Notes under the pieces: model-generated
Databases searched by the model: none
What the model was told of the DNA's origin: nothing
What the model saw: only the letters and a program-made list of their open reading frames with translations
Shown here: piece by piece, positions 1-46,984 of the stretch
Layout: each line of letters begins with the position of its first letter
How positions within the stretch are numbered: position 1 is the first letter of the stretch
Virus genome (UHGV): UHGV-0142121
Strand: one strand, 5' to 3'
DNA: 46,984 nt
Origin: a virus
Translations under genes and position numbers: made by a program

Positions 1-54
1 AAACGACACACATTATTAAATATACGCGCGTATATTTAATAATGTGTGTCGTTT
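1..54. repeat. Hairpin telomere, left end: 54-nt perfect palindrome (apex between 27 and 28)
   Basis: Reverse complement of 1-27 equals 28-54 exactly; core TATACGCGCGTATA with alternating CG centre as recalled for N15-type telO; palindrome abuts the window start, as expected if a closed hairpin was read through. Confidence 0.85.
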
Positions 55-56
55 AA

Positions 57-198
57 CGTAACAGTATATGCAAATGATGTTACGATAAATTAATTAATGG
101 TTACGATAATTATTTACACATAGTTAAAATTATGTTACGATGATTTATAGGTTGATTTTTAGCCTTTTAGGTGTAATGTTTTCGCATATTGTTACGAT
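57..198. promoter_or_regulatory. Telomere-flanking repeat array: GTTACGAT direct repeats at 79, 100, 134, 191 and inverted CGTAAC at 57; overlaps the telN upstream region
   Basis: Four copies of one octamer in AT-rich DNA between telomere and telN start; the reverse-complement octamer recurs next to the other telomere. Confidence 0.5.
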
Positions 199-212
199 AA
201 TGAGGGGGGCAC

Positions 213-2114
213 ATGGCGAAGCTAGGCGATGGCGGAATTGGTAAAATCATCTCTGATTTGGTGGCGGACGTTGACGCTATCGAAGCGTCCGACATCCCAC
301 AGGGAGATAAGACACGAAAATATAAGGCTGCGGCTACACGTGTTAAAAACGCGCTATTTTTAGATAAAAGGAAGTTCCGTGGTAACGGTTTGAAGAAACG
401 CATTACAGCCAATACCTATAACGCGTATATGACCCGTATTCGTAAACAGTTCGACGACCGTTTGCACCATCACTTCACCAGCAGCATTGAAAAGTTAGCG
501 GCAAAATACCCCGCCTACAGTGCTGAATTACAGGCGTGGCAATCTATGCCTGCGGCAAATATTCGTCAGGCATACGGCAATCTACAGGGCCAACTGAAGG
601 AAATTATGCCGCTGGCGGAGGTGCTTTCGGGTATGAAGTTCGGACCGGCTGCGGAGAAAAAATTGACGCGCCTGGCAAAAAAATACCCTGCCTGGAGCAT
701 CTATCTTAACGCGTTGACCAGCCAAGACTGGAAGTCGGTCGAAACCGAAATGCATGCCGCGTTCCAACAGGGAACCCGCTTGTTGGATGATCTGAATGGC
801 CTGAAAATCAACCATGAAATTCTGTATCACCTGCAGTTGAGTCCGGCAGAACGCTCATCGATACAGCAGCGCTGGGGCGAGGTGCTCAGCGAGAAGAAAC
901 GGTCAACTGTACTCTTGGACTACCCCAAATATATGCAGGCTGTGACCGAGCAGATCTACAAGGCGTTTGAACCATCACTTATCACGCAACGTAAGGATAT
1001 GGCGCCGCTGGCGTTCGCGCTAGCAGCCGTATCCGGGCGTCGATTGATTGAGGTGATGGTTCAGGGAGAATTTGAGGTTACCGGCAAGTATGAAGTTATT
1101 TTCTACGGGCAGGCCAAAAAACGAACCGGCGAGGATAAGGGGCGTAAAATTTATGTGCTGTGCGACCCGGCTCTGTTCGTTCAACGTTTAAATGAACTGA
1201 GAAGTTGCCCCGCAGCGGCTGATTTTGACGAAATCAGATCTCTGTTGAACGATGATAGCTACCGGGCCGCAAATGTGCGCATCGCATCAATTCTTGGTAA
1301 CACATTTAACCAGCACGCGAAGCTGTTCTTCGGCGACGACCGCCGAACATTCAAAGACACGCGCGCGATTTATGCGCGTATCACCTATGAGGCGTTTTTC
1401 CGCTACGACCCGCGCTGGAAAAACGTTGATGAGGACGTCTTTTTCTCTGAAATCCTGGGGCATGACGACGAAAATACGCAGCTGCACTACAAACAGTTCA
1501 AACTGCATAATTTCTCACGCAGCTGGCGCCCGGAAACGGGGATTGAAAATAAGCGCCTCGCTGCTCTACAAGCGCTTGACGACCAAATGCCTGGCTTCGC
1601 CAGGGGCGATGCCGGTATCCGTATTCATGAAACAACAAAGCGGCTGGTGGAGGAATCAGCTGATATCGTCATCAACACAAAAATATTACGAGATGCTGGA
1701 TTTAACCCGACGCTAGTTCGCCGGTACCTTGATTTTGTTGCTGAGGCGCTGGCTATGAGCAGTACGATTAACAATGCAGATGCGCCCTCTATTGTCATAA
1801 CCTCTGACGAACTGGATGATGAAGACGACCTCGCTGGCGATAGCGGTGCCGATAGAGAGGAAACCAGTGACGATACCCAGGCGCTGGAAGCTGAAGAGGA
1901 AGGCCGAGAAGATGGCGTGACCGCCGAGGCCGAAGAGGAAAAACCAGTACCAATAGACACTCGTCCACGCTTCTCCGCGCCCGTTCGTAGTGACGACGGC
2001 AGCTGGACGATCCGTTTCAAATACAAGGGGCAGCTATACGCCTGGAGTGGCGCGGCGGATAGTATCAGCAGTGCCATGAAATCAGCATGGTTTGCGTATT
2101 TCCCAGAAAATTAA
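213..2114 (+). CDS. telN: Protelomerase (telomere resolvase) TelN, 633 aa
   Basis: Long stretches match my recollection of N15 TelN (RKFRGNGLKKRITANTYNAYM, MAPLAFALAAVSGRR, FFGDDRRTFKDTRAIYARI, acidic C-terminal tail); GAGGGGGG ribosome-binding site; sits beside the telomere palindrome. Confidence 0.9.
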   Translation: MAKLGDGGIGKIISDLVADVDAIEASDIPQGDKTRKYKAAATRVKNALFLDKRKFRGNGLKKRITANTYNAYMTRIRKQFDDRLHHHFTSSIEKLAAKYPAYSAELQAWQSMPAANIRQAYGNLQGQLKEIMPLAEVLSGMKFGPAAEKKLTRLAKKYPAWSIYLNALTSQDWKSVETEMHAAFQQGTRLLDDLNGLKINHEILYHLQLSPAERSSIQQRWGEVLSEKKRSTVLLDYPKYMQAVTEQIYKAFEPSLITQRKDMAPLAFALAAVSGRRLIEVMVQGEFEVTGKYEVIFYGQAKKRTGEDKGRKIYVLCDPALFVQRLNELRSCPAAADFDEIRSLLNDDSYRAANVRIASILGNTFNQHAKLFFGDDRRTFKDTRAIYARITYEAFFRYDPRWKNVDEDVFFSEILGHDDENTQLHYKQFKLHNFSRSWRPETGIENKRLAALQALDDQMPGFARGDAGIRIHETTKRLVEESADIVINTKILRDAGFNPTLVRRYLDFVAEALAMSSTINNADAPSIVITSDELDDEDDLAGDSGADREETSDDTQALEAEEEGREDGVTAEAEEEKPVPIDTRPRFSAPVRSDDGSWTIRFKYKGQLYAWSGAADSISSAMKSAWFAYFPEN

Positions 2115-2123
2115 TTCACATAA

Positions 2124-2141
2124 CCGGGACCGTGGTCCCGG
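2124..2141. repeat. sopC-like palindrome CCGGGACCGTGGTCCCGG followed by TTTT; possible SopB site and/or bidirectional terminator between convergent telN and repA operons
   Basis: 8-bp inverted repeat around a 2-bp centre, 10 nt after the telN stop; same core as the dispersed TGGGACC..GGTCCCA family. Confidence 0.55.
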
Positions 2142-2277
2142 TTTTACAACCGACCTATCCAGCCCGTAGGGACGAACCTCTAACGGCATCCGGCTGAATT
2201 ATATGCCGAAAACTGTCACCAATATTTCTACCGGATGTTTTGCGAAAATTTCCTCGTTCATCCTCTGCGATAAATCA

Positions 2278-2661
2278 TTATTTAAGCTCCGTTTCTGGAA
2301 ACATTTCCTGCAGCCGCTTTTCGTAGCACACATCGTCGAAATACTTCTGCTCAACTTTCAACTCAAAGTCATTCAGCGTCATTTCTACAGGTCTGATACC
2401 ATAAAGCAGGGTACTTTTATTCATATCAAACATTTCCGTTCCTTCTTTGGTCCCTGCATCTTCCAGAACAGATTGAGCTATGTCAGAAAAGCAGATCGCC
2501 GCGCAGCGAAAATCAGCAAAGGCCCGATGCTCTCCAAACTCAGTCACCACATAAACGACGCGGGTCGGGCCACTGGCGCGGCGTTCAATTTCTCGTGCAA
2601 TATCTTGCTTAAGCTCATCCAGATCGTAGTCAGTTAGCTTTTTTACGTTAAGATCAATCAT
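2278..2661 (-). CDS. Hypothetical protein, 127 aa, acidic, last gene of repA operon
   Basis: ORF with ATGA start/stop overlap to the upstream gene; AT-richer than repA by eye; no recognisable motif. Confidence 0.5.
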   Translation of the reverse strand: MIDLNVKKLTDYDLDELKQDIAREIERRASGPTRVVYVVTEFGEHRAFADFRCAAICFSDIAQSVLEDAGTKEGTEMFDMNKSTLLYGIRPVEMTLNDFELKVEQKYFDDVCYEKRLQEMFPETELK

Positions 2662-3050
2662 GCCCCTACCTCACGTAGTTTCTGGTCGATATAACTTTCA
2701 AGTGCGCCATCTGTCGTCTTTTCACGTTTCAAAAACCATCTATCAGACGAAAATTTCCCTCTTTCCCGTTGGTGAATTAAATCGCCAGTGTCACGAATAG
2801 TTCTGGGAACACCCTGCATGACGATTGCAGGAAGAAACATGACAACGATGAGCAAAACCTTCATCCATGCCGAAGTGAAATACTGTGCCTCGAATATCTG
2901 AGATTCTGGCTCGAAGTAATACTCAATTTTTGCTCCAAATCGTTGCTTGCGGTTTGGCAGCATTTTGTTATGCGTAGCCCTGCTTACGGGAATTCGAACG
3001 AATCCTTTCTCACACAAGTTTTCATATTTGTAGATCACGTTAACCCCCAC
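2658..3050 (-). CDS. Hypothetical membrane protein, 130 aa, single central transmembrane helix
   Basis: Hydrophobic segment WMKVLLIVVMFLPAIVM; translationally coupled to neighbours on both sides. Confidence 0.5.
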   Translation of the reverse strand: MGVNVIYKYENLCEKGFVRIPVSRATHNKMLPNRKQRFGAKIEYYFEPESQIFEAQYFTSAWMKVLLIVVMFLPAIVMQGVPRTIRDTGDLIHQRERGKFSSDRWFLKREKTTDGALESYIDQKLREVGA

Positions 3051-3376
3051 TGGCCATCAGCAAACAGCGCTTCGTATTCGGACGCCGGCAGGCGCTGGCC
3101 CTGAATAGAAAAGTTCAGCCAGCCGCGAGTTTGCGGGTTGCCTTTGTCTTCTTCAGTCTCTCCGTTCCAGCGCTTCTCAGCTTCGCGTACCAGGCATTCG
3201 ACAGCTTTCAGGTAGTCCTCAGTTCGGTACCAGCCGTAGTTGACCGAGCCATCAGTTACCGCCCAGGCGACCTTCTTTTGTTCTTCCTGGATAGCACGAA
3301 GCATTTCGTCGCACTTATTCCGGCAGAACTGCAACTGGACACGATCCAGTGTTTTCAAAAAATCAGTAGTCGACAT
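3035..3376 (-). CDS. Hypothetical protein, 113 aa, immediately downstream of repA
   Basis: ORF 11 nt after repA stop on the same strand; no recognisable motif. Confidence 0.5.
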   Translation of the reverse strand: MSTTDFLKTLDRVQLQFCRNKCDEMLRAIQEEQKKVAWAVTDGSVNYGWYRTEDYLKAVECLVREAEKRWNGETEEDKGNPQTRGWLNFSIQGQRLPASEYEALFADGQWGLT

Positions 3377-3386
3377 AGATATCCCC

Positions 3387-6300
3387 TTAAACCGCCTGCA
3401 ACCGCTTCAGTTCGTTGTATTGGCCATCTGATAGTTGCCACATATTGTCAGCCATAAACAGCCCGGCAACCGTCGCCTGTATCAACCGTGGCGGCATAGT
3501 CGCCAGTTGTGCCAGTTCTTCCGGCGTCAGTGCGGTTCTCAGCCATGCAAATGGCACCGGCATCGCAGCGATAGCCTCTTCAATCGTCGTCAGCGTTGCC
3601 TCAATAAATGCCGTCTCAGCAGATCCAGATTGGGATCTTACATCTATATTTGATCGGCAATCGAGATCCGGTTCTTCCGGTGCCCCCACATCCAGTTTCA
3701 TCTGGACAAACGACAGTGATGCCTCGGCGCGACGCGCCAGAATTCCGTGAATGAATTCCCAGGATTCGGGGACGATTGACCACACGTAACCGAGGCCCTG
3801 TGAACGCGGTAGGCGGCGTTTTTGAGTCGCGTAACCGAATGCCTCACAGATCTGTTTGAAAACCGTCTCGGGGCGTTTCTGGCGGCCTTTAGGGTTTATA
3901 TAGCCACCGAACCGCAGGACGTTGTTGAAACGGTCCGCGGTGGTTGGGTCCATAAGTTTGGCCATAGCTTCCGCCATACCTTCCTGGCTGGCTTCACCGG
4001 CGCCGGTATCTGGGTTAATACCGCAGGTGGAGAAATACTCCCTGGCGGCCTTACGGTGCAGCGATGCGTACGTACGCTGGGTTACTTCCATCACCGGGCG
4101 GCTTTGGACGGTGTAGCCGGTTATTCCTGGCTGCATGCGGTCGAACTGCGCATCAGCTGCTTCGCGGTTGAGCGCGGTGATCGTTACAAATTCGTTACGC
4201 GGCCCTTTGCGGAATTGGTAGGTGAACGTGAAAGCCTGCTGCTCACGGTCAATGCGTGCGGCGGTCATTTCATCCATCGTCATCAGTTCGGCCAGCGTCA
4301 GTTTCTTCTTCCCGCCATCGAGCAGGAATTTCAGAGATTCCGGGCTGACATCCAGCATCAACTCTTTTTCGATATCCCAGCGCGCCAGTTGCGCCTGCTC
4401 ATCTTCAGATAGTGATCGCTTGCCCATCAGTTCGTCGCGTTCGTCTTCGTCCGGGGTTTCCACTTCCATATGGCGCAGAACGGTCATATCCCAGACCCGC
4501 TCTTTCGATGCCTTACGCAGTTCTTTGCCGGTTTCGCTGGCCAGCGAGTCTTCGGCCAAGTGGCTGACGTTATAGCCATCGGCGTAGAGAATGCAGATCA
4601 GGTTGTTGGCGAAATCGTTTCTGGCCTGGGCCTCCATCGCGGCAACTTTAAATTTCATGCGGACATAGGTGGTGTCCGCCAGACCAAGGGAAAGGCGGTC
4701 GCCATCCAGGATGGCGTCGGTAAATTCTTCGTTTATCTCGGCGGTTTCCAGCAGTGCCTGCAGGAACCCACGGCGGATGTTGTCGGCGTTCTCTTCGCGT
4801 ACGCCAGGCAGCTTGTTCAGGCCGACCATAAATTCGGTGGCGGTCCTGTCGCGGCGCAGCATCTGAATGGCGTCGGACGGCACTACCTGGCCGCAGAAGC
4901 AGCCGAAATGGCGGGTGAAGTGCCGTTCTTCGATCGAGACGCCAGAACTGATAGCCGGGCTATAAATCAGGCCATCGTAGAGTTTAGCGCGCTGGTTCGG
5001 CGCGTCGGTAAACGCCACGACTTCCTGATCCGGCTTTGTGTCCTGGCTGACGTAAAGCCATTTCTTTTCTGGCCAGCGGTCGCGCAGCTGCAGCAGCAAC
5101 TGTTCGGCAAAATTGGTTGAGTCGGTGGCCAGCAGGAATTTTTCGCCAGCGGCCACAGCTTTCAATACTTCAACCATTATGCGGTCGGTATCGGTGTAAA
5201 GCACGCGGCGCGCTTCGCGCGTACCGTCGACTTTTTTGTACTTCACATCAACCGGCAGCTCGATGACGTGGATCTGTGTCCAGGTCGACAGGCCGGTTTG
5301 TTCGCGTCTGGCCAGCGCCAGTTCGCAGAGGTCTACCAGGATATCGCTGGCGTCCGCATCAACCAGCAGTGCGTGGTCATCGCTGTACGCGATGGAGTCG
5401 ATAAGGCGATTGAACACATCAACCGGGTGCGCCATCGCTTTACCGGAAAGCGTAGCGCGCAGGCCCTGGGTAGCTTCATCCAGGCCAAAGAAATCGTGCT
5501 TGCGCATCAGCGGTTGCCAGCAGCCCTTCACGATTGAATTGATACAGATCGTCAGCTTGCTGGCATACGGCGCCAGTTCCTGATAGCCGGGGTCCTGATA
5601 GTGCAGGATATCGCAATTCATGCGGCGGCCATCGTCGGCACGCGTCATCATGTCCCAGAGGCCACCGATTAGCGAAACGCGGTGCGCAACCGAAACGCCA
5701 CGCTGCGCGCTGTGCATCATAGGGCGCAGCAGGTGCTTGGATTTGCCCGACCCCATGCCGGCACGGACTATTACCGGGCCATTCAGCGCTTTGATGTAAT
5801 CCAGCACGTCTTTGGTCATGTGCGGTGTATCGAACCGCTTATAGGTGATATGATCGGGGCGTATTGCCGGGTTCGTTACGCGCTCGCTGAATGATCGGAA
5901 AGCCTGGGCCTTGTCGCATTTCTGTTTGAAGGCGCGTTTAACGCGGTTATACACGGTACCGTGCAGCGCTTTGTCGGCGCCGAGCTGGTCCAGCTTCATT
6001 TTTATCAGCGAGATCAGCTCCTGCGGGGATAACTTGGACGGGCATTGCATCATGCCGGCATCAATGCAGCGTACCAGCTGGCGTGAGAACGCGCGGCGAT
6101 CGGAAACCGGCGCAACGGCCAGAGACAGCATTTCAGCATCAAAGGAATTGCCTGGCAGCTGCAGGCGGTTCTGTTTTGAAAACAGCTGGCGGTTAGTTTC
6201 GGTGGCACCACGCGCCAGGTGGAGATCGTTGAAATCGCTTAATTCAGTTTCGCTGCTGTCGAAAATCGGGAATGTGCAACGGACCTGCGGGAATTTCTTC

Positions 6301-7376
6301 ATCACGTCGATGCCGACTCTTAACCCGGTATTGCCCTTTCCATTACGGGCCGACTTCTGGTCGTTATCCAGTGCGCACCAGATTTCCATGCCTGGGTACA
6401 GGCTGACCAGCTGATCAACAACCTTGATAACGTTATTTGCTGACACAGCCACGACAACAGCGTCGAAGCGCTTTTTGGCAACGGCAAACACACTGGCGCC
6501 AGTCGCGAAGCCTTCAACAACGCAGATCCTGGTTGCGCCGCGCAGCTGGCCAATGATGTGGCACGAACCAGCAAAGTCACCGGAATCAACAGCGCGGGTC
6601 TGCAGCTTGTCGTTTCTCTCGGTGATTCGCTGCCAGCCAACAATCGGGCCAACGCGAGATTCCCTGTCTTCCCGGCGGTCATCAATATGAGACAGCGGGA
6701 TAGCCATAACAGTTTGTTTTTTAACCGTTTTAGAATTGGGACCATGGTCCCACTGGGTTACGCGCCTGACGTTGCAGTATGAGAAAATGGAGCTGATACC
6801 TTTCTTCACCGCGTATGGCCATGAACCATCTTCTGCCGGTGCGTTGGCGAATGCGGTGGAGAACTGCAGGTATTCGTTCAGGTCAGCGTCGCGGCGCTGC
6901 GACTCCATAAACACAGAGATAGCCTGCTGGCGTTCACGTTCCTGGCGGCGTGCCTCAGCACGTTTACGCTGTTCCAGCTCGCGCGCGGACAGTGGGACCA
7001 CGGTCCCACCGTTCTGTTCTTTGTACCGGCGATATTCGGCTATAAGGAACTGGAAACCACTCCAGGAGCCAGCGTCAGAGCCTTTACATACGAAGTTAAC
7101 AAACGGGTACTTGATGCCTTCCTGCGAACACTCCATGCGGGAGTAGATCTCAACCTTACCTTTCAGCTTTGGCTCAGTAACGGCAGGACCATGATGGGCG
7201 TACTTTGTGAATTTTTCGGCGGCACCGCGAGAGGCAGAAAGTTGAATATCACTGGCGCATTTATGCCAGTCGATGCCGGCAGCGCTCGCAAGATCACTCA
7301 ATTCATTTGATGCCGCGTCAAGCAGCGAAAACGGGTCAGAGTTAAATTTGTGTTGAAAAAAATCCGTTAATTTCAT
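3387..7376 (-). CDS. repA: Replication protein RepA (primase-helicase), about 1329 aa from ATG at 7376; track ORF extends to a TTG at 7388
   Basis: Size and architecture match N15 RepA; Walker A GMGSGKSK; GGTGA ribosome-binding site before the 7376 ATG. Confidence 0.88.
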   Translation of the reverse strand: MKLTDFFQHKFNSDPFSLLDAASNELSDLASAAGIDWHKCASDIQLSASRGAAEKFTKYAHHGPAVTEPKLKGKVEIYSRMECSQEGIKYPFVNFVCKGSDAGSWSGFQFLIAEYRRYKEQNGGTVVPLSARELEQRKRAEARRQERERQQAISVFMESQRRDADLNEYLQFSTAFANAPAEDGSWPYAVKKGISSIFSYCNVRRVTQWDHGPNSKTVKKQTVMAIPLSHIDDRREDRESRVGPIVGWQRITERNDKLQTRAVDSGDFAGSCHIIGQLRGATRICVVEGFATGASVFAVAKKRFDAVVVAVSANNVIKVVDQLVSLYPGMEIWCALDNDQKSARNGKGNTGLRVGIDVMKKFPQVRCTFPIFDSSETELSDFNDLHLARGATETNRQLFSKQNRLQLPGNSFDAEMLSLAVAPVSDRRAFSRQLVRCIDAGMMQCPSKLSPQELISLIKMKLDQLGADKALHGTVYNRVKRAFKQKCDKAQAFRSFSERVTNPAIRPDHITYKRFDTPHMTKDVLDYIKALNGPVIVRAGMGSGKSKHLLRPMMHSAQRGVSVAHRVSLIGGLWDMMTRADDGRRMNCDILHYQDPGYQELAPYASKLTICINSIVKGCWQPLMRKHDFFGLDEATQGLRATLSGKAMAHPVDVFNRLIDSIAYSDDHALLVDADASDILVDLCELALARREQTGLSTWTQIHVIELPVDVKYKKVDGTREARRVLYTDTDRIMVEVLKAVAAGEKFLLATDSTNFAEQLLLQLRDRWPEKKWLYVSQDTKPDQEVVAFTDAPNQRAKLYDGLIYSPAISSGVSIEERHFTRHFGCFCGQVVPSDAIQMLRRDRTATEFMVGLNKLPGVREENADNIRRGFLQALLETAEINEEFTDAILDGDRLSLGLADTTYVRMKFKVAAMEAQARNDFANNLICILYADGYNVSHLAEDSLASETGKELRKASKERVWDMTVLRHMEVETPDEDERDELMGKRSLSEDEQAQLARWDIEKELMLDVSPESLKFLLDGGKKKLTLAELMTMDEMTAARIDREQQAFTFTYQFRKGPRNEFVTITALNREAADAQFDRMQPGITGYTVQSRPVMEVTQRTYASLHRKAAREYFSTCGINPDTGAGEASQEGMAEAMAKLMDPTTADRFNNVLRFGGYINPKGRQKRPETVFKQICEAFGYATQKRRLPRSQGLGYVWSIVPESWEFIHGILARRAEASLSFVQMKLDVGAPEEPDLDCRSNIDVRSQSGSAETAFIEATLTTIEEAIAAMPVPFAWLRTALTPEELAQLATMPPRLIQATVAGLFMADNMWQLSDGQYNELKRLQAV
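6736..6753. repeat. sopC-like palindrome TTGGGACCATGGTCCCAC inside repA coding sequence
   Basis: Near-perfect 18-bp inverted repeat matching the dispersed family; encodes TQWDHGPN in RepA. Confidence 0.7.
7002..7019. repeat. sopC-like palindrome GTGGGACCACGGTCCCAC inside repA coding sequence
   Basis: Core TGGGACCACGGTCCCA, identical to the F sopC inverted repeat as I recall it; encodes GGTVVPL in RepA. Confidence 0.7.
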
Positions 7377-7405
7377 TATTTCACCCAAAAAAAGACGCTG
7401 CGCAG

Positions 7406-7435
7406 TTGCGCAGTGCAGGTGAAACGAACTACAAT
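7406..7435 (+). promoter_or_regulatory. Candidate sigma70 promoter (TTGCGC, 18-nt spacer, TACAAT) pointing away from repA
   Basis: Hexamers read by eye; overlaps TGCGCAG direct repeats at 7399-7413. Confidence 0.3.
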
Positions 7436-7441
7436 CGACTC

Positions 7442-7558
7442 ACAGTTGTGTCTTTGATCAGCTTTGTTCATTAAAGTGAATGCCAATCACTGACTGAGTT
7501 GAATCTAGACCTGTTTCACCCGAAAAGCCCTGGACGCCACATCCGGGGCTTTTTATTT
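7442..7558 (+). ncRNA. Candidate small RNA of about 115 nt ending in an intrinsic terminator (7526-7558); no ORF
   Basis: Promoter-like element upstream; 8-bp stem AGCCCTGG/CCGGGGCT with 9-nt loop followed by TTTTATTT; lies in the repA-cB intergenic region with no plus-strand CDS. Confidence 0.3.
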
Positions 7559-7644
7559 GTCTGAATCCAGAGGTGGTTAAAAAGTGCTCAATCCGCACGC
7601 TACCTCTGGGGCAAGTACATCCTGGTCAGTTGCTATCACGCCAC

Positions 7645-7674
7645 ATAATAGCCTCTGACAAGTACGTTTGACAA
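7645..7674 (-). promoter_or_regulatory. Candidate leftward promoter (TTGTCA, 18 nt, TATTAT) that would give repA a leader of about 260 nt
   Basis: Hexamers read by eye on the minus strand just downstream of the cB stop. Confidence 0.3.
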
Positions 7675-7694
7675 ACCTTGGTTACTAAAATTTA

Positions 7695-8324
7695 CTATCT
7701 GGCCTTAACTGCTATAGATTTAGCCACGCAGATAACGGGATGAATCAAAATAATTTCGTCAAGATCGATTATCACGCGCTGAGATCTGTCGTTCGGCGCG
7801 TCGAGAAACACTTTGCCATCACGCTTCGACGCTAACATCCTAATAAACGGGTCATTACCTGATTTTGTGACAACGACCACATCTTCCCCGGTCACCGGCT
7901 CGCGGTTTGGGTCTGCGATCAGCACTTCACCGATATGATACGGCGCCGCGACGTCGTTATCGACCATCAGGCCATACAGGGCCGCATCCTGAACATTGAT
8001 ATCAACGTATTCCCGGCAGTTCTGCGCCAGGCCGCTATTAATCATTTCCAGGTTGGGGCCTGTCGCGGTTGAACCGATAACAGGGACTCCACGAAACACA
8101 TCGCCGCCGGCACCAGTTAAGATCCACTCAACAGGACGGCCCAGCTCGCGCGCCAGCTTGATAGCCAGATCTAACGCGGGCATAGCATCACTATTTTCCA
8201 GGTGTGAAAGTCCTGCCCCGGTAATACCGACGCGTTCAGCTACGGCTCTCACCGAGAACTTTGATTTATTTCGCTTCTTCAGCTCTTCACGGCGAGCCTT
8301 CAGCCAATCACCACGTTTTTCCAT
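7695..8324 (-). CDS. cB: Prophage repressor CB (CI-like), 209 aa: N-terminal HTH plus C-terminal LexA/S24-type domain
   Basis: HTH-like segment VRAVAERVGITGAGLSHLE; divergent from a cro-like gene; position matches the N15 immB region. Confidence 0.8.
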   Translation of the reverse strand: MEKRGDWLKARREELKKRNKSKFSVRAVAERVGITGAGLSHLENSDAMPALDLAIKLARELGRPVEWILTGAGGDVFRGVPVIGSTATGPNLEMINSGLAQNCREYVDINVQDAALYGLMVDNDVAAPYHIGEVLIADPNREPVTGEDVVVVTKSGNDPFIRMLASKRDGKVFLDAPNDRSQRVIIDLDEIILIHPVICVAKSIAVKAR

Positions 8325-8345
8325 AGAGAGATATTAAATCAAATC

Positions 8346-8363
8346 TGTATAGCTAGCTATACA
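8346..8363. promoter_or_regulatory. Operator: perfect 18-bp palindrome TGTATAGCTAGCTATACA; a half-site copy TGTATAGCT recurs at 8415
   Basis: Perfect inverted repeat 22 bp upstream of the cB start, inside the cB/cro divergent intergenic region. Confidence 0.6.
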
Positions 8364-8390
8364 CGGCTAAAGGGAATATTAGTGTAAATT

Positions 8391-8435
8391 TTGACAAGCG
8401 TACTAGACAAAACTTGTATAGCTTGGTTAGTATCA
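8391..8435 (+). promoter_or_regulatory. Putative rightward early promoter(s) for cro (TTGACA at 8391; -10-like TAGTAT at 8428)
   Basis: Consensus -35 hexamer; -10 candidates overlap the operator half-site; no Shine-Dalgarno before cro, suggesting a short or absent leader. Confidence 0.4.
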
Positions 8436-8439
8436 TTTC

Positions 8440-8628
8440 ATGAAAACGAAAGAAGCCATAGCCGCCTGCGGCGGCATAAACAAACTCTGCGAACTGCTCG
8501 GCTGTACTCGCGTTGCGATCTACAAATGGGGAGAGGAAGTCCCCGTGCTTCGACAGTACGAGCTGGAGATTAAAACAAATGGCCGACTCAAATCTGACTA
8601 CACACTGCATAAAGAAAAGGATGCCTAA
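8440..8628 (+). CDS. cro: Cro-like repressor, 62 aa
   Basis: Small HTH protein (ELLGCTRVAIYKWG) divergent from cB. Confidence 0.75.
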   Translation: MKTKEAIAACGGINKLCELLGCTRVAIYKWGEEVPVLRQYELEIKTNGRLKSDYTLHKEKDA

Positions 8629-8631
8629 CCC

Positions 8632-9273
8632 ATGGGACAGAATAAACGTCCATCGCGAGACACAATGTCATCAGTGGTTATACGGGCAACCTTACGGATG
8701 CTCGATGAAACCGGCGGCAGTGTCGCACAATTCTCTACAACGCGCTTGATTCCTGCTCTGGAAGTTCAGGGGCTTGTTGATATGGGGTCTGAAGGCATCA
8801 ATGTCACAGATTACATGCGCTGGCGTAGCCGTTGCATTAAGCGAGCACAGCGCGTCCTGGCTGGCGATACACCGATGCCTGCAGATTGGGTGTTAACGTG
8901 GTTGTCATGTCTTCCGGAAGAGTACCGTAACAAGTGCTCTCAGAAGCTGGCAGCGATGCAGGGCCTGCAATGGGTCCGCATGCCTAAGTACAACCGTATT
9001 CGTGTTGATTCAGTCGACGCTGAAATTGACGAGATTACTGTGAAATTCGGTGCCGTTCTCGCCAACTCAGCGCCAGCCCAGGATGGCGTATACGATGGCA
9101 GTGATGACCAGCACGCCCTGAAGCAGCTGCAGAACCGCCTGTATGAGTTGTCGTCATACCTCTATCGGGAAATCCTGAATATAGAAATGGCCACCGGCAT
9201 TAAACCGGACCACGTTGAACTTGGTGCGCTGAGTCCGCTGGGCCATCAAGCAGGGGGCAAATATGCAGTTTAA
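8632..9273 (+). CDS. Hypothetical early protein, 213 aa (possible regulator)
   Basis: First gene after cro in the same operon; no confident motif. Confidence 0.45.
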   Translation: MGQNKRPSRDTMSSVVIRATLRMLDETGGSVAQFSTTRLIPALEVQGLVDMGSEGINVTDYMRWRSRCIKRAQRVLAGDTPMPADWVLTWLSCLPEEYRNKCSQKLAAMQGLQWVRMPKYNRIRVDSVDAEIDEITVKFGAVLANSAPAQDGVYDGSDDQHALKQLQNRLYELSSYLYREILNIEMATGIKPDHVELGALSPLGHQAGGKYAV

Positions 9274-9928
9274 TTTTGTTCGCAACGAGCTTACTGCAGC
9301 GCTCTTGTCGTTCTCAAAATCTCACCGCAATCAGATCGTCGCGATGGCAGAACGTGCGCCACTGCAGAGCCGATTTACTGCAAAGCCGCAGCGTGAAATT
9401 GATATCGATAACGACACTGTCATTGTCATTGATGCCGAGCCAATCAGCTACAGAGAAGGCAAGCGTTACCATACGAGCATGATCCCGGTATCGCCAGCCA
9501 TTTTTAGCCAGGTGTCATGGCGTAGCGCGTTATTGAAAATGCCTGAGCCGTATAAATCCTGGTTGAATTACTGCTACGGCGATTCAATTTCATTTGAATA
9601 TCAAACAATACTGACAACACATATCTGGCATTCCCTGCTGATTAACCTGGCTGAAAGCAAATCGCCAAAAATGAACGGCAAGACTGAAAGCAACTTAAAA
9701 GCACTTGCCTGGTTGGCTCTACAGGAATCAAAAAATTTCATTAACCGCGGCGAGCTTAAATACAGCCAGGAAGAATTGAGCCAGCTATGTGGTGTGAAAT
9801 ATGACCTATGGCGGAAGAATTATAAAAATCGCTGGGATGTCATGTTGGCCTGCAGTGTTCAAATGGATCGGGAGGCGTTAATACATGTCGACCAATTACG
9901 GAAGAAGCATATCAGCAACAGGCGGTGA
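9263..9928 (+). CDS. Hypothetical early protein, 221 aa (antiterminator Q-like role possible by position only)
   Basis: AGGGGG ribosome-binding site; no confident motif. Confidence 0.45.
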   Translation: MQFNFVRNELTAALLSFSKSHRNQIVAMAERAPLQSRFTAKPQREIDIDNDTVIVIDAEPISYREGKRYHTSMIPVSPAIFSQVSWRSALLKMPEPYKSWLNYCYGDSISFEYQTILTTHIWHSLLINLAESKSPKMNGKTESNLKALAWLALQESKNFINRGELKYSQEELSQLCGVKYDLWRKNYKNRWDVMLACSVQMDREALIHVDQLRKKHISNRR

Positions 9929-10187
9929 AATTCCTTCCTGCCTTTGCAAACAAGTAATGCATCACCACGCAGTAAAACCGAAATTAGTTAGATCTGAGCT
10001 ACGCAATGAATATTTGATGTTTTGTCCATCTTGCGGATTCAGAACACATCCTGACTGGTGTCGAAATGCCGTTATTGCGGAGTGGTGTGGCGCAAATAAA
10101 CCAGGTGACCAGCATATTCAGGAGCTTTGGTTAAAGCGCTATACAGAGCAACAAAATGAAAGTCTTGCAAAAAAGATGAATATTTAA
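9885..10187 (+). CDS. Zinc-ribbon protein, 100 aa, weak Lar-like signature
   Basis: CPSCG zinc knuckle followed by AVIAEW, reminiscent of the Lar restriction-alleviation family; GGAGG ribosome-binding site. Confidence 0.35.
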   Translation: MSTNYGRSISATGGEIPSCLCKQVMHHHAVKPKLVRSELRNEYLMFCPSCGFRTHPDWCRNAVIAEWCGANKPGDQHIQELWLKRYTEQQNESLAKKMNI

Positions 10188-10191
10188 CTCA

Positions 10192-10209
10192 TTGGGACCA
10201 TGGTCCCAA
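10192..10209. repeat. sopC-like palindrome TTGGGACCATGGTCCCAA (perfect)
   Basis: Perfect 18-bp palindrome in the 12-nt gap between two early genes. Confidence 0.75.
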
Positions 10210-10226
10210 AATCGGATGAGGTAATT

Positions 10227-10445
10227 ATGGCAGATAACCTTTTCGGGAAGAATCGCACTTATCACGATTCTGGTGATTTCACTCATCGCTATTTCTACTT
10301 ATTGCGCGGTTGCGTTCCCCCGCCAGCGAAACGGCAGGCAGAACCCAGCGTGCAGCCAGTAGCAAAGGCAAATACAAAGAGCCAACGTCAGCAAGCCATG
10401 GATAAGGCCAGGGCCAATGCTAATCGTCGTTATAAAGGAAAATAA
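10227..10445 (+). CDS. Hypothetical protein, 72 aa (start moved to ATG 10227; the track start lies inside the palindrome)
   Basis: GAGG ribosome-binding site 7 nt before ATG 10227. Confidence 0.4.
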   Translation: MADNLFGKNRTYHDSGDFTHRYFYLLRGCVPPPAKRQAEPSVQPVAKANTKSQRQQAMDKARANANRRYKGK

Positions 10446-10446
10446 G

Positions 10447-11385
10447 ATGAAAAACTTCCGTTGCGTATTCCCTTACATCAGCAAAACAGCAGTACCCGAA
10501 AACATCAACGAACTACTCATCGAACGTGCGTTTGATGGCCTGTCTGATTGTGAACGTGAGGGTAAAGGCTGGGCCAGAATTGGCGATGAACGCATGCTTA
10601 CTGTTGATGGTAAGTATCTTTTCCGTTATTTCGCCAGCAAGCGCCGTCCTGACCAGCTGGCGGTTCAGCGTTTGCTTAACGAACGTACCGATGAAGTAGT
10701 CGAAGACGGTCGGGAGGTTACTCCGGAACTGATGGAAGAGATGCGCTTCCAGGCTGAGAACGATGTGATGAAGTACTCCCCAATCAGCAGCACAGCGATC
10801 TATATCCTTATGTGGCCAGCGCGCCGCCTTCTGTTGGTTTCTGGCGGAACGGCGTCAAAGTGCGAGGATGCATTGTCATTTTTGCGTAACACGCTGGGTA
10901 ACCTGCATGCGATGCCATGGGGGAATTCACATTTTACCTCCACAGCAGTCACTAAGAATATGACTGAGGGAAATAGCATCTATAAGCTGCCACCTATGCT
11001 GGCTATTTCGCCTTATGGGAAAACGTTATTCACTGGTGAAGACACATCTTTAAAAATCACGCTTGATGGCGTATCGAATGATACTGACGATGCACGGAAT
11101 ATTCTTTCAGGAATGACGGCCCGTTCAGTTGAGATGTCCCTTTATAAACGCCCTGATAATGGGCAAATTGAAAACTTAGCGAATTTCAACCTTGTCATGC
11201 CGCCGAATGGCAACGTCCATTTAAAATCGTTCGATTACGACGATGATATGGAACGTGATGACTTATCGCAGGCATTGATTGCTGAAATGCACCTCGTGAC
11301 TAACTACACACATCAAATTCTATCCGGGCTGGAAGATTTTATCGGCGTGGATCTGGAAGATAATAGCCTCACGCCGCAGGAATAA
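10447..11385 (+). CDS. rdgC: RdgC-like recombination-associated protein, 313 aa
   Basis: Matches my recollection of E. coli RdgC at several blocks (GTASKCEDALSFLRNTLGNL vs [20 protein letters not shown]); start moved to ATG 10447 after AAAGGA. Confidence 0.65.
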   Translation: MKNFRCVFPYISKTAVPENINELLIERAFDGLSDCEREGKGWARIGDERMLTVDGKYLFRYFASKRRPDQLAVQRLLNERTDEVVEDGREVTPELMEEMRFQAENDVMKYSPISSTAIYILMWPARRLLLVSGGTASKCEDALSFLRNTLGNLHAMPWGNSHFTSTAVTKNMTEGNSIYKLPPMLAISPYGKTLFTGEDTSLKITLDGVSNDTDDARNILSGMTARSVEMSLYKRPDNGQIENLANFNLVMPPNGNVHLKSFDYDDDMERDDLSQALIAEMHLVTNYTHQILSGLEDFIGVDLEDNSLTPQE

Positions 11386-11387
11386 AT

Positions 11388-11588
11388 ATGGCATTGGATC
11401 TGTTTATGCAGGGGCCAATGACAGAACAGGAAGCTACGGAGCTGGCAAATAAGTACAAAGCATCAGGACGCCGGGTATCAATAACGGCGTCGTTTCAGCC
11501 AGGTCTTAAATATGTTCAGGTTTATCTGCCAGTCAGCAGATTTCGCCCCAGACAATCAGCGACATATCAACAAAGAATATGGAAATAA
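11388..11588 (+). CDS. Hypothetical protein, 66 aa
   Basis: AGGAA ribosome-binding site; tightly packed in operon. Confidence 0.4.
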   Translation: MALDLFMQGPMTEQEATELANKYKASGRRVSITASFQPGLKYVQVYLPVSRFRPRQSATYQQRIWK

Positions 11589-12514
11589 TGATGGATAATG
11601 CACATAAGACTATTTTACAGCTGTTAATGGCTACATGGCTTAAAAGTGATTTTCGTATTATTGATACGGAAACAACCGGGCTGGAAGATAATGATGAGAT
11701 TATCGAAATCTCGATCATCAATATGCGTGGTGATGTGCTGCTTGATACGCTTGTTAAGCCGACCCGCCCTATCCCCGCAGCTGCGACCGCTATCAACAAC
11801 ATCACCAACGAAATGGTTGCTGATGCCCCATCCTGGCAGGAAGTTTATCCGGCGGTAGTCGCCGCGATTGGTGGCCATAAGTGGCTTGCCTGGAACTCAA
11901 AATTTGATGCCCGGTTGATTACTCAGACCTGCATGATTACTGGCCTTTATAACGATTTGGCACCGGCGGCCATGCTGGAAATGTACAGCAGCATCCATTC
12001 CGGCCATATCGACGCGAAAGAGACTTACAGCCAGTGGTACGGCGCGCTTTCTATGAAGGATAGAAACTTTGTTCGGCAGTCTCTGTCGATGGCAGTAGTT
12101 CAGCAGGGCGTAACGGTCAGTGCTGAAGCTCACCGTTCACTCGCCGACTGCCAGCGCGTTCTCCGCGTACTAGAAAGCGTCTGCAATGATCCACACCTAC
12201 CAGCTGATGGCGCCGACCTTCGCCAAGGTGATGAGTCCGGGCTGGCGCCCTGCCCGTTCTGCTATGGTCCTCCATCGATGTTTGTTCATCACCTGCATGG
12301 CCTCCAGTACAAGCCGTTGTGGAACCCTGCCAACTATGGCGAGGACGGCCTGTATGCCGGCGCCGTTGTTTTCTGTCATGAGTGCGGCGCACATGGCGAA
12401 GAGGCCACCGATGTTGTGTTTGATGATAGCGACGTCGAGCAACTGGAGAACGCCGCCAAAAAGAACTGGAACACGCGCGATAAGCGCCATCAGGACCTTT
12501 ATGAATCCAAATAA
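11579..12514 (+). CDS. DEDDh (DnaQ-like) 3'-5' exonuclease fused to a C-terminal Lar-type zinc ribbon, 311 aa
   Basis: Exo motifs IIDTETTG, LAWNSKFDARL, HRSLADCQ; C-terminus CPFCYG...CHECGAHG...AAKKNWNTR matches the Lar family pattern. Confidence 0.7.
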   Translation: MEIMMDNAHKTILQLLMATWLKSDFRIIDTETTGLEDNDEIIEISIINMRGDVLLDTLVKPTRPIPAAATAINNITNEMVADAPSWQEVYPAVVAAIGGHKWLAWNSKFDARLITQTCMITGLYNDLAPAAMLEMYSSIHSGHIDAKETYSQWYGALSMKDRNFVRQSLSMAVVQQGVTVSAEAHRSLADCQRVLRVLESVCNDPHLPADGADLRQGDESGLAPCPFCYGPPSMFVHHLHGLQYKPLWNPANYGEDGLYAGAVVFCHECGAHGEEATDVVFDDSDVEQLENAAKKNWNTRDKRHQDLYESK

Positions 12515-12527
12515 GCGGGATTAAGTC

Positions 12528-12758
12528 ATGAAGCTGAAAATGAATGCGCCGGATGGTTCCGTGATTGTCGAAAGCAACCTGGTATCTCAGTTCTATCCTG
12601 ATTTCGACAGCGGTGGCGAGCTAACAACAATCGAAACTGTTTCGCCTGATGGGAAAACTTTCTCAGTGAAAGTTAAGCACTCGTTTCATCAGGTCACTAA
12701 CGCGCTGGCGACCGCATGGCGCGTAGATGAGAAGAAAGCCGAAGGAGCAGCCCAATGA
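12528..12758 (+). CDS. Hypothetical protein, 76 aa
   Basis: ORF in operon with ATGA overlap to the next gene. Confidence 0.4.
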   Translation: MKLKMNAPDGSVIVESNLVSQFYPDFDSGGELTTIETVSPDGKTFSVKVKHSFHQVTNALATAWRVDEKKAEGAAQ

Positions 12759-13336
12759 ACGATATCACTGCACTGGCGCAGCGTATGAAGGCGGCAGCAG
12801 AGAAGGCGACACCGGGGAACTATGTTGTAGGCCATAACGACATTAACCGGCATGGGTTGTTGAGCAGTGTATTTGTATGCCAGGAGTACAAGGGGATTGC
12901 TGGCGGTGTTGTAGCTGAATGCCATATGAATTGTCTTACTAAAAATGACGAGCAGGTGTACGCAAATGCAGAATTTTTTGCAGTTACTCACCCAGCCAAC
13001 GTCCTGGCGCTGGTAGAGGCGCTGGAGATGGCGCAGCGTCAAATACAAGCTCATGAGCGTGCTGAATTCACCTGGATGAATGCCCTAGCGCTTCCGGATA
13101 ATGCGTCGCGTATCGACATCCTACCGGCTATTCATGCGGAAAAATATGCACTGCGAGAGGCAACCAAGCGGATTGCTTCGCTGGAGTCCCGCACTGTCAC
13201 CGTGAAGCTGCCTGAGCGTTACTCCTGCGAACTGGGCTACCCTGGCCCCGACCCGGATGGCGAGCTGCTCGACCGTAACGATGTAATCGAAATACTCCGC
13301 GCTGCTGGCATCCAGGTTATCGAAGGAGACGCATGA
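12755..13336 (+). CDS. Ead/Ea22-like protein, 193 aa
   Basis: N-terminus ITALAQRMKAAAEKATPGNY resembles the lambdoid ead/Ea22 family start. Confidence 0.4.
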   Translation: MNDITALAQRMKAAAEKATPGNYVVGHNDINRHGLLSSVFVCQEYKGIAGGVVAECHMNCLTKNDEQVYANAEFFAVTHPANVLALVEALEMAQRQIQAHERAEFTWMNALALPDNASRIDILPAIHAEKYALREATKRIASLESRTVTVKLPERYSCELGYPGPDPDGELLDRNDVIEILRAAGIQVIEGDA

Positions 13337-13587
13337 TGGGTATGAAAAGCATCTGGGATGGGAAAAACCTCCCGCCAGTTGGTTGTCACGTGCTGATTAA
13401 CCTGTCGTCATGCGGGATGCGCGAATATGAGGTTGTCGGGTATGAAGTCAAAAAATCAGTTATTGAAGAGGAACAACGTCCTGGCATGTTCGTTGTGAAC
13501 ATTCTCGTTAAATCGCGTGATGGTAAGGCGACCAATTGTCGGTTCCTGGATGAGGTATTTCCTCTCGACTGGAGGGAAGAACAGTGA
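13333..13587 (+). CDS. Hypothetical protein, 84 aa
   Basis: GAAGGAG ribosome-binding site; ATGA overlap. Confidence 0.45.
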   Translation: MMGMKSIWDGKNLPPVGCHVLINLSSCGMREYEVVGYEVKKSVIEEEQRPGMFVVNILVKSRDGKATNCRFLDEVFPLDWREEQ

Positions 13588-13754
13588 AAATAGTAACTGT
13601 GACGGTAGAAATTGAAGTGCCAGATACCGCGACAAACCAGGATATTCGCGAGTATGTCGATGTTGAATATGGGCAGTGTAACGGTATGAAAGCTGATAAC
13701 CCATGCAAAGACTGCGAGGTTATCTACCACAACTTCACAGTTGAGAAGGATTGA
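13584..13754 (+). CDS. Small hypothetical protein, 56 aa, GTG start overlapping the upstream stop
   Basis: Fills an otherwise unexplained 170-nt gap; GGAGGGAAG upstream; below the 60-aa track cutoff. Confidence 0.25.
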   Translation: MKIVTVTVEIEVPDTATNQDIREYVDVEYGQCNGMKADNPCKDCEVIYHNFTVEKD

Positions 13755-13758
13755 CTCA

Positions 13759-14079
13759 ATGGCAAATAACCAGTTAACAGCCGAGCAACTCGTAACTCTG
13801 CAGCTGCGGATTATGAGCACGCTGTCGTTCTACCAGCAACGCCCGGAGAAAGAAGCCAAGAGGATGGCAGAGCTGCTTATGCTTGCAGGTGCTGCTGCGA
13901 GTGAGCTTCAGGAACACCAGAAAGCCGCTGCTTTGCACTTCCAGCGCGGATACGACGAAGGTCATTCACGCGGCCTGACGTGCGGGAAATTATATAAGGG
14001 CGACGACCAACTGAGGCAGCACCGTGCCGCATGCGTGTCGGCGTACCTGGCAGAAATCAACGGCGGGGAGACCGATTAA
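13759..14079 (+). CDS. Hypothetical protein, 106 aa
   Basis: GAAGGA ribosome-binding site before ATG 13759. Confidence 0.4.
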   Translation: MANNQLTAEQLVTLQLRIMSTLSFYQQRPEKEAKRMAELLMLAGAAASELQEHQKAAALHFQRGYDEGHSRGLTCGKLYKGDDQLRQHRAACVSAYLAEINGGETD

Positions 14080-14619
14080 ATGACTGATGCCCAGTTAACA
14101 GACAAGCGCGCGCGCCTCCGCAAAGCCGCTCAAGACTATCAAACAGCATTATCTTGGTATCAAGAAAACCTCGATAACCCAAACGCGGAACAGGATTGCG
14201 ATGAGGCTGCGGCGGCGTTTAAGCGTGAGATAGCCTATCGAGAAATGGACATTATTTCTGACCTGCTGAATGAGATAGACGAGCTTCATGAACACCTGAA
14301 AGTAGTCGAGCCGGTTGGCGGTGATGAGCTTGACCATCTCATCTGGGGGCTGCAGCGCGAAGGATTCCATGCTCGCACGCTAGCTGCATTGGTAGAGCTA
14401 CGCGAGCGCCGGAAAAGTGACGCCGAATGCCGTTCAGCTGATAGCCTTCACGATCAGCTTTCTCGCCTGGCAACACATTCTGCAGAAGAAAGCGCCCAGA
14501 TGGCAGAATGGGATCGCCCTGCTCCGAAAAGCGCCCTTCGCCAGCAGGCTGAGAAAATTGCCGATGATGTGCAGGAACTAATTAAGCGTTTACCCGACGC
14601 AGATCAGGGGGGCGCATGA
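14080..14619 (+). CDS. Hypothetical protein, 179 aa, predicted helical and acidic
   Basis: GGGGAG ribosome-binding site; TAAATG coupling. Confidence 0.45.
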   Translation: MTDAQLTDKRARLRKAAQDYQTALSWYQENLDNPNAEQDCDEAAAAFKREIAYREMDIISDLLNEIDELHEHLKVVEPVGGDELDHLIWGLQREGFHARTLAALVELRERRKSDAECRSADSLHDQLSRLATHSAEESAQMAEWDRPAPKSALRQQAEKIADDVQELIKRLPDADQGGA

Positions 14620-14852
14620 TAGACCGGAATGTCGTATTGATAAACACATTGACGCGCCGAACAATGGCGAGCGTCACTGCCGGCGGTGATGGTTTCATTT
14701 CTACCGGCACGTTGTCGTTTGATGTTGGCCTGAATACCAGGACTATTCGTCGCATGCTCGATAGCGCAGTAGAGTCGGGCGAAGCTGAGCGCCGTTCTAA
14801 CGGGCCAGGCAAGCCATACAGCTATCGCATTCGGGAGGCGGCATGCTCTTAG
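14616..14852 (+). CDS. Hypothetical protein, 78 aa
   Basis: ATGA coupling; GGGGGG ribosome-binding site. Confidence 0.4.
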   Translation: MIDRNVVLINTLTRRTMASVTAGGDGFISTGTLSFDVGLNTRTIRRMLDSAVESGEAERRSNGPGKPYSYRIREAACS

Positions 14853-15469
14853 ATCATCGCAGCCACACCGCCGCTGAGCATCGAGATACCTGGAGAACTG
14901 ACCCGCGCATAGCCGCGGGCCTTTTTGAGCTATTGCGCCCTTGCCATATTGATGCGTGCGCCAGCGCTGAAAACCATCTTCTGCCGGAGTTCTTTACCCG
15001 CGAAGATAATTGCCTGCAGCTGGACTGGCTGGCTGAAACAAAACGTCGCGGCGTACTGCCAGCGCTTTATGCCAACCCGCCATTCTCGAAAGAGGACAGC
15101 CGAGCGGCTACTCCGCACAATGGCATGGGAAACTTCTTCCGTAAGGCGCGCGTAGAGGCTGAGCAGGGTGTTTATTCTCAATGGCTTTTCCGTGCACGCC
15201 CTGGGGAGAACTGGTTCCCCTGGCAACTAGCCAGCCGCATCTGGTTTATCGTTGGGCGTGTGGGCTTTGTTGATTCTGCCACAGGGAAAATCGACAACGA
15301 GCAGACAGAGAATCATTGTGTAGCCGAATTTATCCCTGGAGAGCATCCGATTCTTGCGGCTGGGCTACCAATAAACCGTGATGACATCCTGGCCGCAGGC
15401 ATGGCTGCAATCAGTTCTGGAAAATATGGATTGATAACAATCCGATACAAACAACTATCGATGAGATAA
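14843..15469 (+). CDS. Phage Dam-like DNA N6-adenine methyltransferase, 208 aa
   Basis: NPPF catalytic motif (YANPPFS) and overall pattern of the phage N6A methyltransferase family; GGAGG ribosome-binding site. Confidence 0.65.
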   Translation: MLLDHRSHTAAEHRDTWRTDPRIAAGLFELLRPCHIDACASAENHLLPEFFTREDNCLQLDWLAETKRRGVLPALYANPPFSKEDSRAATPHNGMGNFFRKARVEAEQGVYSQWLFRARPGENWFPWQLASRIWFIVGRVGFVDSATGKIDNEQTENHCVAEFIPGEHPILAAGLPINRDDILAAGMAAISSGKYGLITIRYKQLSMR

Positions 15470-15491
15470 ATATTTTCAAAATCAGCTTGGA

Positions 15492-15551
15492 AGATCCCCT
15501 TTCTCTATTTACACTGTATAAATAAACAGTATCATCAAGGAAAGGGGATCT
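15492..15551 (+). promoter_or_regulatory. 12-bp inverted repeat (AGATCCCCTTTC / GAAAGGGGATCT) whose 3' arm is the ribosome-binding site of the downstream gene; 36-nt loop carries a LexA box
   Basis: Perfect 12-bp complementarity; 3' arm ends 2 nt before GTG 15554. Confidence 0.5.
15512..15531. promoter_or_regulatory. LexA (SOS) box CACTGTATAAATAAACAGTA
   Basis: CTGT-N8-ACAG with AT-rich spacer, 17/20 to consensus TACTGTATATATATACAGTA; close to my recollection of the E. coli dinI box; overlaps a TATAAA -10-like element. Confidence 0.6.
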
Positions 15552-15553
15552 CG

Positions 15554-15790
15554 GTGAGAGTAGAAATACTTATTGATCAAGAAGCTAAGGTTTCAGAAAA
15601 AGTAATGGCCGCTCTTTCAGAGCAGGTAAAGCAGCGCCTTTCCCCTCAGTTCGAAAAATTCACATTGCGCATAGCAAAGAGCAGTAGCTCTGCGGTGCAG
15701 ATCACCGGCACTAAATCAGCAGATGAGCACAGTGCAGCTATGGACATCTTACAGAGCGTCTGGGAAGACGATAGCTGGCTGCCGGATTAA
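15554..15790 (+). CDS. DinI-like protein, 78 aa
   Basis: Aligns by eye with E. coli DinI (MRVEI..., ITGTKSADEHSAAMDILQSVWEDDSWL vs IGATKEDKQRISEILQETWESADDWF); preceded by a LexA box. Confidence 0.65.
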   Translation: MRVEILIDQEAKVSEKVMAALSEQVKQRLSPQFEKFTLRIAKSSSSAVQITGTKSADEHSAAMDILQSVWEDDSWLPD

Positions 15791-15817
15791 GTAGCTAGGT
15801 TGCAGGAGGTTGAATTG

Positions 15818-16081
15818 ATGACAGACGACACATGCAGTTCTGATTTACTCGCGTTGAAACTACAGCAGCTAAACGCATTGATTCAGGTTGTTCGTCGGAC
15901 GCTGGATAGCAGTGAAGGCAGCATTTATCTGAACGAGGCCATTAATTTAATGGGCGCTGCTGGAGAGATGACTCAAGACTGTGAAGCCATACGAAAGCGG
16001 ATAGATGTTGAGTTGTATCAGCAGAGCAGCAAGTACTACAGCCTGTATGGCTCTAGCTCTGATCGCCAGTCTGCCGGGTGA
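15818..16081 (+). CDS. Hypothetical protein, 87 aa, co-transcribed with the DinI-like gene (candidate antirepressor)
   Basis: AGGAGG ribosome-binding site 8 nt before ATG 15818; role inferred from SOS context only. Confidence 0.4.
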   Translation: MTDDTCSSDLLALKLQQLNALIQVVRRTLDSSEGSIYLNEAINLMGAAGEMTQDCEAIRKRIDVELYQQSSKYYSLYGSSSDRQSAG

Positions 16082-16168
16082 TCCAGATGCTTTGATATGT
16101 CCTATTTCCCAGCCTGTCGATGGCGGATAGGTTGGATATTCCAGGCGTGTTGTGGCGACGCGGATAAA

Positions 16169-16186
16169 TTGGGACCATGGTCCCAA
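16169..16186. repeat. sopC-like palindrome TTGGGACCATGGTCCCAA (perfect)
   Basis: Perfect 18-bp palindrome just upstream of the putative late promoter. Confidence 0.75.
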
Positions 16187-16194
16187 CCTGGAGC

Positions 16195-16283
16195 TTGCAA
16201 AAACTTCACAAAAAAATTAAACTTTTTCTAAGTTGGGTTTTCTGTAACCAGCTTATTCTAACCGCCTTCATGGCGGTTTTTTT
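16195..16283 (+). promoter_or_regulatory. Putative late promoter (TTGCAA ... TAAACT) plus short leader ending in an intrinsic terminator (16261-16283)
   Basis: Promoter-like hexamers followed about 40 nt later by hairpin ACCGCC-TTCAT-GGCGGT and seven T, upstream of the methyltransferase-lysis operon; architecture resembles Q-dependent late promoters. Confidence 0.35.
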
Positions 16284-16419
16284 GTGCCTTGAAAATGGGC
16301 GCTGCAGCATGTGTGACCATGCCACAGCTTTCAGCCCATGCCGCGGGACAGGGTGAAACAAGGCCCATTGCTGATGCGCAACAGCAAAACGAGCCTATCA
16401 AAAAAGGCTGATAAACACC

Positions 16420-17481
16420 ATGGAAAACACTGTAAATATAAACAGTGCCGTTCTTGTGCGTGCTGATACTCTGGCATACATAAAAACTCTCCCGGACAAC
16501 AGTATCGATGCCATCATCACCGACCCGCCCTACTACAAAGTAAAGGCGGCATCGTGGGATAACCAATGGCCGACGGCTGTTGATTATCTGGCATGGCTCG
16601 ATGAGTGCTTGGCGGAATTCTGGCGGGTGCTGAAGCCGGCTGGCTCTCTGTACGTATTCTGCGGTCCTAAGCTGTCATCTGACACAGAACTGCTGATAGG
16701 CGAGCGGTTCAACGTGCTAAACCATATCATCTGGGCCAAACCGAGCGGTCGTTGGAACGGCTGCCGGAAAGAGGATTTGAGATCGTATTTCCCGGCGACT
16801 GAGCACATTGTGTTTGCTGAACATTATGGCTCTGAGGGATTCGCAAAAGGTAATGCCGGGTATGCGACGAAGTGCCGGGAACTGAAAAGCCAGGTCTTTG
16901 CGCCGTTGATTGAATACTTCCGAACTACCCGGCAGCGCTTGGGCATTTCGGCTGCAGAGATCAACGCGGCGACGGGAACCCAAATGTGCAGCCACTGGTT
17001 TAGTTCAAGCCAATGGCAACTGCCCAGCGAAAAACAATACCAGGCTCTTCAGGCGTTGTTTAACCGGGTAGCGAAAGAGAAGCAAACCTCTGGCTTACTG
17101 TCCGACCACGCCGCGCTGGAAGCGGAATACAACGAGTTATCGGAACAGTATTCAGAACTGGTAAAGCAGTACAGCGATTTGCGTGAGCAGTACGAAAACC
17201 TGCGGCGCCCATTCAGGGTAACAAAGGATGTACCGCATACGAACGTCTGGACGTACCCACCAGTTCAGCATTATCCCGGTAAACATCCATGTGAAAAGCC
17301 GATAGAGATGATGATCGATATTATCTCGGCCAGTACTCGACCTGGCGACCTGGTAGCCGACTTCTTCATGGGTTCGGGTGCAACGGTTAAAGCAGCTATG
17401 CAGCTGGGCCGGCGTGCTATCGGCGTTGAGCTGGAAGAGGAGCGCTTCTTACAGACTGTCTCAGAAATTACAGAACTATAA
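16420..17481 (+). CDS. DNA methyltransferase, 353 aa, first gene of the late operon
   Basis: DPPY catalytic motif (IITDPPYY) near the N-terminus and AdoMet-binding FFMGSGAT near the C-terminus. Confidence 0.75.
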   Translation: MENTVNINSAVLVRADTLAYIKTLPDNSIDAIITDPPYYKVKAASWDNQWPTAVDYLAWLDECLAEFWRVLKPAGSLYVFCGPKLSSDTELLIGERFNVLNHIIWAKPSGRWNGCRKEDLRSYFPATEHIVFAEHYGSEGFAKGNAGYATKCRELKSQVFAPLIEYFRTTRQRLGISAAEINAATGTQMCSHWFSSSQWQLPSEKQYQALQALFNRVAKEKQTSGLLSDHAALEAEYNELSEQYSELVKQYSDLREQYENLRRPFRVTKDVPHTNVWTYPPVQHYPGKHPCEKPIEMMIDIISASTRPGDLVADFFMGSGATVKAAMQLGRRAIGVELEEERFLQTVSEITEL

Positions 17482-17485
17482 CCAC

Positions 17486-17508
17486 AGCCCCGCATTGCGG
17501 GGCTTTTT
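17486..17508 (+). terminator. Intrinsic terminator after the methyltransferase gene
   Basis: 8-bp GC-rich stem AGCCCCGC/GCGGGGCT followed by TTTTT. Confidence 0.6.
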
Positions 17509-17539
17509 ATTGCCTGCGCTGCAGGTTTCGGGTTGCGTC

Positions 17540-17851
17540 ATGAACACAGCTATCGAATACGGGAATCCTGATTTATGGCTGGTTTTGCTCATGCTCGCAG
17601 CAGGAGCAATATCCAGCGCCCTGCTCTCTGCCGACCCCATCAATTTAAAGCGCCTTGTAGGTGATGTCCTTCGGGGTGTTCTGGTAGCCATCATCCTCTG
17701 GTCTTACGGCGTGATCGGCGAAATCTCAATTCTAAAAATTATCACTTTGGCCGGACTCGCGTCGGTGGCCTGGCCGCATACGGTCAATGAGGTCACGCGG
17801 TTTGCGGCGCGGACTATCAGCCGTTTATTCGGCGGGAGAAAACAACGATGA
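17540..17851 (+). CDS. Holin, 103 aa, lambda S-like
   Basis: Three hydrophobic segments and a charged C-terminus; pattern resembles lambda S; start taken at ATG 17540. Confidence 0.6.
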   Translation: MNTAIEYGNPDLWLVLLMLAAGAISSALLSADPINLKRLVGDVLRGVLVAIILWSYGVIGEISILKIITLAGLASVAWPHTVNEVTRFAARTISRLFGGRKQR

Positions 17852-18339
17852 ATTACGGACTGATTAGCAAACAGGACGCGGTTCGTTACGCCACGGTTAT
17901 CTGTGACGTGATAGGACACGGTAAAAATAACGCTGCGGTTTCGCTGTGTGTCGAAACGGCAGCAGCAGAAACGCTGCTCGGCGACTTTAAAGATCCGACA
18001 CCAACGAGCGCCGGTACCGGATTGACCCAGGTCGATATCGGTACGTTTGAATGGTTGCGCGATAAGTACCGGAACAGCCGCTATGCGGCCCCTCTTCTTT
18101 CCACGTTTGGCATCGACCTGAGCCGAACGGTTTACCAGGAGCTTCGCACATCACCACTGATGGCGATGCTGTTTTGTCGTTTGCGCTACCTGGCGGTACC
18201 GGAATCTATTCCTGGCACGCGTGAGGCCCGCGCGGACTACTGGAAAAAATACTACAACACCGTCGCCGGCAAAGGTACGCCAGCTGACTATCTCGATAAA
18301 TGTCGCCGCGCTGATGTTGATGCGTTGCTTGGCCAGTGA
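17848..18339 (+). CDS. Putative endolysin, 163 aa
   Basis: Called by position immediately after the holin (ATGA overlap); no confident catalytic motif. Confidence 0.35.
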   Translation: MNYGLISKQDAVRYATVICDVIGHGKNNAAVSLCVETAAAETLLGDFKDPTPTSAGTGLTQVDIGTFEWLRDKYRNSRYAAPLLSTFGIDLSRTVYQELRTSPLMAMLFCRLRYLAVPESIPGTREARADYWKKYYNTVAGKGTPADYLDKCRRADVDALLGQ

Positions 18340-18352
18340 ATGTGAGGTTCCC

Positions 18353-18814
18353 ATGAACAAATTAAAAAGCATTACCCGCGCCTGGGTACTCATGAACGGC
18401 GTGTTCTTCCTGCTGCTGATGGTCACTCGCCCGGTGTTTGCAGCAGATAGCATTGATATCGACTCGCTGATCTCCAGCCTTCCCGCTGGCTGGGCCGGTG
18501 GAGTAACTGCGGTCTTTATTGTGCTCTATGCCATCGCGCAGCTGCGTGCCGTTCTGCCGCCATCGGTAACGGACAAGATCCCCAGCGTCGTGATGATGGT
18601 CCTGGATTTTGTAGCGGCGAATTACAAGCATGCGCGTAATGCCTCAGTCGCTAAGCAGGTTACGGACACGGCAAAAGCCGCTGGCGCCACGGATGATGAA
18701 TACCGCGTTGCAGTTGAAACAGCTAAGAACCGGGGGGAGCTTCGTGGAAGTCGGATTGAGAGTGCTGGCGATTATCCTGGAAATGATCATCCAGGTAGCA
18801 AAGACGCACAGTGA
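18353..18814 (+). CDS. Membrane protein, 153 aa, lysis-associated (possible i-spanin)
   Basis: N-terminal hydrophobic segment; start moved to ATG 18353 after GAGG; position in lysis cassette. Confidence 0.35.
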   Translation: MNKLKSITRAWVLMNGVFFLLLMVTRPVFAADSIDIDSLISSLPAGWAGGVTAVFIVLYAIAQLRAVLPPSVTDKIPSVVMMVLDFVAANYKHARNASVAKQVTDTAKAAGATDDEYRVAVETAKNRGELRGSRIESAGDYPGNDHPGSKDAQ

Positions 18815-19059
18815 AGATGAACGGCAAAAGCGCATTGATTATGCGCGCGACAACCCTGCTGATTATCTGCGTAAGTTTGGGCGCGTGCGGGAACTCGGCT
18901 CAGCTGGTACCGACAATGAAACCGGCACCGTGCGCAGCGGAAAAACCGACGATTGATGTTGCTCATGTGGATGGCTATTTCGTCATCCCGGAGAGCGATA
19001 TGGGGAAGTTAACCGGATATATGGCCGCGCTGGAAGCGGGCTGTATCCCGCCGAAGTAG
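18811..19059 (+). CDS. Lipoprotein, 82 aa (possible o-spanin)
   Basis: Signal peptide with lipobox LGAC; overlaps the stop of the upstream membrane protein. Confidence 0.4.
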   Translation: MKMNGKSALIMRATTLLIICVSLGACGNSAQLVPTMKPAPCAAEKPTIDVAHVDGYFVIPESDMGKLTGYMAALEAGCIPPK

Positions 19060-19066
19060 AGGGAAT

Positions 19067-19333
19067 ATGGCGCTCTTTAAAAGAATGACGAAAGCCGAGA
19101 TACGCCGCCAGTTCACGCATTATGGATTGTTCTGGGGGTGTGTTCCGGTCTACGTCAACATGCGTAACGATGAATGCCCGGATGTGGCCACGCGGAATTG
19201 GGTGCCGGAATGGACACTGGATGCTGCCGATTGGCTATCGGGTATCCCGATTTGGTTCATGACACTGATTAACCCGTATTACGAACCGATGTTTGCCATC
19301 AAATTAACGGCACTGATTGAGGATGACGAATGA
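19067..19333 (+). CDS. Hypothetical protein, 88 aa
   Basis: ORF with ribosome-binding site GAGGGAA; ATGA overlap with the next gene. Confidence 0.4.
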   Translation: MALFKRMTKAEIRRQFTHYGLFWGCVPVYVNMRNDECPDVATRNWVPEWTLDAADWLSGIPIWFMTLINPYYEPMFAIKLTALIEDDE

Positions 19334-19644
19334 AAGTCTACATCGCTGGCCCCATGACAGGCCGTGAGAATTTCAACCGCGAGGCGTTCAACAAAGAAGC
19401 TGAGCGGCTGGCTAAACATGGACATATCGTACTGAACCCCGCCACATTGCCGGCAGGCATGGAGCCGCGCGAGTACATGGATATCTGTTTTGCGATGCTG
19501 CGCTGTGCGGATGCCATGTTGATGCTGCCAGGCTGGCAGGCGTCATCCGGCGCGACCGCTGAGTACCACTACGCGTACAAAATGGATCTGCCGGTCTACA
19601 GCACACTGCATTACCCACCGGTGGCCAGCGAACAGGCTGACTGA
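19330..19644 (+). CDS. DUF4406 / nucleoside 2-deoxyribosyltransferase-like protein, 104 aa
   Basis: N-terminus MKVYIAGPMTG...NPA fits the family signature as I recall it. Confidence 0.5.
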   Translation: MKVYIAGPMTGRENFNREAFNKEAERLAKHGHIVLNPATLPAGMEPREYMDICFAMLRCADAMLMLPGWQASSGATAEYHYAYKMDLPVYSTLHYPPVASEQAD

Positions 19645-19662
19645 TTGGGACCATGGTCCCAA
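19645..19662. repeat. sopC-like palindrome TTGGGACCATGGTCCCAA (perfect)
   Basis: Starts at the base after the upstream stop codon; followed by an intrinsic terminator. Confidence 0.75.
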
Positions 19663-19669
19663 TGAAATG

Positions 19670-19692
19670 AACCACCTTCGGGTGGTTTTTTT
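19670..19692 (+). terminator. Intrinsic terminator closing the lysis operon
   Basis: Stem AACCACC/GGTGGTT with TTCG loop, then TTTTTTT. Confidence 0.65.
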
Positions 19693-19804
19693 ATGCGCAT
19701 CGCACGCGCACATCAAAGAGAGTCTTTCAGTAGTGAGCCTGGGTAATCCGTTAACTCTTGGCGGCTTTGCCGTGCGACAGGCTCACGTCTAAAAGGAAAT
19801 AGCT

Positions 19805-19978
19805 ATGCAATTCGGTAAAAAATCAAAGTCAGGTTTGAGGGCGTTTATTCGCAATGACGGGATAATCATCAGCGATAAAAAGGGAAATGCCCGCATCGTT
19901 ATCGGTGTACTCGGTGATGATAAACATGTCTTACGCAGTGGTCGTCCTTCTACCTTCAACCAGTTAGGCCGCGCTTGA
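19805..19978 (+). CDS. Small hypothetical protein, 57 aa, basic
   Basis: AGGA ribosome-binding site 7 nt upstream; ends 12 nt before the next gene; below the track cutoff. Confidence 0.4.
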   Translation: MQFGKKSKSGLRAFIRNDGIIISDKKGNARIVIGVLGDDKHVLRSGRPSTFNQLGRA

Positions 19979-19990
19979 AAGGAGTAAATA

Positions 19991-20842
19991 ATGGCTGAGA
20001 AAATTATTGCCGATGTACTCGATACTGCTCTGGCTCGACATTACGAGCAACTTGGCGATGCAGAACGTGAAAAACAGGCGGTGGTCTTTATGGATGGTCG
20101 CTGGGTGGCCATCCGCGGGGATTTTACCCCTGATGAAATTCGTGAAGCTGTGGAATACATCCATCGCTACCGTGTATCGAAAAAGCTCCAGAAATCGCTG
20201 GAAGATATCTCACCATTTGTTGTTGATAACGGTGAGGTATTCATCAAGGACGCATTTATTTCGGAAACTATCCACGCGGCAGAAACGCTGAAGCCGAAGA
20301 ACAGTAATAGCAACATAGATGTAGGTAAGATTCTTGACGATGCATGGAAAAGTGGTCGCCCATGTATCGGGGAGGCTGTGAACAATCTGGCTCAGGTTAT
20401 AGCAAGTGCCCGAGTATCCTCTCAAATCTTTAAGCAACATACGAGCTGCGGTGAGATAACGCCATTAACCTATACAGCATCTATGAGCATTAACGTAAAC
20501 GATGCCCCGTCCGCATCTGGTGCCGATAGTAACATTGATGGCATTTCATTTGAGGTGAGCGATAAGGACATGGTTGTCAATCTGGCTGGCGGTGGGCGAA
20601 TCGTCATCAGTAATTGGGGTGATAGCAGCACCATGGTATCGAAAGCATTACCACCACTTGCACATACAGCATCATTGGGTCTTTCCTGCCACGATATTGC
20701 GAAAGAAACATTATCAGCAGTGCTCGCCGCTACTCTCCCCAACGTACCAAGGGGTCGAACCGAAGAAGCGGCTATTGCCCTGGCTCGTGCGGTACGATCT
20801 GCTTTCAACGCGCTGGGAAACGATAATGCCAGCCCGCGCTAA
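19991..20842 (+). CDS. Hypothetical protein, 283 aa
   Basis: Strong AGGAG ribosome-binding site; no recognisable motif. Confidence 0.5.
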   Translation: MAEKIIADVLDTALARHYEQLGDAEREKQAVVFMDGRWVAIRGDFTPDEIREAVEYIHRYRVSKKLQKSLEDISPFVVDNGEVFIKDAFISETIHAAETLKPKNSNSNIDVGKILDDAWKSGRPCIGEAVNNLAQVIASARVSSQIFKQHTSCGEITPLTYTASMSINVNDAPSASGADSNIDGISFEVSDKDMVVNLAGGGRIVISNWGDSSTMVSKALPPLAHTASLGLSCHDIAKETLSAVLAATLPNVPRGRTEEAAIALARAVRSAFNALGNDNASPR

Positions 20843-21188
20843 GCGCCCTTGTAAGCACAAAGGATGCTCTACCGCCACTAACGACCCATCAGGATATTGC
20901 GATAGCCATCGCCAGCAGCACGCCGGTGATGGCTGGCGTAATTACCAGCCAGGGAAGAGCCGACAGGATCGCGGGTATGGAAGACCATGGGAGATACGCC
21001 GCGCTCGCATTCTGATGCGGGATAAATATCTCTGCCAGGACTGCCGGCGCCGGGGCATAGGCATGAAAGCTGAAAGTGTGGATCACATCATCCCGAAAGC
21101 CCATGGCGGCACCGATGACGATAGCAACCTCGAATCGTTGTGCTGGCCATGCCACCGCCGGAAGACAGCTAAGGAACGATTTAACTGA
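20826..21188 (+). CDS. HNH endonuclease, 120 aa
   Basis: Cys-rich zinc pattern plus DHIIPKAHGGTDD..NL..LCWPCH; start moved to ATG 20826; packaging-associated HNH by position. Confidence 0.7.
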   Translation: MPARAKRPCKHKGCSTATNDPSGYCDSHRQQHAGDGWRNYQPGKSRQDRGYGRPWEIRRARILMRDKYLCQDCRRRGIGMKAESVDHIIPKAHGGTDDDSNLESLCWPCHRRKTAKERFN

Positions 21189-21388
21189 TGGCATACATCC
21201 GTTGTACTTACTGCGGCTCGCAGCTGCATACCGTAGCGAACTGCCCTAAAACGTGGGGCGGTTCATCCCGCCGTGCCAACTTGCGCTGCGGCTATTGTGG
21301 ACAGTCAGGACATAACTCTAATGCCTGCCCACACAATGCGAGCAGCGGTCGCCGTCGTCAGTTGAACGAAAACTTTTATCTGGACTAA
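21188..21388 (+). CDS. Small zinc-finger protein, 66 aa
   Basis: Cys pairs CTYCG, CPK, CGYCG and a terminal Cys-Pro-His; ATGA coupling. Confidence 0.4.
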   Translation: MAYIRCTYCGSQLHTVANCPKTWGGSSRRANLRCGYCGQSGHNSNACPHNASSGRRRQLNENFYLD

Positions 21389-21392
21389 TGAG

Positions 21393-21779
21393 GTGATCAT
21401 GCTGGATTTAAATCCTCCAACAACTCCTGAAGAAAGTGCGGAGCATGGGCGCTTATACGCTGCATATATTGAATCCCTTGCCAGGACAAAACATCTGGCT
21501 TGCCAGAGGCTGTCGCTCAACGATAAAGAATATCCAGAATGGTTTGTTCTTTGGTTAGACGATGAAATTGCGCGTATTCGTTTTAAGTTAGAGGCGTTGA
21601 AATCCTGGAATAGACGAACTAATCCCGAAACTGCTGCAAATAAGGTTAGAAATATGATTTGGCAGGTTGATTACATGATGCGCGTAGCGACAGGGAAAGT
21701 GTTGCCTTGTCCTGTTAACCCTGAGTCAAATACTAACTGGCTTAACTATATGTCTACTACCAATGCACAGCCTGAATGA
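21393..21779 (+). CDS. Hypothetical protein, 128 aa, AT-richer than flanks
   Basis: ORF between HNH and cos; no motif. Confidence 0.45.
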   Translation: MIMLDLNPPTTPEESAEHGRLYAAYIESLARTKHLACQRLSLNDKEYPEWFVLWLDDEIARIRFKLEALKSWNRRTNPETAANKVRNMIWQVDYMMRVATGKVLPCPVNPESNTNWLNYMSTTNAQPE

Positions 21780-21799
21780 CGACTTTACTCTCGACTGAA

Positions 21800-21990
21800 C
21801 CGGCACCACGATGGCGGCGGGGGGATTGATTTCATTATGAAATCATTCAATGTGAAATCACTTTCAATATCAATAATGAGAATCAATATCATTAGAAGGG
21901 GATAGGGGGGGGTAAAATCCCTAAACCCCCCCGCCGTTGAGGACTGCCGCTTCCAGTCGATTTTTACACGTGGGAAATAAGATCTTTTTT
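21800..21990. other. Putative cos packaging site region
   Basis: Non-coding stretch just upstream of terminase small subunit with GGCGGCGGGGGG (21813-21825), a G8...C7 symmetric element (21903-21932) and repeated (A/G)TGAAATCA motifs. Confidence 0.4.
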
Positions 21991-22042
21991 TTGGATGAAA
22001 TTACCGTAACAGAAAACGCAATTGATGCATGGAGGTGCGCAG

Positions 22043-22480
22043 ATGGCGATGGGTGTGCGATCTCCAGGCGGTGGCCGGAAACCGAATAATATCGGCACAC
22101 AAGTCAGTTCAGTAACACGCGCCGTTTCGCCGCCAGATGAATTGCTGGGTGATATGGCCATTGATGCCTGGAAACGAACCTGCCGGCTGATGATCGATCG
22201 TGGCAACTTCGAAATGGAAGACTGCTACTTGCTGATGGAGTACTGCAACACGGTGCAGCTGCTGTACGACGCTAATCAGGAAATCAAAGGAGACGGGATC
22301 GGTGATGCGACTGCTGCCGGCGGCCAGAAGCTGGGCGCCGCGGTGAAAGCGCGTGATAAGTACATTTCGCAGCTCATCAGGCTGAGCGTCGTTCTGAAAC
22401 TGGACCCGAACAGCCGGGTCAGAGTTGCTAATCCGGGGCAAGGTGGCAAAGAAGCGGGAAACGATTTCGACGATTTTTAA
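22043..22480 (+). CDS. Terminase small subunit, about 145 aa
   Basis: Position directly upstream of terminase large subunit; GGAGG before ATG 22043. Confidence 0.55.
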   Translation: MAMGVRSPGGGRKPNNIGTQVSSVTRAVSPPDELLGDMAIDAWKRTCRLMIDRGNFEMEDCYLLMEYCNTVQLLYDANQEIKGDGIGDATAAGGQKLGAAVKARDKYISQLIRLSVVLKLDPNSRVRVANPGQGGKEAGNDFDDF

Positions 22481-22498
22481 TTGGGACCACGGTCCCAT
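22481..22498. repeat. sopC-like palindrome TTGGGACCACGGTCCCAT at the terS/terL junction
   Basis: 16-mer TGGGACCACGGTCCCA starts at the base after the terS stop and precedes the terL ATG. Confidence 0.7.
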
Positions 22499-22507
22499 TT
22501 TTTATGG

Positions 22508-24229
22508 ATGAGTTATATGGCCGCATACCCGAACGTCAATCTGGCGAATCAGTATGCGCGTGATGTGCTCAGCGGCAGCATAGTCGCCTGTAAATACATC
22601 CGGCTGGCCTGCCAGCGCCATTTTGACGACCTGAAAAAATCACTGGATAAGGATTATCCGTACCGATTTGACCGGGATTTAGCTGAACGAGCATGTCGAT
22701 TTGTTCAGCTGCTACCCCACTCCAGTGGGGACCTCAAAGGGCAGAAACTGAAGCTGGAAATGTGGCAAGCCTTCGCTTTCTGCTCGATCTTCGGCTGGGT
22801 TACGAAATCCAACAAAAAACGACGCTTTAAGGAAGCCTACATCCGCGTTGCCCGTAAAAACGGTAAATCGTTTATCTCTGCGGGCATTGGTATGTATATG
22901 TTCTGCGCTGATGGCGAAAACAGCGCAGAAGTTTACTGTGGCGCCACGCAGATGAGGCAGGCCAAGAAGGTCTTCACCCCAGCCCAACAAATAGCAAAAA
23001 TGCTGCCGGCGCTGCGCCGGCGGTTTGATGTTTCAGTCTGGACCGAGAAGCTGACGCGTCCGGACGGCTCCATATTTGCGCCGGTGGTCGGCGACCCTGG
23101 TGATGGTGACTCACCCAGCTGCGCCATCATTGACGAATACCACGAGCACAAAACAGACCGTCTTTACCAGGCGATGACGACGGGCATGGGCGCCCGTTCT
23201 CAGCCGTTGACGCTGATTATTACCACTGCCGGTACTGACCTCGAATCACCTTGTTACGACAAGGACAAAGAGGTCAAAGAGGCGCTGGACGAAATCACCC
23301 CGAACGATCGACTGTTTGGCATGATTTACGAGCTGGATCAGGGGGACGACTGGACTGACCCGGCCAACCTGATTAAAGCCAACCCGAACCTCGATGTCTC
23401 GGTGAAATACAGCGATCTGGTCGAGCTGCTGGAAGTGGCAAAGAAAGTCCCGCGTATGACGAACGCGTTTAAGACAAAGCGTCTGAATATGTGGGTTTCC
23501 GGTGCCGCAGCGTTCTTCAATATGGAGCAGTGGAAAGAAGCCGAAGATAAGACGCTGAAGCTGTCGGACTTTACTGATGACGATGCCAATCTGGGGCTGG
23601 ATCTCGCGAAAAAGCTCGATATGAACGCCTGCATACCTTTATTCACGCGGGAAATTGAGGGCAAGAAGCACTACTACTCCGTGGCCCCCAAATTTTGGGT
23701 CCCGGAAGATACAGTTCACAGCACCGATCCTAAGCACCTTAAAGCTGCTGACCGGTACCGGAAATTCGTCACGATGAAGGTACTGGAGGCGACCGATGGC
23801 GCCGAGGCTGATTATCGTGAAATTCACGCCAGCATTCTGGATCTGCGGCAGGAAATCAGGATTAAAGAAGCGGATATCGACCCGGCAGGTGCCACGGCGT
23901 TGCGGCATCTGCTGGAGGATGACGGGGTTGAATGTGTGGAGATCACGCAGAACTTCCAGAACATGTCTCCGGCGATGAACGAACTGGAAGCGGCGCTCGC
24001 CGGCGGGCGATTCCACCACGACGGCAATCCGATTCTCACCTGGTGTATCAGCAACGTTATCGGGAAGTTAATTCCCGGCAGCGATGACGTCGTTCGCCCG
24101 ACAAAAGGCGATAAACAATCAAAAATCGACGGCGCGACAGCGTTGTTTAACGCCCTTACGCGCGCGCTGCAGAACGGCGGAGGCGGGGGCGGCAAATCCA
24201 TTTATGACGAGGAAGACGTGGCATGTTAA
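22508..24229 (+). CDS. Terminase large subunit, about 573 aa
   Basis: Size, position and ATPase/nuclease layout typical of phage TerL; start moved to first in-frame ATG 22508. Confidence 0.8.
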   Translation: MSYMAAYPNVNLANQYARDVLSGSIVACKYIRLACQRHFDDLKKSLDKDYPYRFDRDLAERACRFVQLLPHSSGDLKGQKLKLEMWQAFAFCSIFGWVTKSNKKRRFKEAYIRVARKNGKSFISAGIGMYMFCADGENSAEVYCGATQMRQAKKVFTPAQQIAKMLPALRRRFDVSVWTEKLTRPDGSIFAPVVGDPGDGDSPSCAIIDEYHEHKTDRLYQAMTTGMGARSQPLTLIITTAGTDLESPCYDKDKEVKEALDEITPNDRLFGMIYELDQGDDWTDPANLIKANPNLDVSVKYSDLVELLEVAKKVPRMTNAFKTKRLNMWVSGAAAFFNMEQWKEAEDKTLKLSDFTDDDANLGLDLAKKLDMNACIPLFTREIEGKKHYYSVAPKFWVPEDTVHSTDPKHLKAADRYRKFVTMKVLEATDGAEADYREIHASILDLRQEIRIKEADIDPAGATALRHLLEDDGVECVEITQNFQNMSPAMNELEAALAGGRFHHDGNPILTWCISNVIGKLIPGSDDVVRPTKGDKQSKIDGATALFNALTRALQNGGGGGGKSIYDEEDVAC

Positions 24230-24408
24230 CAGCAGCGATCTCGGTTCTGATTTTTCTGATTGGTCTGGCCGGCGCCGTCATGATCTCTGCCGGCGCATGG
24301 CTATTTTCTCCCGCAGCGGGACTAATCACCGGCGGCGTTCTCTGTGTTTTTTGCTCATGTATGTGGGCTAAATATCTGGGTCAGTCAGCTAACAAGGGGA
24401 GCAACTAA
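24223..24408 (+). CDS. Small membrane protein, 61 aa
   Basis: Two hydrophobic helices; overlaps terL stop and portal start. Confidence 0.35.
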   Translation: MLTAAISVLIFLIGLAGAVMISAGAWLFSPAAGLITGGVLCVFCSCMWAKYLGQSANKGSN

Positions 24409-25670
24409 TGTTTATCCCCCAATTTTTCCGGGGAGCATCAAAACCCGGAGTAAACCGAGGCGACTGGACCGTCCTTGGTGGGTTCGGTGCCAGCAGTAGC
24501 TCATCGGGCATCATTATCACGCCGGAAACGGCCATGGCCATGTCGGCGGTCCGGGCATGTGTGACGCTTCTGGCGGAGTCGGTGGCGCAGCTGCCGTGCG
24601 AACTGTATCGACGGGATGAAAAAGGCGGGCGTATTCGGGCGACCGATCACCCGCTCTATGACCTGATTCACTCCCAGCCCAACAAGAAAGACACCTCATT
24701 TGAGTACTACGAGCAGCAGCAGGGCGCGCTGGGGATTGAAGGTAACTCGTTTGCGCTGATTGAGCGTAACGGGAAAGGTGAGCCGACGGAACTGATTCCT
24801 GTGAACCCGAAAAAGGTCATTGTGATGAAAGGCCCGGACGCGATGCCTTATTACCATCTTCCCGATCTCGGCGAAACATTGCCGATGCGCATGGTGCATC
24901 ACGTTAAATATTTCTCGTTCGACGGTTATGTCGGTACGTCGCCAATCCAGACGAACGCGGATGTTCTCGGCCTCGGTCTGGCCGTCGAGCAGCACGCTGC
25001 CCAGGTGTTTGCACGCGGCACGACTATGAGCGGTGTTATTGAACGTCCGAAAGAGGCGGCGGCAATCAAGAGCCAGGAGGCGATTGATAAGCTGCTGGCC
25101 AAATGGACGGATCGGTATTCGGGCGTCCGTAATGCGTTTTCTGTCGCGCTGCTGCAGGAGGGGATGAGCTATAAGCAACTTTCCCAGGACAACGAGAAAG
25201 CGCAACTGCTGGAATCGCGTAAATGGTCGGTGAACGAAATCTGCCGGCTGTATAAAGTCCCGCCGCACATGATTCAGCTGCTGGAACAGTCCACGAACAA
25301 CAACATCGAGCACCAGGGCCTGCAATACGTGATGTACACGCTGCTGGCCTGGCTGAAGCGACATGAAAGCGCGATGATGCGCGATCTGCTACTGCCCAGC
25401 GAACGCCGGGATCTGTATATCGAGTTCAACGTTTCCTCGCTGCTGCGAGGGGACCAGAAATCGCGCTATGAATCGTACGCGCTGGGGCGCCAGTGGGGCT
25501 GGTTATCGGTTAATGATATCCGCCGCATGGAGAATCTGCCGCCTATTCCTGGTGGTGAAACCTATCTGACACCGCTGAATATGGTGGATAGCGCCAAGGT
25601 TATTCAGGGCGTCAGCAAAGCCTCAGCCTCACAGCTGAAAGAGATTGAAGCCATTCTGGCACGTACCTGA
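24408..25670 (+). CDS. Portal protein, 420 aa
   Basis: Size and position after terminase; GGGGAG ribosome-binding site. Confidence 0.75.
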   Translation: MFIPQFFRGASKPGVNRGDWTVLGGFGASSSSSGIIITPETAMAMSAVRACVTLLAESVAQLPCELYRRDEKGGRIRATDHPLYDLIHSQPNKKDTSFEYYEQQQGALGIEGNSFALIERNGKGEPTELIPVNPKKVIVMKGPDAMPYYHLPDLGETLPMRMVHHVKYFSFDGYVGTSPIQTNADVLGLGLAVEQHAAQVFARGTTMSGVIERPKEAAAIKSQEAIDKLLAKWTDRYSGVRNAFSVALLQEGMSYKQLSQDNEKAQLLESRKWSVNEICRLYKVPPHMIQLLEQSTNNNIEHQGLQYVMYTLLAWLKRHESAMMRDLLLPSERRDLYIEFNVSSLLRGDQKSRYESYALGRQWGWLSVNDIRRMENLPPIPGGETYLTPLNMVDSAKVIQGVSKASASQLKEIEAILART

Positions 25671-25710
25671 AACAAGTCCGCAGCCGCGGGCTTTTCTTTT
25701 GGTGGAAACC

Positions 25711-26622
25711 ATGAAACTAAAAATGATTAACCTGCCGCACCTTGCGGATCAGGTCTTCGGTGTTCCGCACTATGCAACGCGCCAGATTATGGACTCGGTG
25801 AAAGCCGTTCTGGTCCCGCGCCTGCAGGGGAATGGTTCTCCGGATTTGTCTATGGCGTTCGAAGCCGATGATGCCCCAGAGCCTGAGCAAACGCAGGCCG
25901 CAGGCGGCGTCGCAGTGATTCCCGTTCACGGCATCCTGGTGCCGCGACGCGGCCAGATTACGGCGGCCTGTACGGAGCTGACCAGCTACGAGCGAATCCG
26001 CGGCATGATTAGCGCCGCGCTGAGCGATGCGGCTGTCAGTGAAATCGTGCTGGATATTAACTCTGGTGGCGGAGCTGCAGTCGGCTGTAAAGAACTGGCC
26101 GATTACATTTTCCAGTCGCGTGACGTGAAGCCGATCACCGCTATCGTGAATTTCAGTGCCTACTCAGCGGCCTATTTTATCGCGTCGGCATGTAGCAAGG
26201 TTCTCGTCAGCCAGACCAGCGGTGTGGGGTCGATTGGCGTCATCATGGAGCACATGGAGGCGTCAAAGTGGGAAGAGAATATCGGTCTGAAGTTTACGAC
26301 GATTTTCCGCGGCGATAACAAGAACAATGGCTCGCAACATGAACCTCTGAGCGAGCAGGCCATGGCGATGTTTCAGGGCATGATCGACCAGATGTATGAG
26401 GTATTCACCAGTTCGGTTGCTGAATACCGCGGCATGGCGCAACAGGCGGTTATCGATACGCAGGCGGCGCTGTATACAGGTGCTGACGCGGTTGCTGCCG
26501 GGTTAGCTGATGAAGTTTCCGACCCACAATCGGCTATCAACGCGATTGCAGCAAAGTACCGAAAACCCCAGCAATCAATCCTGTTACGGGCCTCAGTCAT
26601 GGACATGCAGACCCAACTTTAA
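25711..26622 (+). CDS. Prohead protease, S49 (SppA-like) family, about 303 aa
   Basis: LDINSGGG and GVGSIGV motifs typical of S49 peptidases (lambda C-like); start moved to ATG 25711. Confidence 0.6.
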   Translation: MKLKMINLPHLADQVFGVPHYATRQIMDSVKAVLVPRLQGNGSPDLSMAFEADDAPEPEQTQAAGGVAVIPVHGILVPRRGQITAACTELTSYERIRGMISAALSDAAVSEIVLDINSGGGAAVGCKELADYIFQSRDVKPITAIVNFSAYSAAYFIASACSKVLVSQTSGVGSIGVIMEHMEASKWEENIGLKFTTIFRGDNKNNGSQHEPLSEQAMAMFQGMIDQMYEVFTSSVAEYRGMAQQAVIDTQAALYTGADAVAAGLADEVSDPQSAINAIAAKYRKPQQSILLRASVMDMQTQL

Positions 26623-26646
26623 CCCGACGCCTACGCGTCACCCTGA

Positions 26647-26671
26647 AAGCAGCCATATGGCTGCTTTTTTT
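26647..26671 (+). terminator. Intrinsic terminator between protease and major capsid genes
   Basis: Stem AAGCAGCC/GGCTGCTT with ATAT loop, then TTTTT. Confidence 0.55.
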
Positions 26672-26694
26672 ATGTCTAAAAAGAGAGAAAAATC

Positions 26695-27984
26695 ATGCCT
26701 CAGATTGAAGAATTACGTCGTCAGCGCGCGGGTATTAACGATCAGGTTCAGGCTCTGGCTCAGGTTGAGCTGGGCGGCGGCGTATTGTCCGCCGAGCAAC
26801 TGACTCAGTTTAACAGCCTGCAGCAACAGTTCACCGATATCACCGCTCAAATCACCCGTCTGGAAGCGGCAGAACGCGCCGCAGCAGCGGTAGCGGTTCC
26901 GGTATCCGCAACGGGTACTGGCGCGCCGGCGATTCATGTGAAAGCCGAACCCGCTCAGTACAAGGGCGCGAGCATGACCCGCATGGTTATGGCTATCGCC
27001 GCCGGTGGTGGTAACCTGGGCGATGCGCAGATCTTTGCCGCTAAGGAACTGAACGATAATCAGGTCGCGATGGCGATCAGCACTGCTGCCGGTTCTGGTG
27101 GCGCTCTGGTTCCGACCAATATGCAGAACGAGGTCATCGAGCTGCTGCGCGACCGCACCATCGTTCGTAAGCTGGGCGCGCGTTCCGTGCCACTGCCGAA
27201 CGGCAATATGGCTCTGCCACGCCTGGCCGGTGGTTCGACTGCCAGCTATGTCGGTGAAGGGAAGGACGTGAAAGCCAGCGGCGCCAGCTTTGATGATGTG
27301 AAACTCAGCGCGAAAACGATGATCTGTATGGTTCCGCTGTCGAACCAGTTGATCGGTCGCGCCGGGTTCTCTGTTGAGCAGCTGATTCTGGGCGATATCA
27401 TCAGCGGTATTGCTACCCGCGAAGATAAAGCCTTCCTGCGTGATGATGGCACCGCTGACACGCCGAAGGGCATGAAAGCAGTTGCGACCGCTGCGACACG
27501 CTTCAAAACGTGGGATAAGGATGCTGACCCAACGCTGCAGAACATCGACACCTATCTGGATGGGCTGATCCTGATGACCATGGACGGCAACAGCAACATG
27601 CTGCAGTGCGGCTGGGGTATGTCTAACCGCACCTACATGAAGCTGTTTGGTCTGCGTGATGGCAACGGGAACAAGGTTTACCCGGAAATGGCCGCCGGTA
27701 TGCTGAAGGGCTATCCTATTGAGCGTACCAGCGCGATCCCGGCGAACCTCGGTACCGGCGGTAACGAGTCAGAGATTTACTTCGCTGACTTCAGCGATGT
27801 GCTGATCGGTGAAGAGGGAGACATGAAGGTCGATTTCTCGCGTGAAGCAACTTACATCGATGCGGATGGCAACACCGTTTCTGCGTTCGCCCGTAACCAG
27901 TCCCTGATCCGCGTTATCGTTGAGCACGATATTGGTTTCCGTCACGTCGAAGGTCTGGCGCTCGGTACCGGCGTTCTCTGGTAA
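26695..27984 (+). CDS. Major capsid protein with N-terminal coiled-coil (scaffold-like) domain, 429 aa
   Basis: Position after protease, size, and an N-terminal 90-aa Ala/Gln-rich helical region. Confidence 0.75.
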   Translation: MPQIEELRRQRAGINDQVQALAQVELGGGVLSAEQLTQFNSLQQQFTDITAQITRLEAAERAAAAVAVPVSATGTGAPAIHVKAEPAQYKGASMTRMVMAIAAGGGNLGDAQIFAAKELNDNQVAMAISTAAGSGGALVPTNMQNEVIELLRDRTIVRKLGARSVPLPNGNMALPRLAGGSTASYVGEGKDVKASGASFDDVKLSAKTMICMVPLSNQLIGRAGFSVEQLILGDIISGIATREDKAFLRDDGTADTPKGMKAVATAATRFKTWDKDADPTLQNIDTYLDGLILMTMDGNSNMLQCGWGMSNRTYMKLFGLRDGNGNKVYPEMAAGMLKGYPIERTSAIPANLGTGGNESEIYFADFSDVLIGEEGDMKVDFSREATYIDADGNTVSAFARNQSLIRVIVEHDIGFRHVEGLALGTGVLW

Positions 27985-28014
27985 TCGTTCGCGATAGTGA
28001 TTCGTTCGATGCTG

Positions 28015-28041
28015 AAAAGGCCCGTTTAGCGGGCCTTTTTT
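28015..28041 (+). terminator. Intrinsic terminator after the major capsid gene
   Basis: Hairpin AAAAGGCCCG...CGGGCCTTTT with T-run. Confidence 0.6.
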
Positions 28042-28065
28042 ATTCACTTTAGCTGGAGATAGAGC

Positions 28066-28413
28066 ATGGCTGGAAAACCTAAAACCAAAACAGACGCGGA
28101 CACCACAACTTCCGTTGATGGTGTTGATGCGATTATTGATACCTCCAATATTGTCGACAGTGTGATTTCTGGTGATGTGATTACCGGTGATGAAATTGGG
28201 ACCGTGGTCCCAGCGGTGAAATCCGCGCCGGAACGTCGCGCTGTTGTGTTCCTGGGGCCGTACCATCGTTATTCGCGCGCTGATGTCGCTGCGTTCGATG
28301 CCGAATACGCTGAAGAGCTTGTTGCACGCAATATCGCTGCCTGGCCAGAAGATGCGAAGCGGGCGTTGAATCCTCGTCGGGGAGACGATGACCATGAAAC
28401 CGACATTGGATGA
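28066..28413 (+). CDS. Hypothetical head-region protein, 115 aa; contains a sopC-like palindrome
   Basis: GGAGA ribosome-binding site; palindrome 28196-28213 encodes DEIGTVVPAV. Confidence 0.4.
   Translation: MAGKPKTKTDADTTTSVDGVDAIIDTSNIVDSVISGDVITGDEIGTVVPAVKSAPERRAVVFLGPYHRYSRADVAAFDAEYAEELVARNIAAWPEDAKRALNPRRGDDDHETDIG
28196..28213. repeat. sopC-like palindrome TTGGGACCGTGGTCCCAG inside a CDS
   Basis: 16-mer TGGGACCGTGGTCCCA with 2-bp centre. Confidence 0.65.
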
Positions 28414-28717
28414 AGTTAAGCTCCAGCTGCGTCTCGAGCTGGATTTTACCGAGCATGACGATCTGCTGACGCGCCTGATTGGTGCCGCGCGTCGCAGTAT
28501 CGAGCGCTCGTATTACTGTCGCCTTTCTGAGTCGCAGGATGAACTGGACAAACTTCCGGAAGGCCAGCCGGCGTACCTGATTGATGACGATATCCAGCTG
28601 GCCATGCAGATGATGGTCGCCCACTGGTATCTCAACCCGACAGGTGCCGGCGAGGGGACGCCGTCAGAACTTGGCGTTTCCTACCTGCTGTTTCCGCTGA
28701 TGGAGCATACGGTATGA
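28388..28717 (+). CDS. Head-tail connector (gp6-like) protein, 109 aa
   Basis: Sequence pattern and position typical of the gp6-like connector family. Confidence 0.5.
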   Translation: MTMKPTLDEVKLQLRLELDFTEHDDLLTRLIGAARRSIERSYYCRLSESQDELDKLPEGQPAYLIDDDIQLAMQMMVAHWYLNPTGAGEGTPSELGVSYLLFPLMEHTV

Positions 28718-29058
28718 GCCAGAAACCACTGCAACCCGGCGAGCTGAATTGCCGGCTGTCGTTCAGCTACATCGTTATTGGCGAAGGCCCGCTGGGTGAG
28801 CCGTTGCCAGCGCAGGAGGTGCAGGCGGGGAAAGCCTGGGCGAAGAAAGATCTGATTTCAGGCCGGAAAATCCGGACGCTGGACCAGCAGCAGGTGGTCG
28901 AAACCTGTGAATTTACTCTCTATCCGCGTGAAGTGGATATCGACTGGAAGGTGGCCACAAAGGACCGGGTTTATACCGTTCGCAACGTGGACCGACTTCC
29001 GGACCGCATGATCATTACGGGGGAGGCTGACGGGCGCCATGATCGAGCAGGCCATTAA
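28714..29058 (+). CDS. Head closure / head-tail joining protein, 114 aa
   Basis: Position and size; ATGA coupling. Confidence 0.45.
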   Translation: MSQKPLQPGELNCRLSFSYIVIGEGPLGEPLPAQEVQAGKAWAKKDLISGRKIRTLDQQQVVETCEFTLYPREVDIDWKVATKDRVYTVRNVDRLPDRMIITGEADGRHDRAGH

Positions 29059-29419
29059 ACCCGCACTGGAGCGCATTACGGGGCTAAAAGCGTATCCGCT
29101 GCTGCTGCCTGATAGCGTGCAGGAAGGGGTCACGTTTCAGCGAATTTCCGATCCACCGGTCGGCGATGGTCTGGTGCGTACGGGGCTTTGTGATGTACGG
29201 ATGCAGGTAAATTTGTACATCGTTGACGACTACACCCACATGCTGGCGCTGGATAAGGCGTTATGGGACGAGTGGAAAACGCTGGTACACGGTGAGCTTG
29301 AAAGCTATCCGGTCCAGTATGTTGAACGCGGTGGCATCCAGCAGGATAAAGTCACCCTGACCAGCGGACGCGTACAGTACCGCCTCATCCGAGATTTTAC
29401 GTTTACGGTTCCAGAGTAA
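29039..29419 (+). CDS. Tail completion protein (lambda Z-like position), 126 aa
   Basis: Synteny only. Confidence 0.35.
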   Translation: MIEQAIKPALERITGLKAYPLLLPDSVQEGVTFQRISDPPVGDGLVRTGLCDVRMQVNLYIVDDYTHMLALDKALWDEWKTLVHGELESYPVQYVERGGIQQDKVTLTSGRVQYRLIRDFTFTVPE

Positions 29420-29424
29420 ATCCT

Positions 29425-29835
29425 ATGGAGATGAACATTAAATTCCCGACCGGGAAGGATTTCGATCGGATTCTGGAAGATATCGACAAAAAAGTGGGTG
29501 TGAAGTTGCTACGTGATGCCGGGCGTGAGGCGATGAAAATCGTTCAGCTGGACATGATTAGCAACGCCGGTTTCGATGAGGAAAGCATCGGGCCGCACAT
29601 GCGCGACAGCATCAAAATCCGCAGCACCAACGTAGCAGAAACATCCCACTATAACACGATCGTCACGCTTCGTGTCGGTCCCAGCAAATTCCATCACATG
29701 AAAGCCCTGGCGCAAGAGTTTGGCACCGTAAAACAGGTGGCCAAGCCGTTTATTCGTCCGGCGATGGATTACAACGTTCAAAAAATCCTGCAGGTGCTGG
29801 CAACCGAAATCCGCATCGGGCTGGAAGGTCAATAA
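29425..29835 (+). CDS. Tail terminator-like protein (lambda U / HK97 gp10-like position), 136 aa
   Basis: Synteny plus weak family resemblance. Confidence 0.35.
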   Translation: MEMNIKFPTGKDFDRILEDIDKKVGVKLLRDAGREAMKIVQLDMISNAGFDEESIGPHMRDSIKIRSTNVAETSHYNTIVTLRVGPSKFHHMKALAQEFGTVKQVAKPFIRPAMDYNVQKILQVLATEIRIGLEGQ

Positions 29836-29847
29836 TCGGAGATAAAA

Positions 29848-30321
29848 ATGGCTGACGAAAATATCAAATCCCCCTCGGAGTATGCATCTCTCCCGGCGGG
29901 TACCCGCGTGTCTTACGGCACAGTTGGCGCAACACTTGCAACGGCGAAGCTGTTGCAGTCGGCAACGGCCATCGGAGCCACAGGCAACAAAGGGACGTTT
30001 ATCGACGTTACCCGCCTGATTGATACCGAGCCGAAATATATGGCTGACATGGGCGAAGGCGAAGATAAAACACTGGTCTTTATTGATGACCCGGATGATG
30101 TCGCACAGCAGGCGCTGCTGGCCTCCGCTGATGCGAAAGAAACGGTCGTATTCTTCATGCAGTTCCCGAACCGCCGTCTGGCGGAGATTCAGCTCGTTCT
30201 TGCCGGCTGGAGCATGCAGACCGTAGATTCACCGAAAGGCAAGGTGCTGCAGCTGGAGGTTTACGGCAAGCAGAACAAACTGAAATGGACCGTTACTCCA
30301 GCTGATGCTGGCGGCGAATAA
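29848..30321 (+). CDS. Major tail tube protein, 157 aa
   Basis: Position immediately before the G/GT chaperone pair; GGAGA ribosome-binding site. Confidence 0.5.
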   Translation: MADENIKSPSEYASLPAGTRVSYGTVGATLATAKLLQSATAIGATGNKGTFIDVTRLIDTEPKYMADMGEGEDKTLVFIDDPDDVAQQALLASADAKETVVFFMQFPNRRLAEIQLVLAGWSMQTVDSPKGKVLQLEVYGKQNKLKWTVTPADAGGE

Positions 30322-30383
30322 CGCCATTTAATAGCTGACCCGGCCCGGCTTCCCTTCACTCATTCATCATCAGGATCATCGTC

Positions 30384-30728
30384 ATGAACTACAAATCCCT
30401 CACCACCCCATTGAATACAACGACTGAAAAGAAACTGCTTGGCCAGAAGGTATTTATCCGCCGCCTGACCAATACCGAGCTGGATAATTATACCGATGCA
30501 GTAGAAGCGGCCCAGAAGGAAGGGAAGTCCCCTCGACAGCTCTCAGTGATGGGGGTGAATTTATTCCTGCAGGCGTTGGTTAACGAAGACGGTAGCCGCC
30601 CTGGGAAGAAGGACCTTCCGACGGCGGAAGAACTGCTTGATGTTCATGCATCCGCTGATTTGCTGGAAGCCGTTACCCTGGTTCAGCGCCATTCCTACGG
30701 TACGCTTGAGGAAGCGGAAAAAAACTAA
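30384..30728 (+). CDS. Tail assembly chaperone G, 114 aa
   Basis: Position before tape measure; ends at slippery heptamer A-AAA-AAC (30719-30725). Confidence 0.6.
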   Translation: MNYKSLTTPLNTTTEKKLLGQKVFIRRLTNTELDNYTDAVEAAQKEGKSPRQLSVMGVNLFLQALVNEDGSRPGKKDLPTAEELLDVHASADLLEAVTLVQRHSYGTLEEAEKN

Positions 30729-30967
30729 CCGCCTCGCCCCGGCTTAGACTGCTGTTCACACTGGCAGACCGCTGGGGCGAGCCTGACCCGCGCAAACTTG
30801 GTGACCTGCCGGCAAATATTCTCACCCATTGGGAGGCGTATTTTAACCTCCTGAAGACTGAGACCGCCGGCGAGCCACCGCCATCATCACCGCAGCCTGC
30901 TGTTGCACCGTCTGAGGGCGCTCAGCAGTTCGCTGATTGTCTGAGGATCTTAGGAAATGGCTGCTGA
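30384..30967 (+). CDS. Tail assembly chaperone GT fusion via programmed -1 frameshift at 30719-30725
   Basis: The -1 frame is open from the slippery site to TGA at 30965-30967 (about 80 extra codons), overlapping the tape-measure start. Confidence 0.55.
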
Positions 30968-33935
30968 TGTTGCATCGTTGGCTGTTGCGCTTCACCTGAA
31001 CTCGGCCAGCTTCAAATCGCAGTTCGCTGATGCGATGCGGTCGGCTGACAGTGGGGCGCAACAGTTCAATAGAAAGGCGCAGGCGGATGCCAAAAATACC
31101 CGCCAGTCATACGAGGGAGTCAGCAAAGGGATCACCGGTCTCGATGCTGATTTTAACAAACTTGGCCGCACGGTTGATAAGCGTCTGACCGGGCTTGATG
31201 AGATGCGCGGCCTGCTGGCCAGCATCTCTGCCGGTAGTAACGTTGCCGGCAGTTCTATAGCAAACGCGCTGGTTACTTCGCTCAGCGAGGGTATGAGTAC
31301 CGCGCTATCAAACAGCGTGAATGGCCTGAAGAACCAGCGACAGGCCCAGATTGAGTTCACCGCGGCGCAGGTTGATGCGGCGCGCGGCGTAATTGAGAAC
31401 GCCAGGAGCCTCCGCGAAGAGGCCATCGCCAAACAGAACGCCGCGGTGAAAACTATTGAGGCGGCGAAGGCCGATCGTGAACGTGCATTCGCACTCGATG
31501 AGTATTACGCCAAACAGGCCGAGGTAAACAAACAGTTCGGGTTGACGGTTGATTATCAGGAAGAGCACGTTAAAAACTCGCGTGTGATTAATGAAGCCAA
31601 CCTGGCGGAAGCCAAAGGGAAAGGCAGCCTGGCAGAAGCGACAAAAGCCGTGCTGGCCGCCGATATTGCCGAATCCAACGGTAAGCAGCAGCTGGCCACA
31701 TCGACCCGTAATCTGGTGGTTGTCAGCCAGGAACTCTCGCTCGGCCAGCGTGCTGCTGCGACCAGCGCGGGTCTATTGCGTGGCGCGCTGGCGATGGTCG
31801 GCGGTCCTGTCGGCCTTGCCGTGATGGCGGCTGTCGGCGCTGGTACCGCTATTTATACCGCGTTCTCGCGCAGCCAGGCGGAGATCGACGGGTTCAATAA
31901 GGCGCTGCAGAAGTCCGGGCAGCAGTCCGTGATGAACGTGATGTACCTGCAGAACCTGGTTTCCCGTCTGGGCGATACCGCCGGTGCGGTTAAGTCGGTC
32001 ACTGCCGCTGTCGGTGCCGGGTTCGGCGGCGATATTCTGGATCAGGTGGCGGGGCTTGGCACCCGTATGGAAGAAATTGGCCAGAGTTCTGATGACCTGG
32101 TTACGCTGCTTTCCAGTCTCAGCGGCGACCCGCTGAACGCGCTGCAAAAGCTGACCGATCAGGGAATTTTGCTGAACAGCAGCATGGTCGATCAGATTGT
32201 TACCCTGAACCGCCAGGGGAAAACGACTGAGGCTACCGCGCTGCTGCAGCAGGCGGCCATGGATGACGTTTCCCAGAAGCTCAAAGAGCAGGAAAGCCAG
32301 GTCGGCGTGCTGGAAGGGGCGTGGAAGTCCCTGAAAGGGTTTGTTGCTGATGCTTTTAAGACCATGGGAGATGCGCACATAGCGACCGCCCAGGCGATGG
32401 CCGCTGGTGCCAATGTCGATCTGACGCCAACCGAAGACCCCGCCATCAAACAGCGTGAAGAAGCTGAAAAACTCTACCAGCAGCGGAAGAAAGAGCGAGA
32501 GGAACTGACGAAGCGCCTCAAGGATGAAAACACCCTTTCTGGCCTGATGAAAGCGGGCGTATCGCGCGAAAAAGAGCGAGCTGATGCTATCGCACTGGTT
32601 AACGCGAACTATACGAAAGGCACGGCGGAGTACACGCAGGCGATGGCTGGCGTGAACAAGATGTACGCCGAGCAGAAAAAAGCGCGTGAGAAAGCCTACA
32701 GCGATGATGCTGCCACTCGCCGCCTGCAGGAGCTGAAGCAGGAAGAGACGGTGCTGCGTACGCAGAACGACCAGACGGAAGAACTGACGAACAGCGAGCG
32801 TAAGCTGCTGCAGTTCAATCAGGAAGTTGCCGATCTGAAAGAAAAGCGCATCCTGACCGCTGGCCAGCGCAGTCTGCTGGCGCAGGAAACAGAGCTTCGT
32901 AACCAGCTGCAGATCAACGCCAGTCTGGACCGAGCCAACGCGCAGCGGAAAATCGGCCTGCAGATGCAGGAGAAGAACCAGGAACTGTACCGCTCAACCA
33001 TCCAGTTGCAGCAGGAGTACAGCAACCGGGTCGCGCAGATGACGATGAGTTCAACTGCATATGACCAGATGGTTGCAGAGCAGCAAGTTCGTGAACGATT
33101 TGCAAAACTGAGGGAAGAGCTTGATAAAACCGTAAGTGATCACGCTTCTGAACAGTATCGCCAACAAACGGAAGTATTACGCACTGAAGAGCAGAAGCAG
33201 TTCGATATTATTTTGAGCGGTGCTAAGCGAAAAAAAGAAGTGGAAGGCTCTTGGATTGACGGTATGAAAAGCGGGCTACAGGAGTGGCGTGAAGATGCTG
33301 AAAACCAGTTTGCTATGACGCGAGATATTGCAGTTAATGCGATGGACGGCATGAGCAATAGCATCTGGAATTTAGCCTCTAAAGGGAAGGCTGATGTTAA
33401 GTCATTTGCAGTTTCAGCTATCAATGATATCGGGCAGATGATTACCAAAATGCTGGTCATGAATGCGGTCAAATCAGGCGCATCTGCATTTGGCATAAGT
33501 AGCATGTTTGGCTGGGCAGATGGTGGCTATACAGGTGATGGTGGCAAGCATGATGTTGCCGGCGTCGTGCATAAGGGGGAATGGGTAGTACCTCAGAACG
33601 TCGTGCAAAAGCCTGGCATGCTGAATTTCCTGAACCAGCTGACATACGGCAGCGGGTATGCAGACGGTGGTTTAGTCGGTGGTAGCGTTGCCCGCCCGTC
33701 CAGCAATGAGGATGCCGGCAGCGATAATCGAAACATCCGCGTTACGGTCAACATCCCGCTGCAGGTGATTAAGCAGGGAGCCGCAGCAACTCAGCAATCA
33801 AAAGATCAGGGGAAAACGAGTGATGAAGCTCTAAGCCTCGAGGCGCTATCCCAGATTAAGCAGGTCTGCTATAGCGTGCTGGACCGTGAGTTATCGAATA
33901 ACGGCATGATCCTGAACGCAATCAAGGGGGCGTGA
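30957..33935 (+). CDS. Tail tape measure protein, 992 aa
   Basis: Long Ala/Gln-rich helical protein with Gly-rich C-terminal region, after G/GT. Confidence 0.85.
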   Translation: MAADVASLAVALHLNSASFKSQFADAMRSADSGAQQFNRKAQADAKNTRQSYEGVSKGITGLDADFNKLGRTVDKRLTGLDEMRGLLASISAGSNVAGSSIANALVTSLSEGMSTALSNSVNGLKNQRQAQIEFTAAQVDAARGVIENARSLREEAIAKQNAAVKTIEAAKADRERAFALDEYYAKQAEVNKQFGLTVDYQEEHVKNSRVINEANLAEAKGKGSLAEATKAVLAADIAESNGKQQLATSTRNLVVVSQELSLGQRAAATSAGLLRGALAMVGGPVGLAVMAAVGAGTAIYTAFSRSQAEIDGFNKALQKSGQQSVMNVMYLQNLVSRLGDTAGAVKSVTAAVGAGFGGDILDQVAGLGTRMEEIGQSSDDLVTLLSSLSGDPLNALQKLTDQGILLNSSMVDQIVTLNRQGKTTEATALLQQAAMDDVSQKLKEQESQVGVLEGAWKSLKGFVADAFKTMGDAHIATAQAMAAGANVDLTPTEDPAIKQREEAEKLYQQRKKEREELTKRLKDENTLSGLMKAGVSREKERADAIALVNANYTKGTAEYTQAMAGVNKMYAEQKKAREKAYSDDAATRRLQELKQEETVLRTQNDQTEELTNSERKLLQFNQEVADLKEKRILTAGQRSLLAQETELRNQLQINASLDRANAQRKIGLQMQEKNQELYRSTIQLQQEYSNRVAQMTMSSTAYDQMVAEQQVRERFAKLREELDKTVSDHASEQYRQQTEVLRTEEQKQFDIILSGAKRKKEVEGSWIDGMKSGLQEWREDAENQFAMTRDIAVNAMDGMSNSIWNLASKGKADVKSFAVSAINDIGQMITKMLVMNAVKSGASAFGISSMFGWADGGYTGDGGKHDVAGVVHKGEWVVPQNVVQKPGMLNFLNQLTYGSGYADGGLVGGSVARPSSNEDAGSDNRNIRVTVNIPLQVIKQGAAATQQSKDQGKTSDEALSLEALSQIKQVCYSVLDRELSNNGMILNAIKGA

Positions 33936-33937
33936 TA

Positions 33938-34285
33938 ATGGCGCTGGAAACATTCAACTGGTCGCCGAGGAATGGTCCCGTTGGTGACATTCAATTTCGT
34001 ACCCGGTCAGCGCAATATGGCGACGGTTACGAGCAGGTAACTGGCGACGGTATTAACTCCGAAACGCAGTCATGGCCACTGACGTTTGTCGGGTTAAATG
34101 AGGATATCCGCCCTATCCTGACTTTCCTCAGAGAGCATGGCGAAACGCGTGCGTTTAAGTGGGTCAACCCTCTGGGTGAGCTTGGGTTATATCGTGCCAC
34201 CCAGATAAAACCCACCGTGATGGATTTTGCTCGTATGTCGCTATCTGTTACGTTTGTGACGGCATTTCGCGCCGAATCATCATAG
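33938..34285 (+). CDS. Minor tail protein M, about 115 aa
   Basis: Resembles lambda gpM (RSAQYGDGYEQV vs RFGDGYSQR); AGGGGG ribosome-binding site. Confidence 0.65.
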   Translation: MALETFNWSPRNGPVGDIQFRTRSAQYGDGYEQVTGDGINSETQSWPLTFVGLNEDIRPILTFLREHGETRAFKWVNPLGELGLYRATQIKPTVMDFARMSLSVTFVTAFRAESS

Positions 34286-34293
34286 AGGGATAT

Positions 34294-34671
34294 ATGAAAG
34301 GACTATTTTCCGCACTTATTATGTGTATTGCATTAACTGGTTGTGTCCAACCTATGACAAAAGCTGAAGTTGATCGTGCAGTTTATGAACCGTTGCCTGC
34401 AGATTACCAAGAGCAAATAAAATCAACGATTGAGCTTAAGCTAAAAGATCCTGACTCTGCAAAATATCGGTTTTTCGACCCCAAAAAAGGATATACAGAG
34501 GGTACACGACACTTTGGCTTTGTAGTTCCCGTAGGTGTTAACGCAAAAAATAGCTATGGTGGATATACAGGTTATAAATTGTATTATTTCGTTTATTACA
34601 ACCAATCATTCAAGGATGTCACCGAAGGCGTAGCATGGGATGCAGTCAAATGGTCTGATGACGTCAAATAG
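34294..34671 (+). CDS. Lipoprotein, 125 aa, moron inserted between tail genes M and L
   Basis: Signal peptide with lipobox LTGC; AT-rich codons; own ribosome-binding site and own terminator. Confidence 0.6.
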   Translation: MKGLFSALIMCIALTGCVQPMTKAEVDRAVYEPLPADYQEQIKSTIELKLKDPDSAKYRFFDPKKGYTEGTRHFGFVVPVGVNAKNSYGGYTGYKLYYFVYYNQSFKDVTEGVAWDAVKWSDDVK

Positions 34672-34691
34672 CCTCACCCCGTCCCCACACA

Positions 34692-34714
34692 AACCCCGCT
34701 CTACGGGGTTTTTT
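34692..34714 (+). terminator. Intrinsic terminator after the lipoprotein moron
   Basis: Stem AACCCCG/CGGGGTT with CTCTA loop, then TTTTT. Confidence 0.6.
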
Positions 34715-34718
34715 GTTA

Positions 34719-34736
34719 TTGGGACCATAGTCCCAA
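34719..34736. repeat. sopC-like palindrome TTGGGACCATAGTCCCAA (one mismatch)
   Basis: Lies between the moron terminator and the gpL ribosome-binding site. Confidence 0.65.
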
Positions 34737-34749
34737 TCAGGAGAACCCC

Positions 34750-35499
34750 ATGGGTATCGCAGCTGATGATCAGAAATTAGAACCCGGCAGCAAAATCGAA
34801 CTGTACGAGGTGGACGGCACTGCGTTCGGGGCCGAGGTGCTTTATTTCCATAACCACGCCATCCCGTACACCGCAGAAGAGATCCTCGCCGCCGGCGATG
34901 ATGCCAGCCTGCTGCCCGGTAAGCCTATTTTCTGGCAGGGCATACGCTACGATGCGTGGCCATGCCGGATTGAGGACATGGAATCGAACGGTGATGGCTC
35001 GCCGGCTACACCGAAATTATCGGTAGCCAACCTGGACGGCTCGATCTCTTCCCTGTGTGGCATGTTCCAGGACATGAAGCAGGCCAAGGTGACGGTTCAC
35101 CGGACCTACGCACATTATCTCGATGCGGAAAACTTCCCCGACGGCAACCCTGGCGCCGACCCGACCGCTGACAGCGTGGAGGTCTGGTACATCGACAGCA
35201 AGTCTGCGGAGAACGACACCACTGTCCAGTTCAAATTATCCTCGCCGGTCGATGTGACCGGGCAGAAGCTACCGGGCCGCCAGATGCTGAGCCGTTGCGC
35301 CTGGTGCCTGCAGGGCCAATACCGTGGCGCCGACTGTGGCTATACCGGAACAAATTACTTCGACAAATTTGGCAACCGGGTCGACAACCCGGCGAAAGAT
35401 GAATGTCCCGGCACCGTAGCCGGCTGCAAATTGCGCTGGGGCGAAAACTCAGAGCTGCCGTTCGGCGGCTACCCGGCCATTGCACTGATAAGGATGTAA
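34750..35499 (+). CDS. Minor tail protein L, 249 aa
   Basis: Lambda gpL-like C-terminal Cys cluster (CAWCLQG...CGYTG...CPGTVAGCKLRWG). Confidence 0.75.
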   Translation: MGIAADDQKLEPGSKIELYEVDGTAFGAEVLYFHNHAIPYTAEEILAAGDDASLLPGKPIFWQGIRYDAWPCRIEDMESNGDGSPATPKLSVANLDGSISSLCGMFQDMKQAKVTVHRTYAHYLDAENFPDGNPGADPTADSVEVWYIDSKSAENDTTVQFKLSSPVDVTGQKLPGRQMLSRCAWCLQGQYRGADCGYTGTNYFDKFGNRVDNPAKDECPGTVAGCKLRWGENSELPFGGYPAIALIRM

Positions 35500-35501
35500 C
35501 C

Positions 35502-36209
35502 ATGCTGAGCCAGCGACTGATTACCGCCATCCAGAAGCATGCCGAGAAGGTATATCCGCATGAGTGTTGCGGGTTGATTATCCGGGCTGGACGCCAGCGC
35601 CGGTATATTCCCTGCGAAAACACCCACGACCAGCCCGCTGAATTTTTCCGGATCAGTGCTGAAGCCTGGGCCGATGCTGAGGACGCTGGCGAGGTGCTGG
35701 CGGTTGTGCATTCGCATCCTGATGCCGGGCCACATGCGTCTGCAGAAGACCTGAAGCAATGCCATGAAAGCGGCCTGCCATGGATCATTATGTCGTGGCC
35801 ATCCGGAGAGCACACCGTCACCACGCCAGCCGATACACCGCCGCTGCTGAAGCGTCCGTTTATCCATGGCAGTTGGGACTGCTATGGGCTTATCCGCGAC
35901 TGGTACAAGCAGGAACGTGGCATAGAGTTACCCAACTTTGAGCGGACCGATAACTGGTGGACACGCGGAGAGAATCTCTACGTTCGGCACTATGCTGAGG
36001 CGGGGTTTTACTCGCACGTCAGCGAGCTGCAGCCGGGCGATATCATCCTGATGCAGTACAAGGCCGATGAAATTAACCATGCCGGCATTTACCTGGGGGA
36101 CGGAAAGATGTTCCACCACATGTATGGCCGGCTGAGTGAAGTTGTTCCGTACGGCGGCATGTGGCGCGACCGTACGCTGTTAACGCTGAGGTATAGAGAT
36201 GGGCAGTGA
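35502..36209 (+). CDS. Tail assembly protein K (JAB/MPN plus NlpC/P60-like), 235 aa
   Basis: HECCGL and VHSHPD motifs of the gpK N-terminal domain plus C-terminal peptidase-like region; start at ATG 35502. Confidence 0.75.
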   Translation: MLSQRLITAIQKHAEKVYPHECCGLIIRAGRQRRYIPCENTHDQPAEFFRISAEAWADAEDAGEVLAVVHSHPDAGPHASAEDLKQCHESGLPWIIMSWPSGEHTVTTPADTPPLLKRPFIHGSWDCYGLIRDWYKQERGIELPNFERTDNWWTRGENLYVRHYAEAGFYSHVSELQPGDIILMQYKADEINHAGIYLGDGKMFHHMYGRLSEVVPYGGMWRDRTLLTLRYRDGQ

Positions 36210-36810
36210 ATCCCTTAATACCGTTGAAAAAGTCGTCCTGGTGCGCCTGTACGGCAAGCTGGGAACGTTATTTGGGCGCGAGCACCGGCTGTCCGTCTCA
36301 TCCGTACGTGAAGCGATACGCGCGCTCTGCATCATGATCCCCGGTTTCGAACTTTGGCTGGAAACAAGCCAGGAGCGGGGTATTACGTATGCCATCTTTA
36401 ACGGCGAACGCAATATCCGCGAGCAGGACCTGCAGCTGGATGGCGTACACGAAGTTATCCGCATTGCGCCGGTGATTATCGGCAGCAAGAAAAATGGGGC
36501 GTTCCAGACTATTTTTGGTGCCGTATTAGTTGCAGTGGGATTCGTGCTCAGTTTTACACCATACGCAGCAGCATCACCGTTTCTCTACAAAATTGGTGCG
36601 GCAATGATGCTGGGTGGTGTTGCGCAGATGCTCGTTCCAGCAGGGACGCAGGGTATGACGAACGAATCAAAAGACACCCGGAAAAGTTACTCGTTCGGTG
36701 CGCCGGCGAACCAGGTGGCCGCGGGGAGTGGTGTTCCGATTCTTTACGGCATCCGTGAAATCGGCGGCGTACTGATTAGCGGCGGGATCTACGCCGAGGA
36801 CCAGAACTAA
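36199..36810 (+). CDS. Tail assembly protein I, 203 aa
   Basis: Lambda gpI-like, hydrophobic C-terminal half; position between K and J. Confidence 0.7.
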   Translation: MGSESLNTVEKVVLVRLYGKLGTLFGREHRLSVSSVREAIRALCIMIPGFELWLETSQERGITYAIFNGERNIREQDLQLDGVHEVIRIAPVIIGSKKNGAFQTIFGAVLVAVGFVLSFTPYAAASPFLYKIGAAMMLGGVAQMLVPAGTQGMTNESKDTRKSYSFGAPANQVAAGSGVPILYGIREIGGVLISGGIYAEDQN

Positions 36811-36827
36811 AAGACCTTTATCCAATT

Positions 36828-36852
36828 ATCCCGCTTCGGCGGGATTTTTTTT
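36828..36852 (+). terminator. Strong intrinsic terminator between tail genes I and J
   Basis: Stem ATCCCGC/GCGGGAT with TTCG loop, then eight T. Confidence 0.6.
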
Positions 36853-36866
36853 GCCCGGAGTTAGCA

Positions 36867-39800
36867 ATGGAAATTACAGGCGCAAAAGGTGGCGGCGGCA
36901 GCGGAAGTAGCGATAAAGGCGAGAATCGCGGTACCGAGATCGCTTCAGTTGCTTACATGAAGATATTACTGGCGCTGACCGAAGGCGAAGCCGCCGGCGG
37001 ATTCTCAGGCAAGGATATTTATCTCGATGGCACACCGCTGCTGGATGATTCCGGGAATGCAAACTTCCCAGGCGTTACCTGGGAATGGCGTAGCGGGACT
37101 GTCGACCAGCCATATATTTCCGGCTTCCCTGCTGTTGAAAATGAAGTGGCCGTTTCTACGGAGCTGAAATACGGGACGCCGTGGGTTAAGTCGATTAATA
37201 ACACGCAGCTCTCAGCCGTTCGTCTGCGCCTGAAGTTCCCTAATGGCCTGTATGAACTGCGAGACTCAGGTGGGAAGAGCGGTTATACCGTTGAGTTTGC
37301 CATTGATATCTCAACTGATGGCAGTTCCTATGTCGAATACGGGCGGGATACCGCAAGTGGTATTGCTAATAATGGCTATGAGCGTAGCTATCGAATTGAG
37401 CTGCCACCGGCACAGGCTGGATGGCAAATTCGTGTAAGACGCCTTACACCAAACGCCAATGATGCACGGCACGCCGATACATCCCGAATCGAATCGATAA
37501 CCGATATCGTTGATGCCAAGCTGCGGTATCCCCACACCTCGCTGCTGTTCGTCCAGTTCGATTCTCAGTTGTTCGATGGTCGTACGCCGACAGTAACGAT
37601 AAAAATGAAGGGGATCATTATTCGCGTTCCATCGAACTATGACCCGATCAACAGGACGTATAGCGGTACGTGGGACGGGACGTTTAAATGGGCATGGACG
37701 AACAACCCGGCCTGGATTTTTTACGACATCGTGACGAATGCCCGGTACGGCCTGGGTCGCCGCATAACGACAAACCTCGTTGATAAGTGGACGCTCTATC
37801 AGATAGCTCAGTACTGCGATGCGAAGGTTTCTGACGGCGCAGGAGGCACAGAAGCGCGTCATCTTTGCGACCTGTACATTTCACAGAGAACCGACGCCTG
37901 GACGGTCCTGATGGATTTGGCGGCGATTTTCAGGGGGATGATCAGCTGGTCGAATAATCTGCTTTCGCTTGATGCCGATATGCCGCGCGAGCTGGACCCG
38001 GACTTTGTCTTCAATAAGTCCAATATTGTCGGTTCGTTCAACTTCTCCAGCTCATCCGAACGTACCAACTATTCTGCGGCGATAGTGACTTACAGCAACC
38101 CGAACAACGGCTACAACGATGATCAGGCCAGCGTTCACGTACCTGAAGTATCTTCGCGATTTGGTTTCAATACGATGGAAATGACTGCCGTCGGCTGCAC
38201 GCGCGAGAGTGAGGCGCAGCGCCGCGGATTGTGGGGCATCGAGACAAACCGCGATGATAATGCGGTGGAGTTCAAAACGGGCATGGAAGGCCGTATTCCG
38301 AGGGTAGGCAAAGTGATCGGCGTGAATAACGCACCACTGGCCGGACGGGCGAACGGTGGCCGTGTAGCTGCAGCTGCAGGTACAAAAATCACGCTGGACA
38401 GGAATACCGTTGCCGTTCCCGGTAATCGGCTGATCATCAACCTGCCGACGGGAAAGGCCGAAGGACGAACGATTAAGTCAGTATCTGGCCGCGCGGTCAC
38501 TGTGGAATCTGCATACAGCGTATTACCGAACGCTGAGTCGGCGTGGGTAATTGACCAGCAGGATCTGGCCATCCAGTTATTCAGGGTTCGCCGTGTGGCC
38601 ATCGGGAGTGATGACCTGGTGACAATATCCGGGTTGCCCTATAACCCGAACAAATTCGCGAAAATTGATGATGGCGCGATTGTCGAAGACCGTCCTGTGA
38701 CCGTGGTCCCACCAGGTAGCCAGGCTGTACCAACGAACATTGAAATCACCAGTGAATACCGAATTGTTCAGGGGATAGGTATTAACACCCTGGTCGCAAC
38801 ATGGGACCCGGTGGTAAACGCCATCGCCTACGAGGTGCAATGGCGCCAGAACAGCGGCGACTGGATTAATGGAGGCAGGACAGGAAATACCCGAATTGAG
38901 GTCGATGGTATTTATGCCGGCCGTTATGTCGTTCGTGTTCGGGCCATCAACGCGATGGATGTTGCCTCGGTATGGGCAGTATCAAAGGAAGTCCAGCTGG
39001 ATGGCAAAATCGGGAAGCCACCCGTTCCTGTCAATTTGAGAACAACCCCGATGCTATGGGGTATTCGTATCGACTGGTCTATTCCCGCAGGAGCTGAGGA
39101 CTCGCTCTATACGGAGCTGCAGTATGCGCAGGAACGCGACGGCAACACGGCTCTGTTGCTGAGTAATGTTCCTTACCCGCAGTCCACATATTCACAGATG
39201 GGGCTTCGTGCCGGGCAGGAGTTCTGGTATCGAGCGCGCCTTATCGACAAAATAGGCAACCGCTCTGACTGGACTGACTGGGAGAGAGGGCTTTCCAATG
39301 ATAATACGGATGAGTATCTGGATAGTATTGGTACCGGTTTTCTTACATCCGCCGACGGTGACCGCCTGACAAGCGATATTGATACCGACCTCGAAGCCGC
39401 ATTACAGAACGCGCTGGCCAACCACGCAACGGCTGAACATCAGTGGGCGCAGTATGGTGAAGTCCGCGCGGATATTCTGGTGGTCAAAACGACCATTGCT
39501 GATGTTGATAAAGCGATGGCTGAAATGACCACCCAGGTACAGGCGCAGATTAAAGATGTCACCGCCTCGCTTGAGGATAAGCTCACCGCCACCGTTGATG
39601 CTACAAGTGCTACGGCCATTCATACCCTGAAAGCCGGAGTGCGCATCAACGGTATTTTTTACAGTGCCGGGATATCGATTGCGGTACTGGCCGAAGCGGG
39701 TAAGCCGGTGGTCACTCGTGTCGGGTTTAACGCCAACCAGTTCGTCCTGATGAGTGGCAGCGGTGATACGCAGTATTCACCGTTTGCTGTTATCAATGGT

Positions 39801-40085
39801 CAGGTGTTTATCAGTTCTGGCTTCATCCAGGATGGCACTATTATCAATACAAAAATTGGTAATTACATTCAGTCTAACACCTGGGATGGTACCGGTAATG
39901 TTGGTTGGCATATCAACAAATCAGGCTATGCGACATTCAATGATGTCACTGTCCGTGGTGCAATTTATGCCAACAACGGCAATTTTGCATTTAACGGCAC
40001 CAATAACACTGTCGTCATCAACGGAAATGGGCTGACTGTTAATTTGTCTGGTGGCGGCAAAGTTGTCGTCGGGAGGTGGTCATAA
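36867..40085 (+). CDS. Host specificity / central tail fibre protein J, 1072 aa
   Basis: Size, position after K and I, lambda J-like N-terminus. Confidence 0.85.
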   Translation: MEITGAKGGGGSGSSDKGENRGTEIASVAYMKILLALTEGEAAGGFSGKDIYLDGTPLLDDSGNANFPGVTWEWRSGTVDQPYISGFPAVENEVAVSTELKYGTPWVKSINNTQLSAVRLRLKFPNGLYELRDSGGKSGYTVEFAIDISTDGSSYVEYGRDTASGIANNGYERSYRIELPPAQAGWQIRVRRLTPNANDARHADTSRIESITDIVDAKLRYPHTSLLFVQFDSQLFDGRTPTVTIKMKGIIIRVPSNYDPINRTYSGTWDGTFKWAWTNNPAWIFYDIVTNARYGLGRRITTNLVDKWTLYQIAQYCDAKVSDGAGGTEARHLCDLYISQRTDAWTVLMDLAAIFRGMISWSNNLLSLDADMPRELDPDFVFNKSNIVGSFNFSSSSERTNYSAAIVTYSNPNNGYNDDQASVHVPEVSSRFGFNTMEMTAVGCTRESEAQRRGLWGIETNRDDNAVEFKTGMEGRIPRVGKVIGVNNAPLAGRANGGRVAAAAGTKITLDRNTVAVPGNRLIINLPTGKAEGRTIKSVSGRAVTVESAYSVLPNAESAWVIDQQDLAIQLFRVRRVAIGSDDLVTISGLPYNPNKFAKIDDGAIVEDRPVTVVPPGSQAVPTNIEITSEYRIVQGIGINTLVATWDPVVNAIAYEVQWRQNSGDWINGGRTGNTRIEVDGIYAGRYVVRVRAINAMDVASVWAVSKEVQLDGKIGKPPVPVNLRTTPMLWGIRIDWSIPAGAEDSLYTELQYAQERDGNTALLLSNVPYPQSTYSQMGLRAGQEFWYRARLIDKIGNRSDWTDWERGLSNDNTDEYLDSIGTGFLTSADGDRLTSDIDTDLEAALQNALANHATAEHQWAQYGEVRADILVVKTTIADVDKAMAEMTTQVQAQIKDVTASLEDKLTATVDATSATAIHTLKAGVRINGIFYSAGISIAVLAEAGKPVVTRVGFNANQFVLMSGSGDTQYSPFAVINGQVFISSGFIQDGTIINTKIGNYIQSNTWDGTGNVGWHINKSGYATFNDVTVRGAIYANNGNFAFNGTNNTVVINGNGLTVNLSGGGKVVVGRWS
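38696..38711. repeat. Degenerate sopC-like site TGTGACCGTGGTCCCA inside J (one mismatch)
   Basis: 15 of 16 match to the palindrome core. Confidence 0.3.
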
Positions 40086-41029
40086 TGCCGGAAGGTATTC
40101 TGATTGATTACAACGATGGCCGTCCGATGATGGCAATTACTGCGGGGCTTCGCGCCCCCAGTTTTTGCACAACGTTCTCGGGCTGGTCATCCCAGTCAAT
40201 GCAGTACCCGGTCAATACACCGCTGGTTCCAGGTTCACAGGCTATCGTGGTGCCCACCAATCCCATTTACATCTATTCCTTTGCTGAATTTGATGTGGCC
40301 ATTATGACGAGCGTCACCCGAAACGGGGACGCCGGGGTCATCATTGGTGCAGAGACCATCGGGGGTAAGGCCCTCACTCCGGACTGGTCTGGTTATGTTA
40401 TGGAGCTGCTGCCTGCGGCGACGTATAACGAAGGATTACTGGTTTCAAACTCGACTGACTTCACCGCCATATCTAATCAGGCTGCGCTGATGACCTGCGC
40501 TTATTCCGGACGTATTACGGTTAGCGGCAGCGCGCCGCTTCCGGTGAGCGGTATTCCTTTCGGCAAATGGGATAACCCGAATGTGTCGGTGGGGTTTGAT
40601 GGCACCAGTATCATCGTGCGCGACATTTCCTATACAGGGCGGGACGACGTGGCCGGAACGGCGACGATAGACCTGGTGATATTCAATCAGACCGCACCTG
40701 TCGGCGGCGACGGTATCACGATGACCAACGCTGCAGGCCAGGTCACGTTCTCCACGCTGAAACGCCCCTTTGTCTATGACCGACAAATCCAGATCACCGA
40801 TGCCTTCCAGGATATTGGCGGTGGGTTCTGCCAGATAGTCTATACCGGCGTTCAGGTACGAATGATAGGTGGATGGGGAAATATCAGAACCAAAGGCGTC
40901 GTCATGTCAGGCGGTAGTGTCAGGTCAGCCTACAACAAAGTGTTTGCGGACCGCAATTCTGGTGCATGGGATATGACCCGTAACAGAAATATCGCCATGC
41001 CCATTCTAATTCTTCCGAATATGTACTGA
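40085..41029 (+). CDS. Hypothetical tail-associated protein, 314 aa
   Basis: GGGAGG ribosome-binding site; TAATG overlap with J stop; between J and tail fibre. Confidence 0.4.
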   Translation: MPEGILIDYNDGRPMMAITAGLRAPSFCTTFSGWSSQSMQYPVNTPLVPGSQAIVVPTNPIYIYSFAEFDVAIMTSVTRNGDAGVIIGAETIGGKALTPDWSGYVMELLPAATYNEGLLVSNSTDFTAISNQAALMTCAYSGRITVSGSAPLPVSGIPFGKWDNPNVSVGFDGTSIIVRDISYTGRDDVAGTATIDLVIFNQTAPVGGDGITMTNAAGQVTFSTLKRPFVYDRQIQITDAFQDIGGGFCQIVYTGVQVRMIGGWGNIRTKGVVMSGGSVRSAYNKVFADRNSGAWDMTRNRNIAMPILILPNMY

Positions 41030-41038
41030 GGAAAAACT

Positions 41039-42397
41039 ATGTCAGCAGGAACCTTAACCCTGACGAATAACTCTGCTGCGGTCGCTGGTAGCGGGACCGC
41101 GTTTACTACCGAGGTGGCGGCCGGAGATTTTATTGTTGTCACTGTCGGCGGCGTTCCCTATACACTCCCGATTAAATCAGTGGAAAGCGGTACAGCATTG
41201 ACGCTGGTCAGCAATTTCACCGGGCCAACACAGTCTGGCGCTGCCTGGTTTGCTGTTCCGCGCGTGGCGCTTAATATGGTTACCGCGGCGCTGGTGACTC
41301 AAAGCGCGGAGGCACTGCGCGGACTGAACTACGATAAGCAGAACTGGCAGCAGTTTTTTACTGCCGATGGTGATGTAACGATTGCGCTTCCTGATACCAG
41401 CCAGACAACGGGGCCATCAGCGAAAAAGTTAATTAAAAGTGTTAACGATAAAGCAGATAAAACAGCGCTTGATGAGTACGCCAAAAAGGGCAGCAACAGC
41501 GATATCACGAGTCTTTCCGGCCTAACTACTGCCCTAAGTGTTAAGCAGGGCGGGACAGGAGGTGACAATAAGACTGGCGCATGTAAAGGTATAGGTGCCA
41601 TGAATGCGGAATTGTCGGTGCCTAATGCCTCGGCGATAGCCCTGCCATCTGGATCGTTCTTCCTGGGTGATGGTCAGGAGGCTGGAGGGGCAGGTAAGCC
41701 ATTCACCTATTCGATGATTCTGCAATTATCTGCTGGTGGCGCAAGTCCTACAGGAGACTGGGTGCAGGTGGCATATCAGATGTTTGGTACCGGCGCTCCG
41801 AAATACCGAACACGTGTTGATTCTCCACCATCTCTGTCTAACTGGTTCGACTTCCTTGTCCGTGGAGTAAATACTACGGTGGACTCCAATGGATTCTACA
41901 AAACTTCATCGCCGATTATTAAAATTTGGGGGGATGGGACCTCTGAATTAAACGATGAGTCCGAAGGGGCAACCGTTGTCCGAATGGATACAGGGGTTTA
42001 TAAAGTATCTGGCGTCATGGGGTTTAACTCCAGTCCGGAGTGGGGAGGCGTGGAGGGCGGATATTCAGTACCGCAAAACGGCAACGGGCTGCCTCTGTTG
42101 TGGCTGGATTACGAAATAGCATCTGATGGTGATATTACAGTCCGAACGTATCATCGTACACACAGTAATGCGCCAGAATTTGCCCGAAACCTGATTGGTA
42201 TTAAACATGACGATGGTTCATTTACCGAAACGGTTAAAGATGGCGACCCGGTGGATATCCCGGCTGGTCGCTGGATAGATCTGCGCGTTGAGATGCCCCA
42301 CAACAGCATCTGGAATATTAAACAGATCGAGGCACAGGAAGCCAGAGAAAAAGCTGAGCGCGAGCGCCAGGAAAATCAGCAGGATGCCCAGTTGTAA
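41039..42397 (+). CDS. Tail fibre protein, 452 aa
   Basis: Position after J; Gly/Ser/Thr-rich with KQGGTGG motif; C-terminal coiled-coil tail. Confidence 0.6.
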   Translation: MSAGTLTLTNNSAAVAGSGTAFTTEVAAGDFIVVTVGGVPYTLPIKSVESGTALTLVSNFTGPTQSGAAWFAVPRVALNMVTAALVTQSAEALRGLNYDKQNWQQFFTADGDVTIALPDTSQTTGPSAKKLIKSVNDKADKTALDEYAKKGSNSDITSLSGLTTALSVKQGGTGGDNKTGACKGIGAMNAELSVPNASAIALPSGSFFLGDGQEAGGAGKPFTYSMILQLSAGGASPTGDWVQVAYQMFGTGAPKYRTRVDSPPSLSNWFDFLVRGVNTTVDSNGFYKTSSPIIKIWGDGTSELNDESEGATVVRMDTGVYKVSGVMGFNSSPEWGGVEGGYSVPQNGNGLPLLWLDYEIASDGDITVRTYHRTHSNAPEFARNLIGIKHDDGSFTETVKDGDPVDIPAGRWIDLRVEMPHNSIWNIKQIEAQEAREKAERERQENQQDAQL

Positions 42398-42532
42398 AAA
42401 TGGATAGTTGCCGCAACCACACCGTATGCAAGAGCATGATTGCGGCCGACTGGCGAACGTTCGATAGTGCGAGTATTGAATGATTGCCAGTCACGGCGGA
42501 TTGTACTTAAGCAATATGACGGTTCAAGGCGT

Positions 42533-42775
42533 TTAATCTGAAACCAGCCACATATCAGCCTCTTCAAACATTTCCTGAACAGCTCGGCTTATCTGTTCCT
42601 TCTCGTGCTTGCTGGCGTCAGTGTTGATCGCCGGCAATGTCATCATCGGTTTAACCCGGACATCAGCATCGGGGAAGATCCGGTGAACCCTCTTAGTCAA
42701 CTCGCCCAGAATGATATCTTTTGCACCGGGCAGACCATCAAAATTCCTTTTGTCATAAACGAGTTCCACGAACAT
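42533..42775 (-). CDS. DinI-like protein, 80 aa
   Basis: Aligns by eye with E. coli DinI (ELTKRVHRIFPD..., KHEKEQISRAVQEMFEEADMWLVSD vs KEDKQRISEILQETWESADDWFVSE). Confidence 0.7.
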   Translation of the reverse strand: MFVELVYDKRNFDGLPGAKDIILGELTKRVHRIFPDADVRVKPMMTLPAINTDASKHEKEQISRAVQEMFEEADMWLVSD

Positions 42776-42790
42776 TGCTCATTGCCTCTT

Positions 42791-42810
42791 TACTGGATGG
42801 ATATACAGTA
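42791..42810. promoter_or_regulatory. LexA-box-like element TACTGGATGGATATACAGTA within the divergent dinI-like / umuD'-like promoter
   Basis: CTGG-N8-ACAG, 17/20 to consensus; sits between -35-like TTTACT (42789) and -10-like TATACT (42812) of the rightward promoter. Confidence 0.5.
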
Positions 42811-42853
42811 TTTATACTGTGTTTTTATCCGGTGTTCAAGAGAGGGTATAAAC

Positions 42854-43243
42854 ATGGGCTTTCCTTCACCTGCGGCAGATTATGTTGAAACACGAATCTC
42901 CCTCGATCAGCAACTAATCAGCCAGCCCGCAGCGACTTATTTCATGCGGGCATCGCGTTCACATTTCAGGGAAGGAATACTCCAGGGAGCGTTGCTTGTT
43001 GTGGATGCATCACTTACTGCCTGCGATGGTTCACTACTGATATGTGCAATAGACGGGGAATTCAGGATCAAGCGATACCGAACTCACCCTCAGCCCCACC
43101 TGATAAATCTGGAAAACGGAAGAAGGGAGGCGCTGCCAGTAGATGATGGCGGTTACAGTTCTGCACCCGCTATATTCGGGGTGATCACGTACATCATTAA
43201 TGATGCCAGGAACGCGGAGTTTGATGACTGCCCGGTGATGTGA
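42854..43243 (+). CDS. UmuD'-like protein, 129 aa, starts at the position equivalent to the UmuD self-cleavage site
   Basis: MGFPSPAADYVETRISLDQQLISQPAATYF matches E. coli UmuD from Gly25 onward; the nucleophile-Ser region (GDSM in UmuD) is divergent; no umuC downstream. Confidence 0.7.
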   Translation: MGFPSPAADYVETRISLDQQLISQPAATYFMRASRSHFREGILQGALLVVDASLTACDGSLLICAIDGEFRIKRYRTHPQPHLINLENGRREALPVDDGGYSSAPAIFGVITYIINDARNAEFDDCPVM

Positions 43244-43340
43244 GAATCCACAGAAAACATCATATGCAAATTCCGTCAGAAGGAGATTTAGCGAAAAAAC
43301 ATTCTCCAAAACTCATTTGTAACTACATGATTTTATAGAG

Positions 43341-43380
43341 TTTGGCATGCAGTTTACTTGAAGGTAAAAAGCATGCCAAA
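43341..43380. repeat. 10-bp perfect inverted repeat TTTGGCATGC / GCATGCCAAA, 20-bp spacer, between convergent umuD'-like and sopB
   Basis: Seen directly; no adjacent T-run. Confidence 0.3.
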
Positions 43381-43438
43381 TTAAGCGTTAACTTATTGAA
43401 TGATATAAATTAACTATCTATGTCGCTAACCTTCTTGT

Positions 43439-44620
43439 TCAAAGGACGTAGCGCTTTGCTATTTCGTTACCTATTTTTTGAATCCGCTGGTCTTCAGTGG
43501 TTTCATCATTTAGTACGGTTCTGGCGAACGGGATTAGGGCCAGAATTTCGTTGGCGGGGATATCGTATTTCAAGCCTGTCGCCGCGGCGCGGATGTAGTT
43601 GGTCACATCATTAATTTCTAAAAATGCCTCATCCACTACCTTACCAACCGATTTTTGCTGTTCGGCCTGGTGAGCTTCCAGTAGTTCTTCAATCCTCTGT
43701 ACTAACGCTGGCGATACGTTGCTAAGTTGGAAGGATACAGAATCCCCCTTGTACTTCGCTTTCATCCCTTTACCAAACAGGCGCTCACGCACTGCAGGTT
43801 TTACTGGCTTTTGCGCTACCTGGTGCAGCTGGTCAAGAATGTCATCAGTTTCGAGCTGTTCACCAGCGCGCTTGCGCTTGGCCAGATGCTGCGCAAACGC
43901 AAACATTGCATCTTCATTCTCGGCATAGACTTTTGCCAGTGCCTCACCAGCTCTGGCGCTCAGCTCGTTAGGGTTACGGAAAAGGCCAATGATTTCGCGT
44001 GGTAGCTCTGCCGTCTTCATGCAGCGGACGATAATTTTTCGGGAGATATTCTCCGCTTCGGCCAGCTTACTGACGGTACCACCGAACTCATTAGCCAGGC
44101 GGCGAGCATAGCGTTTTCCGCGTTCGTAAGAGCTGGTCTGCCGGTAGTCGTTCCCGATCTGTGATAGCCAGGCCATTTGTTCGTCGTCCAGCTCGCCGAC
44201 GAGAACGCGGTATTCAGAGCTGGTGTAAATGGCTGTCTGGCGGCGGCGGCTACCGTCGGCCACTTCAATGATGCCAGAAATTTTGCGGCCAAAAGCTGGG
44301 TTTTGTTGCCCGGATGCGAGGAATGATGGGATCAGGTCATCCAGGGCGTCTTTTGTCAGTAGAGCCTGGTCCCGCTCGTTGCCGCCCCATACCATGGTCG
44401 CCTTTTCCACCATGTTTGCATCGACGGTTTCCAGCTTAAACGACACATCCCGCCCACAGACCGGAAGGGTGATATGGTTCCCGGTCATCCCGCGGACGCG
44501 TTCGCTTAGGTTTGCCACCGCCGGCGCCGCTGGTTTATGCGCTTCATCATGTCGTGGGACCGCGGTCACAGTGTCCAGATTAATTTGCGGAGCGTTTTTC
44601 ATTACAGGCGCGCGTTTCAT
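43439..44620 (-). CDS. sopB: Partition protein SopB (ParB family), about 393 aa from ATG 44620
   Basis: N-terminal 230 aa closely match my recollection of F SopB (ITLPVCGRDV, NERDQ, DALDDLIPSF, RVLVGELDDEQMA, AENISRKII); start overlaps sopA stop (ATGA). Confidence 0.85.
   Translation of the reverse strand: MKRAPVMKNAPQINLDTVTAVPRHDEAHKPAAPAVANLSERVRGMTGNHITLPVCGRDVSFKLETVDANMVEKATMVWGGNERDQALLTKDALDDLIPSFLASGQQNPAFGRKISGIIEVADGSRRRQTAIYTSSEYRVLVGELDDEQMAWLSQIGNDYRQTSSYERGKRYARRLANEFGGTVSKLAEAENISRKIIVRCMKTAELPREIIGLFRNPNELSARAGEALAKVYAENEDAMFAFAQHLAKRKRAGEQLETDDILDQLHQVAQKPVKPAVRERLFGKGMKAKYKGDSVSFQLSNVSPALVQRIEELLEAHQAEQQKSVGKVVDEAFLEINDVTNYIRAAATGLKYDIPANEILALIPFARTVLNDETTEDQRIQKIGNEIAKRYVL
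44555..44570. repeat. Degenerate sopC-like site TGGGACCGCGGTCACA inside sopB 5' coding region (one mismatch)
   Basis: 15 of 16 match to the palindrome core. Confidence 0.3.
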
Positions 44621-45828
44621 TTGTTGTTCTCCCAGCGAGTAGCAATCAGGCGGTCGTAAATTTCCCGGCAAACAGGTTCCCAGATAGCGACAGCATTGCG
44701 CCATGCTGTAGGGGTGCTGCGTTGGTTTGCAGCCTGCTCAAACACGGTGCGCATGCGTACCTGGCCCTTACCTACTTCGTCGGTTACGCGGACAACCTCC
44801 TTCAGCACCATCCCGCCCCAGGCGTTGCGGATCTGTTCATCCATCCAGGCAGATTGGTTGCCGACGGCCGTGCTGTATTTAGTTACCAGAACGCGGACAT
44901 CAGGTTCAAAGCCACCAAGGTCCACGTTGGCCATCAGGTCGCGAAGCATTGTGAAGAACTGAAGAGAGGAAACGTAGTCATACAGTTCAGCTGGTGTAGG
45001 TACAACGATCACATCTGCTGCGCATACGACGTTTATTGTGCCGATGCCGAGGTTTGGTGCGCTATCAATGACAATCAGGTCGTAGCTATCCCAGACAGAC
45101 TCGATAGCGGCGCGCAGAAGCAGGTGAGATGCCACCGGCAAGCGGCCTTCTTTCTCCAGTACCTCGATCTCTGATTCGATGCGGTGAATGGCCAGGCAGG
45201 ACGGGATGATATCGAGGTTCGGCCAGCAGGTAGGCTTAATCGCGTATTCAGCGTTATCACGTTCGCCCAGGTAGTACGGCAGCAGCGTATCGTCTGCGTG
45301 GATATGCAGATCAGGGACGTAGCCGTGGTACAAGCTGGCGGTTGCTTGCGGGTCAGTCGCATCAATCAGCAGAACGCGAAGGCCCTGCAGTGCAGCCCAT
45401 TGAGCCATATGTACGCTGGTCGATGTTTTGTATGCGCCACCTTTATGCGCGGCAATAGCCAACACAACAGGCGATTGGCCTTCCGGACGAGACGGGCGGG
45501 TACCAAAGTGATCGCGCATAGAGTTGATTTGCTCGATGGTATAGCCGGCACGTTGTGGAACGCGACCGCGAGTCACCATATCAGCCGGCGGCAGTCGCCC
45601 ACCATCTTCTGCATTGCGAATAGATTGCGGTGTAACACCGATCAGTTCTGCCGCTTCAGTAATGCCCCAGCGACGAGTGATGGCGCGAGACTCTGGGCTA
45701 TCATCACCAAATTGAGCCTGCGCGATAGCCATTGTCATGGCATGGCCACGAGAAATCAGTTCATCCAAACGCGATTTTAAATTCACTTTCGTACTCTCCG
45801 GTAACTTTGCGTAAAAATAGTAAAACAC
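44617..45828 (-). CDS. sopA: Partition ATPase SopA (ParA family); probable start at GTG 45786 (389 aa) rather than the track start at 45828
   Basis: Near-collinear with my recollection of F SopA (AHKGGxYKTS Walker A, IIPSCLA, VIDSAPNLGIGTINVVCAADV, EPVCxEIxDRLI); GGAGAG ribosome-binding site before the 45786 GTG; CTTTGC-like motifs upstream. Confidence 0.85.
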   Translation of the reverse strand: MFYYFYAKLPESTKVNLKSRLDELISRGHAMTMAIAQAQFGDDSPESRAITRRWGITEAAELIGVTPQSIRNAEDGGRLPPADMVTRGRVPQRAGYTIEQINSMRDHFGTRPSRPEGQSPVVLAIAAHKGGAYKTSTSVHMAQWAALQGLRVLLIDATDPQATASLYHGYVPDLHIHADDTLLPYYLGERDNAEYAIKPTCWPNLDIIPSCLAIHRIESEIEVLEKEGRLPVASHLLLRAAIESVWDSYDLIVIDSAPNLGIGTINVVCAADVIVVPTPAELYDYVSSLQFFTMLRDLMANVDLGGFEPDVRVLVTKYSTAVGNQSAWMDEQIRNAWGGMVLKEVVRVTDEVGKGQVRMRTVFEQAANQRSTPTAWRNAVAIWEPVCREIYDRLIATRWENNK

Positions 45829-45924
45829 TATAAAAGACGCAAAGCAACATTAAAAAAGCAAATTTGTTTATGTGACGCATTAAAGAGAACTATCAACACT
45901 AAAAAGTTTATAGGACAGAGCTAG

Positions 45925-45964
45925 CCGTACGTAGGCCGTACAAACCACCCGTACAACGTACGGG
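45925..45964. repeat. CCGTAC direct repeats (45925, 45936, 45949) ending in palindrome CCCGTACAACGTACGGG, immediately upstream of the GNAT gene
   Basis: Three direct hexamers at roughly one-helical-turn spacing plus an inverted copy. Confidence 0.5.
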
Positions 45965-45965
45965 T

Positions 45966-46448
45966 TTGATTGACAGCGGGGATGACGTAATCAATAAGTT
46001 CATCCCGCAACTAAAGCGCCAGTGTGGCCGTGACAACATCAATGCATTGCTGTTGCTTGATGGGGATAAAAAACTATTCGGCTTTGCCACGGCCACCCTT
46101 TATCAGTTAGGACGGGATGGTATTCCGGAAGATACATATCCGTATGCACTACCACCCGCAATAGCGGTGATGAAAATCCCAATGATTGCCATCGATAAAC
46201 AACTACAAAGGCAAGGTTGGGGGCACGATTTATTGCGTGCAATCCTTGATTACAGCGTTGAGAGCGCTGATTTGGTGAAAGGCATTAAAGGTGTTTATCT
46301 TGATGCAAAAGTAGACGCTCGCTCGTTTTATGAGAGCTTTGAATTCAAAGCTCTCAGCGAAACGGTTAGCGAGAATGGCACTATCCCAATGCTCCTCCCT
46401 ATGGATGTCCTCCGGGAGAGCCGGAAAAACTGGGAGCAGTCCGCATAG
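45966..46448 (+). CDS. GNAT-family acetyltransferase-like protein, 160 aa, TTG start
   Basis: Acetyl-CoA motif Q-x-x-G-x-G (QRQGWGHDLL); no in-frame ATG in the N-terminal 70 codons; no antitoxin-sized partner ORF adjacent. Confidence 0.45.
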   Translation: MIDSGDDVINKFIPQLKRQCGRDNINALLLLDGDKKLFGFATATLYQLGRDGIPEDTYPYALPPAIAVMKIPMIAIDKQLQRQGWGHDLLRAILDYSVESADLVKGIKGVYLDAKVDARSFYESFEFKALSETVSENGTIPMLLPMDVLRESRKNWEQSA

Positions 46449-46478
46449 GCGTGGACGTAAAAGCCAGAACTCAATGAA

Positions 46479-46508
46479 AGAGCCACCGCGAGGTGGCTCT
46501 TTCTCTTC
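46479..46508 (+). terminator. Hairpin after the GNAT gene (terminator-like)
   Basis: 9-bp stem AGAGCCACC/GGTGGCTCT with GCGA loop, followed by TTCTCTTC. Confidence 0.4.
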
Positions 46509-46746
46509 TGAAGGGCGGCATATGACATGCAGCGCGAAGCGCTGTGGAAGCATAAAAAGGGGTTTTATAGAGGCAAAAGAGCCAAACTGGAAGATGGTTC
46601 AATAAACGTCAACACCTAACATAATGTTTTTCAATGATAATATAAGGAATTTCCGTTTAACTGTTGGAGAACAACAAGCATCATAACACGTGATTTTTTT
46701 ACTATTTTTTATTTTCATTCGATGAATGAATGAAAGCAAATAACAA

Positions 46747-46916
46747 CGTAACAAAATACGAATTTGAATTACAATAATTGAACACACTACCACGCCAATA
46801 AAATGACCAACCATAAAACCAATAGAACCTAATCAAACAAAATCATCGTAACACAATCTACAATTAATCATCGTAACAACATCCGAATGAATTAGCAGGG
46901 TGTATCATATCGTAAC
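46747..46916. promoter_or_regulatory. Telomere-flanking repeat array, right arm: ATCGTAAC at 46845, 46870, 46909 and CGTAAC at 46747, in AT-rich non-coding DNA
   Basis: Reverse complement of the GTTACGAT repeats next to the left telomere. Confidence 0.5.
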
Positions 46917-46930
46917 AATTATTGAATGAT

Positions 46931-46984
46931 TAACAGAACACATTATTAAATATACGCGCGTATATTTAATAATGTGTTCTGTTA
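46931..46984. repeat. Hairpin telomere, right end: 54-nt perfect palindrome (apex between 46957 and 46958)
   Basis: Reverse complement of 46931-46957 equals 46958-46984; shares the 40-nt core with the left-end palindrome, outer 7 nt differ. Confidence 0.85.

Follow-up and report, generated by a model that had tools for sequence, protein, structure and literature searches.

Why should a toxin-like acetyltransferase gene with no partner lie beside the telomere of a linear phage-plasmid, directly behind an array of short repeats? The stretch of DNA analysed here, 46,984 nucleotides long and hereafter called the window, spans the whole of a linear plasmid prophage of the N15/phiKO2 type. A repeat search found perfect palindromes at its left end (positions 1-54) and its right end (46931-46984, 54 nt in two arms of 27+27 nt), which are the read-throughs of the two hairpin telomeres. 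The right-end telomere sequence is found in sister contigs as the tel site preceding the protelomerase gene, and phiKO2-like phages of Klebsiella share about 75% identity with parts of the left arm. Near the right end, sopA (44617-45786, minus strand) encodes a ParA-type partition ATPase of 389 aa from a GTG start in the context GGAGAG-N7-GTG; its 99%-identical counterpart in sister loci matches Pfam CbiA/AAA_31, and a SopB_HTH gene comes after it. Divergent from sopA, and between it and the right telomere, is a 160-aa ORF with a TTG start (45966-46448, plus strand).

A first-pass annotation, made from the letters alone, had seen in this ORF a GNAT-like protein with the acetyl-CoA motif QRQGWG, and upstream of it a set of CCGTAC repeats ending in a palindrome. 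Both observations hold. The GNAT domain is matched by Pfam Acetyltransf_10 (PF13673) with a score of 36.5 bits (cut-off 23.6), the motif (encoded at 46206-46223) aligns with the G115 loop of ItaT, and the repeats with their palindrome lie at 45925-45964. Three options had been left for the gene: an orphan or degenerate toxin, a toxin controlled in trans, or an unrelated acetyltransferase. "Degenerate toxin" was the correct one. In all likelihood the region is the inactivated remnant of a type II addiction module, made up of a DUF1778 ribbon-helix-helix (RHH) antitoxin of the TacA/KacA/AtaR kind and a tRNA-acetylating GNAT toxin of the ItaT/TacT kind, that was lost through a 619-bp deletion.

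What kind of acetyltransferase was it? When the PDB was searched with phmmer, the best match was the E. coli toxin ItaT (7byy, E 2e-13; PMC7367177), followed by KacT and AtaT, which bears out the suspected kinship with translation-targeting toxins. Comparison of folds gave the same answer. An AlphaFold2 model of the full-length protein, built on a 28-sequence alignment, had a mean pLDDT of 82, with β1 at residues 11-14 and α1 at 32-47; with this model, the best 38 PDB matches in Foldseek were all tRNA-acetylating GNAT toxins, ItaT (7byy) having a TM of 0.86. The best sequence and fold matches consist solely of ItaT, AtaT, KacT, TacT1-3, AtaT2 and GmvT, and the option of an unrelated acetyltransferase is rejected. 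The toxin is, by homology, a member of the GNAT family that acetylates aminoacyl-tRNAs, the activity being predicted on the same grounds. In the PDB alignments, however, the first aligned residue is always query residue 23, the I of IDSG, which falls at toxin residue 20-30, and the ORF in the window therefore lacks the usual N-terminus.

Where did the N-terminus go? The region had no match in a phage collection (megablast and blastn) or in E. coli genomes, and Rfam reported no RNA family in the window. In a plasmid collection the sole matches were toxin-antitoxin (TA) modules at 78% identity, and these were the first clue. A large protein collection contained P0001, a GNAT protein of 185 aa from Citrobacter freundii that is 99% identical over the 160 aa and has 25 extra N-terminal residues. 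The contigs encoding it are N15-like phage-plasmids of the same lineage as the window, on which sopB and sopA point leftward, followed rightward by tacA, the GNAT gene, the tel site and the protelomerase gene. The order in these sister Citrobacter phage-plasmids is thus sopA, CCGTAC array, promoter, leader, tacA, GNAT toxin and telomere site. Their antitoxin is a DUF1778/TacA protein of 106 aa (Pfam TacA1, PF08681, 64 bits), whose gene overlaps that of the 185-aa toxin by 17 nt, just as one would expect from the earlier remark that such toxins are often paired with an antitoxin upstream. As had also been remarked, no antitoxin-sized ORF adjoins the GNAT gene in the window, and a search for a TacA homologue anywhere else in it found none (tblastn best E 0.59). 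The leader of the TA module showed no consensus structure in RNAalifold; it carries a conserved mini-ORF that may deserve a study of its own.

The difference between the two alleles could be placed exactly by comparison with the sister loci L003-L012, whose flanks are 99% identical. In blastn, window positions 43288-45979 match L003 2779-5470 at 99.1% identity and positions 45970-46977 match L003 6080-7087 at 99.8%. From these two ranges it follows that 619 bp of L003 (5471-6089) are absent from the window. The matches overlap by 10 nt at the junction (45970-45979, plus strand), and the two copies of this overlap in L003, TTGACAGCGG at 5461-5470 and TTGACTGCGG at 6080-6089, are microhomologies of the form TTGAC(A/T)GCGG that agree at 9/10 positions. 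The left breakpoint in L003 reads ...GTACGGGTTTGA-TTGACAGCGG-ttgataaat and the right one ...aaaagct-TTGACTGCGG-GGATGACG, while the junction in the window reads TTGACAGCGG and then GGATGACG. Read in this way, the breakpoints place the deletion between the two 9/10 microhomologies, with the crossover inside GCGG. The DNA removed comprises the extended -10 element of the promoter, a leader of about 200 nt, the whole of tacA and toxin codons 1-26, including those for β1, and it was not found elsewhere in the window.

The deletion also accounts for the unusual start of the ORF. It had been pointed out that the gene has a TTG start and no early in-frame ATG, and it is true that the first in-frame ATG is codon 69; upstream, the frame is open as far as the TAA at 45900, and this part of it offers no ATG, GTG or TTG ahead of 45966. 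As a start, however, the TTG is not genuine, since the first four codons (M/L-I-D-S) were fused on by the 619-bp deletion and derive from the junction; the native part of the protein corresponds to G30-A185 of the 185-aa toxin. In place of toxin codons 27-29 (F-D-C), the left repeat now supplies I-D-S, which is why the remnant has IDSG where the family has an invariant FDCG. F27 and C29, both invariant in the 28-sequence alignment, have therefore been replaced, and the GNAT core of strands β1-β7 is incomplete, since β1 (residues 11-14 in the AlphaFold2 model of the full-length protein) is absent and native sequence begins only at G30. Judged from its breakpoints, the 160-aa ORF is a truncation product and not a native gene, and its "start" lies in what was non-coding DNA before the deletion: the TTG is simply the earliest start-like codon of the former spacer between the predicted operator and the -35 box.

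Could the truncated protein nevertheless work? One might suppose that it is a functional stand-alone acetyltransferase or toxin, whose translation begins at the TTG and which the cell either tolerates or neutralises in trans with a DUF1778 antitoxin from the Citrobacter chromosome; in a variant of the hypothesis, an inert subunit poisons the dimers of related toxins, given that GNAT toxins act as dimers (PMC7367177). Much of the enzyme is indeed still there. The remnant keeps helices α1 and α3, the acetyl-CoA loop and the catalytic tyrosine, Tyr122 (encoded at 46329-46331), which is Y147 of the full-length protein, aligns with ItaT Y150 (in the "fYarlgf" motif) and KacT Y145, and is invariant in the family alignment. 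NCBI annotates the product as a normal GNAT protein, and the ORF is still open in all of the approximately 40 copies. These copies are so nearly identical, however (the sole variant seen is K35N), that an open frame says nothing about selection, and the N-terminus from which the enzyme would be made is a by-product of the junction, with β1 gone and two invariant residues changed.

Expression of the fragment is a further difficulty. The sister alleles have a predicted σ70-like promoter, TTGACA-17-AATTAT preceded by TG (10/12 matches), of which both the TTGACA and the extended -10 ("TGn + nAnnnT") are conserved across relatives; the assignment is a consensus match supported by this conservation, and the transcription start is likewise a predicted one. 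In the window, the -35 box survives as TTGACA at 45970-45975 (plus strand) and the conserved extended -10 has been deleted, leaving no promoter-like site on the plus strand between 45700 and 46700. The surviving box now lies inside the ORF, and any transcript started from it would therefore lack the TTG. No usable Shine-Dalgarno sequence was found before this codon, and a GC-rich hairpin of 7-8 bp, with a predicted energy of -12 kcal/mol, ends 1 nt ahead of it. Control of the toxin in trans, the remaining option, is unlikely because both the -10 element and strand β1 have been lost, and we consider a working enzyme of this kind, including the variant that poisons dimers, to be quite improbable. 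With the acetyl-CoA loop, the catalytic Tyr and α1 retained, the fragment may have kept some residual activity, but we conclude that the ORF is a pseudogene fragment and presumably inactive.

Two other structures lie in or behind the remnant. After the toxin stop codon there is a terminator-like hairpin (46476-46503, plus strand; -23 kcal/mol in RNAfold) with a perfect 12-bp stem and a 4-nt loop, followed by TCTTCT; its T tract is short, and for this reason it was not reported as a terminator by a consensus scanner. Inside the toxin gene, at 46331-46356, is a perfect palindrome of 26 bp, which is not conserved in relatives and was therefore treated as incidental.

What, then, is the array? Three copies of CCGTAC, at 45925, 45936 and 45949 on the plus strand, are joined by an inverted GTACGG at 45958, with the palindrome CCCGTAC-AAC-GTACGGG (45948-45964) ending one base before the TTG. 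Such a grouping is not expected by chance: four half-sites within 40 bp arose in 0/2000 first-order Markov simulations of the window, in which the maximum was three, reached in 16 runs. (Another cluster of CCGTAC, at 36147-36307, lies inside tail genes, has no N3 palindrome and was dismissed as a coincidence.) The array is kept in 23 of the first 25 related loci, and essentially every locus of the TA family that was fetched has one CCGTAC-N3-GTACGG palindrome upstream of tacA. Its arms are invariant, and the 3-nt spacer varies (AAC, GAT, AAT, ATG, ACT or AGT). Its distance to the promoter is also fixed, with GTACGG or TACGG exactly 6 nt before TTGACA in 10/11 related loci compared; a P2-like prophage of Pantoea has kept the palindrome but not the exact TACGG-N6-TTGAC spacing. 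Most loci have four GTAC cores; counted from the -35 box, the outer ones are at -43 and -12, and the inner ones at either -32/-19 (> > > <) or, in a mirror image, -36/-23 (> < < <), both arrangements having the same outer boundaries. Three loci (L024, L025 and L026) have only two or three recognisable half-sites.

Palindromes may act as nucleic acid rather than as protein-binding sites, and the one at the array could be a hairpin, for example a terminator that insulates sopA from the TA operon. Invariant arms around a variable 3-nt loop would suit a hairpin well, and the stem predicted at -12 kcal/mol is followed by TTTGATT. The additional half-sites, however, are direct repeats 11-13 bp apart and unable to pair among themselves, no compensatory changes were seen in the arms, and a terminator scan was negative at the array. 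The helical spacing of the direct repeats and the existence of a mirror-image arrangement with unchanged outer boundaries argue for a protein complex on duplex DNA instead, and in a crystal structure KacA makes contact with the very same hexamers. A role as a hairpin thus appears extremely unlikely.

If a protein binds there, which one? The first-pass annotation had called the repeats a binding array for an unidentified regulator and had proposed SopA, SopB, TelN and CB as proteins to try. The array lies in the interval between sopA and the telomere, 139 bp from the start of sopA, and sop expression in N15 is influenced by the protelomerase. It could accordingly be a sopAB operator or centromere, or a site for TelN or the CB repressor, with the GNAT gene adjacent by chance. 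This is very unlikely in view of where else the array is found. Seven loci (L001, L022, L023, L026, L027, L030 and L031) have the array and the TA module without any sop or tel genes, in contexts that include an IS26-flanked segment of Klebsiella IncF plasmids, a colicin plasmid of Atlantibacter, P2-like prophages of Dickeya and Pantoea, and chromosomal islands of Klebsiella; the 6-nt distance to TTGACA is kept along with them in the IncF plasmid, the colicin plasmid, the Dickeya prophage and the Klebsiella islands. The repeats thus do not appear to belong to a sopAB operator, and the four proteins named are unlikely binders, since the array accompanies the TA module where sop and tel genes are missing. 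Nor does the window contain any other CCGTAC-N3-GTACGG palindrome. A different element is nearer to sopA and separate from the array, namely an inverted pair of CTTTGC motifs (45805-45844; at 45805 on the plus strand and 45839 on the minus strand) in a stretch that is nearly invariant among N15-like relatives. By analogy with the sop operator of the F plasmid, SopA would bind at this pair, which is probably the sop operator region and a likelier one than the CCGTAC array.

A more specific candidate for the regulator comes from the KacA-KacT system of Klebsiella pneumoniae. The DNA that was crystallised with the KacA4KacT2 complex is AAATGTACGGTTATTAACCGTACATGA (PMC6698736), and this operator has the same GTACGG/CCGTAC hexamers as the array in the window. 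Binding of KacA to its operator requires R8 and R12, of which R12 contacts the G of GTAC (PMC6698736); these residues align with R22 and R26 of the TacA protein of the sister allele. Because the array travels with the TA module, consists of KacA-type half-sites and is matched by the aligned arginines, it would be the module's own operator, and we read it as such, a site for TacA that was orphaned when the antitoxin gene was lost. The view that the repeats form a binding array therefore stands, as a prediction, but the regulator can be named by homology. The layout is not that of kacAT in all respects, since the kacAT operator has two outward-facing half-sites and spans the transcription start, whereas the array described here has four subsites, sits upstream of the -35 box and ends 6 nt before it, with a leader of 200-600 nt to follow.

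How widespread is the truncated allele? Its spread was traced through the exact protein product, WP_081365523.1 of C. freundii, which is encoded on 38 contigs of independent assemblies (NCBI, ENA and Logan), with two one-off variants adding two more; the copies differ by no more than one residue. A scan for the exact junction in species-representative genomes, IMG/VR and JGI metagenomes returned nothing. C. freundii and C. braakii also have alleles of the full 185 aa, on 56 + 22 + 17 + 13 + 11 + 7 contigs and on others besides. Across the sopAB flank, loci with the deletion are 99.96-100% identical to the window, as opposed to the full-length loci, all of which differ from it at 21-22 of 2678 positions. 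This contrast fits one ancestral deletion that would since have spread, rather than an assembly artefact or a recurrent event. The full-length state can be taken as ancestral, since the intact module occupies this position also in more distant N15-like relatives (from Kluyvera and from two metagenomic contigs).

The success of the deletion lineage might itself call for an explanation. It is conceivable that the truncated GNAT is alive at a low level and, having retained the α3 dimer interface and the antitoxin-binding surface, serves as a dominant-negative subunit or decoy against the full-length toxins of related incoming phage-plasmids, with the orphan operator recruiting a resident KacA-like antitoxin. 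Such an "anti-addiction" allele would, if real, explain why the lineage is so common (about 40 contigs), but we give the idea very little probability.

Decay of the module is the preferred reading, and it suggests the following course of events. In the intact allele, the four-subsite GTAC array would lead into the TTGACA/extended -10 promoter, a leader of about 200 nt, tacA and the overlapping toxin gene. Homology with KacAT and AtaRT suggests that the antitoxin or a toxin-antitoxin complex would bind the array and repress the promoter, while free toxin would acetylate aminoacyl-tRNAs, block translation and kill cells that lose the plasmid. The intact module would thus be a conventional piece of plasmid-addiction or defence cargo beside the partition operon. 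A single microhomology-mediated deletion of 619 bp then removed the antitoxin and crippled the toxin at one stroke, and through this joint loss the module could disappear without self-poisoning or the death of the host. What is left in the window is an operator with no antitoxin, a -35 box with no -10 element and, still open although it has no promoter, a toxin fragment without β1.

How does the locus relate to systems already known? The closest solved toxin is that of ItaR-ItaT (E. coli HS, PDB 7BYY), with 29-30% identity and with conservation of ItaT G115, the Gly of the acetyl-CoA loop, and of ItaT Y150, the general-acid Tyr, but the window copy is without the first 26 residues and hence β1. 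KacA-KacT (PDB 5ZGN, the KacAT-operator complex) is likewise an RHH DUF1778 antitoxin paired with a GNAT toxin, with the half-sites and the DNA-reading Arg residues in common and a shared toxin fold (Foldseek E about 1e-10 to 1e-11). Toxin identity, on the other hand, is just 22-24%, and the window itself has lost the antitoxin and part of the toxin. AtaR-AtaT of E. coli O157 and TacA-TacT1-3 of Salmonella share the toxin fold and the two-gene architecture of the sister alleles, whose antitoxin matches AtaR (E 3e-9) as well as Pfam TacA1; sequence similarity is lower, and these are chromosomal or plasmid loci rather than telomere-proximal cargo of a linear phage-plasmid. TA systems of another type also occur in such elements, as shown by a RelE/ParE system in an N15-like phage of Klebsiella (PMC12029707). 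Finally, there are other decayed TA loci with orphan toxin genes, in which a toxin fragment is left without its antitoxin by one deletion that hit both. Here, in contrast, the ancestral state, the exact breakpoints and the microhomology can all be recovered, since phage-plasmids of this lineage with the intact allele are still in circulation.

The window copy is a degenerate member of a known TA family, and there is little new biology in the window itself. Its value lies rather in what the comparison has made clear. An apparent orphan toxin with a mystery array has become a documented case of gene decay in a known TA family, and WP_081365523.1 and similar database entries, being truncation products, should carry a pseudogene flag. 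The operator and promoter architecture is now defined for an uncharacterised ItaT-like TA subfamily. In addition, linear phage-plasmids of Citrobacter that are otherwise near-identical provide two natural alleles, one having the TA module and one lacking it, and this pair would be useful for tests of the module's part in stability or defence.

The leader of the intact toxin–antitoxin operon contains a conserved mini-ORF with its own Shine–Dalgarno sequence, located at 5594–5696 in a sister Citrobacter phage-plasmid (L003) and absent from the window by deletion. Equivalents are also present in L019, L024, L025 and L029, and in loci that carry the module without sop and tel genes (L001, L022, L026, L027, L030 and L031). 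The encoded peptides (for example MTKSRLNFRSGRYR, MAKRKLHRRAGRYR, MTIKNINASSKRYR and MSMNRVTKEMNRGRLR) are 14–22 aa long and share the C-terminal end [GK]R[YLH]R-stop, with the stop codon lying about 56–62 nt upstream of tacA. Among the N15-like loci, only synonymous differences occur in the final four codons, while the N-terminal portion varies freely. A second tiny ORF begins at an ATGA overlapping the mini-ORF stop and, in several loci, reads ATA-AGG-AGG-stop over a conserved AAGGAGG. The mini-ORF could be a translation-sensing leader for a tRNA-acetylating toxin. A search for a consensus RNA structure in the leader found none, and no mention of the mini-ORF turned up in the papers searched.

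Within the toxin coding sequence itself, there is a perfect 26-bp palindrome with GAATTC at its center (TGAGAGCTTTGAA/TTCAAAGCTCTCA; window 46331–46356), corresponding to residues ESFEFKAL. Judging from sequence comparison, this palindrome is probably incidental, since it has decayed in more distant relatives. Directly upstream of sopA, a nearly invariant stretch at 45805–45844 in the window contains an inverted pair of CTTTGC motifs. These motifs are separate from the CCGTAC array and resemble the hexamers that SopA binds in the sop operator of the F plasmid.

The ends of the window carry arrays of another repeat, ATCGTAACA, at 55–198 (minus strand) and 46680–46917 (plus strand). All six exact copies in the window lie within about 200–300 bp of the two telomeres, as do several more with one mismatch. 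Left-arm and right-arm copies are oppositely oriented, making the arrays symmetric about the tel site. The observed number of matches (20) was not reached in any of 100 shuffles. One possibility is that protelomerase, or some other protein that binds the ends, uses these repeats as accessory sites.

In several assemblies, the phage-plasmid appears as a head-to-head inverted dimer (L004, L008 and L014; scaffolds of up to about 93 kb from ENA metagenomes). The junction is the right telomere palindrome, and sopBA and the toxin–antitoxin module are each present in two mirror-image copies. Either the assembler has read on around the hairpin, or these are dimeric intermediates of replication.

Gene content also varies between relatives. 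Some sister phage-plasmids have an IS605-family OrfB/TnpB (Cas12f-like) gene directly after the protelomerase gene, beyond telN (L003, 9426–10607; L015, 6358–6483), while others do not. The Kluyvera N15-like phage-plasmid (L019) carries extra cargo between the toxin–antitoxin module and the tel site (4727–6626): a protein of 208 aa that matches no Pfam family, a RES-domain protein (236 aa, PF08808) encoded on the other strand, and a 44-aa ORF. Thus, the interval between sopA and the telomere looks like a variable slot for cargo or addiction genes in the N15-like phage-plasmid family.
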